Source: an uncultured bacterium (GTDB lineage Bacteria; Patescibacteriota; Minisyncoccia; Phycocordibacterales; GWA1-40-21). Taken from it: 64,000 nt of DNA. Where the stretch lies: NCBI GenBank assembly GCA_903831305.1, contig CAIKXE010000004.1, positions 9,026 through 73,025 on the forward strand, in the 5' to 3' direction. Position 1 is the first letter of the stretch. Every line of letters starts with the position of its first letter. Shown in pieces: positions 1-64,000 of the stretch. The notes beneath the pieces were generated by a model that saw nothing but the letters and a program-made list of their open reading frames with translations, had not been told where the DNA came from and ran no database searches. The position numbers were made by a program, and so were the translations under genes.

Positions 1-475
1 CATACAAATCTACCTTTTCTCCGGTGGCGAAGCCAGAGGCAATCTCATCACAGCGCTCATTCCCGGCCACCCCCACGTGACCACCGACATAGTTCCACTT
101 AATCTTTCTATCTTTGATTAGTTCCGCCAGTTTTTCCCAGATATCTTTATTTAAAACTTCTTTTTTTTCTTTTGTTTTCCACCCATTTTTCTGCCAACCA
201 TAAATCCAGCCGGTAACACCGTTGATTAAATATTTAGAATCAGTATAGACTTCAACCTCCCTCAGTCCCCCCTCATCTGATAGGGGAAGGTGAGAAAGAG
301 CTTCCACGGCCCCGGTTAGCTCCATTCGATTATTAGTAGTCTTTTTTTCTCCACCGCCAAGCTCGATAACTTTTCCTTCCGGTAAAACTACCACGGCTCC
401 ATATCCCCCCGGTCCCGGATTCCCTTTTGACGCCCCATCTGTGAAAATTATTATTTTATTTTCCTTGTTTTGCAT
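1..475 (-). CDS. rnhA: Ribonuclease HI, partial (C-terminus lies beyond the window start)
   Basis: Reverse-strand translation from ATG (cat at about 473-475) gives MQNKENKIIIFTDGASKGNPGPGGYGAVVVLPEG...TTNNRMELTGAVEAL, typical of the RNase H fold. The ORF is open to position 1. Confidence 0.75.
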   Translation of the reverse strand, partial: MQNKENKIIIFTDGASKGNPGPGGYGAVVVLPEGKVIELGGGEKKTTNNRMELTGAVEALSHLPLSDEGGLREVEVYTDSKYLINGVTGWIYGWQKNGWKTKEKKEVLNKDIWEKLAELIKDRKIKWNYVGGHVGVAGNERCDEIASGFATGEKVDLY

Positions 476-482
476 AAAAAGA

Positions 483-2300
483 TTATAGCACAATTTCTAC
501 ATCCACAATTCTAAGCCGGAGTTCGGCAAAACCACGGAAGGTGGATTTTTCAAAGTTGGCCAGAAGGTTTATTCTATTGCCCACTTTTAGGGCGGGTCCA
601 TAATCAGTGTCCTTGGTAAAAAAACCAATTGCTTTGACGTCCCGCCCGCGGGAATTTTTAAATAACAACTCCAGATGATTTGCCTCCTTACCAAACATTT
701 TAACGCCTTCAATCATTACCTTTTCAAATAAGAATAAAGGTTTAGGATTCCCTACTCCGTAGGGGGCCAATTTTTCAATCAACCGATAATTTTCATTTGT
801 CACCTCATCAAAACTAATCTTGGCATCAGCAGTTATTTCTTCAGTCTCGATTTTACTTTTTATAATTACTTTTTCATAAGCTAACTGTAGTTTTTCTTCC
901 AACAAATGAACTTTTTCCTGCACCACGGAAAAACCACCAGACATATTATGCCCACCAAATTCTTCAAATATCCCCGCTTCCACTTCCATCATCAAATCAA
1001 TCACACTGGTACAACCATCACCCCGGCAAGAACCTTTTAAAATATTTCCACCATCCCGGCCCCAGAGAAATACTGGCCGAGCATGATCATCCACTAAAGA
1101 GTTAGCCACCAGCCCCAAAAGAGATGGCTTCCACTCTGGATTGCCGATAACTACAACTTTTTTTTCGGTCGTACCGTCAGAATATCTCTCCCGCATTATC
1201 TTCCGGACTTCTTTGACTATTCCCGCCACTACCCCTTTTCTTTCATTATTAATATGATCCAAGTGGCGAGCTAAAATATCCGCTTCTTCATCTGTCTTGG
1301 CCACAAATAATCTAAAAGCATCCTCTGGGTCACCCATCCGCGAAGCGGCGTTAATTCGTGGTGAAATAGAAAAACCGATATCATCCTCGGTAATATTTTT
1401 TTGCTCAATTTTTAACAAAGACAAGAGTTTCATTAGTCCCACCCGCGGAGATTTACGCAAAACCTTTAAACCATAAAATGCCAAAGCTCGGTTCTCCCCA
1501 ACGAGCGGAACCATATCAGATAAAGTAGCAATCCCCACCATGTCTAAAAACCATTTTTCGTGACCGCTTTTAATTGCTGACAAAATACCCAGAATACCCT
1601 CGGAATGATTAGCCCGCCTGCCGACTTCTAATGGCGGGCAGGTCTGCGTTAAATGGAGAGGGTGTTGTGGGGATTTTGTCAGCAACATGGCTTGAACTAA
1701 TTTGAAGGCCACACCGGCCCCACATAAATCTTTAAATGGATATTTACTATCTGTCCGCTTGGCGTCAATGACAGCGATGGCATCCGGCAAAACCTTACCT
1801 GGTTCATGGTGATCTGTAATAATCACATCAATTCCGTGCTCCTTTGCCCGAGCCACCTCGGCCACATCCGCAATGCCACAATCTACGGTAATAATCAAAC
1901 CTACTTTATCTACTTTAAACTTCTCTATCGCCTCATGATTTAAACCAAATCCCTCCAAGTGCCGATGTGGAATATAATTGGCAAAATCCGCATAACCAAT
2001 TTTTTCAAAAAAATCATGGAGGATTACTCCCCCGGGAATACCATCCGCATCATAATCACTGAAAATAACTATTTTTTCTTTTTTTTCGATTGCCAGCAAA
2101 ATCCGCTCCACGGCAACAGCCATATCAGGTAAAAGAAATGGATCATTTAAATCTCGTTCATAATCCGGCTCTAAAAACTCTTCGGTTTCCTCCTTAGTTT
2201 TGATTCCCCGGTTCCACAGTAAAATTTTTAGCAATTCTGGATACCCGGCTAGTTGTTCTAACCTTTTTTCATCTCTAATTTTTGACTTAAACTCTGACAT
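483..2300 (-). CDS. recJ: Single-stranded-DNA-specific exonuclease RecJ (DHH/DHHA1)
   Basis: 605 aa. DHH motif region IVIFSDYDADGIPGG...VDCGIADV...ITDHHEP. Domain order and size match RecJ. Confidence 0.85.
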   Translation of the reverse strand: MSEFKSKIRDEKRLEQLAGYPELLKILLWNRGIKTKEETEEFLEPDYERDLNDPFLLPDMAVAVERILLAIEKKEKIVIFSDYDADGIPGGVILHDFFEKIGYADFANYIPHRHLEGFGLNHEAIEKFKVDKVGLIITVDCGIADVAEVARAKEHGIDVIITDHHEPGKVLPDAIAVIDAKRTDSKYPFKDLCGAGVAFKLVQAMLLTKSPQHPLHLTQTCPPLEVGRRANHSEGILGILSAIKSGHEKWFLDMVGIATLSDMVPLVGENRALAFYGLKVLRKSPRVGLMKLLSLLKIEQKNITEDDIGFSISPRINAASRMGDPEDAFRLFVAKTDEEADILARHLDHINNERKGVVAGIVKEVRKIMRERYSDGTTEKKVVVIGNPEWKPSLLGLVANSLVDDHARPVFLWGRDGGNILKGSCRGDGCTSVIDLMMEVEAGIFEEFGGHNMSGGFSVVQEKVHLLEEKLQLAYEKVIIKSKIETEEITADAKISFDEVTNENYRLIEKLAPYGVGNPKPLFLFEKVMIEGVKMFGKEANHLELLFKNSRGRDVKAIGFFTKDTDYGPALKVGNRINLLANFEKSTFRGFAELRLRIVDVEIVL

Positions 2301-2367
2301 TAGGTGATTATAGCAAAAATTTCATCTAATGACTTAAAAACATAAGAAATAGATACCCAAAATTCTA

Positions 2368-4107
2368 CTAGGGTGTACAAGCATCACCGGTTACACAACT
2401 CGTCGTGTAAATACACTGCTTGGGACTAGGAGTAGAGATATATGAGAACATACAACCAGGAGGGGGGCCTGCGAATGTCTCACATGTAGAAGGAGGAGTT
2501 AGCGGTGAACCAGAACAAGTTGGCAAAACAGGTGCTGGTTCGTTGCAAATTATGCCTGAAGGAGCACAGGTAAAGTTTGTGGGGTTATAAACACACTGCA
2601 TTGGATTAGTGATTGACTCCCAGCTATTATTACAAGCGGCCGGACCAGCAAGTATCGTCGAGCAACCGCTTAAAGTCTCTGAGCCATAGCAGGCTATCGG
2701 ATCAGCAACCACCGTAAAGGGAAGTGTAGTCTCTACATCCCCTTCGGAACAGATGCCATCAATAGGACGAGAACAATAAAAACTAAATATTGTGCTATAT
2801 GATCCGGAAGTCGGTGGAGCAGTCAAACCAACATTCCACTTTTCAGTAGAAGAATCGTAAGTGGCATTTTGGCTTCCTGCTTGATCGTATGACCAATACT
2901 GGACACCAAAACCCCTATCTGGAGCACCAACCAGACCGTCTGAAGCTATTGTGCTGATAACATAAGTCATTGCTTCACCAGGAGAGTATGAAGCTTTATG
3001 ACCACTGATAGTCATAGAGTCTGCGGTTAGGTCCGGTCCGGCGGGTGGCTGATCAGCCGTCCACCTGGCATACAAAGTAATATTGACAGAACCCATCACC
3101 GAAGTAGAACCTGGCGTTTGATCCATACCCGTACCGTCGGCAAGCCAATTCCAACTAGCAAAGGTATAACCAGTTTTAACAAGAGAACCAGTGTTGCCTA
3201 AAATTGTAAATAAATCCCCGTTAGCATAATTATTTGAATCAACCGGCACTGAACCACCAGTATTACCGTTACCGCTATAAGTAACACTGTATGTAACAGC
3301 TCCCGGAAGCTCGCCCGCGGTAGGCAAACAATCATCATATGTCACCGTCGCTGTACCAGATTGTGGTATAAAACCAGTGTATTGTCCAGCTGGACCAGTA
3401 TTACTAAAAAATGGTGCATCACTTGGGGAACCGGGCGTAGTACCGATCAACCAGAGAGAATTAGCACTATTATAATAAACACTGTAAGTGCCAGTGTCTC
3501 TAGAGTAAACCGGCTGACCATTAGTACTTCCGTTCTCATAATAATTTCCTGCCACTGAGACATTACCACCGGTGACAACATAACCAGGAACACCAGAAGA
3601 ACAGGCCACTCCCCCCGTACCAACTTCGTCAGCCACACCACAATCAGCCGCACCCGGGGCACTATTCTTGGCCTGTGACTTGCCCGTACTATCTACACAC
3701 CACCCACCACCAGTGACTAGGGCATGCCACATAGAGTAAGCATTGATTTCCCCGCCAGCGGTAGCATCAGAATAACAAATAGGAACAACAGACAAACCAT
3801 CAATCGCCGGCCAAGCCCAAGGGGTCATCAAGTCCCCAAAAGCAGAGTTACTCACCAGTCCCTCACAACCATTATCACTCGTAGCTATACCATAACCACT
3901 ATTACCAAAAGCCAAACCAGAAGCGACTCTGATACTTGATAACTGACTTTTGATAAGTGTATCCCTAGATTTATTCCTAGCCGAATTTATAGAAATAATA
4001 ACCACCGAGGCTAAAATAGAAATAATTGATATAACGACTAAAAGCTCTATAATAGTAAACCCTCTCACCAACTTTTTTTTTAACTTATTAGTCACCCTTT
4101 TAATCAT
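2368..4107 (-). CDS. Type IV pilin-like protein (prepilin N-terminal methylation domain) fused to a large Cys-rich, B-repeat-containing C-terminal domain
   Basis: N-terminus KKKLVRGFTIIELLVVISIISILASVV matches the prepilin cleavage/methylation motif G|FT(L/I)IE. It contains a YSVTYSGNGNTGGSVPVDSNNYANGDLFTILGN...GYTFASWN B-repeat-like unit and a C-terminus with many Cys. It is paralogous to 4189..5199 over the first 150 aa or so. Confidence 0.7.
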   Translation of the reverse strand: MIKRVTNKLKKKLVRGFTIIELLVVISIISILASVVIISINSARNKSRDTLIKSQLSSIRVASGLAFGNSGYGIATSDNGCEGLVSNSAFGDLMTPWAWPAIDGLSVVPICYSDATAGGEINAYSMWHALVTGGGWCVDSTGKSQAKNSAPGAADCGVADEVGTGGVACSSGVPGYVVTGGNVSVAGNYYENGSTNGQPVYSRDTGTYSVYYNSANSLWLIGTTPGSPSDAPFFSNTGPAGQYTGFIPQSGTATVTYDDCLPTAGELPGAVTYSVTYSGNGNTGGSVPVDSNNYANGDLFTILGNTGSLVKTGYTFASWNWLADGTGMDQTPGSTSVMGSVNITLYARWTADQPPAGPDLTADSMTISGHKASYSPGEAMTYVISTIASDGLVGAPDRGFGVQYWSYDQAGSQNATYDSSTEKWNVGLTAPPTSGSYSTIFSFYCSRPIDGICSEGDVETTLPFTVVADPIACYGSETLSGCSTILAGPAACNNSWESITNPMQCVYNPTNFTCAPSGIICNEPAPVLPTCSGSPLTPPSTCETFAGPPPGCMFSYISTPSPKQCIYTTSCVTGDACTP

Positions 4108-4188
4108 AGAGATAATAATAACATAAAATATGCTTTTGCACTTTAAATTGGAGAGCTTCCAGCATAGAAAATATAAAAAGTAAGCCTG

Positions 4189-5199
4189 TTATGGGGCTAA
4201 ACAAATAACACCAGCTACACAACCATTAATAGTCCACTCACACCGTTTAGGGGTCGTTAGATTTTGCCAAGAATTATTACAAGCAATAGGAGGGGCCATA
4301 CCCAACGAAGCACAAGTATTGTTATTGGCAATCCTTGTGGGAGGGCAAGCTGATGCAGGTATCGATGGCTCTACCACCATAAAAGAAAGTGTAGTCTCTA
4401 CCTGTGCAGTAGAACAGATACCATCATTAGGACGAGAACAATAAAACTTAAAGGTTAAACTATGCGGACCCGTACCACTCGGAGCAGTCAGACTAGCCGT
4501 CCATAATTTAGTTAAAGAATCATAGCTACCTATACTATAATTTGTTCCGCCATCAAATGAGTATTGGATACCAAAACCTCTATCAGGACCAGTAGACCCG
4601 CCGTCAGAGGCTGTTGCACTAATAGTGTAATTCATTGACCCTCCAGGAATGTATGAGGAAACACCACCACTAACACTAATAGAACCAGCTGTTAAGGAAG
4701 TAATTACGGCCGGTGGTAGCCCATCTACGTCTCCACAGTCAACAGAGTTTGGCGCACTATCTCTAGCTTGTGACTTACCCGTACTATCCACACACCACCC
4801 ACCACCAGTCACTAGGGCATGCCACATAGAATAAGCCGTGATTTCTTTATTTGCCAAGGCATTGGAATAACAGGTAGGAACAACAGATAAACCATCAGTC
4901 GCCGGCCAAGCAGAAGGAGTCATTAAACCCTTAAGGGCAGAATTATTAACCATACCCTCACAACCATTATTAGTATTAGCTAGACCATAACCACCATTAC
5001 TGCTAAAAGCCAGACCAGTGGCCGCCCTAATACTTGATAACTGACTTTTAATAACAGTATCTTTAGATTTATTCCGCGCGGAATTTATAAAAACTAAAAC
5101 AATAGAAGTTAAAAAGGCGATGATGGAGATAACAACCAAAAGTTCTATGATAGTAAACCCTCGGTTCTTACTCTGTGAGTATGTAAAATCTTTTTTCAT
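4189..5199 (-). CDS. Type IV pilin-like protein, paralog of 2368..4107
   Basis: N-terminus NRGFTIIELLVVISIIAFL carries the prepilin motif. The block SARNKSKDT(V/L)IKSQLSSIR...GCEG(M/L)V.NSA...MWHALVTGGGWCVDSTGKSQA is shared with the upstream paralog. The C-terminus is Cys-rich. Confidence 0.7.
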   Translation of the reverse strand: MKKDFTYSQSKNRGFTIIELLVVISIIAFLTSIVLVFINSARNKSKDTVIKSQLSSIRAATGLAFSSNGGYGLANTNNGCEGMVNNSALKGLMTPSAWPATDGLSVVPTCYSNALANKEITAYSMWHALVTGGGWCVDSTGKSQARDSAPNSVDCGDVDGLPPAVITSLTAGSISVSGGVSSYIPGGSMNYTISATASDGGSTGPDRGFGIQYSFDGGTNYSIGSYDSLTKLWTASLTAPSGTGPHSLTFKFYCSRPNDGICSTAQVETTLSFMVVEPSIPASACPPTRIANNNTCASLGMAPPIACNNSWQNLTTPKRCEWTINGCVAGVICLAP

Positions 5200-5237
5200 A
5201 GTAATAACTATAACATAAAATATGCTATAATATTAGT

Positions 5238-5567
5238 ATGAAAGATGAAAATTGTATATTTTGTAAAATAGTAGCTAAGGAGGTGCCAGCGGAAATCCTC
5301 TTTGAAAATAAAAATTTAATAATTCTTCAGGATATAAAGCCCTCGGCCCCTTTTCATCACCTGATAATCCCCAAAGAGCATATCCAGTCCGTAGCTCACT
5401 TAGAAGAAAATGACCGGGAGATTATTGCGGATTTATTTTTTGCTGCCCGTGATGATGCTAAAAAAGCCGACCTCAAGGGCTACAAAACCATATTTAATGT
5501 CGGCCGAGAGGGCGGACAAATCATTGACCACTTGCACCTCCACCTCATGGGTGGGTGGGCTAAATAA
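5238..5567 (+). CDS. HIT-family (histidine triad) nucleotide hydrolase
   Basis: 109 aa. C-terminal histidine triad HLHLHLMGG. TATAAT lies about 7 nt upstream of the ATG, so the transcript may be leaderless. Confidence 0.85.
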   Translation: MKDENCIFCKIVAKEVPAEILFENKNLIILQDIKPSAPFHHLIIPKEHIQSVAHLEENDREIIADLFFAARDDAKKADLKGYKTIFNVGREGGQIIDHLHLHLMGGWAK

Positions 5568-6600
5568 TACTCTCAATCTGAAACTTTTTATTTAAATTCA
5601 CTTTTTTAAGGATCACTTTTTCTATTCTTTTACTACCCGGATTTATTTCTACCTCTAAGAGCCCGCCTTGCATCGTCTCGGGAGAAAAATACTGATCAAA
5701 GATAAAGTTACCCAGACTATATATAATGTAGACATTTTTATATTGCTCTAACGTCTGTACCACATGCGGATGGTGACCGATAATCAGATCCGCCCCGGCG
5801 TCTATAGCCAGCTTTGCATATTTCTGTTGAAAATCATTCGGCAATTTTTCATACTCCTCACCAAAGTGATATGAAACTACTACTAAATCAGCCTCTGCTC
5901 TAGCCTTACTAACACTCTCCGCTATTTCTTTTTCTAATACCATAGCCATACCCGGACGAGTGGAAGTACTGTTTACTCCCCCATCTCTAAACTGACTAAA
6001 GGTCAGAAAAGCTACCTTTACCCCCTCAACGTTAATAACCTTTCCAGCATAAGCCTCTGAACCTGAAAACCCCCCGCCCACATAGGTAATACCATTTTCT
6101 GCTAGCCTACTTAGGGTATCGGTAAAGGCTTCCCCTCCCCAATTAAAAGTATGATTGTTAGCCACCGAAAAGACAGTAAAGCCAACGGCCTTTAAGGCAG
6201 GCAAGACCTTGGGATCAAAACGAAAGGAATATAGGCCACCCTGATCCACCCCACGGTCTGAAATCGGCCCCTCTAGATTAGCAAACAACAAATCATAATT
6301 GCTCAGCTGATCAGCCACCTCGGAAAAAAGCCCGGCATAATCGCCGGCAAAATTTTTAGAGACCGAGCTTTTCACCCCGCGATCAAGCATCATATCCCCG
6401 ACAAAAGCCACCGTCAGGTGACCATCAATCCCCGCCTTAGTTAAGGCGGGGCGGTTGTATTCTGTTAAATCCGCCACAGTGGCGACCTTGGGAACCTTTA
6501 TTGGACTTATAAAATAAAAACAAAAAAGGTTAATTACAAAAAAAGTTAAAACAAAAACGCCCAGACCCCAGATAATTTGTTTTTTTAGATTAGTCCACAT
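5560..6600 (-). CDS. CapA-family metallophosphatase (poly-gamma-glutamate synthesis CapA-like)
   Basis: N-terminal TM segment, then a calcineurin-like phosphoesterase motif region (GDMMLDRG...NLEGP...ANNH...GHHPH) typical of MPP_CapA. Confidence 0.7.
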   Translation of the reverse strand: MWTNLKKQIIWGLGVFVLTFFVINLFCFYFISPIKVPKVATVADLTEYNRPALTKAGIDGHLTVAFVGDMMLDRGVKSSVSKNFAGDYAGLFSEVADQLSNYDLLFANLEGPISDRGVDQGGLYSFRFDPKVLPALKAVGFTVFSVANNHTFNWGGEAFTDTLSRLAENGITYVGGGFSGSEAYAGKVINVEGVKVAFLTFSQFRDGGVNSTSTRPGMAMVLEKEIAESVSKARAEADLVVVSYHFGEEYEKLPNDFQQKYAKLAIDAGADLIIGHHPHVVQTLEQYKNVYIIYSLGNFIFDQYFSPETMQGGLLEVEINPGSKRIEKVILKKVNLNKKFQIESII

Positions 6601-7357
6601 TCTTTAGCAATTCACCAAACTTTCTGGCGTTCAAACTCTCTCGGCCGACCAAAAGACCCTGAATCTGGCCGGAGATAATCATCTCGCGAGCATTATTGTG
6701 ATTCACCGAACCGCCATAAATAATAGGCACGGTAATAGCCACCTTTTGATCATAAATTTCAGTCAAAACTTTTTTTATAAATATTGATGTTTCATAAATA
6801 TCCCCCGGTTTCATCGCCTCCTCTTCACCCTTACCGATCGCCCAAAGAGGCTCATAAGCTATGATTATTTTAGTTAAAAATCTTTTGGGTAATTTGCCAA
6901 GGGAATTAATAATTTGCCCACGTAAAAAATGCAGATAATCCCCGTGCAGGTCTCTCTCTTTTTCCCCTATGCACAAAATTGTTTTCAAACCCACTTTGCT
7001 GGCCGAAGATACTTTCTTGGCCACTACTTCATCTGTCTCCCCTAATTCCCGTCTTTCAGAATGACCTAATATTACATAGCCTTCGCCTGATAACATTCCT
7101 CCACTTATTTCACCAGTATAAGATCCGCTCTTTTCCCAAAACATATCCTGCGCCCCCAAAATAACAGCCGAGGAAGCCAAACCAGAATTTACTTTCTCCA
7201 AGTCAGATAAATAAACATAAGGTGGACAAATCACTACCTGAGTATTCTTTAAAGCCTTAGTCTCCTTCTTTATATCTTTAAAAATAGTTAAAGCGGAGCT
7301 GACATTTTCCGGATTCATCTTCCAATTTCCCACCACCAATATCTTATTTTTCTTCAT
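6590..7357 (-). CDS. tpiA: Triosephosphate isomerase
   Basis: ILVVGNWKMN...GHSERR...IAYEPLWAIGKG...GGS are the diagnostic TIM motifs. The start is the internal Met (MKKNKILVVGNWKMN) rather than the first Met of the track ORF. Confidence 0.85.
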   Translation of the reverse strand: MKKNKILVVGNWKMNPENVSSALTIFKDIKKETKALKNTQVVICPPYVYLSDLEKVNSGLASSAVILGAQDMFWEKSGSYTGEISGGMLSGEGYVILGHSERRELGETDEVVAKKVSSASKVGLKTILCIGEKERDLHGDYLHFLRGQIINSLGKLPKRFLTKIIIAYEPLWAIGKGEEEAMKPGDIYETSIFIKKVLTEIYDQKVAITVPIIYGGSVNHNNAREMIISGQIQGLLVGRESLNARKFGELLKNVD

Positions 7358-7391
7358 CCTAAAATTATACCATAAAATAAAAATTATATGG

Positions 7392-10298
7392 CTAGTTACG
7401 AACACAGCGGACAGAAAAACCATAATCTTTATCATGAGTGCTATTACGCTCAATAGTGGGTAGGCCTGACTCTAATATACGTGACCAGGCCCTGTTATTA
7501 CCATTCGGAGTAGATGACCAGATATAGGCGGCCGAATCCAAAAAGTTAAATCGGCTCGTATTTGTTGAAGGATAACGGTAACCAGACAGAAGAGCCTTAA
7601 ACAGTCCTACCCCTGATTTTAAAGTAGTACCCTCATTTGTTCCGCGATCGCCGGTGGTAGTCGTATCATAAGGAAAATCCGTAGTGCAAGTCCCTGAAGT
7701 ACAAACCGTCCGTTCCAGAGTGGTAAACTCCTCATGAGTAGGGATATGCCAGCCGGCCGGGCAGAGACCTTGGGTCCCGGGTGTCGTTATGCCACACATC
7801 GCCTGAGTCCACTGATATAAACCACCGTCACTGGTACAGTTGCTTTCAGTGTTACTATAACAATATTTTCTGATTGTGGTGCAGGTATTATTTTGATTAC
7901 TAGTAGCTGAAATAATAGTTCCGACATTTATATTTTCCGCCATCCAGCATTGGAGACCAATCAAGTTTATAGCGTAAGATTTGCCGTCTCTCGTATCCAA
8001 GGTAGTTCCACTACAATTTTCTAGCCAAACAGCGTATAAGGTACTACTAGATACACCCATGCTATATGTCCCCGTATCAGGATAAGCGATACTTCCTATT
8101 GTACTGGTGGCCCAACCAGCAAAGAAATATCCATCTCTGGTAAAACTGTTAGCAGTCAAACTTGCTTCCTCCCCGGTTACTATTATTTGAGGGGTCATGA
8201 CTCCCGTACCACCATTAGCATTAAAAGAAACAGCCGGACCCAGAGCCACCCACTCGGCATATAGGGTCACATTAGAGGCACCAATAATGAAGGCTGAGGA
8301 AGTGGCACGGCTAGTACCAGTACCATCAAGTGAAGTATTCCAACCAGAAAAATAATAACCGGTCCGAGCCAGATCCTCAGTGTTATCAAGGACCGTCACA
8401 ATATCACCTACTTCATAAGCATTGTGATCTACCGGGACAAAACCTCGAGTGTTACTGTTACCACTATAAGTGACCGTATAAACACTGACTGGGGTATATT
8501 CACTGGGAGTAAAAGCGATTTCTCTTTGTTGCCATGAGCTATTAATATTTATAGTCTCGCTCACGGGCTGATAGTCAGCCTTGGCCAAAGACAAATTATA
8601 ATTACCAGACAAAAGACCAGTAAAGAAAACCTGGCCGGGTGGTACACAGTCCGAGGTAAAGGTAAACGACACATCTGAAACCGTGGGCGTTTTAGTCAGA
8701 TCCGCCGTTTGTAAAAATATTTTATAACGTAAATAGCGGTCTCCATCATGATTTGAGTTTATCTCTTGACTGGTCACCGTATAAAAAGTGTCAGCCGTAC
8801 CATCTGGTCCCTTAAAATTCCAAACTTCACCACCACTATTGGTCGCCACTTGAAGCCGAATACTATCCAATCCCGTCTCCGCTGGCTGATCCTCTGGCTG
8901 CCACGAAATTTTATGAAAATTACTAGCTGACCCCGTATCAAAAGTAGAGGAGATAAGCCAAGTAGAAGTGGCATATTCACCCAAGGTGCTTTTTAGTTTA
9001 ATGGTTCCACCAAAACTAGAAATATCCGCATTACCGTCGGAGTCAAAATATTTGGCCGGATCAGAAAAATGGTCTTGACCAGCTCCACCAGCCCAATCCG
9101 TCTGACGTAAAAAGCCTCGGCCAGTAATGTAGGTCGTATCATACTCTGCCCCGGTCAGATTTACCGCTACCTCAGAAAGAGGCAGCCCCGTGGAAACATC
9201 TTTAACCGTGATAAGCAAGCTCTGCGGACTCTTAGGGCTAAGAATCAGCTTGACGGTCTGGATAGTATCAGGGCTCAAGGTAAAAGTATTGGCCGGAATA
9301 ACCCCAGCCAGATCATAAGTATCATCTGTCGTGGTTAGCTTGTAGGTATCCCAATCTAGGCCGGTGATACTTTCCTCCCCAGCACTATCAGTCGTAAATA
9401 AATCATCAAATTTGTAAATGTCCACTCCAATCAGTTTTTCACCGTGCAAAGAAAAATCAAAATTTGGCACAACCAAACAAGTATCACTGACGCTTGATAT
9501 CTGGAGAGTACTGGCTTTATCTATAAAAAAACTAATTTGGGTCAATTGTTGGAGACTGACCGTGGCATGGGTTTTGACCGGGTTTGGGTTAGCTGGCTCG
9601 CCGACGGGATATGTCCGCTCGGTAGTATAACCATCTTTAGAAACCGTTATCTCATAGACCTGTACCCCGGGTGGGGCATCCACAATCTGTAGCAAACCAT
9701 CATTATTAGTCACATCATCAATGACAAAGCTTGGCACAACACTATTATTTTCCACGTGGACGGAAGCACCCGGTAAGGGCACGCCATTGGCATCAAAAAC
9801 CTTGATAAACAAGGCGCCGTTAGTGGAAGCACTTTCCAGATTTTTAGGACCAATATAAGTAGTCACATTTATCGGAGGGAAATTACGGCATAAAGCACAG
9901 GTTATCTCTAATTCGGCTAATTTATAATCCGCTGGTGAGGTATCATTGACCATTCCACCGAGCTCCCCGTCAAAGGGGTCATCAATGTTTCTGATAGTTG
10001 TTATAACGACAAATTCCTTACCGTCACGAATCAAAGTCTGAGTATAAGGGATCTTGCCGGGGGGCAGGCCTCCAGCGATACCGACATCAGCATAAGGCAG
10101 ATTCCGCATTATTTCAAACTGTTCATTGGCCAAAGCAGTAGCGGTCACTTTTATACGCGAAACCCGTATTACGTCCATTGCTAATTTGTAACCCTGATAA
10201 ACAGAGAGCGCCAAAATAACAAAAATAGCACTACCAACTAAGACCTCTACCAAAGTCATCCCTTTATTTTTTACTCTAAAAAAATTTAACTTGAACAT
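7392..10298 (-). CDS. Pseudopilin/pilin N-terminal domain protein with B-repeat and a C-terminal Fibrobacter-succinogenes-major-paralogous (FISUMP) domain; putative pilus-displayed adhesin
   Basis: 968 aa. N-terminus KNKGMTLVEVLVGSAIFVILALSV is a prepilin-type leader. YSGNSNTRGFVPVDHNAYEVGDIVTVLDNTEDLARTGYYFSGWN is a Listeria-Bacteroides repeat. The C-terminus CWMAENINVG...DGGLYQW...CPAGWHIPTHEEFTTL...YRY...YIWSST matches the FISUMP consensus. Confidence 0.65.
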   Translation of the reverse strand: MFKLNFFRVKNKGMTLVEVLVGSAIFVILALSVYQGYKLAMDVIRVSRIKVTATALANEQFEIMRNLPYADVGIAGGLPPGKIPYTQTLIRDGKEFVVITTIRNIDDPFDGELGGMVNDTSPADYKLAELEITCALCRNFPPINVTTYIGPKNLESASTNGALFIKVFDANGVPLPGASVHVENNSVVPSFVIDDVTNNDGLLQIVDAPPGVQVYEITVSKDGYTTERTYPVGEPANPNPVKTHATVSLQQLTQISFFIDKASTLQISSVSDTCLVVPNFDFSLHGEKLIGVDIYKFDDLFTTDSAGEESITGLDWDTYKLTTTDDTYDLAGVIPANTFTLSPDTIQTVKLILSPKSPQSLLITVKDVSTGLPLSEVAVNLTGAEYDTTYITGRGFLRQTDWAGGAGQDHFSDPAKYFDSDGNADISSFGGTIKLKSTLGEYATSTWLISSTFDTGSASNFHKISWQPEDQPAETGLDSIRLQVATNSGGEVWNFKGPDGTADTFYTVTSQEINSNHDGDRYLRYKIFLQTADLTKTPTVSDVSFTFTSDCVPPGQVFFTGLLSGNYNLSLAKADYQPVSETININSSWQQREIAFTPSEYTPVSVYTVTYSGNSNTRGFVPVDHNAYEVGDIVTVLDNTEDLARTGYYFSGWNTSLDGTGTSRATSSAFIIGASNVTLYAEWVALGPAVSFNANGGTGVMTPQIIVTGEEASLTANSFTRDGYFFAGWATSTIGSIAYPDTGTYSMGVSSSTLYAVWLENCSGTTLDTRDGKSYAINLIGLQCWMAENINVGTIISATSNQNNTCTTIRKYCYSNTESNCTSDGGLYQWTQAMCGITTPGTQGLCPAGWHIPTHEEFTTLERTVCTSGTCTTDFPYDTTTTGDRGTNEGTTLKSGVGLFKALLSGYRYPSTNTSRFNFLDSAAYIWSSTPNGNNRAWSRILESGLPTIERNSTHDKDYGFSVRCVRN

Positions 10299-10348
10299 TT
10301 TATTTTCTCTCTATATATTTTAGCATATTTAATGCTATAATTCTCCCT

Positions 10349-10975
10349 ATGAAGAGTTCTTGGCCTAAAAAAAATAATCTTCAAGCTGGTTTTACCCTTA
10401 CCGAGATTTTAGTCGTTTCCTTTATCCTAGTCATTGTTGGCATAGCAATTGTCAACTTTCAAATAGATCTTTTCTCTTTAAACAAAGTTTCCAGTGATAA
10501 TATTGTAGTCCAAGAAGAAGCCAGAAGGGTACTCAAGGCCCTCACGGCCGAGGCCCGCGGTATGTCACCCTCCAATATGGGGGCATATGCTTTAGCCGAG
10601 ATTGGCACTTCTACAATTACCTTTTATACCAATACAGATAATGATACACTCCAAGAACGTGTCCGCTACTTTTTGGCTGGTACTACCCTTAAAAAAGGTG
10701 TCATTGAGCCAACGGGTACTCCGCTAACTTACAATACAAATAATGAAGTGATACGTGAGGTAGTGCACGACATAGCCAACGGTACAACTTCTATTTTCAC
10801 TTTTTTTGATACTAATTATGACGGCACATCACCCGCTTTATCAGAACCAATCAACCTACCGAGCATCCGTCTAATTAAAATAAACCTCATCATTGATCGT
10901 GACCCACTAAAGTTGCCGGCTCCTTTATCTATGACGACACAAGTATCTATGCGTAATCTCAAAGACAATCTATGA
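10349..10975 (+). CDS. Minor pilin / pseudopilin-like protein (prepilin N-terminal domain)
   Basis: LQAGFTLTEILVVSFILVIVGIAI is a G|FTLxE prepilin motif. At 208 aa it is the size of PilW/GspJ-like minor pilins. Confidence 0.6.
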   Translation: MKSSWPKKNNLQAGFTLTEILVVSFILVIVGIAIVNFQIDLFSLNKVSSDNIVVQEEARRVLKALTAEARGMSPSNMGAYALAEIGTSTITFYTNTDNDTLQERVRYFLAGTTLKKGVIEPTGTPLTYNTNNEVIREVVHDIANGTTSIFTFFDTNYDGTSPALSEPINLPSIRLIKINLIIDRDPLKLPAPLSMTTQVSMRNLKDNL

Positions 10976-12393
10976 TTATAAAAAAAATAAAAAAACGGGG
11001 CTATATTCTGATACAAGTAATTATCTTTGCTTCTATTTCTACTTATATTCTAGGGGCCCTGATCAGCTGGGCCGCCACTGATATCAAAGCCTCCAAACAA
11101 GCGGCTGACCGCGAGCTTGCCATCCAGATAGCTGAAGCCGGCATTGATTATTATCGTTGGCATTTAGCACATGCCCCGACAGACTATCAAGACGGCACTG
11201 AGCAAACCAGCACCTATATCCATGATTTTTTAGATAAAAATGGCACAGCCATCGGTCAATTTGCTCTAGATATTACACCGCCACCACTTGGATCAAGTCT
11301 AGTAACCATCAGATCCACTGGCAGTGTTTTAAAGACTCCAAATCTGACAAGGACGATTCAGGTCAAGTTAGCCAAGCCATCTATGGCCAAATTTGCCGTA
11401 GTGGCCAATGACTACATGCGCTTTGGAGAAGGAACGGAAGTTTTTGGTCCGATTCACTCTAACAAAGGTATTCGTTTTGATGGGCTAGCCCACAACATAG
11501 TTTCCAGTTCTGTCATTACGGCTAATGACCCGGACCATACAGGCAATGAAGAATTTGGGGTCCACACCCATGTCACTCCCACTGATCCTCTGCCACCGGC
11601 CAGTATACCAGACCGCTCAGATATTTTTGAAACCGGCCGGGCCGTGGGTATATCAGAAACTGATTTTGATGGAATTACTGGTGATATCTCTCAAATAAAA
11701 ACTCTAGCTCAGGAAGCAACTGGTTTTTGGCGCGCGGGCTCTGGTGCTTTAGGCTATCACGTAATACTGAAAACCAATGACACTTTTGACCTCAAACAAG
11801 TAAACACCATCACAACTGTGAGTTCCTGCAGTGAAAAATGGAGTATCGGCACGGAAACTCTTTTGGGTAATTTTCCTTTCCCGGCTAACGGGATAATATT
11901 TTTGGAAGACCATATTTGGGTGGATGGTAAGATAGATAGTGGCAAGCTCACCATCGTCGCGGCGACTCTACCAGAAAACGCCTCCACCTTGAGAAACATT
12001 ATAGTTAATAATGATTTATTATATACAAAATATGACGGTACGGACGTTATTGGTCTAATTGCTCAGAATAATATTTTGGTTGGTCTTGTTAGTGAGGATG
12101 ATTTACGAATCGATAGCGCCCTGATGGCTCAAAAGGGCAAAGTGGCTAGACTCTCATACAGCCAATCTTGTTCCTCAACTTATTATACGCGCCAGACCAT
12201 TACTCTGTGGGGCATGATTGCCTCCAATGTCAGATATGGTTTTGCTTGGGTTAATATTTCAACTAATCAGTTTATCTCCGGATATGTTAATCGTATTTTA
12301 TATTATGATAGTAATCTACTCTACAGCCCACCACCGAGCTTTCCCCTCACTTCAGACCAATATGTCACTCTCTCTTGGGAGGAGATAAAATAA
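10972..12393 (+). CDS. Pilus-assembly-associated protein (PilX-like N-terminal hydrophobic segment), hypothetical
   Basis: 473 aa. One N-terminal TM segment (GYILIQVIIFASISTYILGALIS). It overlaps the upstream minor pilin by 4 nt, which suggests translational coupling. I recognise no catalytic motifs. Confidence 0.45.
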   Translation: MIIKKIKKRGYILIQVIIFASISTYILGALISWAATDIKASKQAADRELAIQIAEAGIDYYRWHLAHAPTDYQDGTEQTSTYIHDFLDKNGTAIGQFALDITPPPLGSSLVTIRSTGSVLKTPNLTRTIQVKLAKPSMAKFAVVANDYMRFGEGTEVFGPIHSNKGIRFDGLAHNIVSSSVITANDPDHTGNEEFGVHTHVTPTDPLPPASIPDRSDIFETGRAVGISETDFDGITGDISQIKTLAQEATGFWRAGSGALGYHVILKTNDTFDLKQVNTITTVSSCSEKWSIGTETLLGNFPFPANGIIFLEDHIWVDGKIDSGKLTIVAATLPENASTLRNIIVNNDLLYTKYDGTDVIGLIAQNNILVGLVSEDDLRIDSALMAQKGKVARLSYSQSCSSTYYTRQTITLWGMIASNVRYGFAWVNISTNQFISGYVNRILYYDSNLLYSPPPSFPLTSDQYVTLSWEEIK

Positions 12394-12398
12394 GAAAA

Positions 12399-12468
12399 AT
12401 TACCTAAAAAAGTCTCTCTCCACTTAACACCAGAACTAATCGTTCCGTGAGACTTTTTTGGGTAATTT
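12399..12468 (+). terminator. Intrinsic terminator hairpin with a family-E conserved loop (TTAAC..CAGAACTAATCG)
   Basis: attacctaaaaaagtctc...gagacttttttgggtaat. The stem is followed by a T-tract, and the loop carries cacttaacaccagaactaatcgttccg. Confidence 0.5.
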
Positions 12469-12476
12469 AGTAGGTA

Positions 12477-13703
12477 TTACACATTATCCATCACGGAGTA
12501 GATCGGCGCCACCATAGATAGAGCAAAGAAGCCCACCGCCGCCCCAATAATGACCATGAGTACTGGTTCAATAATCGTAGAGAGATCTTTGGTTCTTTCC
12601 TCCACATCTAGTTCATAAAAAATAGCTACCTCAGTCAGCATATTGGACATATTTCCTGTCTCCTCCCCCACGCCCATCATCTCCCCCACAAAGGTCGGAT
12701 AATACTTAGGATTTTTCATAAAAATTGCTGAAATATTTTCTCCCTTCTCCACCGCCTTAGAGGCATCGTCTAGCACTTGCTTATAATAATGGTTTGTTAC
12801 AATATCTTTGGTAATCAAAATAGATTGAGCAATGGGGACGCCCGCCGTCAAAAGTGAGGCCAACGTTCTAGCTACCCGAGCCGAGTTAGCCTCCATAATC
12901 AAGTCCCCCACTACTGGTAATCTGATGACTAAATAATCCCTTAGATTTTTACCCATCATAGTTTTTAAAAAGAGATAAGTACCTGAGACCGCACCAATAA
13001 TAAATAAAATAGTTAAAATCCAGTGCCCCACCAAAAAGTCACTAAGTCCAATGATAACCCGGGTGGTAAAAGGTAATTCTGTATTTAGCTCCTTAAAAGT
13101 AGCAGTAATCCCTGGCACCACAAAGATAAACATCAGTATCCCGACGATGATCATCACAGTCACAATCACCGCTGGATAGATCATGGCTCCCTTTACTTTT
13201 TTCTGCAAACGGTAGGTCTTATCCATTTGCAAAGCCACATTACCCAAGGCATCAGACAAGCCACCGCTCTCCTCACCGGCCTTGGCCATAAAAATAAAAA
13301 GATTGGAAAAAATATTTGGATAACCCCGGAGTGATTCACTTAAAGTTTTACCTTTTTTGATTTCAAGATTAATACCTTCTACAATATTTTTTAGCCGGCC
13401 GGGCTTGCTCTGTCTTTCAATTACTGATAAGGCTCGGCTCAGGGACAGTCCAGACCTGGTCATCGCTGATAAATTTTTTGCAAAAGAAATCTTTTGGGCG
13501 ATGGAAACACCACCCAAGAAACTGAAAATTTTATAAAAATATACCTGCCATTTGGTATGGCTGATTTCCTTAGCTGAAATCAGAACACTACCCTCGGCCT
13601 TGAGGTCATTATATAAGTTAAATTTGCTTTGGGCTTCAACCACCCCTTCGTAACGCTCACCACTTTTTTTTATAGCGCTGAATTTAAAATGCATTTTATT
13701 CAC
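12477..13703 (-). CDS. pilC: Type IV pilus assembly platform protein PilC / T2SS GspF family
   Basis: 408 aa. Duplicated GspF domain architecture with three TM segments. It overlaps pilB by 8 nt. Confidence 0.85.
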   Translation of the reverse strand: MNKMHFKFSAIKKSGERYEGVVEAQSKFNLYNDLKAEGSVLISAKEISHTKWQVYFYKIFSFLGGVSIAQKISFAKNLSAMTRSGLSLSRALSVIERQSKPGRLKNIVEGINLEIKKGKTLSESLRGYPNIFSNLFIFMAKAGEESGGLSDALGNVALQMDKTYRLQKKVKGAMIYPAVIVTVMIIVGILMFIFVVPGITATFKELNTELPFTTRVIIGLSDFLVGHWILTILFIIGAVSGTYLFLKTMMGKNLRDYLVIRLPVVGDLIMEANSARVARTLASLLTAGVPIAQSILITKDIVTNHYYKQVLDDASKAVEKGENISAIFMKNPKYYPTFVGEMMGVGEETGNMSNMLTEVAIFYELDVEERTKDLSTIIEPVLMVIIGAAVGFFALSMVAPIYSVMDNV

Positions 13704-15453
13704 TTATTACCCGAAGCACTTCCTCGATCGTCGTTACCCCCTGGACCGCTTTAAAAATACCATCTTCAATCATACTGATCATCCCCTCTTTTTTAGCCTG
13801 CTCGTTTATTACATGGTCAGGCTCGCCCCGCACCACGAGTTCCTTGATAGTGGGAGTCATCTTTAGCACCTCACAGATACATACCCGCCCACCATAACCA
13901 TCTTTGGATTCAGCTGACTCCTTTGGTTTATAAAAAGGAATAGTTTCGATCGTTTCTTTATCTCCAATTATTTTTTCCTTCTGCAAAAACTCCAGCACCC
14001 GTTTAATATCAATAATCTTGGCCAAGGAGGCTACTTCAGATTTTGACAAAAAGTATTTTTCTTTATTGGCACTTAACCGACGAATGAGCCTTTGAGCAAT
14101 AATCACCTTCACCGTTGAAACAATGAGAAAAGGCTCAATCTTCATGTCCACCAGACGGGGCATAGCCCCAGCCGCCGAATTAGTGTGTAAAGTGGAAAGA
14201 ACCAAGTGCCCAGTCAAAGCCGCATTAATAGCCAGAGAAGCCGTTTCATTATCACGAATTTCTCCGACCATGATGATATCTGGATCCTGACGAACTAAAG
14301 AACGCAAACCATTGGCAAAAGTAAAACCAATTTCTGGTTTGACCTGGGTTTGGTTTATCCGATCCATCTGATACTCTACCGGATCTTCAATGGTAGAAAT
14401 ATTCACATCAGCGGTATTTAAAATATCAAGCAAGGTATAAAGCGTGGTCGTTTTACCGGAACCAGTGGGACCGGTTGTCAATATAAGACCGGTAGTCTGC
14501 TTGATCGCCTCATGTAAAATTTCTAAGGCCTCACCATGAAAACCCATGGCTTCCAAAGTAAAACCAGAAACATTTTCTCGTAACAATCGCATAACCGCCT
14601 TCTCACCAAAATAAGTCGGCAAGATAGAAACACGAAAGGATACCCCCTCTCCATTCACCTCCATTTTAAACCGGCCGTCTTGAGGCAAGCGCTTTTCATC
14701 TAGCTTCAAACTGGCGAGTACTTTGATTCTAGCAATGATACTAGAGGCCACACTTTTTGGCAAAACCATAGCGTCATGCAAAATACCGTCAATCCGGTAA
14801 CGGATCAGTAATTCGTTCTCCAAAACTTCAATGTGAATATCAGAAGCATTTTGTAGAATGGAGTGCTTGAGCAAAGTATCCAAAATACGAATCACCGGTA
14901 AATCCTCTGCCATCTTCTTCAAATCTTCCCCCGTACTACCTACTCCCCGATTATCAATCAGACTCTTAAGCGCCACCGCATCTTTCTGAATAATGTCACC
15001 AAACTCCGCCCGTAAACTTTTCTGATATTGTAACAAAGCGCTTTTGATAGAGTCACTATCTGTCAAACGCAATAGTATTTTCAAGCCAACCTTCTTTTTT
15101 ATAAACTCAATAGATGATAGATCCTTGGTATCAAGCATGGCCACTTCCAAAGTATCACCCTCGCGCCTAAAAGCAATAGCATTATTTTTTCTGGCCACTG
15201 GTTCAGGGATCAACGCTAAAATAACCGGATCAATTTTTTGCCCTTTCAGACTGACAAACGGAATACCTAGGACGTAAGCCTCAGCCCGCCGAAAATCATC
15301 CTCGCTAATCTTGGCATTGTTTATGAGCACGTGGCCAACGGTCAATTTATTTTTACTCCTGCCGGCTTCAGCCATAGCATTTTCATAATCTAGTTCAGTA
15401 ATTAAACCAGAGTCTAAAAGAAATTCCTTGAGCTGCTTTTCTTGAACGATCAT
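13696..15453 (-). CDS. pilB: Type IV pilus assembly ATPase PilB / GspE family
   Basis: 585 aa. Walker A LILTTGPTGSGKTTTLY, a GspE N-terminal domain, and Asp/His boxes. Confidence 0.85.
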   Translation of the reverse strand: MIVQEKQLKEFLLDSGLITELDYENAMAEAGRSKNKLTVGHVLINNAKISEDDFRRAEAYVLGIPFVSLKGQKIDPVILALIPEPVARKNNAIAFRREGDTLEVAMLDTKDLSSIEFIKKKVGLKILLRLTDSDSIKSALLQYQKSLRAEFGDIIQKDAVALKSLIDNRGVGSTGEDLKKMAEDLPVIRILDTLLKHSILQNASDIHIEVLENELLIRYRIDGILHDAMVLPKSVASSIIARIKVLASLKLDEKRLPQDGRFKMEVNGEGVSFRVSILPTYFGEKAVMRLLRENVSGFTLEAMGFHGEALEILHEAIKQTTGLILTTGPTGSGKTTTLYTLLDILNTADVNISTIEDPVEYQMDRINQTQVKPEIGFTFANGLRSLVRQDPDIIMVGEIRDNETASLAINAALTGHLVLSTLHTNSAAGAMPRLVDMKIEPFLIVSTVKVIIAQRLIRRLSANKEKYFLSKSEVASLAKIIDIKRVLEFLQKEKIIGDKETIETIPFYKPKESAESKDGYGGRVCICEVLKMTPTIKELVVRGEPDHVINEQAKKEGMISMIEDGIFKAVQGVTTIEEVLRVISE

Positions 15454-15557
15454 TTGTTTTAATTATACCGCAAATTCCTTTCTCAAGCAAAACAAAAATC
15501 TCATTTCCCTATCCAGAAATGAGATTTTTGTTTTCACTAATAGTTTACAGGCTAAAA

Positions 15558-18500
15558 CTAAAATTCTGAATTTGATCCACCGCTCTCCACAACCGTGACA
15601 GAAGGATTATTACTACAATAAGCGACCTTAGTACCATCAGTTACCTTAGCGGTTACTGTATTTAGTCCCGTGGTCCTTAAGAAATAATAATATGTATTAT
15701 CAGTACTTGAGCCAGAAATCGGTGTGCCGTGCGGATTGGCCACCGTAATAGGATTATTTCTATTAATTATATACCAAGAGTATTGATACGTCCCGTCTGG
15801 CCCATAGACAGTAGCGGTCCAAAGGGAGTTAGAACCTCGATTGATGATGGGTGAGCTTGGGCTAGTTAATTCCACAGTACAGCTCAAGTCACTTCCTGGG
15901 ACACCCGAGCAATAAGAAATAGTCGTTCCTTTAGTACAAGTCCAATCCCCACTAATATATGGTGATTGGGAGGGGGTAGCACCCCCTATACATTCACCAG
16001 CAGTAGAGCTACAATAATCACCCTCATCCGGATTACCACCGCAGTTCTCGGTACAAGAGACCTCACAAGCTGGACAACTACCACCACAATCCACATCAGT
16101 TTCGTTACCATTTTTTTGACCGTCAGTACAAGTTGGAGACGGTGGAGTGGTAACACTCAAATTAGGACAACCAGCACTTAAAGTTTCAGTTCCACTATTA
16201 ATAGTGGAAGTAGCGGTATAATTCTTAACAGAAGTATAGGAAGTATTAACGACACTGGTAGTAGCACCATTAATATTCGTCCCTGCCCAAAGATAAGTAT
16301 ACGCTCCAATTCCACCAGTAGAGGTAGCGGTCCAAGTGACGGTTTGACCAGTAAGAGCAGTAGCTGGAGTGACAGAACAAGAAGCAGTAAGATGATCCCT
16401 AACTATAACATTGTTTTCGCTAGCACTATTAACACAGTTAGCTGAAGAAGTTTCCGTCCCCCTTGTGATTGTAGCAATACCATAATATGTTCCAGCGGTG
16501 GCATATGAGGTGGTGACGATGGCGGTGTTCTTGCCTGTCAAATTTGTACCGGCCCAGCTATAGGTATAGGCTCCGACTCCACCAGTAGAGGTAGCGGTCC
16601 AGGTCACAGTATCACCAGTGAGGACAGTAGCTGGAGCAACGGTACAGGAGACGGTAAAGGTTCCTGATTTGGTAGCTGAACAAGAAACTTCATTCCCTTG
16701 ATTAGCACAGGTCCAGCTCCAAGAATCAGTACCATCCGAGACGACACCTGAGGTACCAATACTACATTTTTCCGCCAGGGTGCTTGGGGCAGTGGTTCTC
16801 GTAGTCCCATTTGCACTACCACAAGAAGGATAAACGACTGGTGGTGGGGTAAAGGTTGCATTTATTGTGGTGTTAGTATTCAAAACAAAACCACAACCAC
16901 CAGTACCCGTACAACCACCGCCAGACCAACCCTGAAAGGAAGCACCACTGTCAGGTGTAGCTGTTAAAGCAATAGTTGTGCCGACGGGGAAAGTCACGAC
17001 ACAATCCGTAGCTGCAGGTCCACAGAGAATCATGGTGGTGGCGTCAGAGACAATACCGGGGCCAACTCTGTTTATACTCAAAGTCGCGGTTTCCGGAACT
17101 ACAACAGCCGAAGCCGAACAGGTGGAAACATAACAATTATTACTACAAGACCAAGTCCAAGGTCCAGTAGAACCTCCCACCACAGCACTTGCCGTACCAA
17201 TATCACATTTTTCTGTATCAGTATTTGGGGCGGTAGTTCTAGCAGTACCGTTTGCACTACCACAATAAGTGTTTGCTGGCTCAGTAGGAGTATCCATGCA
17301 AGCCGAACACTGTGCATTTAAACCACCATATCGCCCATTACAGTCCCATTTATATGTAGCTCCTTCGTCAGCAACATCAACAAAATCTCCTGTAGGACAA
17401 GTGTCTTTTGGCACACCACAAGTACCATCCACACCGTTAGTCTGTATCTCACAAGAAGAAGTAGCTGTTTTATTATTTACCGAATCTATAACTTTTATGT
17501 TAGCGATGTACTTGGTCGTGCCAGTGACAATATTCTGCAAGAAAGTGGCTGAAGTAGAACTCAGATCACCATTCCAGAAATAATTTGGATTACCGGTGTT
17601 ATAAGAGGTAGCCAGCCAAGAAATCTTTCCACTTGGAATATTTAACGGATCATCATAATATCTAGTACCAGAACAAGAAACCGTTGGGTCTGGAGTAATA
17701 GTCACATGATTATCACATGAAACGGTATATTCATTGGCATCCTGATCAGTCACTGTCACTTGACCATAATAGTCATCAGCCTCAGAGTATGAAGTAGTGG
17801 CGGCAGCGGAGTTGTTGCCAGTCAGATTAGGGCCTACCCAGCTATAAGTATAATCCCCAACTCCCCCAGTAGGAGTAGCCGTCCAAGTGACTGTCTCACC
17901 AATGGCCGCCGTAGATGGACTAACCGAACAAGAAGCTAAAAGTGGGGCCGCCGGGAAAGTCGTACTACAAGATGAAACGTAGCCAGCCGAGGAACATGTC
18001 CATGTCCAAGGAGCATCAATGCCACCAGTGATATCACTAGGGATACCGACTCTACATTTTTCTTCATTAGTGCTTGGAGCAATAGCTGTGGTGGTGGCAT
18101 TAAAAGTACCACAATAAGCAGGTGGTGGTACAGGTGGTGGCGTGACAGTACAAGTCACACTACTTGTTACTTCAGTACAAGTCCAATTCCAAGGACCGTT
18201 GGCATCACCATTTATAGCACTAGCAATACCGACCTGACACTTTTCTTCAGCCGTGTCTGGAGGAGTAGAACGGTCAATACCAGCCGGACGTACCTCATCA
18301 GCAACAGTACCACAGGCAGGATTACAAGGGTTTGATGGTGCACCGAACACCCCTACTGATAGAGCGGACTCTTTAGCTCCTAGATATGAACTGACCATGA
18401 ATAAATCAGTGGCTGAAGACGTGGCGGTGGTAGAAGTGGCGGTAGTGGTAGCGATGCGATTTGTCCCCTTGTAAACGTAATAACCGGTAACACCAGGGAC

Positions 18501-21500
18501 GGTACTCCACCTAATGGTGGTATAACCACCACACTGGCCAGCCGACTCGGCAGTAATAGTAGTAGGTGGACAAGGGGCCGAAGGCACACCATGGACAGCA
18601 CTAGATGATGTAGACTCCTGAGTGCCGAGATATGATCTGACAGTAAAGGTATCAGTGGTGGAGGCCAATAGTGTATAGGCAAGAACGGGCGTAGTAACAA
18701 GAGGGGTGGTCTCAGTACCACGATAGACTTTGTAACCAGTAGTTCCAGGAACTGGGCGCCAAGAAAGAGTGGTGTACCCGCCACACTGGGCAGCAGTGGC
18801 GACAAGGCTAGTTGGCGCCCCAAGATTAAATTGAGCAGTAACAGTAGTGGAGGTACTCATAGTAAAGGTACAAGTGAGAGCTGTTCCACTGCAGACTCCT
18901 CCCTGCCAACCGACAAAAATATGACCAGCGGTGGAGGTGGCAGTGAGAGTGACGGTAGTACCATTAATAACCGAAGTAGAAGTAGCTAAACAAGTTGCCC
19001 CGCAGATAACTCCTCCACCAGACACTGTACCAGTTCCCGTTCCAGTTTTGGTGACAGTTAGGGTAGAGGTACAAGGTCCTGAAGGAACTGCGGTTGCCGA
19101 ACTCGAAAATGCAGACTCTGCATTACCATTGTCAACGGCTTTAACTCGAAAAGTTTGTCCAGCTGTACTACTTGCCACATAAGAAATGTTGACAGTATAA
19201 CGAAGAAGTGTAAAAACAACATCGTTACTACTGACATAGATATTGTATCCTTTAGCACCAGGAATAGTGCCCCAGTTTAGAGAAATATTTCCCCCGCAAG
19301 AGGCAGAAGTAGTAGCCGTAAGATTAGGTGCTCCAAGGCCAAACCTGGCAAAAACAGTAGTGGTTGTACTCATAGTAAAGGTACAAGTAAGAGCTGTGCC
19401 ACTACATCCCCCTCCTGACCAGCCGACAAAGGCACTACCAGTAGTAGGGGTGGCCGTGAGAGTGACAGTAGTACCATTAATAACCGAAGTAGAAGTCGCT
19501 AAGCAACCGGCTCCGCAAGAGATTCCTCCACCAGACACTGTACCAGTTCCCGTTCCGATTTTAGTGACGGTTAGGGTAGAGGTACATGAAACAGAAGGGA
19601 TAGGTGATACTGAGTTTGAGGCGAGTGACTCGGTTTGACCAACATCAACAGCCTTAACTTGAAAATATTGTCCAGTGCTACTTGCTATGTAAGAAGTGGC
19701 GGGAGTCTCATAAAGAGGAGTAAAAACCACGCCATCAATACTTTTATAAATATGATATCCAGCTGCTCCGGGTATAGCGTCCCAGTTTAAAGAAATGTTT
19801 CCCCCGCAAGAGGCAGAAGTAGTAGCCGTAAGATTAGGTGCTCCAAGGCCAAACCTGGCAAAAACAGTAGTGGTTGTACTCATAGTAAAGGTACAAGTGA
19901 GAGCGGTGCCACTGCACCCCCCTCCAGACCAGCCGATAAAAGTGTTTCCAGGAATTGGATTAGCGGTGAGTATAATATCAGCACCAGGAATTACGGTAAT
20001 ACTTGCATTCTTACAATCGGCATCACAATTAATTACTGGAGTAACAGGAATACTAGAAGTACTGGTGACCAAACCAGTTCCAGATGATCCACTTTTACTA
20101 ACAGTTAAGACAGGGTATGGGAGAGAACAGGTAGTACTGGCACCGCCATACTGACCATTACAAGTCCAAAACGAAGTATCAGCAGTGTCTTCCGTATTAG
20201 TAAAAGTGCCTTCAATAGCACAGGTATTTACAACCAACGGCAGACTACAAGCACCAGCGACGGGAACGGGACAAGGAGCTGATGGCACACCATTTACAGA
20301 ATTTGATGATACAGATTCTTGAGTATCAAGATATGATCTGACAGTAAAAGTATCCGTAGTAGAGGCTAATAGAGTATAGCTAGTAACCGTGGTGGTAACG
20401 AGAGGGGTGGTTTCCGTTCCACGATAGACTTTGTAACCAGTAACACCAGTAACCGGCTGCCAAGAAAGAGTGGTAAAGCCTCCACACTGACCTGGGGTGG
20501 CTTGGGCGGTGAGCGAACTAGGTGCAGAAATAGTTTTATACTGACAATTACTAACAATGGCTGGACAGATAAAAACTTCCGACCAAGTACCACCTACGTT
20601 TGTTATTGTCTCCGAACAAGCAATACCATTTGGAGGAATTTTCCCAGCACAGGGAATATAAGGATCTATTACTACTTCACAAGTAGAAGACGCCGAAATT
20701 GAGGAACTATCAGTAGCGGTTACTTCAACAGTATAACGAGTCTTGGTCTGACTATTATATTCCTGCCAAACAGTATTCAATGAATCACCAGGGAGACTAT
20801 TGAGCAAGCTTGTTGGATCACCCTTCCACGTATAGGTGTAAGGAGCGTCTCCATTGGAAGCAGATGCCGTCCACTGAAGAGCATCACCATAATTTTCATC
20901 ATATGAAGACTTACCTAAATACGAACAACTAACATCAAGCCCAGGCCCAACGACAACTTGATTTGAACAGTTACTAAAACTTTCCTTATTTGCCTGATCA
21001 ATCACTTTTACAGAAAAAGCATATGTCCCAGGAGTAGAATAAACAATAGTGGTATTTGCGCTGCTAGTCGTGGCCATTTCTAAACCACTACGCTCATCTG
21101 TAAAGCGATACCGGTATGGAGCTGTTCCATCTGTAGCCACAGCCGTCCAGGTAACCAGTTGCCCCACCTTAGCTGAAGACCTGTTTGCGGAACAAGAAAC
21201 TTTAGGGCTAGGAATAGGGGTAGGGGTAATGATACACGGAGCGGAAGGCACAGCAGTAGCAAAATTGGAAAAGGGTATGTTAGCCGGATCTACTCCCGTT
21301 ATTAGTGGTTTAATGGCAAAGGAGTCTCCAATGACCGCATTTAACTCATATGAAATACCCGTTACTGTAGAAACAAAAACGGTTCCCGACGCATTTTTTT
21401 TATAAACCTGATAACTTGTTATACCCGGAACAGAATTCCAGTTTAAAATAACAAAACCATCACAAACGTCAGATGTTTTTGCCCTAATCTCTACAGGTGG

Positions 21501-24500
21501 AACAACTGTAAATTTGATATAGCCCTTTCCCCGAGCCACTGTCTGCCAAATTTTAGATTCAAACGTCTCCCAATTTATCTCCACAAATTCAGGTACATAC
21601 CACTGATTATCTACTTGTAAAAGAATATAATACACACCAGGAGTAGATGGAGCAATAAAAGATGCTCCTTGTTTTTCTAAAGAAAAATTATTACTATTCC
21701 AACCTTTTGGACAATCAAACCCCTCGCAACCACCTCCTTCATAGCGCCCATTGTTTATAATATAAGTTTCTTTATTATAAGGGTCAGTACCTACGGGAGA
21801 AGAAGACTGTAAAATATCTGATCTTTTAATAACTAATTGTTGAGGAGCATTACTACAAGCATAGCTTGATAAACTACCGGTAATATAAAACTCTTCATTT
21901 GGTGAAAGGATGAGCTGAGGAGCCGTTATGGTCATGGTTGTCACATTTCCACCGATATTATAAGCTGTATTAGAAGTCCAGACCACACTATTGGCACTAG
22001 CACTATCAAACGCCAAGAAAGAAGAAATCAGAACTAACACAAAAACTAATATAGTTTTCATCTCCTTTCTTTTTCTAAAAATATAAACACTGATAGACAA
22101 AATAATAACAGACAGAACGCCGAGTAAATAAAAGATGGCTTTACTTGTCGTCTGGGTATTCCCAGTCACCTCATTAGTATAGGTCGTGATAATATTATCA
22201 TTATCATCAGTCACTTTTATATCAATAAATATATTTTGTGCAGAAGCTTTTGCCTTTAAGGAAATGTCCAAAGAGATACCTTTGTTAAAATCTAATTTTC
22301 GGCTATAAGCAGACACAATTTCCTTGTTTTCGTTTAGAATATTTATAAACAGATTAAGTGGATTTTCTTTTACTGTCGGACCTAGATCAATATCCAGTGG
22401 GGCTCCGGTATAGACCATGTTAAAATTATAAGTATCCCCAACCTTCAAAATATTTTTGTTCAATGAGACAGATTGGATAGCTGCCACTGACCCCGTCACA
22501 ATGTATCTTGCTAAAACAGTCGGAGTGACTTTAATAGCATCTGAGTTTAAAAAATCAACGGACAGCTCATAAACTCCTGACTTGTCTAAATATGAAATCC
22601 CCCACTGAAATAGTTTTGTAGTACTGGCAGAAATAGTTATAGGATCAAGCCTATAACTAGTAATCAAATTCCCCGATACGGTCCGATCATATATTTTAAT
22701 CTCAGGGGTTAAAACCTGTCCCGTAGTAAAAGGATTCTCTACATTTATGTAAAGTGTTCCTTTCTTATCTGGGGAGAGAGTCGGCCCCTCCTGCAATCCA
22801 TATTTTTTCTCTCCTATCGTTAGATAAGCATCACTGACCTTTAAAAGTGAGTTATCCCCAGTAACTTCAATAAACTTATCCTTCCAAGACAAAGGCATGC
22901 CGGCCGCAGTATAAAACTGAATTTGAATACCTAAGGCTTTTCCTGAAAAGTTAGTCGGCAGTAAATAACTAAAATTAATTTGTTTCATTTCTCCCGCCTT
23001 TAGAAAAACCGGGCCGTATGACTTACTATCATAAATGACGCCCGCCAAACCGTTTCTCCGATACTCCCCAGCCAAAGAAACCGTATATTTTAAATCTGGC
23101 AAATTATAGTCCTTATCATTTTTCAAAGTAAAAGTTCCTGTTACTTCTTCACCAGCGGAATATTTATCCTTGGGCAGAGAAATATTTTTAATCTCCACTG
23201 ATGGCAGATTATTCAGCTCCGCTATCTCAGCCGGAGTAGCCTGAACTTCATAAGTGTCACCATTATTGGTTTGAGCCAAGACCGTATTAGCTGAAAAAAT
23301 TAAACTGCAAGACACTCCAATAAACAAAAATGTTTTCAGCATTTTATTTTTTTTATAAAACACACTGATAATAATTATTGCTAATAAAACCAAAAGCCCT
23401 AACGCCCATAAAACACCAGGAAAGCCGGTCGAAACGTTATTGCCTGTTATTTCGTGATTATAAGAGGTAATTTTGTCACCCTTGGCATCGGTCACTACCA
23501 CATTTACAAATACCCTGCTAGCACCAGCATTAGCGGTCAAAGGAACTTCTAATACGACTCCTTTATTAAAATCTAATTTACCATTATAGCTTGATACGAG
23601 GCGAGCCTCCTCATTCAAAATAGTAACTGATACATTGAGTACATTTTCCTTAAGAACAGAGGGTTGATCTATATCTTTTGGTATTCCCGTATAAACCATC
23701 TTAAAATTAAACTCCTTACCAGATTTTAAAGTATTCTTGTCTAGAGTGATCTGCTGAATAGTGGCCATCGGTCCGCTGATAACATATTTGACCAAGGTGG
23801 TCGGTGCTACTTTCACTTTTTGGCTGTTATAAAAGTTTACGGCCACTTCATAAATACCAGGCTTATCTAAATATGAGATTTCCGAGGAAAAAGATTTTGT
23901 ACCCCTAGCAGAAATTGTAAATGGTTTTAAAGTGGTGGTTTTAAGCAATGCCCCCATGGCTGATTGGTCATAGATTTTAATTTCGGGGGTGAGGGTTCGT
24001 TCCTGATTAAAAGGATTTTCCAGCTTTACATTTATTACCGCTTTCTTAGTGGCTGACAAAGTCGGCCCTGATGATACAGAATATTTATTATTCCCAATAT
24101 TAAGATAAGCATCAGCTATTTTCATCATTGAGTTTCCACCTGTTACTTCAAGAGGTTTATCCTTCCAAACCAAAGGTAGCCCGGTAGAGGTATAGAGCTC
24201 TATGCGGAGTCCCAAGTTTGACCCAGCTACATTACTTGGTAACAAATAACCAAAACTAATTTCTTTTGTTTCACCAGACTTCAAAAAAACAGGACCGTAA
24301 AACCGGCTATCGTATATTTCTCTCGCCAGACCATCAGCCCCATACCCGCCTACTAAAGATATCTGGTATTTCAAATCAGGAATGCTGTAGCCTTTAATAT
24401 TTTTAATAACAAATACTCCCGCTACTCCTTCGCCTTGAGTATAGGTAGATTTGGCTGGAGAAATATCTTTGATCTCAATTACGGGCAGACTGTCTGTCTT

Positions 24501-24632
24501 GGCCAACTCCTCTAGAGTGGTTTGCACCAAATCCATATTTCGGTTTACTGTCTGGGCTGAGGCGCTAGGGAGAAAAAAGCCAGACCCCAACAAAACCAAA
24601 GCCAAGACAGAGATCAAGAGAAGTTTTTTCAT
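15558..24632 (-). CDS. Giant (3024 aa) polytopic surface protein: two paralogous modules of about 430 aa, then a module of about 2170 aa with FN3-like, PKD-like, B-repeat-like and Cys-rich WxWTC repeats
   Basis: A single uninterrupted frame. The N-terminus MKKLLLISVLALVLLGSGFFLPSASAQ is a signal peptide. There are internal TM + KKNK/RKRKE + signal-like segments at residues of about 415-450 and 845-880. PKD-like units carry (T/V)TWTAT.TGG.G.YTY.W. FN3-like units carry GYK(V/I)Y. The DGQKNGNETDVDCGGSC motif is present. Confidence 0.7.
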   Translation of the reverse strand: MKKLLLISVLALVLLGSGFFLPSASAQTVNRNMDLVQTTLEELAKTDSLPVIEIKDISPAKSTYTQGEGVAGVFVIKNIKGYSIPDLKYQISLVGGYGADGLAREIYDSRFYGPVFLKSGETKEISFGYLLPSNVAGSNLGLRIELYTSTGLPLVWKDKPLEVTGGNSMMKIADAYLNIGNNKYSVSSGPTLSATKKAVINVKLENPFNQERTLTPEIKIYDQSAMGALLKTTTLKPFTISARGTKSFSSEISYLDKPGIYEVAVNFYNSQKVKVAPTTLVKYVISGPMATIQQITLDKNTLKSGKEFNFKMVYTGIPKDIDQPSVLKENVLNVSVTILNEEARLVSSYNGKLDFNKGVVLEVPLTANAGASRVFVNVVVTDAKGDKITSYNHEITGNNVSTGFPGVLWALGLLVLLAIIIISVFYKKNKMLKTFLFIGVSCSLIFSANTVLAQTNNGDTYEVQATPAEIAELNNLPSVEIKNISLPKDKYSAGEEVTGTFTLKNDKDYNLPDLKYTVSLAGEYRRNGLAGVIYDSKSYGPVFLKAGEMKQINFSYLLPTNFSGKALGIQIQFYTAAGMPLSWKDKFIEVTGDNSLLKVSDAYLTIGEKKYGLQEGPTLSPDKKGTLYINVENPFTTGQVLTPEIKIYDRTVSGNLITSYRLDPITISASTTKLFQWGISYLDKSGVYELSVDFLNSDAIKVTPTVLARYIVTGSVAAIQSVSLNKNILKVGDTYNFNMVYTGAPLDIDLGPTVKENPLNLFINILNENKEIVSAYSRKLDFNKGISLDISLKAKASAQNIFIDIKVTDDNDNIITTYTNEVTGNTQTTSKAIFYLLGVLSVIILSISVYIFRKRKEMKTILVFVLVLISSFLAFDSASANSVVWTSNTAYNIGGNVTTMTITAPQLILSPNEEFYITGSLSSYACSNAPQQLVIKRSDILQSSSPVGTDPYNKETYIINNGRYEGGGCEGFDCPKGWNSNNFSLEKQGASFIAPSTPGVYYILLQVDNQWYVPEFVEINWETFESKIWQTVARGKGYIKFTVVPPVEIRAKTSDVCDGFVILNWNSVPGITSYQVYKKNASGTVFVSTVTGISYELNAVIGDSFAIKPLITGVDPANIPFSNFATAVPSAPCIITPTPIPSPKVSCSANRSSAKVGQLVTWTAVATDGTAPYRYRFTDERSGLEMATTSSANTTIVYSTPGTYAFSVKVIDQANKESFSNCSNQVVVGPGLDVSCSYLGKSSYDENYGDALQWTASASNGDAPYTYTWKGDPTSLLNSLPGDSLNTVWQEYNSQTKTRYTVEVTATDSSSISASSTCEVVIDPYIPCAGKIPPNGIACSETITNVGGTWSEVFICPAIVSNCQYKTISAPSSLTAQATPGQCGGFTTLSWQPVTGVTGYKVYRGTETTPLVTTTVTSYTLLASTTDTFTVRSYLDTQESVSSNSVNGVPSAPCPVPVAGACSLPLVVNTCAIEGTFTNTEDTADTSFWTCNGQYGGASTTCSLPYPVLTVSKSGSSGTGLVTSTSSIPVTPVINCDADCKNASITVIPGADIILTANPIPGNTFIGWSGGGCSGTALTCTFTMSTTTTVFARFGLGAPNLTATTSASCGGNISLNWDAIPGAAGYHIYKSIDGVVFTPLYETPATSYIASSTGQYFQVKAVDVGQTESLASNSVSPIPSVSCTSTLTVTKIGTGTGTVSGGGISCGAGCLATSTSVINGTTVTLTATPTTGSAFVGWSGGGCSGTALTCTFTMSTTTTVFARFGLGAPNLTATTSASCGGNISLNWGTIPGAKGYNIYVSSNDVVFTLLRYTVNISYVASSTAGQTFRVKAVDNGNAESAFSSSATAVPSGPCTSTLTVTKTGTGTGTVSGGGVICGATCLATSTSVINGTTVTLTATSTAGHIFVGWQGGVCSGTALTCTFTMSTSTTVTAQFNLGAPTSLVATAAQCGGYTTLSWRPVPGTTGYKVYRGTETTPLVTTPVLAYTLLASTTDTFTVRSYLGTQESTSSSAVHGVPSAPCPPTTITAESAGQCGGYTTIRWSTVPGVTGYYVYKGTNRIATTTATSTTATSSATDLFMVSSYLGAKESALSVGVFGAPSNPCNPACGTVADEVRPAGIDRSTPPDTAEEKCQVGIASAINGDANGPWNWTCTEVTSSVTCTVTPPPVPPPAYCGTFNATTTAIAPSTNEEKCRVGIPSDITGGIDAPWTWTCSSAGYVSSCSTTFPAAPLLASCSVSPSTAAIGETVTWTATPTGGVGDYTYSWVGPNLTGNNSAAATTSYSEADDYYGQVTVTDQDANEYTVSCDNHVTITPDPTVSCSGTRYYDDPLNIPSGKISWLATSYNTGNPNYFWNGDLSSTSATFLQNIVTGTTKYIANIKVIDSVNNKTATSSCEIQTNGVDGTCGVPKDTCPTGDFVDVADEGATYKWDCNGRYGGLNAQCSACMDTPTEPANTYCGSANGTARTTAPNTDTEKCDIGTASAVVGGSTGPWTWSCSNNCYVSTCSASAVVVPETATLSINRVGPGIVSDATTMILCGPAATDCVVTFPVGTTIALTATPDSGASFQGWSGGGCTGTGGCGFVLNTNTTINATFTPPPVVYPSCGSANGTTRTTAPSTLAEKCSIGTSGVVSDGTDSWSWTCANQGNEVSCSATKSGTFTVSCTVAPATVLTGDTVTWTATSTGGVGAYTYSWAGTNLTGKNTAIVTTSYATAGTYYGIATITRGTETSSANCVNSASENNVIVRDHLTASCSVTPATALTGQTVTWTATSTGGIGAYTYLWAGTNINGATTSVVNTSYTSVKNYTATSTINSGTETLSAGCPNLSVTTPPSPTCTDGQKNGNETDVDCGGSCPACEVSCTENCGGNPDEGDYCSSTAGECIGGATPSQSPYISGDWTCTKGTTISYCSGVPGSDLSCTVELTSPSSPIINRGSNSLWTATVYGPDGTYQYSWYIINRNNPITVANPHGTPISGSSTDNTYYYFLRTTGLNTVTAKVTDGTKVAYCSNNPSVTVVESGGSNSEF
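18780..20160. repeat. Intragenic tandem DNA repeats (period about 519 bp; 2 full copies plus partial copies) inside the giant gene
   Basis: 19264-19420 and 19782-19940 are more than 95% identical (cccagttta.agaaat.tttcccccgcaagaggcagaagtagtagccgtaagattaggtgctccaaggccaaacctggcaaaaacag...). 18790-19100 is a more diverged copy. These encode the repeated protein unit of about 173 aa, GAPNLTATTSASCGGNISLNW...TLTVTK.GTGTGTVSGGG..CGA.CLATSTSVINGTTVTLTAT. Confidence 0.8.
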
Positions 24633-24745
24633 AATAAATTAATAATTATTAATAATAAATAGCTGGTAAATTAGCCCACCAAGTTTTTATTATAAAAACT
24701 TAAATGAGCAAACTACTGCCTCAGATAATTATACCATACCCCCGC

Positions 24746-24773
24746 TTGACAACAAGGGTAAATTTGCTATACT
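24746..24773 (+). promoter_or_regulatory. Putative sigma70-like promoter for nusA
   Basis: TTGACA, a 16-nt spacer, then TATACT (cttgacaacaagggtaaatttgctatacttg), about 155 nt upstream of the nusA ATG. Confidence 0.35.
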
Positions 24774-24930
24774 TGAGTAGTAAGGTTTCAGTTCGCCCAC
24801 AAAGCGGACTTAATTTTTTATCAAATAATAAGGATGAGGGGTTGGAAGATATAGTTTAATTTTTTTGTCCGGACCCAACCAGACTAAAAAAATTAAATAT
24901 ATCCTTCCACCCCTCCCAAAAATAAACAAC

Positions 24931-26121
24931 ATGGTAGATCTTAAAGTCTTAAACGCAGTGTTAGAACAACTAGAACAAGAAAGAGGTGTCCCCAAGGAAA
25001 AGATGCTTGAGGCTATTGGCATGTCCCTCGCGACCGCCTATAAGAAGGAATACGGTAAAAGAGGCCAGATTGTCAGGGCTAAATTTGACCTAAATACCGG
25101 TAAAACTGAGTTTGAACAGGTAAAAACCGTCGTAGAGAAGGATAATGTCATTATGCGTGATGAAAGTGAGATTGATTTGACCAAAAAGGAGGTTTTTAGC
25201 CATAAAACCGCTAATAAAGCCAGTGATGTGGAGGAAACTGAAGGTGATTTAGTCTATTTTAACCCGGAACACCATATTCTACTGGAAGATGCTAAAAAGA
25301 TTAAGAAAGGTATTGCCGCTGGTGATGAGATGATTTTCCCCTTGGAAGCCAAGGATGATTTCAGCCGTATTGCCGCTCAAACTGCCAAGCAGGTCATCAT
25401 TCAGAAGCTCCGCGAGGCGGAAAAAGTGTCTGTTTTGGGTGAATATGGCAAAAAAGAAGGTGAAATCGTCACTGGTTCCGTCCAAAGGATGGAAAGAGGT
25501 AACATTTTCATTGATATGGGGCGAGCAACCGCTATTTTGCCATTTGAAGAGCAAATTCCAGGTGAAAAGTATGCCCAAGGTGAGCGAATACGAGCTTATT
25601 TATATAGAGTAGAAGAGACCCCTAAGGGGATTTTCCTCAAATTATCCCGTTCTCACCCTAAATTCTTGGAAGAATTGTTTAAAATCGAAGCTCCAGAGGT
25701 GTTAAACGGTGTTGTGGTTATGAAAGCCATCGCTCGTGAGGCTGGTTCTCGTTCCAAGGTAGCCGTGGAATCCACGGACGCCCATATTGACCCCGTCGGA
25801 TCCCTGGTGGGTCAGCGTGGTGTGCGCGTGGCCACGGTTATGAGTGAGCTGGGTGGAGAAAAAATAGACATTATTGAATGGTCGGCTGATCCTAAGAGAT
25901 TCTTGGAAGATGCCTTGTCTCCGGCCAAAATCCTAAATGTGGAGATAGATGAGACAGAAAAGAAGGCTACGGTTGAAGTTTCTCCTGACCAACAGTCATT
26001 GGCTATCGGTAAAGGTGGACAAAACGTCCGTCTCGCCGCCAAGCTCACTGGTTGGAAGATAGATATCAAGTCCACCGCCGCTCCGGTGGCTGAAGAAACA
26101 GTAGAGAAAATAGAAGAGTAG
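24931..26121 (+). CDS. nusA: Transcription termination/antitermination factor NusA
   Basis: MVDLKVLNAVLEQLEQERGVPKEKMLEAIGMSLATAYKK is the NusA N-terminal domain, followed by S1 and tandem KH regions (GQRGVRVATVMSELGGEKIDIIEW). The start is the internal Met of the track ORF. Confidence 0.85.
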   Translation: MVDLKVLNAVLEQLEQERGVPKEKMLEAIGMSLATAYKKEYGKRGQIVRAKFDLNTGKTEFEQVKTVVEKDNVIMRDESEIDLTKKEVFSHKTANKASDVEETEGDLVYFNPEHHILLEDAKKIKKGIAAGDEMIFPLEAKDDFSRIAAQTAKQVIIQKLREAEKVSVLGEYGKKEGEIVTGSVQRMERGNIFIDMGRATAILPFEEQIPGEKYAQGERIRAYLYRVEETPKGIFLKLSRSHPKFLEELFKIEAPEVLNGVVVMKAIAREAGSRSKVAVESTDAHIDPVGSLVGQRGVRVATVMSELGGEKIDIIEWSADPKRFLEDALSPAKILNVEIDETEKKATVEVSPDQQSLAIGKGGQNVRLAAKLTGWKIDIKSTAAPVAEETVEKIEE

Positions 26122-26179
26122 TACCGCCCTAACAAAAGCCCTCAGAATATACTTTCCGAATAAAGGGTGCAAAGCACTT

Positions 26180-26335
26180 CCACTAAATCCCCACCTTAGT
26201 TAAGGCGGGGTGGTGAGGCTTTGCGAACCGGGGCGGTGTGTCTGTAGGGAGTACCGAGTCAGCGAGGGGAGGTGGTATAAAAAAACGGAAACAAACAAGG
26301 GCGGGAGGGGGTGCAGCACCCCCTCCCGCCCTTTC
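26180..26335 (+). repeat. GC-rich structured intergenic element, family C copy 1
   Basis: Hairpin ccccaccttagttaaggcgggg plus the motif gggagtaccgagtcagcgaggggaggtggt (also present at about 32246 and about 46938). A perfect 15-bp-stem hairpin ggcgggagggggtgc/gcaccccctcccgcc follows. Confidence 0.6.
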
Positions 26336-26337
26336 CG

Positions 26338-26553
26338 CTACTTCCGTGGTTTATGTAGCTTCTTAGTGGCATGCCACCGACGTGGCTTATGCTTTTGGGG
26401 TTTATTACTGTCGCACCACTTCTCAAAGCGCTGCCACCAGTCCAAACATTTACACACCACGATAGCACACAGAAGCACCGCACAACACAGAATACCGGCA
26501 AGAACCATCAGACCAAGGGTTTTAGCCTGCCATGTCATATTATCCCAGGTCAT
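26338..26553 (-). CDS. Small membrane protein (71 aa; single TM, Cys-rich, basic C-terminus), hypothetical
   Basis: A strong SD (aaggaggg) sits 5 nt upstream of the ATG on the minus strand. One TM helix, TLGLMVLAGILCCAVLLCAIVVC. On the minus strand it is followed by the GC hairpin 26302-26332 plus a T-tract, an intrinsic terminator. The overlapping plus-strand ORFs lack such signals. Confidence 0.45.
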   Translation of the reverse strand: MTWDNMTWQAKTLGLMVLAGILCCAVLLCAIVVCKCLDWWQRFEKWCDSNKPQKHKPRRWHATKKLHKPRK

Positions 26554-26712
26554 CTCGCCCTCCTTAACCTTTTATGGTCTTCTATTTTTGCCCCTATTCC
26601 AAATCTATTCTTAATAATACATATAAATGACATAATTGAAAGAGTTTAAACAAGGTTGTCTTATTTCTAAAAATCCGCTATAGTAAACCACATTATTAGT
26701 TTATTAAGATAA

Positions 26713-26800
26713 GAGAGCAAACATATTTGATTTTAAAATGTCTGGCCGAAGTTCTGACGAGGAGATCCGAGGACTTTTAAAATTAAATATGTTTGCTCTC
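26713..26800 (+). repeat. Family A miniature palindromic element, copy 1 (core about 64 bp with 14-bp TIRs, nested in a copy-specific 16-bp inverted repeat)
   Basis: gagagcaaacatattt | gattttaaaatgtctggccgaagttctgacgaggagatccgaggacttttaaaattaaat | atgtttgctctc. The core recurs at 36721-36820 (minus) and 41144-41236 (plus). This copy ends 15 nt upstream of the hppA ATG. Confidence 0.7.
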
Positions 26801-26814
26801 GCAACAATAAAAAT

Positions 26815-28830
26815 ATGTCAGGATACATTTGGTTTGCACTCATCGCTTCGCTCGTCGCTATCATCTATGGTCTGGTTCTCGCCCGATCAATTTTAAAAAA
26901 GTCCGCTGGTAATGCCCGTATGCAAGAGATTGCCAAAGCAATTCAAGACGGTGCCGGGGCTTATTTAAATAAACAATACAAAACTATCGGTATCATTGCC
27001 GCCATTTTGTTTTTGATAATTGGTTTTATTCCTAAACTTGGTTGGACCATGGCTATTGGCTTCCTCGTCGGGGCCTTTCTCTCGGCTCTTGCCGGCTATA
27101 TCGGGATGAACGTTTCTGTCCGCGCCAATGTCCGTACTACTGAAGCCGCCAGAAGTGGCATCAACGCCGCCCTCTCCCTGGCCTTTAAAGGCGGTACGGT
27201 TACTGGTCTTCTCGTCGTCGGTCTCGCTCTTCTCGGTGTCACCGCTTTTTATGCTATCACCGGTAGTGTCACCGCTCTCGTTGGTCTTGGTTTTGGAGCC
27301 TCCCTCATTTCCGTTTTTGCCAGACTCGGTGGAGGAATATTCACCAAAGCGGCAGATGTGGGTGCAGACTTAGTGGGAAAACTGGAAGCGGGAATTCCTG
27401 AGGATGATCCTCGAAATCCAGGCGTAATTGCTGATAACGTCGGAGACAACGTCGGTGACTGTGCTGGTATGGCCGCTGACCTCTTTGAGACTTATGCCGT
27501 TACCTCGGTGGCTACCATGCTTCTTGGTTCACTTCTCTTTGTCGGTTTTCAAGGCGCTATTTTATATCCCCTTGCTATTGGTGGTATTGCTATCTTTGCT
27601 TCCATTATCGGTACTTGGTTTGTAAAACTCAGTGCTGGTAGCCAAAACATTATGGGTGCTCTCTACAAAGGATTGATCGTTTCCGGAATTCTCGCCGTGG
27701 TCGCCTTCTACCCTATTACCAAAATGTTGATGGGCGGTCAGAATCTTTATTCTGTCTGGGACCTTTTCATCTGCTCCCTTGTTGGTCTCGTAGTAACTGG
27801 CGCCCTCGTCGTTATCACTGAGTACTTCACTTCTACCAAATATTCTCCCGTCCAAAGTATTGCTAAAGCTTCCCTCTCCGGACACGGCACAAACGTTATC
27901 CAAGGTTTAGCTATTTCCATGAAGTCTACCGCTTGGCCTTTGATCACTATCGTCCTCGGTATCCTTATTACTTATTATTTTGGTGGGCTTTACGGTATAG
28001 CGGTGGCGGCTATGTCCATGCTTTCTATGACCGGTATTATTGTGGCCATTGATGCTTATGGCCCTATCACTGATAACGCTGGTGGTATTGCGGAAATGGC
28101 GGAATTACCAGAATCCGTTCGTGATGTCACTGATCCTTTGGACGCTGTGGGTAACACCACCAAAGCTGTCACCAAGGGTTATGCTATCGGTTCCGCTGGT
28201 CTCGCTGCCCTTGTCCTCTTTGCTTCTTATACGGAGGAAATTGTCAAAGCCGGCAAAACTATTTCTTTTGACTTAAGCAATCCTTACGTTATCGTCGGTC
28301 TCTTTATTGGCGGTCTTCTCCCTTATTATTTTGGTGCTCTCTGTATGGAGGCCGTGGGTAAGACTGCCGGCAAGGTGGTAGAGGAAGTCCGCCGACAGTT
28401 CAAAGAGATCAAAGGTATTATGGATGGAACCGGCAAGCCAGATTATGCGGAGTGTGTTTCTATCGTGACTGGTGCGGCTATCAAGCAGATGATCATTCCC
28501 GCCCTGATTCCTGTCCTTACTCCTATCCTCATCGTCTTAATTTTTGGTAAAGATAATGGCCTAGTGGTCCTCGGTGGTTTGCTTATGGGTTCTATTGTCA
28601 CCGGTCTCTTCGTCGCTATCTCTATGACTTCTGGTGGTGGCGCTTGGGACAATGCCAAGAAATATATTGAGAAAGGAAACTTTGGTGGTAAAGGTAGCGA
28701 TGCCCACAAGGCCGCCGTCACTGGTGACACCGTGGGTGATCCTTACAAGGATACTGCTGGCCCCGCTATCAACCCCATGATCAAGATTCTAAACATTGTG
28801 GCTCTTATTATTGTCGCGCTGATGGTGTAG
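26815..28830 (+). CDS. hppA: K+/H+/Na+-translocating membrane pyrophosphatase
   Basis: 671 aa with many TM segments. Signature GDNVGDCAG and a DVGADLVGK-type motif. Confidence 0.9.
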
Positions 28831-28837
28831 CTCCCCT

Positions 28838-28900
28838 TTCCCCACCTTAGTCAAGGCGGGGTGTCTGTTCTGACAGACGGGGCGGTTGGTCAGGTATTGA
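28838..28900 (+). repeat. GC-rich hairpin element related to family C (lacks the gagtaccgagtc motif)
   Basis: ccccaccttagtcaaggcggggtg plus the gtctgttctgacagac hairpin plus ggggcggttggtcagg, immediately after the hppA stop. It shares ccccacctta...aaggcgggg and cggggcggt with the element after nusA. Confidence 0.5.
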
Positions 28901-28920
28901 ATTTAAAATTTTTAGTGTAT

Positions 28921-28957
28921 AATAAACGTATGGAGATATTTTCTCCATACGTTTATT
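28921..28957. terminator. Perfect 16-bp inverted repeat hairpin
   Basis: aataaacgtatggaga tatt ttctccatacgtttatt, in an AT-rich context between hppA and the next gene. Probably a terminator or operator. Confidence 0.4.
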
Positions 28958-28989
28958 AATTAACTACTCGATTAAAATTCGAGAAAAAA

Positions 28990-29817
28990 ATGAAAAAAAT
29001 AATTGGTACTAGTATACTTGCCTTGTTATTAGTCATCCCGGTGCTCTCCGTTAGAGCGGAAACGGATACAGAGAAGCCAAAAACTGGCGCTGAACAGCAA
29101 ACAGAATGGCAAGGTTTAACTAACAAAGAAAAGGAGGCCAGGGCAATCGAAGCCTTAAGATTAAAAGGCATCAAAATTGAGGTGAGAGCAAGCTCTACTG
29201 AAGACCGGATAGAGGCTCACGAGGCCCGTCTAGAAAACAGAGAAAATAAATTTGATATCAAATATGATCGGAATATAAACAGGGCCAGCACCACTGAGAA
29301 AAGATTAGAGAATAGAGAGATGGATATTGAGAGAATCCGTGAAAGGCTAGCTTCAACCACGTCTTCTACTTCAGCCAAGAGAATAGAGCAGATTAATGAC
29401 CACTTAGAGAAGCAAAGAGAGCAGATGAAGCAAGTCAAGGAAAGATTATTAGAAAAGGAATTGAAAGTATTAGAGGTTTTGGGTGAAATTGCCTCTAAAA
29501 TACAAGAAAGGATAGCCATCCTAGCCGCCAAAGGATTAGATATGACTGTTGCCAAAGCTAAATTAGCTGAAGCCTCTATCAAGATTGAAGAAATAACCGC
29601 CGAGGGTCAAAGCCTAGCACTTTTGATTGAAACAGAGATTACCGAAGCTAACAAAGACCAGTTATTTTCAGACATAAAAACTTCGCAAGGCAAAATAAGG
29701 AGTTTAGCACAGGCCACACATGGTCTCTTGGTCGATACTATCAAAGAGATCACCAAGGTTCTACCCGCCAAGGTAATCCGGACCGCCACGACAACTATTC
29801 CAGACACCACAAATTAA
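28990..29817 (+). CDS. Secreted coiled-coil protein, hypothetical
   Basis: Signal peptide MKKIIGTSILALLLVIPVLSVRA, then a highly charged Glu/Lys/Arg-rich heptad-like sequence. Confidence 0.5.
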   Translation: MKKIIGTSILALLLVIPVLSVRAETDTEKPKTGAEQQTEWQGLTNKEKEARAIEALRLKGIKIEVRASSTEDRIEAHEARLENRENKFDIKYDRNINRASTTEKRLENREMDIERIRERLASTTSSTSAKRIEQINDHLEKQREQMKQVKERLLEKELKVLEVLGEIASKIQERIAILAAKGLDMTVAKAKLAEASIKIEEITAEGQSLALLIETEITEANKDQLFSDIKTSQGKIRSLAQATHGLLVDTIKEITKVLPAKVIRTATTTIPDTTN

Positions 29818-29844
29818 TTTATAAAATAATTTAACACATATCAT

Positions 29845-30093
29845 ATGGAAAACGAAACAACTAACACCATACCAACAGAAAATAAAGGCGGGTTCGGCGG
29901 TGTAGCCGGAGCGGTCATTATCGTCGCCATTATCATCATTGGTGGTTGGTATTTTATCGGTAATCGTGTGGAAAAAATTCAAGATCAAAAATCAGCCACT
30001 ACTTCTTCCCTACAAATCACCACCGGGACTTCAACTGAGATAGATGACATCCAAACAGACTTGGATAATTTGAATCTGAAAGTTTTGGATTAA
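29845..30093 (+). CDS. Small single-TM membrane protein, hypothetical
   Basis: 82 aa. TM segment GGVAGAVIIVAIIIIGGWYFIG. Confidence 0.45.
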   Translation: MENETTNTIPTENKGGFGGVAGAVIIVAIIIIGGWYFIGNRVEKIQDQKSATTSSLQITTGTSTEIDDIQTDLDNLNLKVLD

Positions 30094-30103
30094 AATCACC
30101 AAC

Positions 30104-30180
30104 AAAAAACCTCCAGCAAACCTTCGCAGCGATTAGTTCTGACGTTAAGCGAAGAAGGTTAGGCTGGAGGTTTTTTGTTT
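30104..30180 (+). terminator. Long intrinsic terminator hairpin; the loop carries the family E core (reverse orientation)
   Basis: aaaaaacctccagc...gctggaggttttttgttt with nested stems ccttcgc/gcgaag(aag)g. The loop agcgattagttctgacgttaa is the reverse complement of ttaacgtcagaactaatcgct. Confidence 0.6.
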
Positions 30181-30186
30181 ACAAAC

Positions 30187-30260
30187 GGAAGCCCAGCAAA
30201 ACAATCTTCTTCGTTTAACGGAGTACCTAATCACTACGAAGATTGTTTACCGGGCTTCCA
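30187..30260 (+). other. Second long hairpin upstream of tig, with a family E-like variant loop
   Basis: ggaagccc/gggcttcc and aaacaatcttc/gaagattgttt stems. The loop is ttcgtttaacggagtacctaatcactacgaa, and ccattttgcatttt follows. Confidence 0.45.
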
Positions 30261-30296
30261 TTTTGCATTTTCTGTGTTTTTTGCTAGACTCTAGAA

Positions 30297-31349
30297 ATGA
30301 CAAAATATAAAATAATCAAGACTAAAGAGCTAACGGATTCTGAAGTAGAAATAGAGTGTGAAATAGACGCGGAGGCGGTGGCCACCTACCGACCAAAGGC
30401 AATTGCTAAAATCCAGAAAGACCTCAGCTTACCCGGTTTCCGCCCTGGTCATGTACCGGAAGCCATGCTCGTCAAGCATGTCGGCGAGCTCTATATTTAT
30501 AATGAGATGGCCGAGCTAGCCATTAACGCTTCTTTTCCAGAAATAATTACTGAGAGCAAAACCAGTTTTATCACCATGCCAAATATTCAGATTACTAAAT
30601 TAGCGGACAAGAACCCCGTGTTATTTAAAATCATTGGTCCTGTAATGCCAGAGATAAAGCTAGCGGATTATAAAAAAATCGCCAAGAAAGAAAATGAAGC
30701 TAAGTCAGAGCCCACTGAATCTACGGAAAAAGAATTAGAAGAAACGATAGAGGAGATCCGCAAAAATTTTGCTTTGAGAAACCATACGCATGCCGAGGGT
30801 GAAGAACATAAAGCTGATGAAAAAATGGATCTGCCAGAAGTGACCTTAGACTGGGTAAAGAAACTCGGCGCCTTTGAGACCATGGAGGATTTTAAAATTA
30901 AGATAAAGGAAGGAATACAGAAGGAAAAAGAATTCAAAGCCAAGGATAAAAAGCGTATGGCCATTATTGAAAAGATTTTAGAGGATACAAAAGTCACTTT
31001 ACCTAAAGTGATGATTGAGAGCGAGCTCCATAAAATGCAAGCTCAGTTTGAAGATGATATTACCCGCGCGGGCTTAAAAGTGGAAGATTATTTAAAGCAT
31101 TTAAAAAAGACCCCCGAGGATTTGAAAAAAGAGTGGGCGGGAGATGCGGAAAAGAGGGCCAAGGTCCAGGTCATCATCACCAAGATTGCCTTAGAGGAAA
31201 AGATTGAAGCTGATCCTGAGATCGTAAAAAAAGAAGTAGAAAATCTATTAAAAACTTATAAAGACGCCACTGAGGATCGCACCCGCGCTTATGTGGAAAT
31301 GATGCTCACCAATGAAAAGGTCTTTGAGTGGCTGGAGAATATAAAATAA
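30297..31349 (+). CDS. tig: Trigger factor (short form, apparently lacking the PPIase domain)
   Basis: The N-terminal ribosome-binding domain has the signature GFRPGHVP. At 350 aa it is shorter than the roughly 430 aa typical of TF. Confidence 0.75.
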   Translation: MTKYKIIKTKELTDSEVEIECEIDAEAVATYRPKAIAKIQKDLSLPGFRPGHVPEAMLVKHVGELYIYNEMAELAINASFPEIITESKTSFITMPNIQITKLADKNPVLFKIIGPVMPEIKLADYKKIAKKENEAKSEPTESTEKELEETIEEIRKNFALRNHTHAEGEEHKADEKMDLPEVTLDWVKKLGAFETMEDFKIKIKEGIQKEKEFKAKDKKRMAIIEKILEDTKVTLPKVMIESELHKMQAQFEDDITRAGLKVEDYLKHLKKTPEDLKKEWAGDAEKRAKVQVIITKIALEEKIEADPEIVKKEVENLLKTYKDATEDRTRAYVEMMLTNEKVFEWLENIK

Positions 31350-31351
31350 AA

Positions 31352-32113
31352 TCATCCCCGGTGAAAGGCTTCCCAGACAGCGGTGATAGCCGCTGTTTCT
31401 GCCCGCAGAATATTGTGACCAAGAGAGCAAACCTGAAAATTATTCTCTGTAAATAGCTTCATTTCTTTTTCCGTCCACCCGCCTTCCGGACCCACAAACA
31501 CCGCTACTTTTTCAACTAATATTTGCCCCGCTTCATCATATCCCCGCTCGGTAGCTGAATCACAATTTAATTCACCAGTATGAAAAGCCACACACATTTT
31601 ATTATTTTTCTTGGCCAGCAAAACCGCTGATTCTAAATCAGTAATTTCAAAAACCTCGGGGAGGCTTAGCCGGCCACTTTGTTCACTGGCCTCTTTAACA
31701 ATTTTTTCCAAACGAGGAATATTCAGATCCTTCTTTTCACTACGCAGAGAAATCACTGGGTGAATCTCCGCCACACCAATCTCCGTACATTTTTCCGCGG
31801 CTAATTCAAAATTATTTTTTTTAATCAGAGACAAATAAAGAGAAACAAAATTACGATCCGTCAAATGATATTCTCTAGGTGACTCGGCCAGGACCGGCAC
31901 TACGGTTTTAGCTAAACTCAAAATTACTTCTGTTCTACTCGCGGAAACTATTTCCGCCTTACCCTCAAAACCAGTACCGTCAAATACAATGATAGAATCC
32001 CCCACTTTGAACCGAAAAACGTTTAGGAGCTGATGGATCAAATCAGCATCGGAGATAGTCACCTCCTCATTATTACCCACCTTTTGCGCAATATAAAATC
32101 GGTGTAACCTCAT
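31352..32113 (-). CDS. rsmE: 16S rRNA (uracil1498-N3)-methyltransferase
   Basis: MRLHRFYI... is the typical RsmE N-terminus. A PUA-like N-domain precedes a SPOUT C-domain. The start is the internal Met of the track ORF. Confidence 0.75.
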   Translation of the reverse strand: MRLHRFYIAQKVGNNEEVTISDADLIHQLLNVFRFKVGDSIIVFDGTGFEGKAEIVSASRTEVILSLAKTVVPVLAESPREYHLTDRNFVSLYLSLIKKNNFELAAEKCTEIGVAEIHPVISLRSEKKDLNIPRLEKIVKEASEQSGRLSLPEVFEITDLESAVLLAKKNNKMCVAFHTGELNCDSATERGYDEAGQILVEKVAVFVGPEGGWTEKEMKLFTENNFQVCSLGHNILRAETAAITAVWEAFHRG

Positions 32114-32149
32114 ATGAAACAGTATAGCGTAAAACAAACACAAAACACA

Positions 32150-32280
32150 ACCGCCCCGGTCATCGGAATGACCACCCCGCCTTGACTAAGGCGGGGAAAG
32201 GGAACAGGAGCAGGTAGGGTCCCCTTTCTCCTCCTTGATTAAGGAGGAGTACCGAGTCGGCGAGGGGAGGTGGTGGGGTG
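32150..32280 (+). repeat. GC-rich structured intergenic element, family C copy 2 (between divergent rsmE and clpP)
   Basis: Palindrome ccccgccttgactaaggcgggg. Hairpin ctcctccttgattaaggaggag. Motif ggagtaccgagtcggcgaggggaggtggt, about 65 nt upstream of the clpP ATG. Confidence 0.6.
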
Positions 32281-32338
32281 GTTGTGTTTTTTGTTTCTTT
32301 ATTATAATCTTTACTCATTATCAACTAATATAAAATTT

Positions 32339-32914
32339 ATGTCATATTTAATTCCTACGGTTATTGAAAAGGGGCAAAACGGCGAACGCGCTTATGATAT
32401 TTATTCTAGGCTATTAAAAGAAAATATTATTTTCCTCGGTGGTCCGATCGATGATGATGTAGCCAACATTATTATTGCTCAGCTTTTATTTTTACAAAGC
32501 GAGGATCCTAAAAAAGATATCAAACTTTATATAAATTCCCCTGGTGGTCATGTCTCCGCGGGTCTCGCCATTATTGATACTATGAATCATATCAAAAATG
32601 ATGTCTCCACCGTCTGTGTGGGTATGGCGGCTTCCATGGGCGCGGTGATCCTAGCCTCCGGTGCCAAGGGTAAAAGGTATTCCCTACCAAACTCAGAGAT
32701 CATGATCCACCAACCATTAGGGGGCGCCCAGGGTCAAGCTACTGATATTCAGATTACCGCTAAACAAATTCTAAAATTAAAGGAAAAGTTAAACAAAATG
32801 ATGGCCGAGAGAACAGGCAAAACCTTTGCGGAAATAGAAAAGGATGCTGACCGTGACTACTATATGTCCGCCGACGAAGCTAAAAAGTATGGCATTGTGG
32901 ATAAAGTGCTCTAG
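32339..32914 (+). CDS. clpP: ATP-dependent Clp protease proteolytic subunit
   Basis: [12 protein letters not shown]...[19 protein letters not shown]..., catalytic Ser region GMAASMG, and a His/Asp region. The start is the internal ATG; the track ORF begins at an upstream GTG. Confidence 0.9.
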
Positions 32915-33132
32915 GTTGAAAATTGTCTGACTGGTTTTTAAGCATTGGACATTTTGTTCAAAATATTATAGTATGAAAAAGTTACTAATTAATTTATATG
33001 ACCCTGTTTTTTATCCATTTGAAATCAAAATATCTAGTGTCTAGGCAAAAAATGCCTTTATTTAGTCTACCAAAGGGTAACTAATAAAATTTGTTTTCAA
33101 TTACATAAAAAGCGGAGCATATTCGCAAATTT

Positions 33133-34662
33133 ATGTCATTACAAATTGTAATTTTGTTGGCGGGAGGGGCGGGACTCTTGGGCATTGCCCTGGGGTACTT
33201 TTTGCGTTTGATCATTTCCCTTGGGAAAAAGGGCTCCATGGAGCTAGAGATAAAAGGGATGATGCTTCAAGCCAAGGAGGAAGCTAAAAAGATAGTCTTA
33301 GAAGCGGAGAACAAAGCGGTTGAGACTTTGAAGGAAATCAAAGCCGAGGCTAAAGAGAAAGAAGACGCGTCCAAGATCGTGGAGGCCAGATTGATCAAAA
33401 AGGAGGATCTCCTGGACCAGCGCCAAACGGATATTGATAAGGAAGTAGAAAACATCAAAAAGAAAATTCTAGAGATCAAAGAGATCCGCGAACGAGCAGA
33501 GAAAGTGGAGTCTGAAAAAGTAGGCGAATTACAAAAAATAGCTAATTTGAGTGTGGAGGAAGCCAAAGAAGAAATCCTAAAAGCCACGGAAAAAAAATAT
33601 GAGGAAGATATTTTAGTTCGTATAAAGAAACTTGAGTTATTTGGAGAAGAAAAATATGAGGCCAAGGCCAAAGAAATTTTGACCACCGCTATCCAAAGAC
33701 TAGGTAACTCTGTGGCCTCAGATGTCATGTCCACTATTGTGAATATCCCATCAGATGAGATGAAGGGTAAGATCATTGGTAAGGAAGGAAAAAACATTAA
33801 AGCGTTTGAAAGAGCTACCGGTGTAGAAGTGATAGTAGATGATACCCCAGGAGCTATCACCATATCCTCCTTTGATCCCGTACGCAGACAAGTAGCGAGA
33901 GTGGCCTTGGAAAACCTCTTACTAGATGGACGCATTCAACCCGTCAAGATTGAGAAAATAGTGGAAGAGGCTAAATTAAGTATAAATAAAATCATTAAAG
34001 AAAAGGGCGAGGCCGCCGCTTATGAATGTGGGGTCTTTAACTTGGATCCGCGCATCGTCGCTATCCTTGGTCGCTTACACTTCCGCACTAGTTATGGCCA
34101 AAATGTGCTTCAGCACTCAGTGGAGATGGCCCATATTGCCGGCATGATTGCCGAAGAAATGAAGGCCAATGTCACGGTGGCCAAGACGGCCGCCCTCTTA
34201 CACGACCTTGGTAAAGCCGTGGATCATGAAGTGGCTGGTACCCATGTGGAGATTGGTCGCCGTATCCTCCAGAAATTTGGAGCCAGTGAGGAAATCATCA
34301 AGGCTATGCAAAGCCATCATGAAGAATACCCTTATGAATCCGTAGAATCCATCATTGTCCAAGTGGCTGACGCCATCTCTGGTAGTCGCCCGGGCGCTAG
34401 ACGTGACAACATTGAGAACTATATCAAGAGATTACAGGACCTAGAAGCCTTGGCTAATTCCTTTGCTGGTGTGGAGAAATCCTATGCCTTGCAAGCCGGT
34501 CGTGAAGTACGGGTCTTCGTTACCCCAGAGCAGATTACTGACTTAGAAGCCAAAAATCTGGCTCATGATATAGCCCAAAAGATAGAAACGGATCTGAAAT
34601 ACCCAGGAGAAATCAAGGTAAACGTGATTCGTGAGCTCCGAGTAGTAGAATACGCCAGATAA
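33133..34662 (+). CDS. rny: Ribonuclease Y
   Basis: N-terminal TM, a coiled-coil region, a KH domain (GKIIGKEGKNIKAFE), and an HD domain (LLHDLGK...H...D). Confidence 0.85.
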   Translation: MSLQIVILLAGGAGLLGIALGYFLRLIISLGKKGSMELEIKGMMLQAKEEAKKIVLEAENKAVETLKEIKAEAKEKEDASKIVEARLIKKEDLLDQRQTDIDKEVENIKKKILEIKEIRERAEKVESEKVGELQKIANLSVEEAKEEILKATEKKYEEDILVRIKKLELFGEEKYEAKAKEILTTAIQRLGNSVASDVMSTIVNIPSDEMKGKIIGKEGKNIKAFERATGVEVIVDDTPGAITISSFDPVRRQVARVALENLLLDGRIQPVKIEKIVEEAKLSINKIIKEKGEAAAYECGVFNLDPRIVAILGRLHFRTSYGQNVLQHSVEMAHIAGMIAEEMKANVTVAKTAALLHDLGKAVDHEVAGTHVEIGRRILQKFGASEEIIKAMQSHHEEYPYESVESIIVQVADAISGSRPGARRDNIENYIKRLQDLEALANSFAGVEKSYALQAGREVRVFVTPEQITDLEAKNLAHDIAQKIETDLKYPGEIKVNVIRELRVVEYAR

Positions 34663-34682
34663 TCTGTCAAGACTTTTCCCCT

Positions 34683-34710
34683 CTTGCCCTTTATTTACAA
34701 GGGTATATAA
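34683..34710 (+). promoter_or_regulatory. Putative promoter for hup
   Basis: TTGCCC, a 16-nt spacer, then TATAAT (ctcttgccctttatttacaagggtatataat). A 16-bp perfect palindrome ttgctcgcgcgagcaa lies between it and the start codon. Confidence 0.3.
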
Positions 34711-34793
34711 TAGTAGGGTAAGTAAGGTCGAAATAATTATTAGAATAAATTAAATTTGTTTGCTCGCGCGAGCAATTAAAGTAAAAAAATAAT

Positions 34794-35066
34794 ATGAATA
34801 AACAAGCAATTGTCGAGGCCGTAAATGGTATTTTGAACACCACTAAAGTTCAAGCTGAACAAGTAGTTGATAAGGTTTTTGATTCAATCGTCGCTTCTCT
34901 TAAGAAAGGCGAGGAAGTATCTGTCGCTGGTTTGGGTATCTTCTCAGTGAAGGCCCGCGCCGCTCGTGATGCTAGAAATCCAAGAACTGGTGAGACCGTC
35001 AAGGTCCCTGCTATGAATGTGCCAAAATTCCGAGCTGCTAAAGCTTTGAAGGACGCTGTTAAGTAA
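34794..35066 (+). CDS. hup: DNA-binding protein HU
   Basis: 90 aa. MNKQAIVEAV...GEEVSVAGLGIFSVKARAARDARNPRTGETVKVPA is the canonical HU/IHF fold sequence. Confidence 0.9.
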   Translation: MNKQAIVEAVNGILNTTKVQAEQVVDKVFDSIVASLKKGEEVSVAGLGIFSVKARAARDARNPRTGETVKVPAMNVPKFRAAKALKDAVK

Positions 35067-35071
35067 TTCTT

Positions 35072-35115
35072 AATAAAAAAGCACTCTGAAGTTTATCAAG
35101 GGGTGCTTTTTTATT
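35072..35115 (+). terminator. Intrinsic terminator after hup
   Basis: aaaaaagcactc...gggtgcttttttatttt. A stem followed by a T-tract. Confidence 0.5.
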
Positions 35116-35130
35116 TTGTAAATCTTTATT

Positions 35131-36354
35131 TTACGGCTTCTCGGTATTATAAATATTCAATATTTCCTCTACCGAGAGAGCTTTACTATAAATACGAACA
35201 TTATCAACAACCCCAGTAAAAAAACCTTGGACCGCACCATAGGTAGCCTGAGCACCAAATACTGAAATATTTGCTTTTGTTGTTGCACTAGTAAAGATAC
35301 TATACAGCCATTTAGTTTTGTCGGTTTCAGTACCTATATTTAAACTTTTTTCTACACCATTTAAATAAACAACCGGCGATATTGCGTTTTGAGTAACGGT
35401 AATCATCCCCCAATTATTTATAATGGGATCTAATGTGTCAGTAGAAGTATAGTAACTCCACATTACAGAACTATCCTGATTAAGACTTATTGATAATCTA
35501 TCAAATCTCATATCCGGAACTATATACATTCTGGTTTGTCCGCTCCAAGAAGAAATTGACACAGCATGTCCTTCACTATAAATATCTGGCATTCTAATCC
35601 AAAAATTAACAGACCCGGTTGTATTTTGACTTAGAGAGGATGAACTAATACCACTAATGTCAATATAATCATTCCCATCAAACGCATACGCCGTATTAGA
35701 GAGTCCCTTCACCCCCGTAGTGGCAGTAGCACCAGTGACAGTACCGTTATTACTCCCCCAGTTATCATTCGCATTCCCATCAAAGGACCAGTAAGAGACT
35801 AAGTGATCTGGCAAGATACCGTCAGAGGGTCCTAGAGCAATGGTTTGAGACAGTTCAGCATTAGAGGCTTTGACATAGATCTTGTTAGCGGAGTTCTTAG
35901 CCACTAGGTAGCCAGTGGAGGTACCAGAAGACTGGGGGTCAGTAGGAATAGCTACTAGGTAAGTAGGGACTAGGGGTGATAGGTCGACATAGCCAGTACA
36001 GGAGACACTGTGAGGGGAAGAGGTGGCTCCAGTGTTACAGATCTCTCCTAGGTTAGTGGCAGGGACACCAGCAGGGTAAGTACCGTTATCTATATAGTAT
36101 TGGTATAAAGCTTTGTTGATTTCCGCTAGATTAGCCTTCCTTTGGGTATTACGGACTTGGGAGAACATCTTGATGGGGTTTAGGGCCAGGATGACGATAC
36201 TGGCGAGGATGGCGATGATACCGATGACGAGGAGGATTTCGAGGAGGGTAAACCCGCTCACTAACTTTTTTCTAAAAGTTAGTGAGCGGGTAAAGCCCCC
36301 ACTACGCTTTAGCTTCGCGGGGCAGGCTTTCTGTTTGTATGCTTTTAAGGTCAT
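35131..36354 (-). CDS. Type IV pilin-like protein fused to a C-terminal LamG/concanavalin-A-like lectin domain
   Basis: KLVSGFTLLEILLVIGIIAILASIV is a prepilin motif. The C-terminal approximately 200 aa show LamG_3-like features (FDG.DY....NVRIYSKALSVEEI). The start is assigned to the internal Met (MTLKAY...). Confidence 0.6.
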   Translation of the reverse strand: MTLKAYKQKACPAKLKRSGGFTRSLTFRKKLVSGFTLLEILLVIGIIAILASIVILALNPIKMFSQVRNTQRKANLAEINKALYQYYIDNGTYPAGVPATNLGEICNTGATSSPHSVSCTGYVDLSPLVPTYLVAIPTDPQSSGTSTGYLVAKNSANKIYVKASNAELSQTIALGPSDGILPDHLVSYWSFDGNANDNWGSNNGTVTGATATTGVKGLSNTAYAFDGNDYIDISGISSSSLSQNTTGSVNFWIRMPDIYSEGHAVSISSWSGQTRMYIVPDMRFDRLSISLNQDSSVMWSYYTSTDTLDPIINNWGMITVTQNAISPVVYLNGVEKSLNIGTETDKTKWLYSIFTSATTKANISVFGAQATYGAVQGFFTGVVDNVRIYSKALSVEEILNIYNTEKP

Positions 36355-36601
36355 GATATTAAATAAACCTGTGCTTAATATAATAGCATATATACTGCGA
36401 ACCAACACACCGTTTTGCTCAACTCAGTACCTAATTAGTCACAATTTCAAGTAAGCCATGGCTTACTTCAGCAAAGAGTATACTTAATATTATTATTGTT
36501 AAAGTGGTCAACGTGGCAGGTTGACCACCTTAGACAAAATACCAAGTGAACCATGGTTCACTTGGTATCGGTTACTAATATAATAACAAAACATTTCATT
36601 G

Positions 36602-36672
36602 TGCGGGTAGGGCGAATCGAACGCCCAACATCAGTTTGGAAAACTGAAGTTTTACCATTAAACTATACCCGC
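36602..36672 (-). tRNA. tRNA-Gly (anticodon UCC)
   Basis: The reverse complement folds as a cloverleaf. Acceptor GCGGGTA/TACCCGC, D-stem GTTT/AAAC, anticodon stem TCAGT/ACTGA with loop TTTCCAA, T-arm GGGCG-TTCGATT-CGCCC. No CCA is encoded. Confidence 0.85.
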
Positions 36673-36720
36673 GAACATAATTAAAAGAACCCTCACATTA
36701 TACACATTTTCCCCAAATTT

Positions 36721-36820
36721 CAAAGTAACAAACGTCAAAATTATTTAATTTTAAAAGTCCTCGGATCCCCTCGTCAGAACTTCGGCCAGACATTTTAAAA
36801 TCAAACAATTTTTACTTTGC
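36721..36820 (-). repeat. Family A miniature palindromic element, copy 2
   Basis: The reverse complement contains gattttaaaatgtctggccgaagttctgacgaggggatccgaggacttttaaaattaaat, flanked by caaagtaa/ttactttg. It sits just 3' of the RNHCP gene. Confidence 0.7.
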
Positions 36821-36821
36821 A

Positions 36822-37124
36822 CTACACTGTACCTTTAGAAATCCGAACCACCTCTTCAAAATTATCATTCTTCTCCACTTTCTTCCGGCGCAAGAAATTA
36901 CATTTTTTACACTGATAAGTGAGCACATATTCCCCTTTCTCTATCTCCACCCTGACCGGTTTCATCAACCCTTGGCAAGTGGAAGCACGGTCCCCGGGGT
37001 TTATGTCCACATGTTTACTCCACAAGCATTTTGGGCAGTGGTTCGTATAGCCATCCCCTATCACTTGTTCACCACATTTTTCACAAGTAAAATCCTCAAT
37101 CCTTTTTTGAAACAATTTTGGCAT
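36822..37124 (-). CDS. RNHCP-domain zinc-ribbon protein
   Basis: 100 aa. CEKCGE...YTNHCPKC...CKKCNF gives two CxxC pairs plus the (R/T)NHCP motif. Confidence 0.65.
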   Translation of the reverse strand: MPKLFQKRIEDFTCEKCGEQVIGDGYTNHCPKCLWSKHVDINPGDRASTCQGLMKPVRVEIEKGEYVLTYQCKKCNFLRRKKVEKNDNFEEVVRISKGTV

Positions 37125-37181
37125 ATTTATATTCTTTCACAAAATAAAAAACTATGCTAGTATTCCATGGTCAATCAAATA

Positions 37182-37252
37182 TCGGGGCGTGGTGTAACGG
37201 TAGCATTCATGATTTGGGATCATGCAGTTCGGGTTCAAATCCCGGCGCCCCG
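37182..37252 (+). tRNA. tRNA-Pro (anticodon UGG)
   Basis: Acceptor cggggcg/cgccccg, anticodon stem catga/tcatg with loop tttggga, T-arm tcggg-ttcaaat-cccgg, discriminator A. Confidence 0.85.
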
Positions 37253-37300
37253 ACAAGTTAAACGGCCTCAAGCCGTTTTTAACTTGTCGGGGCGCAAAAA
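37245..37300 (+). other. Extended inverted repeat that includes the tRNA-Pro 3' acceptor strand, plus a second small hairpin
   Basis: gcgccccgacaagttaaacggc ctcaa gccgtttttaacttgtcggggcgc, followed by aaaaatgc gactaa gcattttt. Confidence 0.5.
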
Positions 37301-37404
37301 TGCGACTAAGCATTTTTAGGGATTTGAAAAGGTTCTCCCATATTTTTGAATCCTGACTATCTTATGGAAGGATGAAAAAATGGGAAACCTATACTGGTCA
37401 TGTA

Positions 37405-37520
37405 ATGACCAAAACTCCCGGTGACCAGGCAAATTTTTGTGACGACAAAAATTTAGCCGAGGGAAAAACTCCCGGCAAGACGGAAAAGTACCCGACGGTG
37501 TAACCGTCAAAATTCCCGGC
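37405..37520 (+). repeat. Three direct repeats of aaaa(c/t)tcccgg at 43-54 nt spacing in a non-coding stretch
   Basis: aaaactcccggtgacc at about 37411, aaaactcccggcaagac at about 37465, aaaattcccggcctac at about 37508. No supported ORF (the track ORF 37316..37540 has no start context and no similarity to anything I recognise). Confidence 0.5.
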
Positions 37521-37557
37521 CTACAAGCTCTATCGGACATCCATAAAGGACATCCTT

Positions 37558-38043
37558 TTATAATATAATATCCTCCATATAATTCACCTTGGCCTGCATA
37601 CTTTTTAGGTCCAAATACACTACCGCCACATCAAACTGCCAGTCTACCTCAGTGTTTACCCTTCCAGTTACATGTGCCTGCCCGCCAACTCGGAGGGAAA
37701 CAGCGGTATTCCCTCTGTAACCAAGCAAAAACGTCTGTATTACCCTACTCAGGCGCTTTAACTTCCAAGGGTGGAGGTTATCTTCCGGTCGATATTTATC
37801 CATTTCATACGAAACAGGTGATCCCGGTTTAGTAATATAGTCTGGCAAATGAGAAACAGTTTTAACCTCAATGAAGTGCAGCTTTTGGCCTTTCCGGGCA
37901 ATAATGTCTATTTCACCCCATTTCTTTAGGTAATTCCGCTCAATCACCTCAAAACCACGTTTCACCAGAAACCTACAGGCAATATTCTCGCCAATATCCC
38001 CTATTTTTCGCTTTTCTGTCCTTTTGTCTTCCATTTGTTTCAT
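37558..38043 (-). CDS. YraN/UPF0102-family PD-(D/E)xK nuclease-like protein (with an internal insertion)
   Basis: GDIGENIACRFLVKRGFEVIERNY...GEIDIIARKG...HFIEVKT is the YraN signature. At 161 aa it is longer than the roughly 120 aa typical. Confidence 0.65.
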   Translation of the reverse strand: MKQMEDKRTEKRKIGDIGENIACRFLVKRGFEVIERNYLKKWGEIDIIARKGQKLHFIEVKTVSHLPDYITKPGSPVSYEMDKYRPEDNLHPWKLKRLSRVIQTFLLGYRGNTAVSLRVGGQAHVTGRVNTEVDWQFDVAVVYLDLKSMQAKVNYMEDIIL

Positions 38044-38064
38044 ATGTAACGTTAGAAATCATCA

Positions 38065-38160
38065 CCGGGAATATAATTTTTGGAGTGCGCATAATTTTCT
38101 GCTGAAAATTTGCTCTCTCTCGCCTACCCGGCTGTGAAGCCTCCAAAATCATATTCCCGG
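38065..38160 (+). repeat. Family B conserved structured element, copy 1
   Basis: ccgggaatat | aattttggagtgcgcataattttctgctgaaaatttgctctctctcgcctacccggctgtgaagcctccaaaatcat | attcccgg. The core of about 78 nt is at least 95% identical at about 45770-45882 (minus) and 57198-57290 (plus). It contains the inner palindrome aattttc tgc tgaaaatt. Confidence 0.75.
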
Positions 38161-38167
38161 TATGATT

Positions 38168-38830
38168 TTAGATCTTACGTAAAATCATCTCAAACTTGGG
38201 CTGAGACTTAATGTCCTGAATATCCTTATAAACCACAAAGAAGCGGTATGGGCAAAGCTTTTCAATATCCTCCGGCTTATAAAAGTAATAATATTTCTCA
38301 TCACCCAGGTTCGTAGTCAATTTTTCCTGATAATCACCGTATTTACTAGAAAAAATACACAAAACACCCCCCGGTTTAAGCATTTTGTGGCATTTATCTA
38401 TAATACTAGCCGTTTCCGCCATGTTCATATGCACAAAAAAGGAAAAGGCAAAAATAATACCAAACGTTTCATGAACCTGCCCGCCAACTCCTAGGGTAAC
38501 CTCCATCTGCCGAACATCAACTAACCTAAAGTCCACCCCCGGATTTCTAGCTTTTGCTTCCTTTAAAAGTCCGGCCGAGGCATCTAAACCGATATAATTA
38601 TCCTTACCAAGTCGAGAAACGATATACTCAGCATCCCTACCACTTCCACAGCCAAGCTCCAGCACCTTATCTGATCCACTCTCATTTAGCTTGATGGCTC
38701 TATCAATATCCACCGTACTGACCCCATGACCATCAAAACGTTCCGCATAAAACTGCGGGTTTTTATCATAGGCTTCAATTGTTTTCTTATTTTTGTCCAT
38801 TATTTCCTTCATTTGTTTCATCTGAAACAC
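38168..38830 (-). CDS. Class I SAM-dependent methyltransferase
   Basis: VLELGCGSGRD is motif I, and there is a downstream acidic motif II. 220 aa. No DNA-MTase motifs (no DPPY, no PC). Confidence 0.7.
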   Translation of the reverse strand: MFQMKQMKEIMDKNKKTIEAYDKNPQFYAERFDGHGVSTVDIDRAIKLNESGSDKVLELGCGSGRDAEYIVSRLGKDNYIGLDASAGLLKEAKARNPGVDFRLVDVRQMEVTLGVGGQVHETFGIIFAFSFFVHMNMAETASIIDKCHKMLKPGGVLCIFSSKYGDYQEKLTTNLGDEKYYYFYKPEDIEKLCPYRFFVVYKDIQDIKSQPKFEMILRKI

Positions 38831-38994
38831 TATTTACTAGATATATCCTGTTTCACGTGAAACATTTACCATGTTTGACTTTAATCTAAAAAGTTATTTT
38901 GTCTGTCTATTTAAATATCGTTATTACTAGCCATATTTTGTTAAGGACCTAATTAAATGATCACGAATAGCTCTTTTTTAAGGCCATTTATTGG

Positions 38995-39030
38995 ACGTCT
39001 GTTATCAACATATCCCCATAGTTATCCACA
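38995..39030 (+). promoter_or_regulatory. Two DnaA-box-like 9-mers in a 410-bp AT-rich gene-free region
   Basis: ttatcaaca is one mismatch from consensus, and ttatccaca is the perfect TTATCCACA. They are direct repeats about 20 bp apart. The region 38831-39250 has no ORF and is AT-rich. Confidence 0.3.
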
Positions 39031-39256
39031 GTTTGACCTTTTTAGAAAGTTTACAGAATAAGCATTTTACACTTATAACTATAAACAAAGGCTAGAAAAT
39101 GTGTCAGAGTTTGCCCATCTGTCCTTTATGAGTAAGTACCAAAGAGCTGGTTAAAAAGATTAGTTTATGAGAAAAATAATTTTCTAACCATACTAAGTAT
39201 AGCACCTTAAATTATAATTTGTAAAAAAAATGATTTTAATATATGATAGGGAAGTT

Positions 39257-39327
39257 GCGGGCATGGTTTAGTGGTAGAACAGGTCCTTGCCAAGGATCAG
39301 ACGGGAGTCCGATTCTCCCTGCCCGCA
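39257..39327 (+). tRNA. tRNA-Gly (anticodon GCC)
   Basis: Acceptor gcgggca/tgcccgc, anticodon stem ggtcc/ggatc with loop ttgccaa, T-arm gggag-tccgatt-ctccc. Confidence 0.85.
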
Positions 39328-39356
39328 CTCCGAATTGTTTATTAATACATAACTTT

Positions 39357-39431
39357 GCTCCCATGGTGAAATGGATATCACGCAACGCTTCGGACGTTGT
39401 ATTGTGGGTTCGAGTCCTACTGGGGGCGCCA
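39357..39431 (+). tRNA. tRNA-Arg (anticodon UCG), 3' CCA encoded
   Basis: Acceptor gctccca/tgggggc with a G-U pair, D-stem gtga/tcac, anticodon stem caacg/cgttg with loop cttcgga, T-arm gtggg-ttcgagt-cctac, then gcca. Confidence 0.8.
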
Positions 39432-39577
39432 ATTAAACCGGAGGTTTAATTAGGACGAGAACGGCGGAGCTATATTTTTTCAGCCGAAAAAATAGCGAGC
39501 CGGTGGCCAGCCTAAAATTTCTGACGAGAAATTTTAAGGCGAGGCCGAGATTCCTACCAAACTTTCACATCAAAAAT

Positions 39578-41140
39578 ATGGCTCTAAATAAGTACGAGAT
39601 AAAAAAGTTAGATCTACCACTGGAAGTCATAAATGTCATTCAGACCTTGAAGGATAAGGCCTGCCCGCCCTCCGTAGGTGGCAGGCGGGGTTTTGAAGCT
39701 TATCTCATTGGTGGCTGTGTGCGTGATTTGTTATTAAACAGAAAGCCCAAGGACTGGGATGTGACTACAGATGCTACGCCAGAAGAAATAATTGCTTTGT
39801 TTAAGGATACTTTTTATGAGAATAATTACGGTACAGTGGGGATTGTGAATGAGGAAAGTAAAGATGAAACCCTAAAAGTAATCGAGGTTACGCCATATAG
39901 ACTAGAAGCCGAATACTCCGATAATCGCCGGCCAGATCATGTCACTTTTAGTAAAAATTTAGAAGATGATTTACAAAGAAGAGATTTTACTATCAATGCT
40001 ATTGCTCTAGATATAAAAGAAATAGCCAAAAATAAATCTGTTAAAGGCGGGCCAAAGTTTAGCGGAGAGTATCTGGATTATTATAACGGACATGAAGATC
40101 TGCAGGCTAAAATCATACGGACAGTGGGGGAAGCACATGATAGATTCACGGAAGATGGCCTCCGCATCCTCCGGGCGGTGAGAATTGCCACGGAAATCGG
40201 CTTTTGTATTGATAAAAAGACGGAAAAAGCCATAGTTACGAACGCTTCCTTACTTACCAATATCGCCAAGGAGAGAATCCGTGATGAATTTACCAAGATA
40301 ATTATGTCTGACAACCCCATGGCCGGACTTGTATTATGCCGTAAAATGGGCTTAATTCCTTATATTATACCAAAAATTGAGTCCACAGTGAGTGTTGAGC
40401 AGAGCCGGTCCCATATTTATGATGTTTTTGAGCATAGTTTACGCTCTTTACAGCACACCGCAGATAAAAAATACCCCTTGGAGATACGCCTGGCGGCTTT
40501 GTTTCATGATATCGGCAAGCCACCTACCAGAAGACGTGATAAAGAGCAGGATATTTGGACTTTCTATGGTCATGAGGTAACGGGGGCCAAAATAGTGGCC
40601 GAGATTTTAGCGGATTTACGATTTCCCAAAAAAATAATTGAAAAAGTGACCAAACTGGTGCGCTGGCATATGTTTTTTGCAGATACAGAACAAATATCCC
40701 TGTCCGCCGTACGCCGGATTATTTCTAGTGTCGGCCGTGATAATATTTGGGATCTGATGAACTTGAGGGGAGCGGATAGAATGGGTATGGGAAGGCCAAA
40801 AGAGAGCCCCTACCGCTTGAGAAAGTATCATTCGATGGTGGAGGAGGCTATGACAGATCCCGTGTCTGTAGGCATGCTCGAGATTGATGGTGCCCAGGTG
40901 ATGAAATTCACTGGTGAGGCACCCGGACCAAAAATTGGTTATATGTTACACGCTCTGCTGGAAGAAATGCTAGAAAATCCGGCCCTAAACACGGAAGAGT
41001 ATTTAAAGAAAAGAGCCAAGGAATTAGCCAAATTAGACGCTAATGACCTTAAAAAGCTAGGGGATTCTGGTAAAGAAACCAAGGAAAAAGAAGAGGAAAA
41101 GAAAATTGAGGAAATTCGTAAAAAACATTGGGTGCAGTAA
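39578..41140 (+). CDS. cca: CCA-adding enzyme / tRNA nucleotidyltransferase with a C-terminal HD domain
   Basis: AYLIGGCVRDLLLNRKPKDWDVTT is the Pol-beta NTase head motif, and the HD motif is LAALFHDIGKP. The start is assigned to the internal Met MALNKYEI. Confidence 0.8.
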   Translation: MALNKYEIKKLDLPLEVINVIQTLKDKACPPSVGGRRGFEAYLIGGCVRDLLLNRKPKDWDVTTDATPEEIIALFKDTFYENNYGTVGIVNEESKDETLKVIEVTPYRLEAEYSDNRRPDHVTFSKNLEDDLQRRDFTINAIALDIKEIAKNKSVKGGPKFSGEYLDYYNGHEDLQAKIIRTVGEAHDRFTEDGLRILRAVRIATEIGFCIDKKTEKAIVTNASLLTNIAKERIRDEFTKIIMSDNPMAGLVLCRKMGLIPYIIPKIESTVSVEQSRSHIYDVFEHSLRSLQHTADKKYPLEIRLAALFHDIGKPPTRRRDKEQDIWTFYGHEVTGAKIVAEILADLRFPKKIIEKVTKLVRWHMFFADTEQISLSAVRRIISSVGRDNIWDLMNLRGADRMGMGRPKESPYRLRKYHSMVEEAMTDPVSVGMLEIDGAQVMKFTGEAPGPKIGYMLHALLEEMLENPALNTEEYLKKRAKELAKLDANDLKKLGDSGKETKEKEEEKKIEEIRKKHWVQ

Positions 41141-41143
41141 GGA

Positions 41144-41236
41144 AAAAGCCCAGAATTGTTTGATTTTAAAATGTCTGGCCCTAGTCTGCGACGGGAGATC
41201 CGAGGACTTTTAAAATTAAATAATTCTGGGCTTTTT
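41144..41236 (+). repeat. Family A miniature palindromic element, copy 3, nested in the loop of the cca terminator stem
   Basis: aaaagcccagaatt | gtttgattttaaaatgtctggccctagtctgcgacgggagatccgaggacttttaaaattaaat | aattctgggctttttat. The outer 14-bp stem plus T-tract looks like an intrinsic terminator. Confidence 0.7.
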
Positions 41237-41249
41237 ATACATAATATTT

Positions 41250-41320
41250 AAAATCCCCAGGAAAATCCTCTCCGCTTAACGTCAGAACTAATCGCTCCGA
41301 GGAAATTCCTGGGGATTTTA
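41250..41320 (+). other. Hairpin with the family E conserved loop core
   Basis: aaaatccccagg...cctggggatttt is the stem. The loop ctccgcttaacgtcagaactaatcgctccgagg carries the same 22-nt core as the loop at 30125-30160. Confidence 0.55.
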
Positions 41321-41797
41321 TGAAATCAAAAAACCGCCCCTCAGTGTTTTCTTAGTCGGTAAGAAGACGTTTTGGAACGGTTTTGAAGCCGGTTCCTTTT
41401 GTTTTTGTTGGTACCGTACTTCACGATATGTGTGACATTGATCAGATGTCATTTTTTACTTAAAGAACTGATATTTTCTTCAACACTTTTGGCTGGAGAT
41501 ATTTTGCCGCTTGTGTTGGTCTGGTATTATTATATTCTTTATAAAAGACATGTAAAGGACAGACCTGTGGATAACTTTTTATTCTGTCCTTTATAACGGA
41601 CAACCACCAAAACGAGAGAAGCAAAAAATGTTGTCTTTCATTTGATCCTTATTTTATATTATATTTTTGATATTTAAATTACTCTTGACTTATATCTTAC
41701 ACTATGCCATATTGTTTTACAGAACGTTTTTCATGACTGCTCTCTACGAGCGGGTGGAAACGAAAAGTGTCCTTTCAATGAAAGAGGTCAGGGAAAA

Positions 41798-42082
41798 ATG
41801 AGTAAGGATGTTGTCAAGAAGTTTGAGGAGATCGTCGCCACGACCAGTCCCCGAGTTCGCTTCCGGATCAATAACCACGGCTTGGAAAATGGCGACTTTT
41901 ACCTTTTCCTGTGGAAAGTTGCAACAAGAAGAGAAGAGGCCGTCTTCCTGAGGGATGACGACAAGGTGACCCTCTGCCGTCTGGCTGAACGGCTGGCTGA
42001 AATGCTCGGCAAAGATCTGAGGAACGTCAGCCTCGACCGGGGCTATGAACTAACATATAACCTCCTCACTCCCAAGAAATAG
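41798..42082 (+). CDS. Hypothetical small protein (94 aa), first cassette-like ORF; about 52% GC
   Basis: SD-like ggtcagggaaaaATG. Its GC is elevated relative to neighbours. It is followed by a family D element. Confidence 0.4.
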   Translation: MSKDVVKKFEEIVATTSPRVRFRINNHGLENGDFYLFLWKVATRREEAVFLRDDDKVTLCRLAERLAEMLGKDLRNVSLDRGYELTYNLLTPKK

Positions 42083-42096
42083 GGAGCGGGGGGCTT

Positions 42097-42195
42097 TCCG
42101 CTATGATGGCGGACGCGAGTGGGAGAACGCGTGAGTTTCTCCCCTTTATTCAGTGCAAGATCTAAATCGTGCCTTGATAGAGAAAAACTATTTAT
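42097..42195 (+). repeat. Family D conserved element, copy 1 (about 95 nt; TATAAT-like box, then hairpin gggagaa..ttctccc and T-tract)
   Basis: ccgctatgatggcggacgcgagtgggagaacgcgtgagtttctcccctttattcagtgcaagatctaaatcgtgccttgatagagaaaaactattt. It is about 90% identical to 44442-44538, and a partial copy lies at 43621-43680. Confidence 0.75.
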
Positions 42196-42989
42196 TCTTT
42201 GATCCTTGATTTTTCTATAAGCTCATCACTTTGTTTTTCTGACATTTTCCAAGTGTACTCAAAAAATATTTTAAAAGTCTCCGCTATATTTTTATTCTCA
42301 ATAATCGTAGTAAATAAATTATCCTTGTAGGATGTGATTCCCACTTTATCACCGTAAATAAGTATCTGGGCGGGGACATTAAACTGCTCCCATGGAACCC
42401 AGCACCTAGTTACACTATTATTCTTATCATTTTGGGAAATATGAGATAAAGACATATTTTTTGCTGGAGAAATAACTCTAGTTTTTATACCCTTTTTTAC
42501 TTGCTTCTCAATTTGAGAAGCAACCAAATCCTTGAGCTCAAGTGTATCGTCATCCATGGGAGACCTAATTAACCTAATATCTTGAGTCTCAAAAAGTATA
42601 TCTTCATAAAGTTTATTCAAACCATCCTTACCTTCAAAAAAACGAACATTAGGCTTGCCTGAGAAAAAGTTATATTCAGAAACCAAACTACCAATAATAT
42701 TTTCGATTGAATTTTTGGCGAGCTTAGCCTCCTTTTGTTTCTTTTCAACTAGTTCTAGTATTTTTGAGGGATGAAGGCAGGTAAAAAGGGCAATCTTTGA
42801 AATTCTTTCATTTTTTTCAATCAGACCAAGAGTTACAAGGTCATCCAACACCTTGTAAGCAAGACCACGTTTCAGACCAGCCGAAATAGCTACCTTTCTA
42901 GCAGGCATAAAACCGCCTTTTAATAAAACTTGATAAACATTTGCCTGATCCTTTGTCAGGCCTGATTGAATTAAAAATTGCTCATACAT
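42192..42989 (-). CDS. TrmB-like winged-helix transcriptional regulator (about 33% GC)
   Basis: The N-terminal wHTH QANVYQVLLKGGFMPARKVAISAGLKRGLAYKVLDDLVTLGLIEK resembles the TrmB N-domain. 265 aa. Confidence 0.55.
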   Translation of the reverse strand: MYEQFLIQSGLTKDQANVYQVLLKGGFMPARKVAISAGLKRGLAYKVLDDLVTLGLIEKNERISKIALFTCLHPSKILELVEKKQKEAKLAKNSIENIIGSLVSEYNFFSGKPNVRFFEGKDGLNKLYEDILFETQDIRLIRSPMDDDTLELKDLVASQIEKQVKKGIKTRVISPAKNMSLSHISQNDKNNSVTRCWVPWEQFNVPAQILIYGDKVGITSYKDNLFTTIIENKNIAETFKIFFEYTWKMSEKQSDELIEKSRIKE

Positions 42990-43220
42990 GCAAGTATAAT
43001 ACTAAATTAAAACAGATTTGTCATGTATTAATGACGAAAATAGACTATTCTATATGTACTTTTTATTGTATTATCAAGATTTTATAACAATATTTGACAT
43101 ACCCTACTTATTGGGTTGACATTTATGGTAGGTATGCTAAGATTGTATCAGAAGGTTAGATCCTCGAAAGAAGATAGTGGCTTTATGTAGGTGTGCCAAT
43201 GAACACCAGAGGAGAGAGAT

Positions 43221-43604
43221 ATGAAGTTCGTATTCGTCATGCAACACGTGCCGACAACTGAGCAGTTGTCGGCGGCCGGAGCCGAGGGGCGGGAAGTCGT
43301 TCAGCTGGCCGACAAGAAGTTGTTGGCCGTGCCGGACGACGCATCCCTCGGGCGCGACTGGTTCACCACTCGCGCCGCCGAGATCTTGGCCGCGGTCGGT
43401 GGGCTCCAGGAGGGGGACACTCTCCACGTCATGGGTCAGCAGCAGCTGGCCATGGTGGTCTCGGCGATGGGACGCAAGGCCGGGGCGACACTCGTCGAGA
43501 GTGTCACACCTCGCACCTCTAAGGAGGTGACTCAGCCCGACGGGTCCGTGAGGAAGGAGAGTGTTTTCTCCTTCGCGGGGTTCCGCACAGTCCACCAGTA
43601 CTGA
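43221..43604 (+). CDS. Hypothetical protein encoded by a high-GC (about 63%) segment; probable foreign origin
   Basis: SD gaggagagagat precedes the ATG. GC3-rich codons (gtc, gcc, ggc, ctc), unlike the rest of the window. A partial family D element follows on the same strand. Confidence 0.45.
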   Translation: MKFVFVMQHVPTTEQLSAAGAEGREVVQLADKKLLAVPDDASLGRDWFTTRAAEILAAVGGLQEGDTLHVMGQQQLAMVVSAMGRKAGATLVESVTPRTSKEVTQPDGSVRKESVFSFAGFRTVHQY

Positions 43605-43620
43605 CCGACTGGTGAAAATG

Positions 43621-43680
43621 CCGGTATAATGCCGGCCGTTAAGGGAGAACGCGTAAGTTTCTCCTCTGTCCTCCGCTAAG
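43621..43680 (+). repeat. Family D element, partial or divergent copy
   Basis: ccggtataatgccggccgttaagggagaacgcgtaagtttctcctc. It shares the tataatg.cgg box and the gggagaacgcgt.agtttctcc hairpin. Confidence 0.6.
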
Positions 43681-43764
43681 CGGGGCTGATGAGACTTCCA
43701 TTACAATCTCGTTTGAGGTTGGTGGTAAGACGAAACAGATGTTCTTTGAGAGAAGAGAGATACC

Positions 43765-43881
43765 ATGACAACAAATGATTGGATTCAGATAACCCAGGAA
43801 GTAACAAAGGTACTCCATTTGGTAATGGGACCATTCGCAATCGCGTATTGGCTTTCCGTTGCGCTTAGGAAAAAACCATAA
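43765..43881 (+). CDS. Possible small hydrophobic peptide (38 aa)
   Basis: gagagaagagagataccATG gives MTTNDWIQITQEVTKVLHLVMGPFAIAYWLSVALRKKP. It is below the ORF-track size cutoff. It is weakly supported. Confidence 0.2.
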   Translation: MTTNDWIQITQEVTKVLHLVMGPFAIAYWLSVALRKKP

Positions 43882-44028
43882 ACGAGAGGAGGTGATGCGT
43901 GGAGTTGAGGGACTCCAAATTAAAACCCTCCTGTTCCACGAGTGTGTACTTGTGCTGATGAGTCCAAGAGGACGAAAACAGAGTTCTTTGTTAAAAATTT
44001 CCAGATAATATAGAGGGGGGGATAGGAT

Positions 44029-44370
44029 ATGTGGAACAATGAAGAGCGGTTAACATGTGTTAATGGCGGGGCCAGTTGGGGTCCGGCGACCGTTAAGGCG
44101 GACTTTGGCACCTGGGAAGACCAGTGGGCAACTCTCGGAATTTCCCATGGTCAAGTTTTGACCCTTACCCAAAAAGAAAAGCTAGAGGAATTCAGGAGTG
44201 GGTATATGGGAGATTTTTCAGGCATTCAATTCAAAGCGGAAGAGGGGCGGGTAACACCCGAACTTCTGGCGCTATGGGCCGAGTTAGCTAGAATTGTCCA
44301 AAAAACGGAAAAGAGTTGCAAGCAGGCAACTCAAGATGAACATTATAGGAGGTTTGGTATTAGAATTTGA
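44029..44370 (+). CDS. Hypothetical small protein (113 aa), third cassette-like ORF
   Basis: SD agagggggggataggatATG. It is followed by family D copy 3. Confidence 0.4.
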   Translation: MWNNEERLTCVNGGASWGPATVKADFGTWEDQWATLGISHGQVLTLTQKEKLEEFRSGYMGDFSGIQFKAEEGRVTPELLALWAELARIVQKTEKSCKQATQDEHYRRFGIRI

Positions 44371-44441
44371 AAATACAGTTTTTGTCCCCGTTTGCACTAT
44401 AAGCAAATGGAGAGTCCAGAGGAAGCAGAGCCTCTCAAATT

Positions 44442-44538
44442 CCGCTATAATGACGGACGCAGATGGGAGAACGCGTGAGTTTCTCCCCTTTATTCAGTGC
44501 AGGATCTAAATCATGCTTTGATAGAGGAAAACTATTTT
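44442..44538 (+). repeat. Family D conserved element, copy 3
   Basis: ccgctataatgacggacgcagatgggagaacgcgtgagtttctcccctttattcagtgcaggatctaaatcatgctttgatagaggaaaactatttt. It overlaps the 3' end of the convergent xthA. Confidence 0.75.
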
Positions 44539-45296
44539 AACTCCAGCATCACCGGACAGTGATCACTGCCGAGCATATTGTCCAGAATTTCCGCCCGTTT
44601 CAAGACGGGGAGGAGATCAGGAGAGATGAAAAAATAATCCAACCGCCAACCCACATTCCGCTCCCGAGCAAAAGTCTTCATGTCCCACCAGCTATATTTT
44701 ACTTGCTCCGGATGCAAAGTTCTAAACGTATCTAAATAACCCTTACTGATGACTTTATCCAGCCAATCCCGCTCAATTCGGAGGAAACCAGTGTGATTGG
44801 AATTCTCTTTTGGTCGAGACAAATCTATTTCATTGTGCGCGGTATTTATATCACCGCAAAAAATAACTTTTTTATCTGACTTTCTCAACTTTTCTATAAA
44901 AATCAAAAATTGCTCGTAAAATTCTAATTTATATTTCAACCGCTCCGGATCCACCCCACCGTTTGGAAAGTAACCGTTTAAAAGCACAAAATCCTGGAAA
45001 TAAGCGATGATCATCCGCCCCTCCTTATCCAAATCCCCATTACCCAAACTATATTCCACTTTTTCCGGTTTTATTTTACTGAAGATAGCCACCCCGCTAT
45101 AGCCCTGACGCATTTTAGAATGATCAAAATAAGCGTGATACCCAGCCGGGTTTTTTACTTCCTCCGGTAGCTGATCTGGATGAGCTTTAGTTTCCTGCAA
45201 ACAAAAAATATCTGGATCCAGCTCAAAAATACTATTGAAAGCACCTTTCTTATAAAAAGCCCGGAGACCATTTACGTTCCAAGATATTAATTTCAT
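44532..45296 (-). CDS. xthA: Exodeoxyribonuclease III (AP endonuclease)
   Basis: MKLISWNVNGLRA...CLQETK...SGVAI...GDINTAHNEIDL...GSDHCPV is the ExoIII/EEP signature. Confidence 0.9.
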   Translation of the reverse strand: MKLISWNVNGLRAFYKKGAFNSIFELDPDIFCLQETKAHPDQLPEEVKNPAGYHAYFDHSKMRQGYSGVAIFSKIKPEKVEYSLGNGDLDKEGRMIIAYFQDFVLLNGYFPNGGVDPERLKYKLEFYEQFLIFIEKLRKSDKKVIFCGDINTAHNEIDLSRPKENSNHTGFLRIERDWLDKVISKGYLDTFRTLHPEQVKYSWWDMKTFARERNVGWRLDYFFISPDLLPVLKRAEILDNMLGSDHCPVMLELK

Positions 45297-45368
45297 GCTC
45301 TAATACTAGCATGAAATTAGTATGAGTATAAAGTATAAGTATGTTCTGGAGTCTTTTTGTGCAGTTAG

Positions 45369-45722
45369 CTACTTTAAAAAAGTAAAAAGTTTACCAATAA
45401 CTGGCAATGGTTCCATTTTTCTTTCTAAAACATTTTTAATACCGATAATTAAGAGGGCGAGTATGGCAATATTCCAAATTCCTTTAAACCAAGTCAGTAT
45501 TGAGAGCCAAAATGGTAAATAATCCACTCCAAAATTACCGACAATAGCAACCAGCAACAAAATTATTCCCTGATTGATATGATAATTTAAAAATGAGGAA
45601 CGATTCTTCACCGCGAATAGGGGAATAAGAAATAAAATGTAAGCCAGTATGCCCCATAACTTATCATTATCAATCTGGTGATCAGGATTTACCGCTGGCA
45701 TTTGTTGATTTGAATTATCCAT
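45369..45722 (-). CDS. DUF4870-like small membrane protein
   Basis: 117 aa. KLWGILAYILFLIPLFAVKN...HINQGIILLL is the typical DUF4870 pattern, with three TM segments. Confidence 0.55.
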   Translation of the reverse strand: MDNSNQQMPAVNPDHQIDNDKLWGILAYILFLIPLFAVKNRSSFLNYHINQGIILLLVAIVGNFGVDYLPFWLSILTWFKGIWNIAILALLIIGIKNVLERKMEPLPVIGKLFTFLK

Positions 45723-45769
45723 AATTTTAAATTATTAAATTAATAATAAAGGTATTATAACATAAAAAC

Positions 45770-45882
45770 GGGATGATAAAATAATATGATTTTGGAGGCT
45801 TCACAGCCGGGTAGGCGAGAGAGAGCAAATTTTCAGCAGAAAATTATGCGCACTCCAAAAATTATACTATTTTATCATCCCC
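45770..45882 (-). repeat. Family B conserved structured element, copy 2
   Basis: gggatgataaaataatat | gattttggaggcttcacagccgggtaggcgagagagagcaaattttcagcagaaaattatgcgcactccaaaaatt | atactattttatcatccc. The core is in reverse orientation, with copy-specific 18-bp flanks. Confidence 0.75.
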
Positions 45883-45883
45883 C

Positions 45884-46831
45884 TTAACTCTTATTATGAA
45901 ACTTTTTGTGAATGTCACGGAGATGCTTATCCGTCACATGAGTGTAGATCTGCGTGGTGATAATACTGGAGTGGCCAAGCATGGTCTGGACCGAGCGAAT
46001 ATCCGCCCCATTGCTCAGTAAATCTGTAGCAAAGACGTGCCGGATGACGTGCGGGGTGACTTTTTTAGTAATACCCGCAATAGTGGCATAACGTTTGACT
46101 ATCCTTTCCACGGACCGGCCGGTCAGAGCGGTGACCTTCCCAGAGATGGATTGCTCCCGGTTCTTATCAATCGTCACAAATAATGCTTCAGACAAATCTT
46201 TACGTACCGCCAAGTAATCCCGGATGGCTTTCTTGGCATCATCAGACAGGAAAACCACGCGCACTTTTCCTCCCTTACCGCGAATAGAAAATTCATCCAA
46301 ATTCAAATCTAAATCCGTGGTCAAAGAACAAAGCTCAGATACACGTAAACCAGTAGAAAAAAGTAACTCCAAAAGTGCTTTATCTCGCGCTCGGCGCTCC
46401 AGATTTTGCTCTTGATTCGGCGCTTCAAGCAAGCGCTGTAATTCTTGGAGGGAAATCAGATCAATGGATCGCTCGCCGACTTTAGCGAGCTCGATATTGT
46501 CTGCTGGCAGGGAAGTGACGCCTCGGCGCGCCAAAAATTTCAGAAAGACGCGCAAAGCAATCAGGTAATAGTTTTGCGTCTTCTTGGCCATGGTGCCACC
46601 GGCCCGCGCTGGTGTACCAAACAAGTGGTAGGCCTTGGCTCCCGGCCGGCGGTTCAGCCAAATGCGGAATTCGCGGATTTTCTCATTGGTGATGTCCTTG
46701 GGATCCGTGATTTTAGTCTGCTCCAGGAAAAAAGTCAGATACCGGTCATAGCGGTCAATGGTTTTCAGGGCTCGGCCTTTTTCTATTTCCAAATATTCCA
46801 AAAATTGAGTTTTATATTCCTTGATATTCAT
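45884..46831 (-). CDS. Xer-like tyrosine site-specific recombinase
   Basis: An N-terminal SAM-like core-binding domain (MNIKEYKTQFLEYLEIEKG). The catalytic domain has R (LRVSEL), H.R (HVIRHVFAT) and LGHSSIITTQIYTHV (catalytic Y). The start is at the internal Met of the track ORF. Confidence 0.8.
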   Translation of the reverse strand: MNIKEYKTQFLEYLEIEKGRALKTIDRYDRYLTFFLEQTKITDPKDITNEKIREFRIWLNRRPGAKAYHLFGTPARAGGTMAKKTQNYYLIALRVFLKFLARRGVTSLPADNIELAKVGERSIDLISLQELQRLLEAPNQEQNLERRARDKALLELLFSTGLRVSELCSLTTDLDLNLDEFSIRGKGGKVRVVFLSDDAKKAIRDYLAVRKDLSEALFVTIDKNREQSISGKVTALTGRSVERIVKRYATIAGITKKVTPHVIRHVFATDLLSNGADIRSVQTMLGHSSIITTQIYTHVTDKHLRDIHKKFHNKS

Positions 46832-46861
46832 GTCGTACAATATTATACACCACCTCGTCAT

Positions 46862-46970
46862 CAGAATGCCACTCCTCCTAAGAATAGGAGGAGATGAAGC
46901 CCACCCGAAGTTACGTCTTACTCTCCGCCTATCTTAGGAGGAGTACCGAGTCTGCGAGGGGAGGTGGTAT
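46862..46970 (+). repeat. GC-rich structured intergenic element, family C copy 3 (between divergent xer and rpsO)
   Basis: Hairpins ctcctcctaagaataggaggag and ctccgcctatcttaggaggag. Motif ggagtaccgagtctgcgaggggaggtggt ends about 45 nt upstream of the rpsO ATG. A 10-codon uORF (MGLAFLGETC) starts 3 nt after the SD-like ggaggtggt. Confidence 0.6.
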
Positions 46971-47010
46971 GGGCCTTGCATTTTTAGGAGAAACGTGCTA
47001 ACATCCTAAA

Positions 47011-47271
47011 ATGCTTACAAAAACCAAAAAGGCAAAAGTTATCAAGGAAGTAGCGGTTCATGACACCGATACTGGTTCTACTGAAGTCCAAGTGGCTGTT
47101 TTGTCCAAAAGAATTGATGAATTAGCCTCTCATTTAAAGAAAAATCCCAAGGATAATCACTCCCGCCGTGGCTTGCTGGGTATGGTGGCTGATCGCCGAA
47201 CTCATCTTAAATACTTGGAGAAGAAGAACTTGAAGCGCTACACCGCTTTGGTTAAGAAACTTGGTTTATAA
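47011..47271 (+). CDS. rpsO: 30S ribosomal protein S15
   Basis: 86 aa. ...DTGSTEVQVAVLSKRI..L..HLK.N.KD.HSRRGLL..V..RR..L.YL is the canonical S15 sequence. Confidence 0.9.
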   Translation: MLTKTKKAKVIKEVAVHDTDTGSTEVQVAVLSKRIDELASHLKKNPKDNHSRRGLLGMVADRRTHLKYLEKKNLKRYTALVKKLGL

Positions 47272-47385
47272 TTAAACTCCACAAAATATAGTAACTATAT
47301 TCTTGCTCCGTTTAATTTACAGCTATTGAATATGCTATACTGTAAGTAGGTCGAATTTTTAATAAAAAATTAATTATATTTTAAT

Positions 47386-47907
47386 ATGTTAATAAAACAT
47401 AAAGATCAGAGAGTTGGTATTTTTATCGACGCTCAAAATTTATATCATTGTGCCAAGAATTTGTACGGCGCTAAAGTAAACTTTGCCCAAGTGGTAAAGG
47501 ATGCCTTAGGTAGCCGTGCTCTTATCCGAGCGATTGCCTATGTGATTTCCACTGAAGGTGGAGAAGAGAAAAGTTTTTTTGATGCCCTGACTAAAGCGGG
47601 GATTGAGACCAAAACCAAGGATTTACAAATCTTTGCAGGTGGCCAGAAGAAAGCAGACTGGGATGTGGGTCTAGCGGTAGATGCTATCAAAATGGCGCCT
47701 AAGCTCGACACCGTCATCATCATTGCTGGTGATGGCGACTATGTTCCGCTCGTGGAATACCTCAAAATGAACGAGGGTTGCCAAGTGGAAGCTGTTTGCT
47801 TTGGCAAGAGCACTTCCGCCAAACTGATTGATGTCGTGGATGGCTTTACGGATTTGGATGTCAATAATCGTAAATACTTACTAGGGTCAGTGGGGCTAAG
47901 ACGTTAG
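47386..47907 (+). CDS. NYN-domain (LabA-like) putative ribonuclease
   Basis: VGIFIDAQNL...(D)...GGQKKADWDVGLAVDA...IIIAGDGDYVPL is the NYN/LabA acidic-residue pattern. It sits between rpsO and pnp. Confidence 0.7.
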   Translation: MLIKHKDQRVGIFIDAQNLYHCAKNLYGAKVNFAQVVKDALGSRALIRAIAYVISTEGGEEKSFFDALTKAGIETKTKDLQIFAGGQKKADWDVGLAVDAIKMAPKLDTVIIIAGDGDYVPLVEYLKMNEGCQVEAVCFGKSTSAKLIDVVDGFTDLDVNNRKYLLGSVGLRR

Positions 47908-48083
47908 GAAACGTCCGCAAGTAAGCCATGGCTTACTTGGTATGAGCCCTTGTTCCCACACCTACTTTAAATAAGCAGGCGTGGGACTTGCATTTAAAAA
48001 TCGGGAGGTAGAGGGATTACTTGCTAACTTTCTGTTTTTTGCTAATCTTAAACTAGAAAGTACAAATTCAAAGGAGGTGCGAT

Positions 48084-48272
48084 ATGCTGAAGAAAGCGAA
48101 GCGTAAAAGAACAGATCCCGATAACCAGGCAATTGGGGGTAGTGATTTTCACTTCCAAAAGTTAAACCGCAGTCAAGGGCCTGGTTCGGGGAGGAAGAAA
48201 GTCAGAAGAGCCTTGAGTCGGTGGAAGCGGCAGAAAATACTGGAAGGTGTGCTTGTTGGGTTGAGCAACTGA
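48084..48272 (+). CDS. Small highly basic protein (62 aa), hypothetical
   Basis: Strong SD aaggaggtg lies 5 nt upstream of the ATG. A GC-rich terminator follows immediately. Confidence 0.4.
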   Translation: MLKKAKRKRTDPDNQAIGGSDFHFQKLNRSQGPGSGRKKVRRALSRWKRQKILEGVLVGLSN

Positions 48273-48276
48273 ACAC

Positions 48277-48330
48277 CTTCGGATCTCGTGGGCCGGGCGC
48301 GCCGCGCCCGGCCCATTTGTTTTCCTTTTT
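48277..48330 (+). terminator. GC-rich intrinsic terminator
   Basis: tgggccgggcgcgccgcgcccggccca, a perfect palindrome, followed by tttgttttcctttttattt. Confidence 0.6.
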
Positions 48331-48447
48331 ATTTCTTATGTGCTATCCTAAAATCAGTTATTTTATCAGTGCTGGTCTTTGAATATGCAGTTTAGAACCT
48401 TGAGTTCTGACCTGAAATTCAGAGATCTAGCTTAAGCAATATTAATT

Positions 48448-50571
48448 ATGAAGAAAAAAGAGTTTGTGACCGAGCTTAATGGCAAGAAGCTCCAGGCGGA
48501 GTTTAGTGATTTAGTAGAAAATGCCCACGGTTCAGTCATCCTTAAATATGGCAATACCGTTATTTTAGCAACCGCGGTTATTAGTAAGGACGAGATCAGC
48601 AAGGATTATCTACCCCTCACGGTGGATTATGAGGAAAAGTTTTATGCTTCTGGTCAAATCCTCGGTAGCCGTTTTATGAAGCGAGAAGGCAAGCCGTCTG
48701 ACGAAGCCATATTATCCGGCCGAGTGGTGGACCGAACTATCCGCCCTCTCTTTGACCAATGGATCAGAAATGAAATACAGGTGGTCATCACTATCCTCTC
48801 GATTGATCAAGATGACCCAGATGTACTAGCCGTTATTGCCGCTTCACTTGCCCTTGGTGTCTCCAAGATTCCTTTCCACGGACCAGTGTCTGCTATCCGT
48901 ATTGGCAAACACAAAACCGATGGCTTTGAAATCAACCCTACTTATACAGAAAGAGAAAATGAAAACTTTGAAATTGATTTGATTGCTTGTGGTAAAGATG
49001 GCCATATCAACATGATCGAGCTTGGCGGTGATGAAGCCCAAGAGGAAGTGATCATTGAAGCCATGACCAAAGCCTCTATTGAAATTGAGAAGTTAAACGC
49101 TTGGCAGAAATCAGTCATTGCCGAGATTGGCGTACCAAAGATTTCTCTCTCCGCTCCCGTGATGCCCGAGGAAGTAAAAAAACTTTTTGCTACCGAGATT
49201 GAGCCAAAGCTTGAAGGCTTTGTGATGAGTGGAATTCCGGGTGGTTCCAAGATCGGCGAGATCATGGATATTTGGCTGAAATTGGCGGCTGAGAAATTAC
49301 CAGAAGTAAAATCATCTTTTGCTGAACATTTGTTTGAAGAAAAAGTAGATGCTTTGATCCACGAGCAAGTCTTGAAAAATAACAAGCGGGCGGATGGCCG
49401 GGGGATAGACGAACTCCGACCCCTCTTTGCTCAAGCGGGTGGCATATCACCAGTCCTTCATGGCTCCGGTATATTTTACCGCGGAGGAACCCACATCTTA
49501 ACTGCTTTGACTTTAGGTGGACCAGCTGATGCGCAGATAATAAATGGTATGGAAGAGAGTACGGATGCCAAGCGCTTTATGCATCACTACAACTTCCCAC
49601 CATATTCGACCGGTGAGACCGGCAAGATGGGTGGCACAAACAGAAGGATGATTGGTCACGGTGCTCTCGCCGAAAAAGCCTTGCTTCCTATTATTCCTAA
49701 AAATGTGGACTTTCCTTATACTATCCGTCTGGTCTCTGAAGCTATGTCTTCAAATGGTTCTACTTCTATGGGCTCGGTCTGTGCTTCTACTATTGCCCTC
49801 ATGGATGGTGGGGTGCCGATCAAGGCTCCAGTGGCCGGTATTGCCTCCGGACTGATGATGGATGATAAAGGTAATTATAAAGTCCTCACCGATATCCAAG
49901 GACCGGAAGATCATTATGGTGATATGGACTTTAAAGTGGCTGGAACTAAAAACGGAGTGACCGCTATCCAGATGGATGTAAAAGTCTCTGGGGTGCCGAT
50001 CAGAGCTTTAGCGGAAGCTTTTCAAAAAGCCAAGGCGGCTCGTTTAAAAATACTAGAGGTAATCCTGGCTGAGATTTCTGAAACTAGAAAAGATATTTCG
50101 GCAAACGCGCCCAAAATATTAGTTCTAAAAATAAAACCAGATCAGATTGGTGGAGTGATTGGTAGTGGTGGAAAAACAATCAAAGAAATAAAAGAGCGGA
50201 CGGGTGCTGACATTGATATTGAAGATGATGGTACTGTGTATTGTACAGGAAAGGATGGTTCGGCCGAGAAAGCCAAACTGATCATTGAAGCCATGACTCA
50301 CGAGTATAAGGCCGGGGAGAAATATGAGGGAACCGTAACCAAGGTGACGGACTTTGGTGCCTTTGTAAAAATCGGTGATAGTGATAATGAAGGACTCGTC
50401 CACGTGTCTGAGATTGCTTCCTTCCGCGTAGAAAATGTCAGTGCGGTTTTGAAACCAGGTGACAAGGTACCGGTGATAGTAAAGGGAGTAGATGAGAGAG
50501 ACCGTATCAGCTTGTCCATCAAACTTGCCGACCCAACTTTCATTAAGAACAAGGCTATAGAAAAAAAGTAA
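48448..50571 (+). CDS. pnp: Polyribonucleotide nucleotidyltransferase (PNPase)
   Basis: 707 aa. Two RNase PH domains followed by KH (GGVIGSGGKTIKEI) and S1 domains. The rpsO-pnp synteny is preserved. Confidence 0.9.
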   Translation: MKKKEFVTELNGKKLQAEFSDLVENAHGSVILKYGNTVILATAVISKDEISKDYLPLTVDYEEKFYASGQILGSRFMKREGKPSDEAILSGRVVDRTIRPLFDQWIRNEIQVVITILSIDQDDPDVLAVIAASLALGVSKIPFHGPVSAIRIGKHKTDGFEINPTYTERENENFEIDLIACGKDGHINMIELGGDEAQEEVIIEAMTKASIEIEKLNAWQKSVIAEIGVPKISLSAPVMPEEVKKLFATEIEPKLEGFVMSGIPGGSKIGEIMDIWLKLAAEKLPEVKSSFAEHLFEEKVDALIHEQVLKNNKRADGRGIDELRPLFAQAGGISPVLHGSGIFYRGGTHILTALTLGGPADAQIINGMEESTDAKRFMHHYNFPPYSTGETGKMGGTNRRMIGHGALAEKALLPIIPKNVDFPYTIRLVSEAMSSNGSTSMGSVCASTIALMDGGVPIKAPVAGIASGLMMDDKGNYKVLTDIQGPEDHYGDMDFKVAGTKNGVTAIQMDVKVSGVPIRALAEAFQKAKAARLKILEVILAEISETRKDISANAPKILVLKIKPDQIGGVIGSGGKTIKEIKERTGADIDIEDDGTVYCTGKDGSAEKAKLIIEAMTHEYKAGEKYEGTVTKVTDFGAFVKIGDSDNEGLVHVSEIASFRVENVSAVLKPGDKVPVIVKGVDERDRISLSIKLADPTFIKNKAIEKK

Positions 50572-50597
50572 AAATTCGGTTATACTAGAGGTCAGAT

Positions 50598-51752
50598 ATG
50601 CCTCCCGAAGAAAATACAAATAAAAATAATCTACCCTTGGGTGCTTTTAGAGTCGGGATTGACCCGGTTTTTAAAGGTAACCCAGTTACTCAAACGAGAT
50701 CTAGTATCCCTGGTTTCACTGGTATGAGCCACCCCGTGGAGGCCGGAGGTGCTTATGACGTTCTGAATAACCAAAAATACGTTCCTTCTGCCTCGCCTGT
50801 TCCACTTGCCCCAAAACAAACAGCAACTCAAAATAGTACTCCAAAATCCATCATCCGGACATACAAAGGTGACCTAGAGTCTGCGGTGGAGGCCAACCAC
50901 TTATCTTCTATAAACATCGCCATTGCCGAAAATGAAAAGATGCATAATCAGATTAAAGCGGGGACAGGCGGGGAAAACTATGGCTTAAACACCACTGCTG
51001 ATTATTCAGACTATTCTAAAAGTAAAATAATTATTTTTATTAGTTTTATTTTTATTTTGGCGGGCGGGATCGGCTTGGGTATTACTTTCTTTATAAAGAA
51101 TCCAAATTTAAATATCATTCCCGTGGTTCAAAGCCAGGAATGGCCATCACTCATAACCGCCGAAATAAAGGCTGAGTTAGACACAAACACTGTGGCTAAA
51201 GGCAAATTTATTATTACTTTATCTGACATGATTAGTGGAAGTCAAATACCAATAAATAATTTTTATAATATTTCCATTACCACCGGCACCAGTACAAAGA
51301 GACTGCTCAGCTCTGCCGAGCTTGTTACTCTACTCAATTTTAAAATGCCCGATCTGATGAAGCGGACATTATCAACCAGCTTTATGATAGGGGTATATTC
51401 GCAAACAAAAAATACACCTTTCCTTATTTTAAAAACCACCTCTTCAGAAAATACCTATGCCGGAATGCTAGCTTGGGAAAAAGATCTAGAAGATAATTTC
51501 AAAATATTATTTAAGCTCCCAGGTTATGAAAAAAACGTCAGCCTAAATGATTTACTCGGCCCGACTGTTTTGAAAAAATTTGAAGATGCCGTCATTATAA
51601 ACAAGGATGTCCGCCTGCTCCGAGACGCTGATAAACAAATAATACTGCTGTATAGCTTGATTGATAAAGAAACGGTAGTGATTACCACTGATACTCAAGC
51701 CTTAAAAGATATTATTGCCCGGCTTAATAAGGAAAAAACCCTTAAAAGGTAG
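50598..51752 (+). CDS. Hypothetical membrane-anchored protein
   Basis: 384 aa. A single TM (IIIFISFIFILAGGIGLGITFFI) after an N-terminal cytoplasmic region of about 150 aa. I recognise no motifs. Confidence 0.45.
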   Translation: MPPEENTNKNNLPLGAFRVGIDPVFKGNPVTQTRSSIPGFTGMSHPVEAGGAYDVLNNQKYVPSASPVPLAPKQTATQNSTPKSIIRTYKGDLESAVEANHLSSINIAIAENEKMHNQIKAGTGGENYGLNTTADYSDYSKSKIIIFISFIFILAGGIGLGITFFIKNPNLNIIPVVQSQEWPSLITAEIKAELDTNTVAKGKFIITLSDMISGSQIPINNFYNISITTGTSTKRLLSSAELVTLLNFKMPDLMKRTLSTSFMIGVYSQTKNTPFLILKTTSSENTYAGMLAWEKDLEDNFKILFKLPGYEKNVSLNDLLGPTVLKKFEDAVIINKDVRLLRDADKQIILLYSLIDKETVVITTDTQALKDIIARLNKEKTLKR

Positions 51753-51789
51753 CCTGGTGGTTTTTCCATTTTGTGCTATTATTTATGAT

Positions 51790-52143
51790 ATGGAAACAAA
51801 TAAATATAAGAAGTTGCTTGAGGAGGAAAAAGTCAAATTAATAAAAGAGCTAAATACTATTGGCCAGAAAAATCCTTCTAATTCTAAAGATTGGGAAGCC
51901 AAGCCTACAAACATGGATTCAGATTCCGCTGATGACAACGAAGTAGCTGACACCATAGAAGAATTTGAAGGTAACTCCGCCATCTTAAAACAACTGGAAA
52001 TCCAAGTGAATAATGTGGAAACCGCTTTGAAAGAAATCCTGGCTGGCACTTACGGTAAATGTCTCATCTGTGGGGAGCAAATCCCTGAAGACCGCCTCCT
52101 AGCGAACCCCGCTTCACTGACTTGCATCGAGCATACTAAGTAA
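51790..52143 (+). CDS. DksA/TraR-family C4-type zinc-finger protein
   Basis: C-terminal CLICGEQIPEDRLLANPASLTCIEH (CxxC...C..H/C), preceded by a coiled-coil region. Start at the internal Met METNKYKK. Confidence 0.65.
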   Translation: METNKYKKLLEEEKVKLIKELNTIGQKNPSNSKDWEAKPTNMDSDSADDNEVADTIEEFEGNSAILKQLEIQVNNVETALKEILAGTYGKCLICGEQIPEDRLLANPASLTCIEHTK

Positions 52144-52149
52144 TAAAAA

Positions 52150-52192
52150 CAAAAAACCTATGCTATACTAAACATAGGTTTTTTGTTTTCAC
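52150..52192 (+). terminator. Bidirectional-looking intrinsic terminator
   Basis: aaaaaacctatgctatactaaacataggttttttgtttt. Confidence 0.55.
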
Positions 52193-52229
52193 TTTATAAA
52201 CTTTAGAACTTTTAACTTTACAAACTAAT

Positions 52230-53837
52230 ATGGGATTTGCTAAAACATACAGTGCCCAGCCCAGTATCCTCGGGGCCAGGATTATTGACGTGGAGGTAGA
52301 TATTTCTAAAGGTTTAAATGCTTTTACCGTGGTGGGGCTAGGGGACAAGAGTGTGGAGGAGAGCAAGGACCGTATGGCCTCCGCCATAAAAAACTCTGGC
52401 TTCAAATCCCCAAAACAAAGCAATCAAAAAGTAGTTATTTCGCTTGCTCCTGCGGATTTTAAGAAAGAAGGCCCAGTGTTTGACCTAGCGATGGCGATAG
52501 CTTATCTGACAGCGAATGAAGAACTATTTTTTAATCCGGACGGCAAAATCTTCTTAGGGGAATTATCCCTGGATGGTAAATTGCGAAAAATCAGTGGTGT
52601 GCTTCCAGCTGTAGCGGAAGCCAAGAAAAAAGGTTTTACGGAAATATATTTACCTAAAGAAAACGCTCGCGAGGCGGCCTTGATTTCTGATATTTTAATT
52701 TATGGCGCCGACACTTTAGAGGAAGTAATCACTCATCTATCATTAGGTGAGGGCAGTGGAGAGGAGGAAACGGATGCCGAGTGTTTTGAGGCGGAAGAAA
52801 AGAATAATCGTTTTCATAAAAGTTCCAGAAAAATAAATAATCAGCCCAAAACCAAAATTGAATACCCAGATGAGGAAAATGAGATTGATTTCTCTGATGT
52901 AGTGGGGCAGGAAAGCGCCAAAAGAGGATTAGAGATAGCCGCCGCTGGTGGGCACAACATAGCCATGTATGGACCACCCGGGACTGGTAAAACCATGCTA
53001 GCTAAAGCATTCTCTGGAATATTACCGCCGCTCTCCTTTGATGAAATAATTGAGATTACTGGTATTCACTCCGTAGCGGGAACACTCAAGGGGGATTTGG
53101 TCAGTGTACCACCAATCCGTGCCCCTCATCACACGGCTTCTTATGTCTCGCTTGTCGGTGGAGGCACTATCCCCAAACCAGGAGAAGTGACTTTAGCTCA
53201 CCGCGGAGTACTATTCCTAGATGAATTTCCAGAGTTTGATAAGAAAGTGTTAGAGACTCTACGCCAGCCACTAGAGGAGAGGGAAATCAGTATTTCTCGC
53301 GCTCGGGGGTCTATCACTTTCCCCGCTAATTTTATTTTAATCGCTGCTATGAACCCTTGCCCCTGCGGTAATCACGGTTCAAAAACCAAAGAGTGTATTT
53401 GCCGAGCGATTGATCTGCTAAAATATCAACGAAAGATTTCTGGCCCGATCATGGACCGGATAGATATGTGGGTAGAAGTTTCCCTCATCAACCACGCTGA
53501 TCTGTCTGGTAAAAAAAGTGATAAGCAAATAAAAAATAATCCTAAAATCCGCACCCGCATCGCCGCCGCCAGAGAGATGCAAAAAGTCCGTTTTGCCAAT
53601 TTAAAAAGAAAAGTAAAAACCAATGGGGAAATGAACTCTAAAGATATTTCTAATCTGATTGAGCTGTCTAAAGAGGTAAAGGATATTCTGGATAGGAGTG
53701 CCGTAAAGCTCGGCCTCTCCGCCCGCGCTTATCACCGGGTGATCAAGCTTGCTCGCACCATCGCTGACCTAGAGAAAAAAGCCGAGATTGAATTACCACA
53801 TATCTTAGAGGCTCTGCAGTATCGCCCTAAGAATTAA
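52230..53837 (+). CDS. comM: YifB/ComM-family Mg-chelatase-like AAA+ ATPase
   Basis: The N-terminal Lon-like domain, the Walker A motif GPPGTGKTMLAK, and the C-terminal helical domain match the YifB/ComM family. Confidence 0.85.
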   Translation: MGFAKTYSAQPSILGARIIDVEVDISKGLNAFTVVGLGDKSVEESKDRMASAIKNSGFKSPKQSNQKVVISLAPADFKKEGPVFDLAMAIAYLTANEELFFNPDGKIFLGELSLDGKLRKISGVLPAVAEAKKKGFTEIYLPKENAREAALISDILIYGADTLEEVITHLSLGEGSGEEETDAECFEAEEKNNRFHKSSRKINNQPKTKIEYPDEENEIDFSDVVGQESAKRGLEIAAAGGHNIAMYGPPGTGKTMLAKAFSGILPPLSFDEIIEITGIHSVAGTLKGDLVSVPPIRAPHHTASYVSLVGGGTIPKPGEVTLAHRGVLFLDEFPEFDKKVLETLRQPLEEREISISRARGSITFPANFILIAAMNPCPCGNHGSKTKECICRAIDLLKYQRKISGPIMDRIDMWVEVSLINHADLSGKKSDKQIKNNPKIRTRIAAAREMQKVRFANLKRKVKTNGEMNSKDISNLIELSKEVKDILDRSAVKLGLSARAYHRVIKLARTIADLEKKAEIELPHILEALQYRPKN

Positions 53838-53848
53838 AACAAAAAAAC

Positions 53849-53910
53849 CATCATATATTCTCTTCACTTAACGAGGACTAATCGTTCAGAGAACATATGA
53901 TGTTTTTTTA
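53849..53910 (+). terminator. Terminator hairpin between convergent genes, with a family E loop core
   Basis: catcatatattctc...gagaacatatgatgtttttttagg. The loop ttcacttaacgaggactaatcgttca shares ttaacg..ctaatcg with the loops at 12425, 30125 and 41262. Confidence 0.5.
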
Positions 53911-53914
53911 GGAC

Positions 53915-54973
53915 TTAAAAAGGATTCTTAGCCCCACGAATTTCAAAGTGTAGGTGCGGACCGGTGGACTTACCAGTATTACCAGAATAACCGATGAGCT
54001 GGCCCCGGCTGACCGTCTGCCCGACAGAGACCACGGTGCTGGTCATATGACCATAAACCGTTTGGGTATTGTTTGGATGCTCTATAACCACATAATTACC
54101 ATATCCACCGTTCCAACCAGAATTCTTACTAATAATCACCGTACCGGGAGCTGAGGCGTAAAGGGTGGAACCAAGTGGCATACCATAGTCTACACCATTA
54201 TAACCATGCAAACCTTGAGTCCTGTGTCCACCAATAAAAGGCTTGGCGTAATAACCATCATAAGCCGGGCCCGAAGCGGAAGTAATCAGACGAGAAGTGG
54301 CGTTGGTAGAAGGACGAATAGAAGAAGAAACCTGGCCATCAGGAATCAGGATAGTATCACCGATCGCCAGCTTGGCGCTCACACTTAAATCGTTAAAGCT
54401 TGCTATTTCAGACAAATCTCCGCCATATTTTTTAGCAATAGTGTTTAAAGTATCACCCTTAACCACCGTGTGCATCACCCCTGAGATAGGCAAGATAACA
54501 AGAGTCTGACCAGCGCGCAAAATAGAGCTCTTAGTCATATCGTTAGCCCAGAGGATAGTGTTTACTGATACATCAAACATCTCGGCAATCTTGGCCAAGG
54601 TATCTCCACTTCTAACTGTGTAAACGCTGATCTGGGCGTTTGAATTGTCTATTTCTTCCGGTGCCAAACTGGAAGGTCCAACTTCAGGCAATAAAGCCTG
54701 CCCACCATCAATAACAAGCTCGGCGCCAGTTTTAGGAATTGGGTCAAAATTGTTTGCGGCTTCAAGGACATTTTGTGAACTATTCTCTATAATTGAATCA
54801 GATTGGGCTGAAACATCTTGTCCGGAAAAGATACTGGTAACCGAGGACCAAAAACCAGCCTGGGTAACCGCCGGCCTAGCAAAAAGTAAGGTCAGAATGA
54901 GGAATAACAAAAAAAACCTTTCAAAGAAAGACCGTAAAAACTTCACTATTTCAATATAAATTTTAAAATCCAT
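53915..54973 (-). CDS. LysM-domain-containing M23-family peptidase
   Basis: Signal/TM segment, two LysM repeats (YTVRSGDTLAKIA..., HTVVKGDTLNTIAKKYG), then an M23 domain with HxxxD and the HLHFEIR motif. Confidence 0.8.
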   Translation of the reverse strand: MDFKIYIEIVKFLRSFFERFFLLFLILTLLFARPAVTQAGFWSSVTSIFSGQDVSAQSDSIIENSSQNVLEAANNFDPIPKTGAELVIDGGQALLPEVGPSSLAPEEIDNSNAQISVYTVRSGDTLAKIAEMFDVSVNTILWANDMTKSSILRAGQTLVILPISGVMHTVVKGDTLNTIAKKYGGDLSEIASFNDLSVSAKLAIGDTILIPDGQVSSSIRPSTNATSRLITSASGPAYDGYYAKPFIGGHRTQGLHGYNGVDYGMPLGSTLYASAPGTVIISKNSGWNGGYGNYVVIEHPNNTQTVYGHMTSTVVSVGQTVSRGQLIGYSGNTGKSTGPHLHFEIRGAKNPF

Positions 54974-55182
54974 AATTAAGGCAGTTACAAGGGAAAGAGG
55001 TGAACCAACATATCAGGAAAATCATAAAAACTGCTAAACTGCCTACCTTCCTATATTAGCAAAAAAGTGGTAAAAAATCAATCTAAAGGTGCCTAACCTG
55101 TGGATATCTCTAAATAATTATCTGGCTCAAAATAAGGCTATTTTAGCTAGGGAATAGCCAAAAACTGTGTTAGAATGAATAA

Positions 55183-57150
55183 ATGGAAGAAAAAAAGGTA
55201 AAAAATGATCATTTGGAGGGACTAAACCCCGCCCAAAAAGAGGCCGTTTTACACACAAACGGACCCCTTTTAATCTTTGCCGGGGCGGGAGCAGGCAAAA
55301 CCAAGACCATCACTTGCCGAATAATGCATTTAATCAAGTCTGGGGTAGAGCCCAAGAACATTTTAGCTATTACCTTTACTAATAAAGCGGCCAAAGAGAT
55401 GCGTGACCGAGTATTAACTGCCTTAGAAAAGGAAAGGGGGTTGGCAAATACTCCTTACCATGAAAAACCCTTTATTAGTACTTTTCACTCCCTCGGGGTC
55501 CATATTTTAAAAGAAAACAGCCGAGAGCTCGGTCTCACCAGGAACTTTTCTATTTTTGATAAGAGTGATTCACAAAAAACCGTCCGGGACATTGTCCGAG
55601 ATATGGGTCTGGACCCTAAACAGCATGAACCAAATAAGATTTTGAACATCATTTCTCGGGAAAAAGGTGATTTAAAAAATGCCCAAGACTTTGCGGAGTC
55701 TATCAGTGGGGAAAACCACACCGCGGCTCATGGCTTGATCTCCCAAATCTGGACCGAGTATGAGAAGAGGCTACGAGCAGAAAAAGCTTTAGATTTTGAT
55801 GATTTATTGCTCCAGACATATAAATTATTAAAAAATCACCCTGCCATCTTAGAAAAATATCAGAACTTGTGGCAATACATCCATATAGACGAGTATCAAG
55901 ACACCAACAAAGTGCAATATATGACGGTGAAACTATTGGCGACCAAGCACCAAAACTTGTGCGTGGTGGGGGATATTGACCAGAATATTTACAGCTGGCG
56001 TGGAGCAGATATTAAAAATATTTTAAATTTTGAAAAAGATTATCCTCAAGCCCTGGTAGTACTGCTTGAAGAAAACTATCGTTCCACCCAAAATATTTTA
56101 GCGGTAGCTAATAGCATCATTAAAAAAAATACTAATCGTGTAGAAAAAAATCTATTTACTAAAAATGCTGAGGGAGATAAGGTCTCCCTTTATGCTGGTT
56201 ACAATGAAGCTGAGGAAGCACATTATATTGCTAATAAATGCAAAGAATTAATAGCCACTGGTATCTCGGCGCGGGAGATTGCCGTTTTATATCGGGCCAA
56301 CTTTCAGTCCCGCGCCCTGGAGGATGCCTTCCTAACTAAAAGTGTCCCGTATCAAGTGCTCGGCACAAAATTCTTTGAGAGAAAAGAAGTCAAAGATATC
56401 GTTTCTTTTGTCCGCGCCGGACTCAATCCCGAAAGCATGACAGATATAAAAAGAATCATAAATGTGCCGGCTCGCGGTATCGGCAAGGTCACTATTTTAA
56501 AAATATTTGCTGGCCAAAAAGAGGAGATTCCACTGGCCACCAGACTAAAAGTAGATCAATTTTATAATTTACTAAAAGATATTGGCAAGCTGGCCCACGA
56601 GACCAAACCATCAGAAGTAATCAAATTCATCATCAAGGAAAGTGGCATTGAAAAGGAGCTCCGGGACGGGAATGATGAAGAGAAAGAAAGGCTGGAAAAC
56701 ATGCGTGAATTAGCCACTTTAGCTATAAAATACGACCATTTTCCGCAGGGTGAGGGGATAGAAAAGCTGGTGGAAGAAGCGGCTCTAGCGACAGACCAGG
56801 ACAGCCTAGAAAAAAATGAAAATGCGGTCAAACTGATGACGGTACATGCTTCCAAGGGCCTAGAATTTGATTATGTTTTTATCACCGGACTGGAAGAAGA
56901 TTTGTTTCCGCATCAGCGGATGAACAGTGTAAAAAATAAAGAAGACAGCGAGGAGGAAAGGCGATTATTTTATGTGGCCCTCACTCGAGCGCGCAAGAAA
57001 GTATTTTTAACTTATGCTAATACTCGAACTATTTTTGGCTCGGCCCAAGTAAACACCCCGTCACAATTTATTGGTGATATTGAAGAGAGCTTTATTGAAG
57101 CGGATCAGACATTTGAATATCGGGAGAAAATAATTTATTTGGAGTTGTAG
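55183..57150 (+). CDS. pcrA: ATP-dependent DNA helicase PcrA/UvrD family
   Basis: Walker A AGAGAGKTKTI. The SF1 helicase motifs are VDEYQDTN and YRANFQSR. Confidence 0.85.
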   Translation: MEEKKVKNDHLEGLNPAQKEAVLHTNGPLLIFAGAGAGKTKTITCRIMHLIKSGVEPKNILAITFTNKAAKEMRDRVLTALEKERGLANTPYHEKPFISTFHSLGVHILKENSRELGLTRNFSIFDKSDSQKTVRDIVRDMGLDPKQHEPNKILNIISREKGDLKNAQDFAESISGENHTAAHGLISQIWTEYEKRLRAEKALDFDDLLLQTYKLLKNHPAILEKYQNLWQYIHIDEYQDTNKVQYMTVKLLATKHQNLCVVGDIDQNIYSWRGADIKNILNFEKDYPQALVVLLEENYRSTQNILAVANSIIKKNTNRVEKNLFTKNAEGDKVSLYAGYNEAEEAHYIANKCKELIATGISAREIAVLYRANFQSRALEDAFLTKSVPYQVLGTKFFERKEVKDIVSFVRAGLNPESMTDIKRIINVPARGIGKVTILKIFAGQKEEIPLATRLKVDQFYNLLKDIGKLAHETKPSEVIKFIIKESGIEKELRDGNDEEKERLENMRELATLAIKYDHFPQGEGIEKLVEEAALATDQDSLEKNENAVKLMTVHASKGLEFDYVFITGLEEDLFPHQRMNSVKNKEDSEEERRLFYVALTRARKKVFLTYANTRTIFGSAQVNTPSQFIGDIEESFIEADQTFEYREKIIYLEL

Positions 57151-57197
57151 GGTAGCTTTTTTCTCTCTAGATTGGTAGGATTAGAACGTCTCGGCTA

Positions 57198-57290
57198 GGA
57201 TAACATAATTTTGGAGTGCGCATAATTTTCTGCTGAAAATTTGCTCTCTCTCGGCTACCCGCCTGTGAAGCCTCCAAAATCATATTATCC
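57198..57290 (+). repeat. Family B conserved structured element, copy 3
   Basis: ctaggataacat | aattttggagtgcgcataattttctgctgaaaatttgctctctctcggctacccgcctgtgaagcctccaaaatcat | attatcctag. It lies between pcrA and rsmA. The outer flank is a copy-specific palindrome. Confidence 0.75.
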
Positions 57291-57307
57291 TAGCTGATAC
57301 TTAAAAC

Positions 57308-58150
57308 ATGGAAAATATAATTGCAAAAAAATCACTTGGCCAGAACTTTTTGAAATCCAAAACAGCTTTATTAAAAATGATTGAGGCCGGAGAAATAAAT
57401 AATGAGGATACGGTGCTTGAAGTGGGCCCGGGGAAGGGGGTGCTGACCGAGAAACTACTAGAAAAAGCCAAGAAGGTGATTGCGGTGGAAAAAGATGACC
57501 GCCTGATTTCTTTTTTACAAGAAAAGTTTGCCACGGAAATTTCTGCTGGTAAATTGCAAATCATTCATGATGATATTTTAAATTTTGATTTAAAACGCAA
57601 CCTCACCCCAGCACTCTCCTTAACTAATGAGAGGGAGAAGAGGTACAAAATAATCGCTAATATCCCTTATTACATCACCGGACAATTCTTGCGTCAGTTT
57701 TTAGAAACGGATAATCAGCCGGAGCGGATAGTGGTGATGGTCCAAAAGGAGATCGCCCAGCGCATCATTGCTAACAACCCGACCAAGGCGGGGGAAAAGA
57801 AGGAGAGCTTGCTGTCAATGAGTGTGAAGGCTTTTGGGACGCCTAAAATGATCATGAAAGTGGATAAAGAGAACTTTTCCCCCGCCCCCAAGGTAGATTC
57901 TGCTATTCTCCTAATTTCTGGCATTTCTAAAGGCTTTTTCACGGATAACCAGATAACGGAGAAGGACTTTTTTGCCACCATCCACGCTGGTTTTGCCCAC
58001 AAAAGAAAGATACTAGCGAGTAATCTAAAATCCGTGTTTCCTGGTGTTGATTGGGCTGAGCGGATGGAGAAGGCGGGATTAAATATAAAAGTGCGAGCGG
58101 AGGACCTCTCCCTAGTGGACTGGATGAAACTCATTTCCATTGTAATCTAA
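57308..58150 (+). CDS. rsmA: 16S rRNA (adenine1518/1519-N6)-dimethyltransferase
   Basis: SLGQNFL, VLEVGPGKGVLTE and IANIPYYIT are the KsgA/Dim1 motifs. Confidence 0.85.
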   Translation: MENIIAKKSLGQNFLKSKTALLKMIEAGEINNEDTVLEVGPGKGVLTEKLLEKAKKVIAVEKDDRLISFLQEKFATEISAGKLQIIHDDILNFDLKRNLTPALSLTNEREKRYKIIANIPYYITGQFLRQFLETDNQPERIVVMVQKEIAQRIIANNPTKAGEKKESLLSMSVKAFGTPKMIMKVDKENFSPAPKVDSAILLISGISKGFFTDNQITEKDFFATIHAGFAHKRKILASNLKSVFPGVDWAERMEKAGLNIKVRAEDLSLVDWMKLISIVI

Positions 58151-58178
58151 AAGCATAAATGTTATTATTCAGTGAGTT

Positions 58179-59207
58179 ATGAACAAATTTTTGCCATCGG
58201 GAAAATTTTTGCTTGTTCTCTTTTCCATTATTTTAGCCTTGGGACTTGTTTTAGGCACACCAGTTCTCTCTCGCTATTATAAAAACCAAAAAATAGTCGT
58301 CACTAACCCCCAAACAAGCAATCAAATCTCTGTCAAAGAATTTATGGCTGTTGATTCTGACCAGGACGGCCTTTTGGACTGGGAAGAAGCCCTCTGGAAA
58401 ACAGACCCCCAAAGAGTAGACACTGACGGGGACGGGACACCTGACGGGGAAGAGACTAACCTCAACCGCAACCCCATCATAACCAATACCGCCCAAAAAA
58501 ACCAAACCCCTAATGATCAAATAGATGAGAAAATAATCACTGACGCTAAACAAGCCCAGGAAGAATACGACAAGCTGACTGATACAGAAAAGTTTTCCCG
58601 CGAGCTTTTTTCTCAATACGTGATTGCTAAAAATAACAACGGCGGAAAAGCCTTAGATAATACCGCTAAAATGGAAGTGCTGAACACTGTAATTGACAAA
58701 ACGGTAGCTACTATAATCACCAAATATTCTATTTCTGATATTAAAAACACCGTGGAGATGACTGACACTAATTTAAAAGATTATGGTAACAAGCTGGGAG
58801 AAATCCTCATGCAATACTCCACTAACGGCGCCGGTGATGAATTACTTTATATTCAAGAGGCCATAACCAAAGAGGATGAAACCCTGCTTAAGCCACTTGT
58901 CCCTATCATCACGAATTACACCAATATGCTTGTGAGCTTTATCCTGATGCCGGTGCCAAAGGATTTGTTGGATATCCACATCAAGATAGTAAATAATTTT
59001 TATAATGTTATAATTAGCTTAGAAAATATTAAGAGTTTCTTTGTTGACCCGATAAACGGCGTCACGAGCCTGCAAACGTATCAAGCTTCCTTTGCTGACC
59101 TTTTTAAAAACATTGAAATACTGAGAATAAAGATGCTAGAAAAAAATATAATTTTTGGAGTAAATGACCCGGGTTATGTTTTTATTAATGTTTCACAACA
59201 ACAATGA
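58179..59207 (+). CDS. Membrane-anchored/secreted protein with thrombospondin-type-3-like Ca-binding Asp repeats, hypothetical
   Basis: N-terminal TM/signal segment. DSDQDGLLDWEE and DTDGDGTPDGEE are D.D.DG..D-type repeats. Confidence 0.45.
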   Translation: MNKFLPSGKFLLVLFSIILALGLVLGTPVLSRYYKNQKIVVTNPQTSNQISVKEFMAVDSDQDGLLDWEEALWKTDPQRVDTDGDGTPDGEETNLNRNPIITNTAQKNQTPNDQIDEKIITDAKQAQEEYDKLTDTEKFSRELFSQYVIAKNNNGGKALDNTAKMEVLNTVIDKTVATIITKYSISDIKNTVEMTDTNLKDYGNKLGEILMQYSTNGAGDELLYIQEAITKEDETLLKPLVPIITNYTNMLVSFILMPVPKDLLDIHIKIVNNFYNVIISLENIKSFFVDPINGVTSLQTYQASFADLFKNIEILRIKMLEKNIIFGVNDPGYVFINVSQQQ

Positions 59208-60916
59208 TGAAATCATTTTTTAAAAAAAATATTTGCGCTTTGCTAATAGTTTCTATTATCCTTCCAACGGTCTTTTTTTCTCAGCCCCCAAAGGCCCAAG
59301 CGGTATATCCAGTGACTGATGCCCTCAACTTGGTCCGTAATATCTATACGGGGACCATGACCGCCCTGACAAAGGCTAGTGTTTTTATTTCCGCCCATAA
59401 GGAAACAGTCCTGGACCCCCTTGCTTATGCGGCTGCTCGTATGGTTATCCACCAGTTAACCCAGAGCATAGTGCAGTGGATAAACAACGGTTTTGAAGGC
59501 AGTCCGTCATTTATCCAAGACCCCGGGCGTTTTCTCACAGATACTGCTGATCAAGCTATCGGGGAATTCATTTTTGGCTCAGATTTAGCCTTTCTCTGTG
59601 ACCCTTTTGGCGATGGACAATTTAAACTAAATATCCAGCTCGCCCTCGGCCTTTCATACTCTACGACTCGTCACAAAATAAACTGTACTCTGTCTGATGT
59701 TTTAAAAAACACTAAGGATGCTTATAAAAAGTTTACCAACGGGGACTTTATAGCTGGTGGCGGCTGGGATAGCTGGATATCTGTATCAGCCAATCCCCAA
59801 AACAACGAGCTCGGAGCTATGGTTATAGCTAGCGCGGAAATGGAAGCAAAAATTGACGCTAATAAAGCCCAGGCTAGTATGGAAGCCGGCTGGGGTACGG
59901 GTACTTTATCAATGAAACAATGCAGAGAAACTGTGGTAAACAATCAAGGGGTGCTTGTCAGGGAAGTTTCAAAGTTTGACGGTAACCCAGCAACTCATTC
60001 CTCTACCGACCTGTCAACGGATGATATGGCCCTAGGTTATAGCACCAAGGTGACCTGTAGCACCGTCACCCCCGGCAGTTTGATCAATCAACAGATGGAA
60101 GAGGTAGTTGGTTCTGATTTAAAACAATTACAATTAGCTGATGAATTTAATGAGATTGTGGGAGCACTGGCAAACTTTATGATTAGTAAAGTGGCAAAAA
60201 AGGATGGAGGAGGCCTGCTAGGTGCGGGAGCTCAGGGGGATACAGCAGATAATAAATTTGACAGCCAGATGGCTGGTCTGACTGACGCTTATAACAGTGC
60301 CAACCAAGGCTTGAACCTCGCAGACACAATACTCGCTGCTCAGATAGCCAGCAGTACTATGTCAAACTCCCAAAAGATTGTCGCTGAACAAATAATCCTG
60401 GAACAAAAATACCAGGCCAACTTAGAGATGATTCTGACGAACCTCTACTATGACCCAGCTTCTGCCTACAACCTCTTTGAAAACATCGCCATCCCCACCT
60501 GTAACCCAGAAGCCACTGTGGTGCTTGACCTGATTGACGGTACCACCCCATATGATACCACCGACCCGGACCGCCTGGGCCCGCTTGAAAATCTAACTGT
60601 ACCGGCTTTAGAGGCAAAAAGTGAAGTTGCCACCCAAAATTTGACCGCCTTGGGGACTTTGTTTGAAGAAATCAAAACCAAAACCTCTACCGAGGCCCTG
60701 TTTGTGATCCGAGCTAATGACTTGATCAATACTCCTAGTATGCACCACCAGTCTGACGTTGATTCCTTTAGCCGCCAAGCCACCAACAATTCCAAATATA
60801 CAGCTATTAAAAACTGGCTAAATGATATGAAGATCAAATATGAAGGAGGTGCTTCTGGCCCACGTGGTACAAAGACCTGCAGGATAGATCTTAGCGCTTT
60901 ATGGCCGATTCGTTAA
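59204..60916 (+). CDS. Secreted hypothetical protein (signal peptide), possibly a T4SS-like module component
   Basis: MMKSFFKKNICALLIVSIILPTVFFSQPPKAQA is a signal peptide. At 570 aa it immediately precedes the VirB6/TrbL-like gene, and its start overlaps the upstream stop by 4 nt. Confidence 0.45.
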   Translation: MMKSFFKKNICALLIVSIILPTVFFSQPPKAQAVYPVTDALNLVRNIYTGTMTALTKASVFISAHKETVLDPLAYAAARMVIHQLTQSIVQWINNGFEGSPSFIQDPGRFLTDTADQAIGEFIFGSDLAFLCDPFGDGQFKLNIQLALGLSYSTTRHKINCTLSDVLKNTKDAYKKFTNGDFIAGGGWDSWISVSANPQNNELGAMVIASAEMEAKIDANKAQASMEAGWGTGTLSMKQCRETVVNNQGVLVREVSKFDGNPATHSSTDLSTDDMALGYSTKVTCSTVTPGSLINQQMEEVVGSDLKQLQLADEFNEIVGALANFMISKVAKKDGGGLLGAGAQGDTADNKFDSQMAGLTDAYNSANQGLNLADTILAAQIASSTMSNSQKIVAEQIILEQKYQANLEMILTNLYYDPASAYNLFENIAIPTCNPEATVVLDLIDGTTPYDTTDPDRLGPLENLTVPALEAKSEVATQNLTALGTLFEEIKTKTSTEALFVIRANDLINTPSMHHQSDVDSFSRQATNNSKYTAIKNWLNDMKIKYEGGASGPRGTKTCRIDLSALWPIR

Positions 60917-60982
60917 TCATTAGTGGATTATAAAGTTTTTTTAGGGTAAAATATGATTAGTTAATTAAGTTTAGACAGGTAA

Positions 60983-63094
60983 ATGAAGAAAAATTCTTCA
61001 AAAATTATTATTTTATTTTTACTCACCATCTTTTTATGGAGTGGGGTGAATTTTAGTTTTCAAAAAAAGGAGTTTATTGTTACAACAGAGAAGGCATATG
61101 GACTAGTTATTCCCGGCGAACAGCCGGTAGTACCAACCGTTACCCCGACTACTGGGTCAACAGATGCCACGAATTGTAATACCCAGAAAGCAGCCTGGCA
61201 AGCAAACCCCAACAATGGTAATCTGAATAAGGCATATACAGATTGTTTAAAGGCAACCATGCAAATGGCAGCAGCAGAGAGCGCAGCAGGACAAATGTAT
61301 GATAATATTTTAACAGCGGCAATAAAGGGTCTTGATATTGCCGAGATGCTATCAGAGAGTGTTTTAAAAACAGTACTCACGGTTATTGCTTCAATATATC
61401 AATTTGCAATAATTCCGCTACTGGGCGTCCTGGTAAGGATAGCGGCTGGCTGCCTAGACCTAGCCCTTAGATTCACCCTAGATTCAAAAAATATTACTAA
61501 TATTGATGGCGCTATCCAGCAAACCTGGATGATTATCCGAAATATTTTTAATATTACCTTCATCTTTATTTTGCTTTATACCGCTATCAGAACCATCTTG
61601 GGTACGGCCGGGACCGATACTAAGAAAATGATTGCTAATGTGGTCATTGCCGCTCTGCTTATAAACTTCAGTTTATTTATCACCAGAATACTTATTGATG
61701 CTGGAAACGTTTTGGCAGCCGCCTTATACAATGCCGCCACCAGTAATGGGGCCTCTTTTTCCGAGTCTCTCGTTACCGCTCTAGGAATAAGCGCTTTATG
61801 GGGTAAGACGGGAGTTACTTGTTTGGTTTGTGTACCATTCTTTGTTGCCACTGCTATACAGACCATAGTTTTATTAAGTTCGTTCATAATTTTAATATAT
61901 GTGACCCTCCTTATGGTGGCCAGAACAGTGGTATTGATCTTCCTGATGGCTATATCACCTGTTGGTTTTATGGGGGACATACTGCCTCAAGTCAAAGAAT
62001 ACAGTAAAAAGTGGCGGGAAAATCTCTTTGGTCAGATCTTTATTGCCCCAGTTTTCCTTCTATTTTATTATTTGATAGTTAATATTAGCGGAACATTCAC
62101 CGCCACCGGCGTCAGCCTTACTGATGATACAAAAAACTATGCTGGTATTTTTAAGTTTATAATAATCCTTGTTCTCCTTTTTGCCGCCGTTAAAATAACC
62201 AAAAAGATGGCCGGGGAGGTTGGCGGTTTTGTAGAGAAAGCCGGGATGCTAGCGGCCGGAGCGGCTATTGGCTATGCCACCGGTGGTGCATCAATGCTAT
62301 TGAAGGGAACTGTCGGTAGGGTAGCTGCTAAAGCCGCTGCAAGCAATAGTCTAGTAGACGCTGCAGATGGAAAAGGTATCCGTGGTTTTGCTTCTCGTAT
62401 GACGCTCAAGGGAGCTACTGCCGCTTCTAAAGCAAGCTTTGATATTAGAAATACTGAGTCATTCAAAAAGGGCACGGGCTTTGTTGGGGATAATACTGGA
62501 GTTAAGGTTGATTACAATACCGGCCGAGCAGCTCAAAAGGGAGGCTATGCTGACATAATTGAAAAGAGGAAGAAGGAAGAGGAAGCAAAAGCTAAAGCAA
62601 TAGCAAATACCGATAACTTAAAGGTTGATCATTGGTCAATTGAACAAGAAAAAGTTGATGCAGAAATCGAAAAAAGAAAAGCGGAGGCAGCAACAAACAA
62701 TGCAATCCTAGTTAATGAAATACAAGCCAAGAAAGATAAGTTACAGGCAGAGGCTCTAACCCTGACACCAAAAGAAAAACAAAAAATAGAAAAAGAGATC
62801 GATGACCATCAAGAAGTAATAGAAAGAAATCAAAAGTTAACGAAGGCTGACCTGTCCGAGGAAGAAAAAATGAAACTAGAGGAAGATATTAGGAAGGATA
62901 TGGCAAAAGCCCAAACAATAGCTAACGCAAACAGTAGAGTAAAAGCGATTGCGTCAAATGGTACAACCGCAAACAAAAGAGCCGCGGCGGTGGTCAGAGG
63001 CTTTATTAAAGCAATCAATAGGGAAAAAACTGATGCAGAAAAGCAAACTGACCTCCTTGAGGAAATAAAAAGGAATTCTAAGACAACAACATAA
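60983..63094 (+). CDS. VirB6/TrbL-like polytopic membrane protein with a long charged C-terminal tail (type IV secretion-like)
   Basis: N-terminal signal peptide, an extracytoplasmic domain of about 100 aa, five or more TM helices with TrbL-like spacing, and a Lys/Glu-rich coiled-coil tail of about 200 aa. A PrgI-like gene follows. Confidence 0.45.
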   Translation: MKKNSSKIIILFLLTIFLWSGVNFSFQKKEFIVTTEKAYGLVIPGEQPVVPTVTPTTGSTDATNCNTQKAAWQANPNNGNLNKAYTDCLKATMQMAAAESAAGQMYDNILTAAIKGLDIAEMLSESVLKTVLTVIASIYQFAIIPLLGVLVRIAAGCLDLALRFTLDSKNITNIDGAIQQTWMIIRNIFNITFIFILLYTAIRTILGTAGTDTKKMIANVVIAALLINFSLFITRILIDAGNVLAAALYNAATSNGASFSESLVTALGISALWGKTGVTCLVCVPFFVATAIQTIVLLSSFIILIYVTLLMVARTVVLIFLMAISPVGFMGDILPQVKEYSKKWRENLFGQIFIAPVFLLFYYLIVNISGTFTATGVSLTDDTKNYAGIFKFIIILVLLFAAVKITKKMAGEVGGFVEKAGMLAAGAAIGYATGGASMLLKGTVGRVAAKAAASNSLVDAADGKGIRGFASRMTLKGATAASKASFDIRNTESFKKGTGFVGDNTGVKVDYNTGRAAQKGGYADIIEKRKKEEEAKAKAIANTDNLKVDHWSIEQEKVDAEIEKRKAEAATNNAILVNEIQAKKDKLQAEALTLTPKEKQKIEKEIDDHQEVIERNQKLTKADLSEEEKMKLEEDIRKDMAKAQTIANANSRVKAIASNGTTANKRAAAVVRGFIKAINREKTDAEKQTDLLEEIKRNSKTTT

Positions 63095-63099
63095 TTAGT

Positions 63100-63843
63100 A
63101 TGGGTGAAGAAACACAAAAAATAATAGCCGAGCAGATGAAAAAGCTACCGAATGAAGTTCGTGAGGCTATTCTTTCTATTGATTATGAAATAAAACTCCA
63201 AGAAATATACAAGAGACAAAGGTTGCTTATAGATCAGGCCCAAAAACTGGAAACAGAGACCTCCTTGGTACTGCTCGGCCTAGAACCAATCTCAGATTAT
63301 ATTAGTAATCTAGAAAAAAATCTGAACATCACGCCTGATAAGGCCCAGGAAGTAGCACTAGATGTAGATGAAAATATCTTTAAAAAAGTGCGCACCTCTC
63401 TACAAAAAATAGACGAGGATATGCTGGCCGCTGACTATTTTGGTACACCGGAAGAGGAATATTCAAAGGAACCACCCGTTACCAAATTTACTAATACCAA
63501 TGAGGCTATGCTGAACCGAGACCAGATATTGAAAGAGATTGAAGACCCATCAGTGACTGAAGGAGGGGAAGAGGTTGTAAAAGCAGAAAAGGAGACTCCG
63601 ACAAAAACCTCCACCGCACTTGAAGTACGCCCCGCCCAAGAGCTTGAAACTCTGCCTGGGGAAGGAGTAAAAGATATCACCCCAAGTGCTAATCTGACTA
63701 CAGATATCCTCCAAGCCAAGATGAGCAGTCCCACTATTATTTCCAAGCAGGCCGTAGAAGTAAGACCGAGTGCAAGGCTTCCTGAAATTGAAAAAATAAA
63801 AACATATAAAGGAGTAGACCCTTATCGAGAACCCATAATATAA
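63100..63843 (+). CDS. Acidic hypothetical protein
   Basis: 247 aa, Glu/Asp-rich with no TM. It is tightly packed between the TrbL-like and PrgI-like genes. Confidence 0.4.
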   Translation: MGEETQKIIAEQMKKLPNEVREAILSIDYEIKLQEIYKRQRLLIDQAQKLETETSLVLLGLEPISDYISNLEKNLNITPDKAQEVALDVDENIFKKVRTSLQKIDEDMLAADYFGTPEEEYSKEPPVTKFTNTNEAMLNRDQILKEIEDPSVTEGGEEVVKAEKETPTKTSTALEVRPAQELETLPGEGVKDITPSANLTTDILQAKMSSPTIISKQAVEVRPSARLPEIEKIKTYKGVDPYREPII

Positions 63844-64000
63844 TGCGCTTTCAAGTACCACAATTTATTGAAATAGAAGATAAAATATTTGGTCCCTTGA
63901 CCATCAAGCAGTTTATTTATATTGCCGGTGGGGCAGGGTTATCCTTTATAATATATCGCTTTTTACCATTATTTTTAGTTATTCCTTTGGTTATAGTTGT
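63844..64000 (+). CDS. PrgI-family (VirB3-analogous) small membrane protein, partial (runs off the window end)
   Basis: MRFQVPQFIEIEDKIFGPLTIKQFIYIAGGAGLSFIIYRF... matches the PrgI N-terminal pattern (VP..l..e.ki.fG.lt.rQ) followed by a TM helix. The ATG directly abuts the upstream stop. Confidence 0.45.

Follow-up and report, generated by a model that had tools for sequence, protein, structure and literature searches.

Genes and composition of the segment

The window, by which we mean the whole 64,000-nt stretch of DNA that was analysed, contains three small ORFs that an ORF check of the window places on the plus strand: ORF1 (41798..42082, 94 aa), ORF2 (43221..43604, 127 aa) and ORF3 (44029..44370, 113 aa). 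Each is followed by a copy of a conserved element, family D, as an initial annotation of the sequence had observed. Exactly three instances of the D core, GGGAGAACGCGTRAGTTTCTCC, are present in the window (at 42121, 43643 and 44465), and none in 100 shuffles. Two of the copies, D1 (42096–42193) and D3 (44440–44537), are 91% identical over 98 nt, in agreement with the earlier estimate of about 90% over 95 nt, and do overlap the ends of convergent genes as described, reaching the stop codons of a TrmB-like winged-helix regulator gene (42192..42989, minus strand; stop codon 42192–42194) and of xthA (stop codon 44532–44534).

The segment is as heterogeneous in composition as had been reported, with 64% GC in ORF2 (63–68% across 200-nt windows; GC3 0.83), 51% in ORF1 and 34% in the TrmB-like gene, against 42% in the window. 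The proposed acquisition of ORF2 from a high-GC donor is not supported: GC3 is 0.70–0.79 for its orthologues in four other lineages, and three of these orthologues lie in loci of about 40–44% GC. With high GC3 in all the lineages checked, ORF2 is no recent import from a high-GC source.

ORF1 has its own promoter-like site (41685–41713), a leader that is conserved in two related loci (L142 and L143), just two known relatives (83% and 68% identity) and no family match. ORF2, divergent from the TrmB-like gene, is preceded by a promoter-like site and leader on the plus strand (43116..43220, TTGACA-16-TAAGAT), and its leader hairpin, GGUGUGCCAAUGAACACC, recurs in a third locus, L172, and, in L143, in the leader of an ORF unrelated to ORF2. 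The ORF2 product, an MJ1673/Csx20-like stand-alone CARF-fold protein, belongs to Pfam PF27247 (MJ1673) and matches Csx20 models weakly, under the curated Csx20 cutoff; its high-confidence structure model resembles CARF/SAVED proteins, including the ring nuclease Sso2081, making it a candidate cyclic-oligoadenylate ring nuclease. No cas genes were found within about 10 kb of ORF2. The pair of TrmB-like and MJ1673 genes lies near RNase Y in L007, L010 and the window, and near HU or the CCA-adding enzyme gene in L010 and the window, a placement that suggests long residence and not recent insertion. ORF3 is an orphan, for which 1.8 billion representative proteins include no homologue from any other species.

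Structure and distribution of family D and the hammerheads

Comparison of its copies indicates that family D is a conserved structured motif that probably acts in the transcript. It consists of a hairpin, P1, often with a small one, P0, before it, and directly followed by a third, P2, all of which fold as predicted in minimum-free-energy calculations. In D1, on the plus strand, P0 (42097..42113) is UCCGC-UAUGAUG-GCGGA, and P1 (42121..42143) is a terminator-like hairpin, GGGAGAA...UUCUCCC, with CUUUAUU immediately 3′. P2 (42144..42182) consists of CUUUAUUCAG, 20 nt and then UUGAUAGAG, these two arms forming a base with one bulged U below a variable top. D3 (44441..44526, plus strand) has the same layout (P0 44441–44457, P1 44465–44487, P2 44488–44526). 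The stretch taken for a tataatg(a/c)cgg box corresponds to the loop of P0 plus its 3′ arm; the P0 stem varies between copies yet still pairs (GCCGG/CCGGC in D2). The supposed T-tract, CUUUAUUC, forms the 5′ side of P2, a hairpin overlooked in the initial annotation along with two hammerhead ribozymes.

Across D copies the P2 base, CUUUAU(U)CAG/UUGAUAGAG, is almost invariant. Among 47 distinct copies, which were required to have P1 and some pairing in the P2 top but were not selected for pairing in the base helix, 95.2% of P2 cells are paired, compared with 83.6% in shuffles and 39–46% in slid registers, and 11 of the 16 pairs change on both sides. In the six outer pairs of the base, every substitution seen preserves pairing, with compensations that include C8:G3′ to G:C, A9:U2′ to G:C, C1:G9′ to G:C or U:A, and U2:A8′ to C:G or A:U. 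The spacing of the arms ranges from 18 to 26 nt, with the spacer itself base-paired and covarying, and the internal loop UAUU/AUA varies without compensation. Because of G·U pairs (146 of 752 cells), the P2 fold is valid on the sense strand only: pairing falls to 76% on the complement, and the sense fold is the more stable in 46 of 47 copies (−14.3 versus −5.5 kcal/mol). No Rfam family matches D.

A covariance model scores D1 and D3 at 55.9 and 55.3 bits in the whole window, where the next match reaches 12 bits, and detects about 69 D copies in 30 loci (208 kb) of Candidate Phyla Radiation (CPR) bacteria, the only bacteria in which D was found here; IMG/VR viral contigs gave no true copy. P2 and its 19-nt base are kept, with compensatory changes, from Saccharibacteria to Paceibacterota, Kaiserbacteria and Moraniibacteriota. 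D copies are always on the strand of the adjacent genes, and most have the end of a same-strand ORF within about 150 nt upstream and another ORF start within about 150 nt downstream, most being followed by the Shine–Dalgarno sequence and start codon of a co-oriented gene. The D-adjacent proteins mostly lack a Pfam match (31 of 34), and no relatedness was found among these 34 except in the MJ1673 family. A TrmB-like gene adjoins the arrays in 10 of 30 other loci, and the L007 array includes a DUF3800 gene with a DUF3800-IX RNA.

The description of a single element of about 95 nt present three times holds for D1 and D3 but not for D2 (43620..43664, plus strand), which has P0 (43620–43636) and P1 (43643–43664) alone, about 50 nt, with a hammerhead in place of its 3′ half. 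This canonical plus-strand type III hammerhead, HH1 (43665..43739), abuts P1 of D2 and has stem III UCUGU/ACAGA, CUGAUGA at 43686–43692, GAAA at 43732–43735 and a long stem II, a subtype that recurs in a hammerhead of locus L013; with C17 at 43670, cleavage is predicted between 43670 and 43671. A second, HH2 (43931..43981, plus strand; stem III CUGUU/AACAG, an 8-bp stem I, stem II GUCC-AAGA-GGAC), precedes ORF3, and its C17 at 43936 predicts cleavage between 43936 and 43937. Between them lies a plus-strand ORF of 38 aa (43765..43881) with an upstream Shine–Dalgarno sequence and a hydrophobic stretch, which translates without stops and for which no family was found. A strict search for type III hammerheads gave 7 matches in 272 kb of D-bearing loci, compared with 0.05 in shuffles, all 7 on the strand of the D copies of their locus. 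A hairpin directly abuts stem III in 6 of 8 hammerheads examined, just as P1 abuts P2, and the position that is P0-P1-hammerhead in D2 is P0-P1-P2 at the orthologous position in L172.

Gene turnover and its possible explanations

The mosaic, cassette-like character given to the segment is borne out by relatives, in which gene content differs between D copies, these presence/absence alleles being taken from short metagenome contigs. L142 has ORF1, a single D and xthA and thus lacks the 2.3 kb between D1 and D3, although in principle its junction could have arisen when the assembly collapsed the D repeat. L172, with the MJ1673 gene, D and xthA, lacks the hammerheads, the small ORF and ORF3, and in L143 ORF1 and D are followed by an unrelated ORF of 202 aa and a second D. 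L092 and L213 have flanks that are 95–99% identical around replaced ORFs, with one break beside D and the other about 600 nt from the next D, just past an ORF stop codon. Within the species of the window, by contrast, all 15 contigs read that bear ORF1 have no alternative arrangement listed, and a TrmB-like ORF follows ORF1 in each of the 10 places shown.

We propose, as a reading with an even chance of being correct, that family D and the hammerheads serve as boundaries between genes at the RNA level and that recombination at these repeated modules swaps genes. The array genes are small, mostly orphan and of mixed composition, often beside a TrmB-like regulator and a Csx20/MJ1673-like CARF protein. 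D and type III hammerheads, in the same position after a P1-type hairpin, would mark gene boundaries in same-strand arrays, and the transcript would be ended or cut at each: by the RNA itself at hammerhead sites, and at P2 sites probably by a host RNase, either double-strand-specific or sequence-specific. The upstream message would then be capped at its 3′ end by P1, and the gene downstream would begin with a defined, structured 5′ end, so each gene would be expressed independently of upstream content. Because the same modules flank unrelated genes, recombination between modules could delete, insert or replace genes, and we take it to be homologous because no dedicated recombinase accompanies the arrays. 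Such recombination would account for the cassette-like mosaic and for the way D1 and D3 flank, as direct repeats, the block of TrmB-like gene, Csx20-like gene, hammerheads and ORF3. Against this proposal, it is not obvious why a simple hairpin with a single internal loop should keep 19 nt nearly invariant from one CPR phylum to another, which implies some specific partner, or catalysis, and P2 would seldom be transcribed if P1 terminates efficiently. Moreover, D1 and D3 lie at transcription-unit ends beside convergent genes, not between co-oriented genes.

This placement, with the stable P1 hairpin and the CUUUAUU after it, would also suit a mere intrinsic terminator or REP-like extragenic repeat with no specific role and an incidental mosaic. 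We think this unlikely, because P2 and its 19-nt base are conserved across CPR lineages with compensatory changes, most copies precede the translation start of a co-oriented gene, and the covariance model finds just two full copies in the 64 kb, unlike the generic terminator that the initial annotation had considered as an alternative. The position of P2 where the hammerhead stands after P1, the co-occurrence of both in the same arrays, the roughly 19 nt near-invariant across CPR phyla (including an internal loop without compensation) and the absence of D from Rfam would fit P2, or P1 with P2, being a small self-cleaving ribozyme of a new kind that stands in for the hammerhead. Known small ribozymes, however, use a pseudoknot or multi-helix junction; D has two simple adjacent hairpins in which neither was seen, and its P1 and P2 loops lack conserved complementarity in sequences inspected by eye. 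Searching near known ribozymes did reveal earlier ribozyme classes, but DUF3800-I and other candidates from comparable contexts showed no cleavage in tests (PMC5737381), and we regard a new ribozyme as decidedly unlikely. Very unlikely is a double-stranded DNA operator for the co-located TrmB-like regulator, formed by the inverted repeat CTTTATTCAG...TTGATAGAG. Sites bound by dimers can take the form of imperfect palindromes whose half-sites covary, and TrmB-like genes do accompany 10 of 30 loci; yet none was seen in the other 20, many of them short contigs, the arm spacing varies around a base-paired, covarying spacer, the arm asymmetries are exactly those giving G·U pairs on one strand, and D copies sit after genes, not at promoters.

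Site-specific recombination offers two further accounts. Same-orientation arrays of unrelated, mostly orphan ORFs of heterogeneous GC, each followed by a conserved imperfect hairpin with a conserved base, a variable top and one extrahelical base, and relatives that differ in gene content with D at the edges, recall attC sites and integron-like arrays (or CALINs, as the initial annotation had suggested) served by a tyrosine recombinase encoded elsewhere. That D is such a site is nonetheless improbable. The sole recombinase near the window locus (45884–46861) is XerD/XerC-like (234.6 and 220.2 bits) and scores 111 bits with the integron-integrase model, whose cutoff is 265; no tyrosine recombinase was found in the DNA fetched around 30 D-bearing loci of other CPR genomes; and the RYYYAAC/GTTRRRY core is absent, as previously noticed. 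attC recombines as a folded bottom strand and is 57–141 nt long, whereas D lacks an attC-like bottom-strand fold and its hairpin, at 37–41 nt, is shorter. Hammerheads replace P2 at equivalent sites, and the distant L092–L213 break also speaks against attC. The segment is cassette-like yet not an integron. We consider it highly improbable, too, that D1 and D3 represent the attL and attR ends of an islet of 2.3 kb (TrmB-like gene, Csx20-like gene, hammerheads, ORF3) which the neighbouring recombinase of Xer type inserted. The 98-nt direct repeats bracket the segment, L142 has a single D at its junction, and the reported Xer-like tyrosine recombinase does lie 1.3 kb away; but it scores as XerC/D and sits among core genes beside rpsO, D elsewhere lies between nearly every array gene without integrases, the neighbours of the TrmB and MJ1673 pair suggest long residence, and L142 is explained just as well by a deletion in which one D copy recombined with another.

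Comparison with known systems

Phage T7 intercistronic RNase III sites and ribozyme insulators (RiboJ) lie between genes, cut the transcript and leave hairpin-protected ends. The arrays resemble them in placing hairpins with internal loops, or a hammerhead and hairpin, between genes; unlike them, D shows its sequence conservation between phyla instead of inside a single genome, cleavage at it is a prediction, and a terminator-like hairpin precedes its P2. With integron cassettes and CALINs the arrays share small, unrelated, mostly unknown co-oriented genes, a structured repeat with a conserved base and variable top, content turnover between relatives and heterogeneous composition. They differ from these in having neither IntI nor an R″/R′ core, in a shorter hairpin that folds on the sense strand, in promoters carried by some cassettes, in hammerheads at equivalent positions and in the proposed turnover by homologous recombination between modules.

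Like the DUF3800-associated, drum and skipping-rope motifs, which are conserved structured RNAs often linked to terminators (Weinberg et al. 2017, PMC5737381), D has no assigned function, but it matches none of these Rfam families and is not tied to one protein family. Csx20/MJ1673 proteins are ring nucleases of type III CRISPR loci (bioRxiv 10.1101/2024.09.24.614671; PMC3973734); ORF2 resembles them in its PF27247 membership, weak Csx20 matches and CARF/SAVED-like model, and differs in its subthreshold Csx20 score, the absence of nearby cas genes and its TrmB-like partner.

The arrays depart from prophage hammerhead clusters in that a further conserved motif, D, which is no hammerhead, alternates with the hammerheads, and in their CPR chromosomal context among core genes, with no phage genes or integrase linked. 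As in prophages, same-strand hammerheads bracket individual, variable and often hypothetical genes (PMC3088659), the window having two type III hammerheads around the 38-aa ORF, ahead of ORF3. The prophage hammerheads, which flank single genes or short blocks and cut polycistronic RNA in vitro, have been proposed to divide long transcripts into mRNAs of one gene each (Perreault et al. 2011, PMC3088659).

A structured element repeated behind small genes

The plus strand of the window carries three small ORFs, ORF1 (41798–42082, 94 aa), ORF2 (43221–43604, 127 aa) and ORF3 (44029–44370, 113 aa), exactly where the initial annotation had placed them, each followed by a copy of a structured element, D. 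The hairpin core of this element, GGGAGAACGCGTRAGTTTCTCC, is present at three sites in the 64-kb window and in none of 100 shuffles. The copies behind ORF1 (D1, 42096–42193) and ORF3 (D3, 44440–44537) are 91% identical over 98 nt and reach the stop codons of convergent genes, a TrmB-like gene and xthA, respectively. The heterogeneous composition claimed for the segment is equally evident: GC content and GC3 are 64% and 0.83 in ORF2, 51% and 0.64 in ORF1 and 34% and 0.30 in the TrmB-like gene, with 42% and 0.41 ± 0.05 for the 35 long ORFs of the window.

Folding and alignment of the copies resolve D into three parts: a small hairpin, P0; a second hairpin, P1 (GGGAGAA/UUCUCCC); and, directly behind it, P2, a hairpin of 37–41 nt that comprises CUUUAUUCAG, a 20-nt top and UUGAUAGAG and carries one bulged U. 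The ‘tataatg’ box reported previously is present, but as the loop of P0, and the supposed ‘T-tract’ is the 5′ strand of P2. The copy behind ORF2, D2, consists of P0 and P1 only, and a hammerhead ribozyme (HH1) begins at the position expected for P2.

The base of P2 is CTTTATTCAG/TTGATAGAG across 47 copies. In copies with one to three substitutions, all changes in the six outer pairs preserve pairing, including seven double compensatory changes, supporting a helix, and the UAUU/AUA centre varies without compensation, as expected for an internal loop. Over the whole hairpin, 95.2% of cells are paired in 47 distinct copies, compared with 83.6% in shuffles and 39–46% in slid registers, and 11 of 16 pairs show changes on both sides, in a set for which P1 and part of the P2 top, but not the base helix, had been selected for pairing.

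Two other assignments were discarded. A degenerate hammerhead, suggested by the resemblance of UUGAUAGAG to CUGAUGAG, was dropped as GAUAGAG and CUUUAUU covary as the two strands of a helix. A promoter composed of TTGATA as −35 and a −10 in the GTTCTTTAAA box was rejected as a general reading because a start codon follows many copies at only 8–15 nt and because the ‘box’ itself undergoes compensatory changes. Some AT-rich lineages have a further box, GUUCUUUAAA (variants GGUUCUUUUAAAA and AUUGUUCUGUAAAU), about 3–6 nt past P2 (comparison loci L021, L092, L213, L144, L163 and L174), and P2 is longer in some copies of L092 and L213, for example CCAUUUUUCAAAUCAG...CUGAUUUGAAAGUAGG.

The window also contains inverted repeats outside these copies. 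Two, both long and near-perfect (41143–41236, 29 nt at 93%; 41249–41320, 22 nt at 91%), fall in the 650 nt that separate the gene for the CCA-adding enzyme from ORF1 and are probably terminators. A third (45754–45897; 40 nt, 78% complementary, arms 64 nt apart) is located between the 5′ end of an ORF for a 117-aa membrane protein (45369–45722, minus strand) and the 3′ end of a Xer-type recombinase gene, overlapping the stop codon of the latter.

Hammerhead ribozymes at the position of P2

Two type III hammerheads, both absent from the initial annotation, lie between ORF2 and ORF3. We required the core CUGANGA ... GAA, A15.1–U16.1, H17 other than G and three stems with core-adjacent pairs. HH1 (43665–43739) is canonical, with CUGAUGA, GAA, A15.1–U16.1, C17 and a long stem II; every core position is present along with the pairs G10.1–C11.1, C1.1–G2.1 and A15.1–U16.1, and there is an A·A mismatch at 10.2/11.2. 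The compact HH2 (43931–43981), upstream of ORF3, matches a strict type III descriptor, which averages 0.05 hits in a shuffle set. Neither reaches the gathering score of Rfam RF00008 (48.5): HH2 scores 17.9 bits and HH1 is not reported, nor is a descriptor-identified hammerhead in L010 at E values up to 1.

Applied to D-bearing loci, the strict descriptor finds seven type III hammerheads, against 0.05 in shuffles, and all seven share the strand of the D copies of their own locus. In six of eight hammerheads examined, a hairpin sits directly against stem III, just as P1 sits against P2, so that P2 and the hammerhead can each fill the second position of a single bipartite module.

Between HH1 and HH2 lies a 38-aa ORF with a hydrophobic stretch (43765–43881). 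Cleavage at both predicted sites would release an RNA of around 266 nt (43671–43936) carrying this ORF, and its predicted 5′-OH and 2′,3′-cyclic phosphate ends could allow it to be circularized.

Hammerhead-like sequences occur elsewhere. The long stem II of HH1 (CUUCCAUUACA...GGUUGGUGGUAAGAC, 43692–43733) is 81% identical to part of a leader in L143 (615–655), which looks like a hammerhead relic in that it keeps this likeness but lacks CUGAUGA and GAAAC. A common 3′-UTR module on the minus strands of L092 (4450–4570) and L213 (740–850) contains CUGGUUAAGAUGAGUAAACAUCUUGAAAAC, which resembles a hammerhead with a non-consensus core and may be an inactive relative.

Distribution, gene context and turnover

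The D motif is a new candidate structured RNA: Rfam yields no family over D1, D2 or D3 at E values up to 10, none matches D in 14 related loci at the gathering threshold, the motif is absent from Rfam 15, and full-text literature searches on the motif sequence, on hammerhead or self-cleaving RNAs of CPR/Patescibacteria and on MJ1673 found the element undescribed. In one genome per bacterial or archaeal species, the pattern CTTTATTCAG-N14-34-TTGATAGAG gives 113 hits, approximately the chance expectation; among these, 15 copies in 12 genomes have a P1 hairpin directly against the motif as well as pairing in the P2 top, and all 12 genomes belong to CPR bacteria (Saccharibacteria, Paceibacterota, Kaiserbacteria, Moraniibacteriota and ‘Patescibacteria group’). 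Of the 113 genome hits and 88 metagenome hits, most were discarded: they lack P1 and P2 pairing and match the coding DNA of unrelated organisms by chance. Metagenome contigs supplied more copies, and IMG/VR viral contigs scanned with the P1 sequence and P2 pattern supplied no true ones. A covariance model, R1, finds 69 copies across 30 CPR loci. Within the window it scores D1 at 55.9 bits and D3 at 55.3 bits, with nothing else above 12 bits; two model hits in 64 kb, both at this locus, contrast with the many dispersed copies per genome of a REP/BIME-type repeat.

Within each locus, D shares the strand of its neighbouring genes. Most copies stand between two ORFs of their own strand, one that ends just upstream and one that begins 8–70 nt downstream, often with a Shine–Dalgarno sequence immediately behind P2. 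Unrelated, co-oriented ORFs, each trailed by D, form arrays in L021, L034, L064, L013 and L092, of which L021 has five copies within 2 kb, between unrelated small genes. Apart from members of the MJ1673 family, the 34 D-adjacent proteins (at least 90 aa) are mutually unrelated, and 31 have no Pfam match. ORF1, ORF3, the small ORF between the hammerheads and a 202-aa ORF of L143 match nothing in Pfam, PHROGs, NCBIfam or PADLOC. The neighbours in the 30 D loci include a TrmB-like gene in 10 and an MJ1673-like gene in 8. One array, in L007, includes a DUF3800 gene and, behind it, a DUF3800-IX RNA on the opposite strand (8278–9026; 46.2 bits, above the gathering score), linking D arrays to DUF3800-associated RNA motifs.

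ORF2 is itself a member of the MJ1673 family: a PF27247 match is on record for it and for 74 of 75 homologues. Its matches to Csx20 models are weak (NCBIfam, 24.8 bits against a cutoff of 70; PADLOC, E = 6.7 × 10−6). Its AlphaFold2 model (pLDDT 95) has a CARF-like Rossmann fold and resembles CARF/SAVED proteins, including the ring nuclease Sso2081. Csx20 degrades cyclic tetra-adenylate (bioRxiv 10.1101/2024.09.24.614671), making ring-nuclease activity a candidate function for ORF2. Within 10 kb on each side of ORF2 there are no Cas Pfam families, and the genes there have core functions; a Csx20-like CARF protein paired with a TrmB-like protein outside CRISPR points to cyclic-oligonucleotide signalling or counter-signalling in these episymbionts. 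In L007 (6455–6545) and L009 (6400–6490), the MJ1673 stop codon is followed directly by a different conserved structured element, in which CCUAUAGG-GAUAG-CCUAUAGG covaries with CCCAGAGG-GAUAG-CCUCUGG, followed by UUGCGACAAAAUUCCUCC...GGAGGGACAAGCYGGUCGYG; no Rfam family matches this element.

Relatives of ORF1 and ORF2 reveal four states of the same chromosomal site. The window has ORF1, D1, the TrmB-like gene (minus strand), the MJ1673 gene, P0–P1–HH1, the small ORF, HH2, ORF3, D3 and xthA; L142, with flanks 80–86% identical, has ORF1, a single D and xthA; L172 has a leader, the MJ1673 gene, P0–P1–P2 and xthA; and L143 has ORF1, D, a promoter and leader of the ORF2 type, the unrelated GC-rich 202-aa ORF and D. 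In another lineage, L092 and L213 have flanks 95–99% identical, and where L092 has ORFs of 127 and 93 aa separated by D, L213 has one unrelated 107-aa ORF, with breaks just past a D copy and just past an ORF stop codon. Gene content thus varies among relatives, bearing out the suspected cassette turnover, with the caveat that these alleles were read from short contigs of metagenomes and that the assembly could have collapsed across the repeat at the L142 junction. In the species itself, the TrmB-like ORF follows ORF1 in all 10 places shown, and no other arrangement is listed for 15 ORF1-bearing contigs. Assemblies of this species often break in or beside the locus into pieces of 0.6–4 kb (L003–L006 and L233–L238), which may reflect repeats or strain variation.

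The promoter and leader are thus a portable module too. A conserved leader with the hairpin GGUGUGCC-AAUGA-ACACC (43150–43220) precedes the Shine–Dalgarno sequence of ORF2, and this leader type stands before both the MJ1673 gene of L172 (1–90) and the unrelated 202-aa ORF of L143 (660–716).

Competing explanations and a proposed role for D

The finding is real and of more interest than an ordinary repeat, and both the integron and the high-GC-donor readings proposed for it fail. Co-oriented unrelated ORFs, each trailed by D and differing in content between relatives, are a feature shared with integron and CALIN cassette arrays. An integron array has an integrase (IntI) beside it, and a CALIN has at least bona fide attC sites. 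An attC site has R″ (RYYYAAC) and R′ (GTTRRRY) at its hairpin base and, with extrahelical bases, folds on the bottom strand, which complements the coding strand. The RYYYAAC/GTTRRRY core is absent from the P2 base in all 47 copies, and pairing on the complement reaches 75.8%, below that on the sense strand. About a fifth of paired cells in P2 (146) are G·U, so the hairpin is valid on the sense strand only; it folds at −14.3 kcal/mol there and −5.5 kcal/mol on the complement, and the sense fold is the more stable in 46 of 47 copies. The recombinase (45884–46861) sits among core genes and scores 234.6 bits as XerD, 220.2 as XerC and 111 as an integron integrase (cutoff 265), and no tyrosine recombinase homologue is found in 30 other D loci. 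Lacking the core, folding on the sense strand into a 37–41-nt hairpin and having no linked recombinase in arrays elsewhere, the D segment is not an integron. D1 and D3 may be attL and attR of a Xer-integrated islet, but no islet need be invoked: L142 can be explained by recombination between two D copies, and in distant relatives the TrmB and MJ1673 pair has the kinds of core gene nearby that it has in the window, RNase Y in both L007 and L010, and in L010 also HU and the gene for the CCA-adding enzyme.

Recent import of ORF2 from a high-GC donor is unsupported because GC3 stays high in other lineages. Orthologues in four of them have GC3 of 0.70–0.79, and they are GC3-rich in every lineage checked, including three loci of 40–44% GC (L007, L009 and L010; the remaining lineage is represented by L172, a contig of 1.2 kb with 49% GC). 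ORF1 homologues and the 202-aa ORF of L143 are likewise GC3-rich, and D-adjacent ORFs average 4.6 GC points above their own loci. The MJ1673-like gene keeps a GC3 of 0.70–0.83 across lineages while the adjacent TrmB-like gene has 0.30. The contrast could reflect a pool of shared cassettes that has a composition of its own, codon selection, or GC-biased conversion at a recombining locus.

The structure of D, its strand, its position relative to genes, and its co-occurrence with and positional equivalence to hammerheads are direct observations, and D coincides with break points of gene replacement. From these we infer that a transcript would be ended or cut at each module: P1 would cap the 3′ end of the upstream message and the downstream gene would begin at a defined 5′ end, the hammerhead leaving a 5′-OH and a stem I hairpin, and P2 being processed by a nuclease. 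Each gene would thus be insulated from its surroundings, and the shared modules could serve as portable homology through which genes are gained, lost or replaced. The P2 base is most likely recognized by a specific nuclease or a binding protein; self-cleavage is the alternative, and the most interesting one. The complete proposal is a long shot: an integrase-independent cassette system in which P1 and the CUUUAUUCAG/UUGAUAGAG hairpin, interchangeable with hammerheads, form a new ribozyme or nuclease target that both insulates genes and supplies the portable homology by which orphan genes are exchanged among genomes. A conserved RNA module set at gene boundaries, alternating with self-cleaving ribozymes and coinciding with break points of gene replacement, would be a new means of organizing a flexible pool of genes that needs no integron integrase, in CPR bacteria, whose genomes are tiny and whose gain and expression of accessory genes are poorly understood. 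D is in any case a concrete candidate structured RNA with covariation support. The same insulating role has been proposed for clustered prophage hammerheads (PMC3088659). Accessory gene arrays punctuated by ribozymes are known, and the arrays described here differ in being built round an RNA motif that Rfam 15 does not contain.
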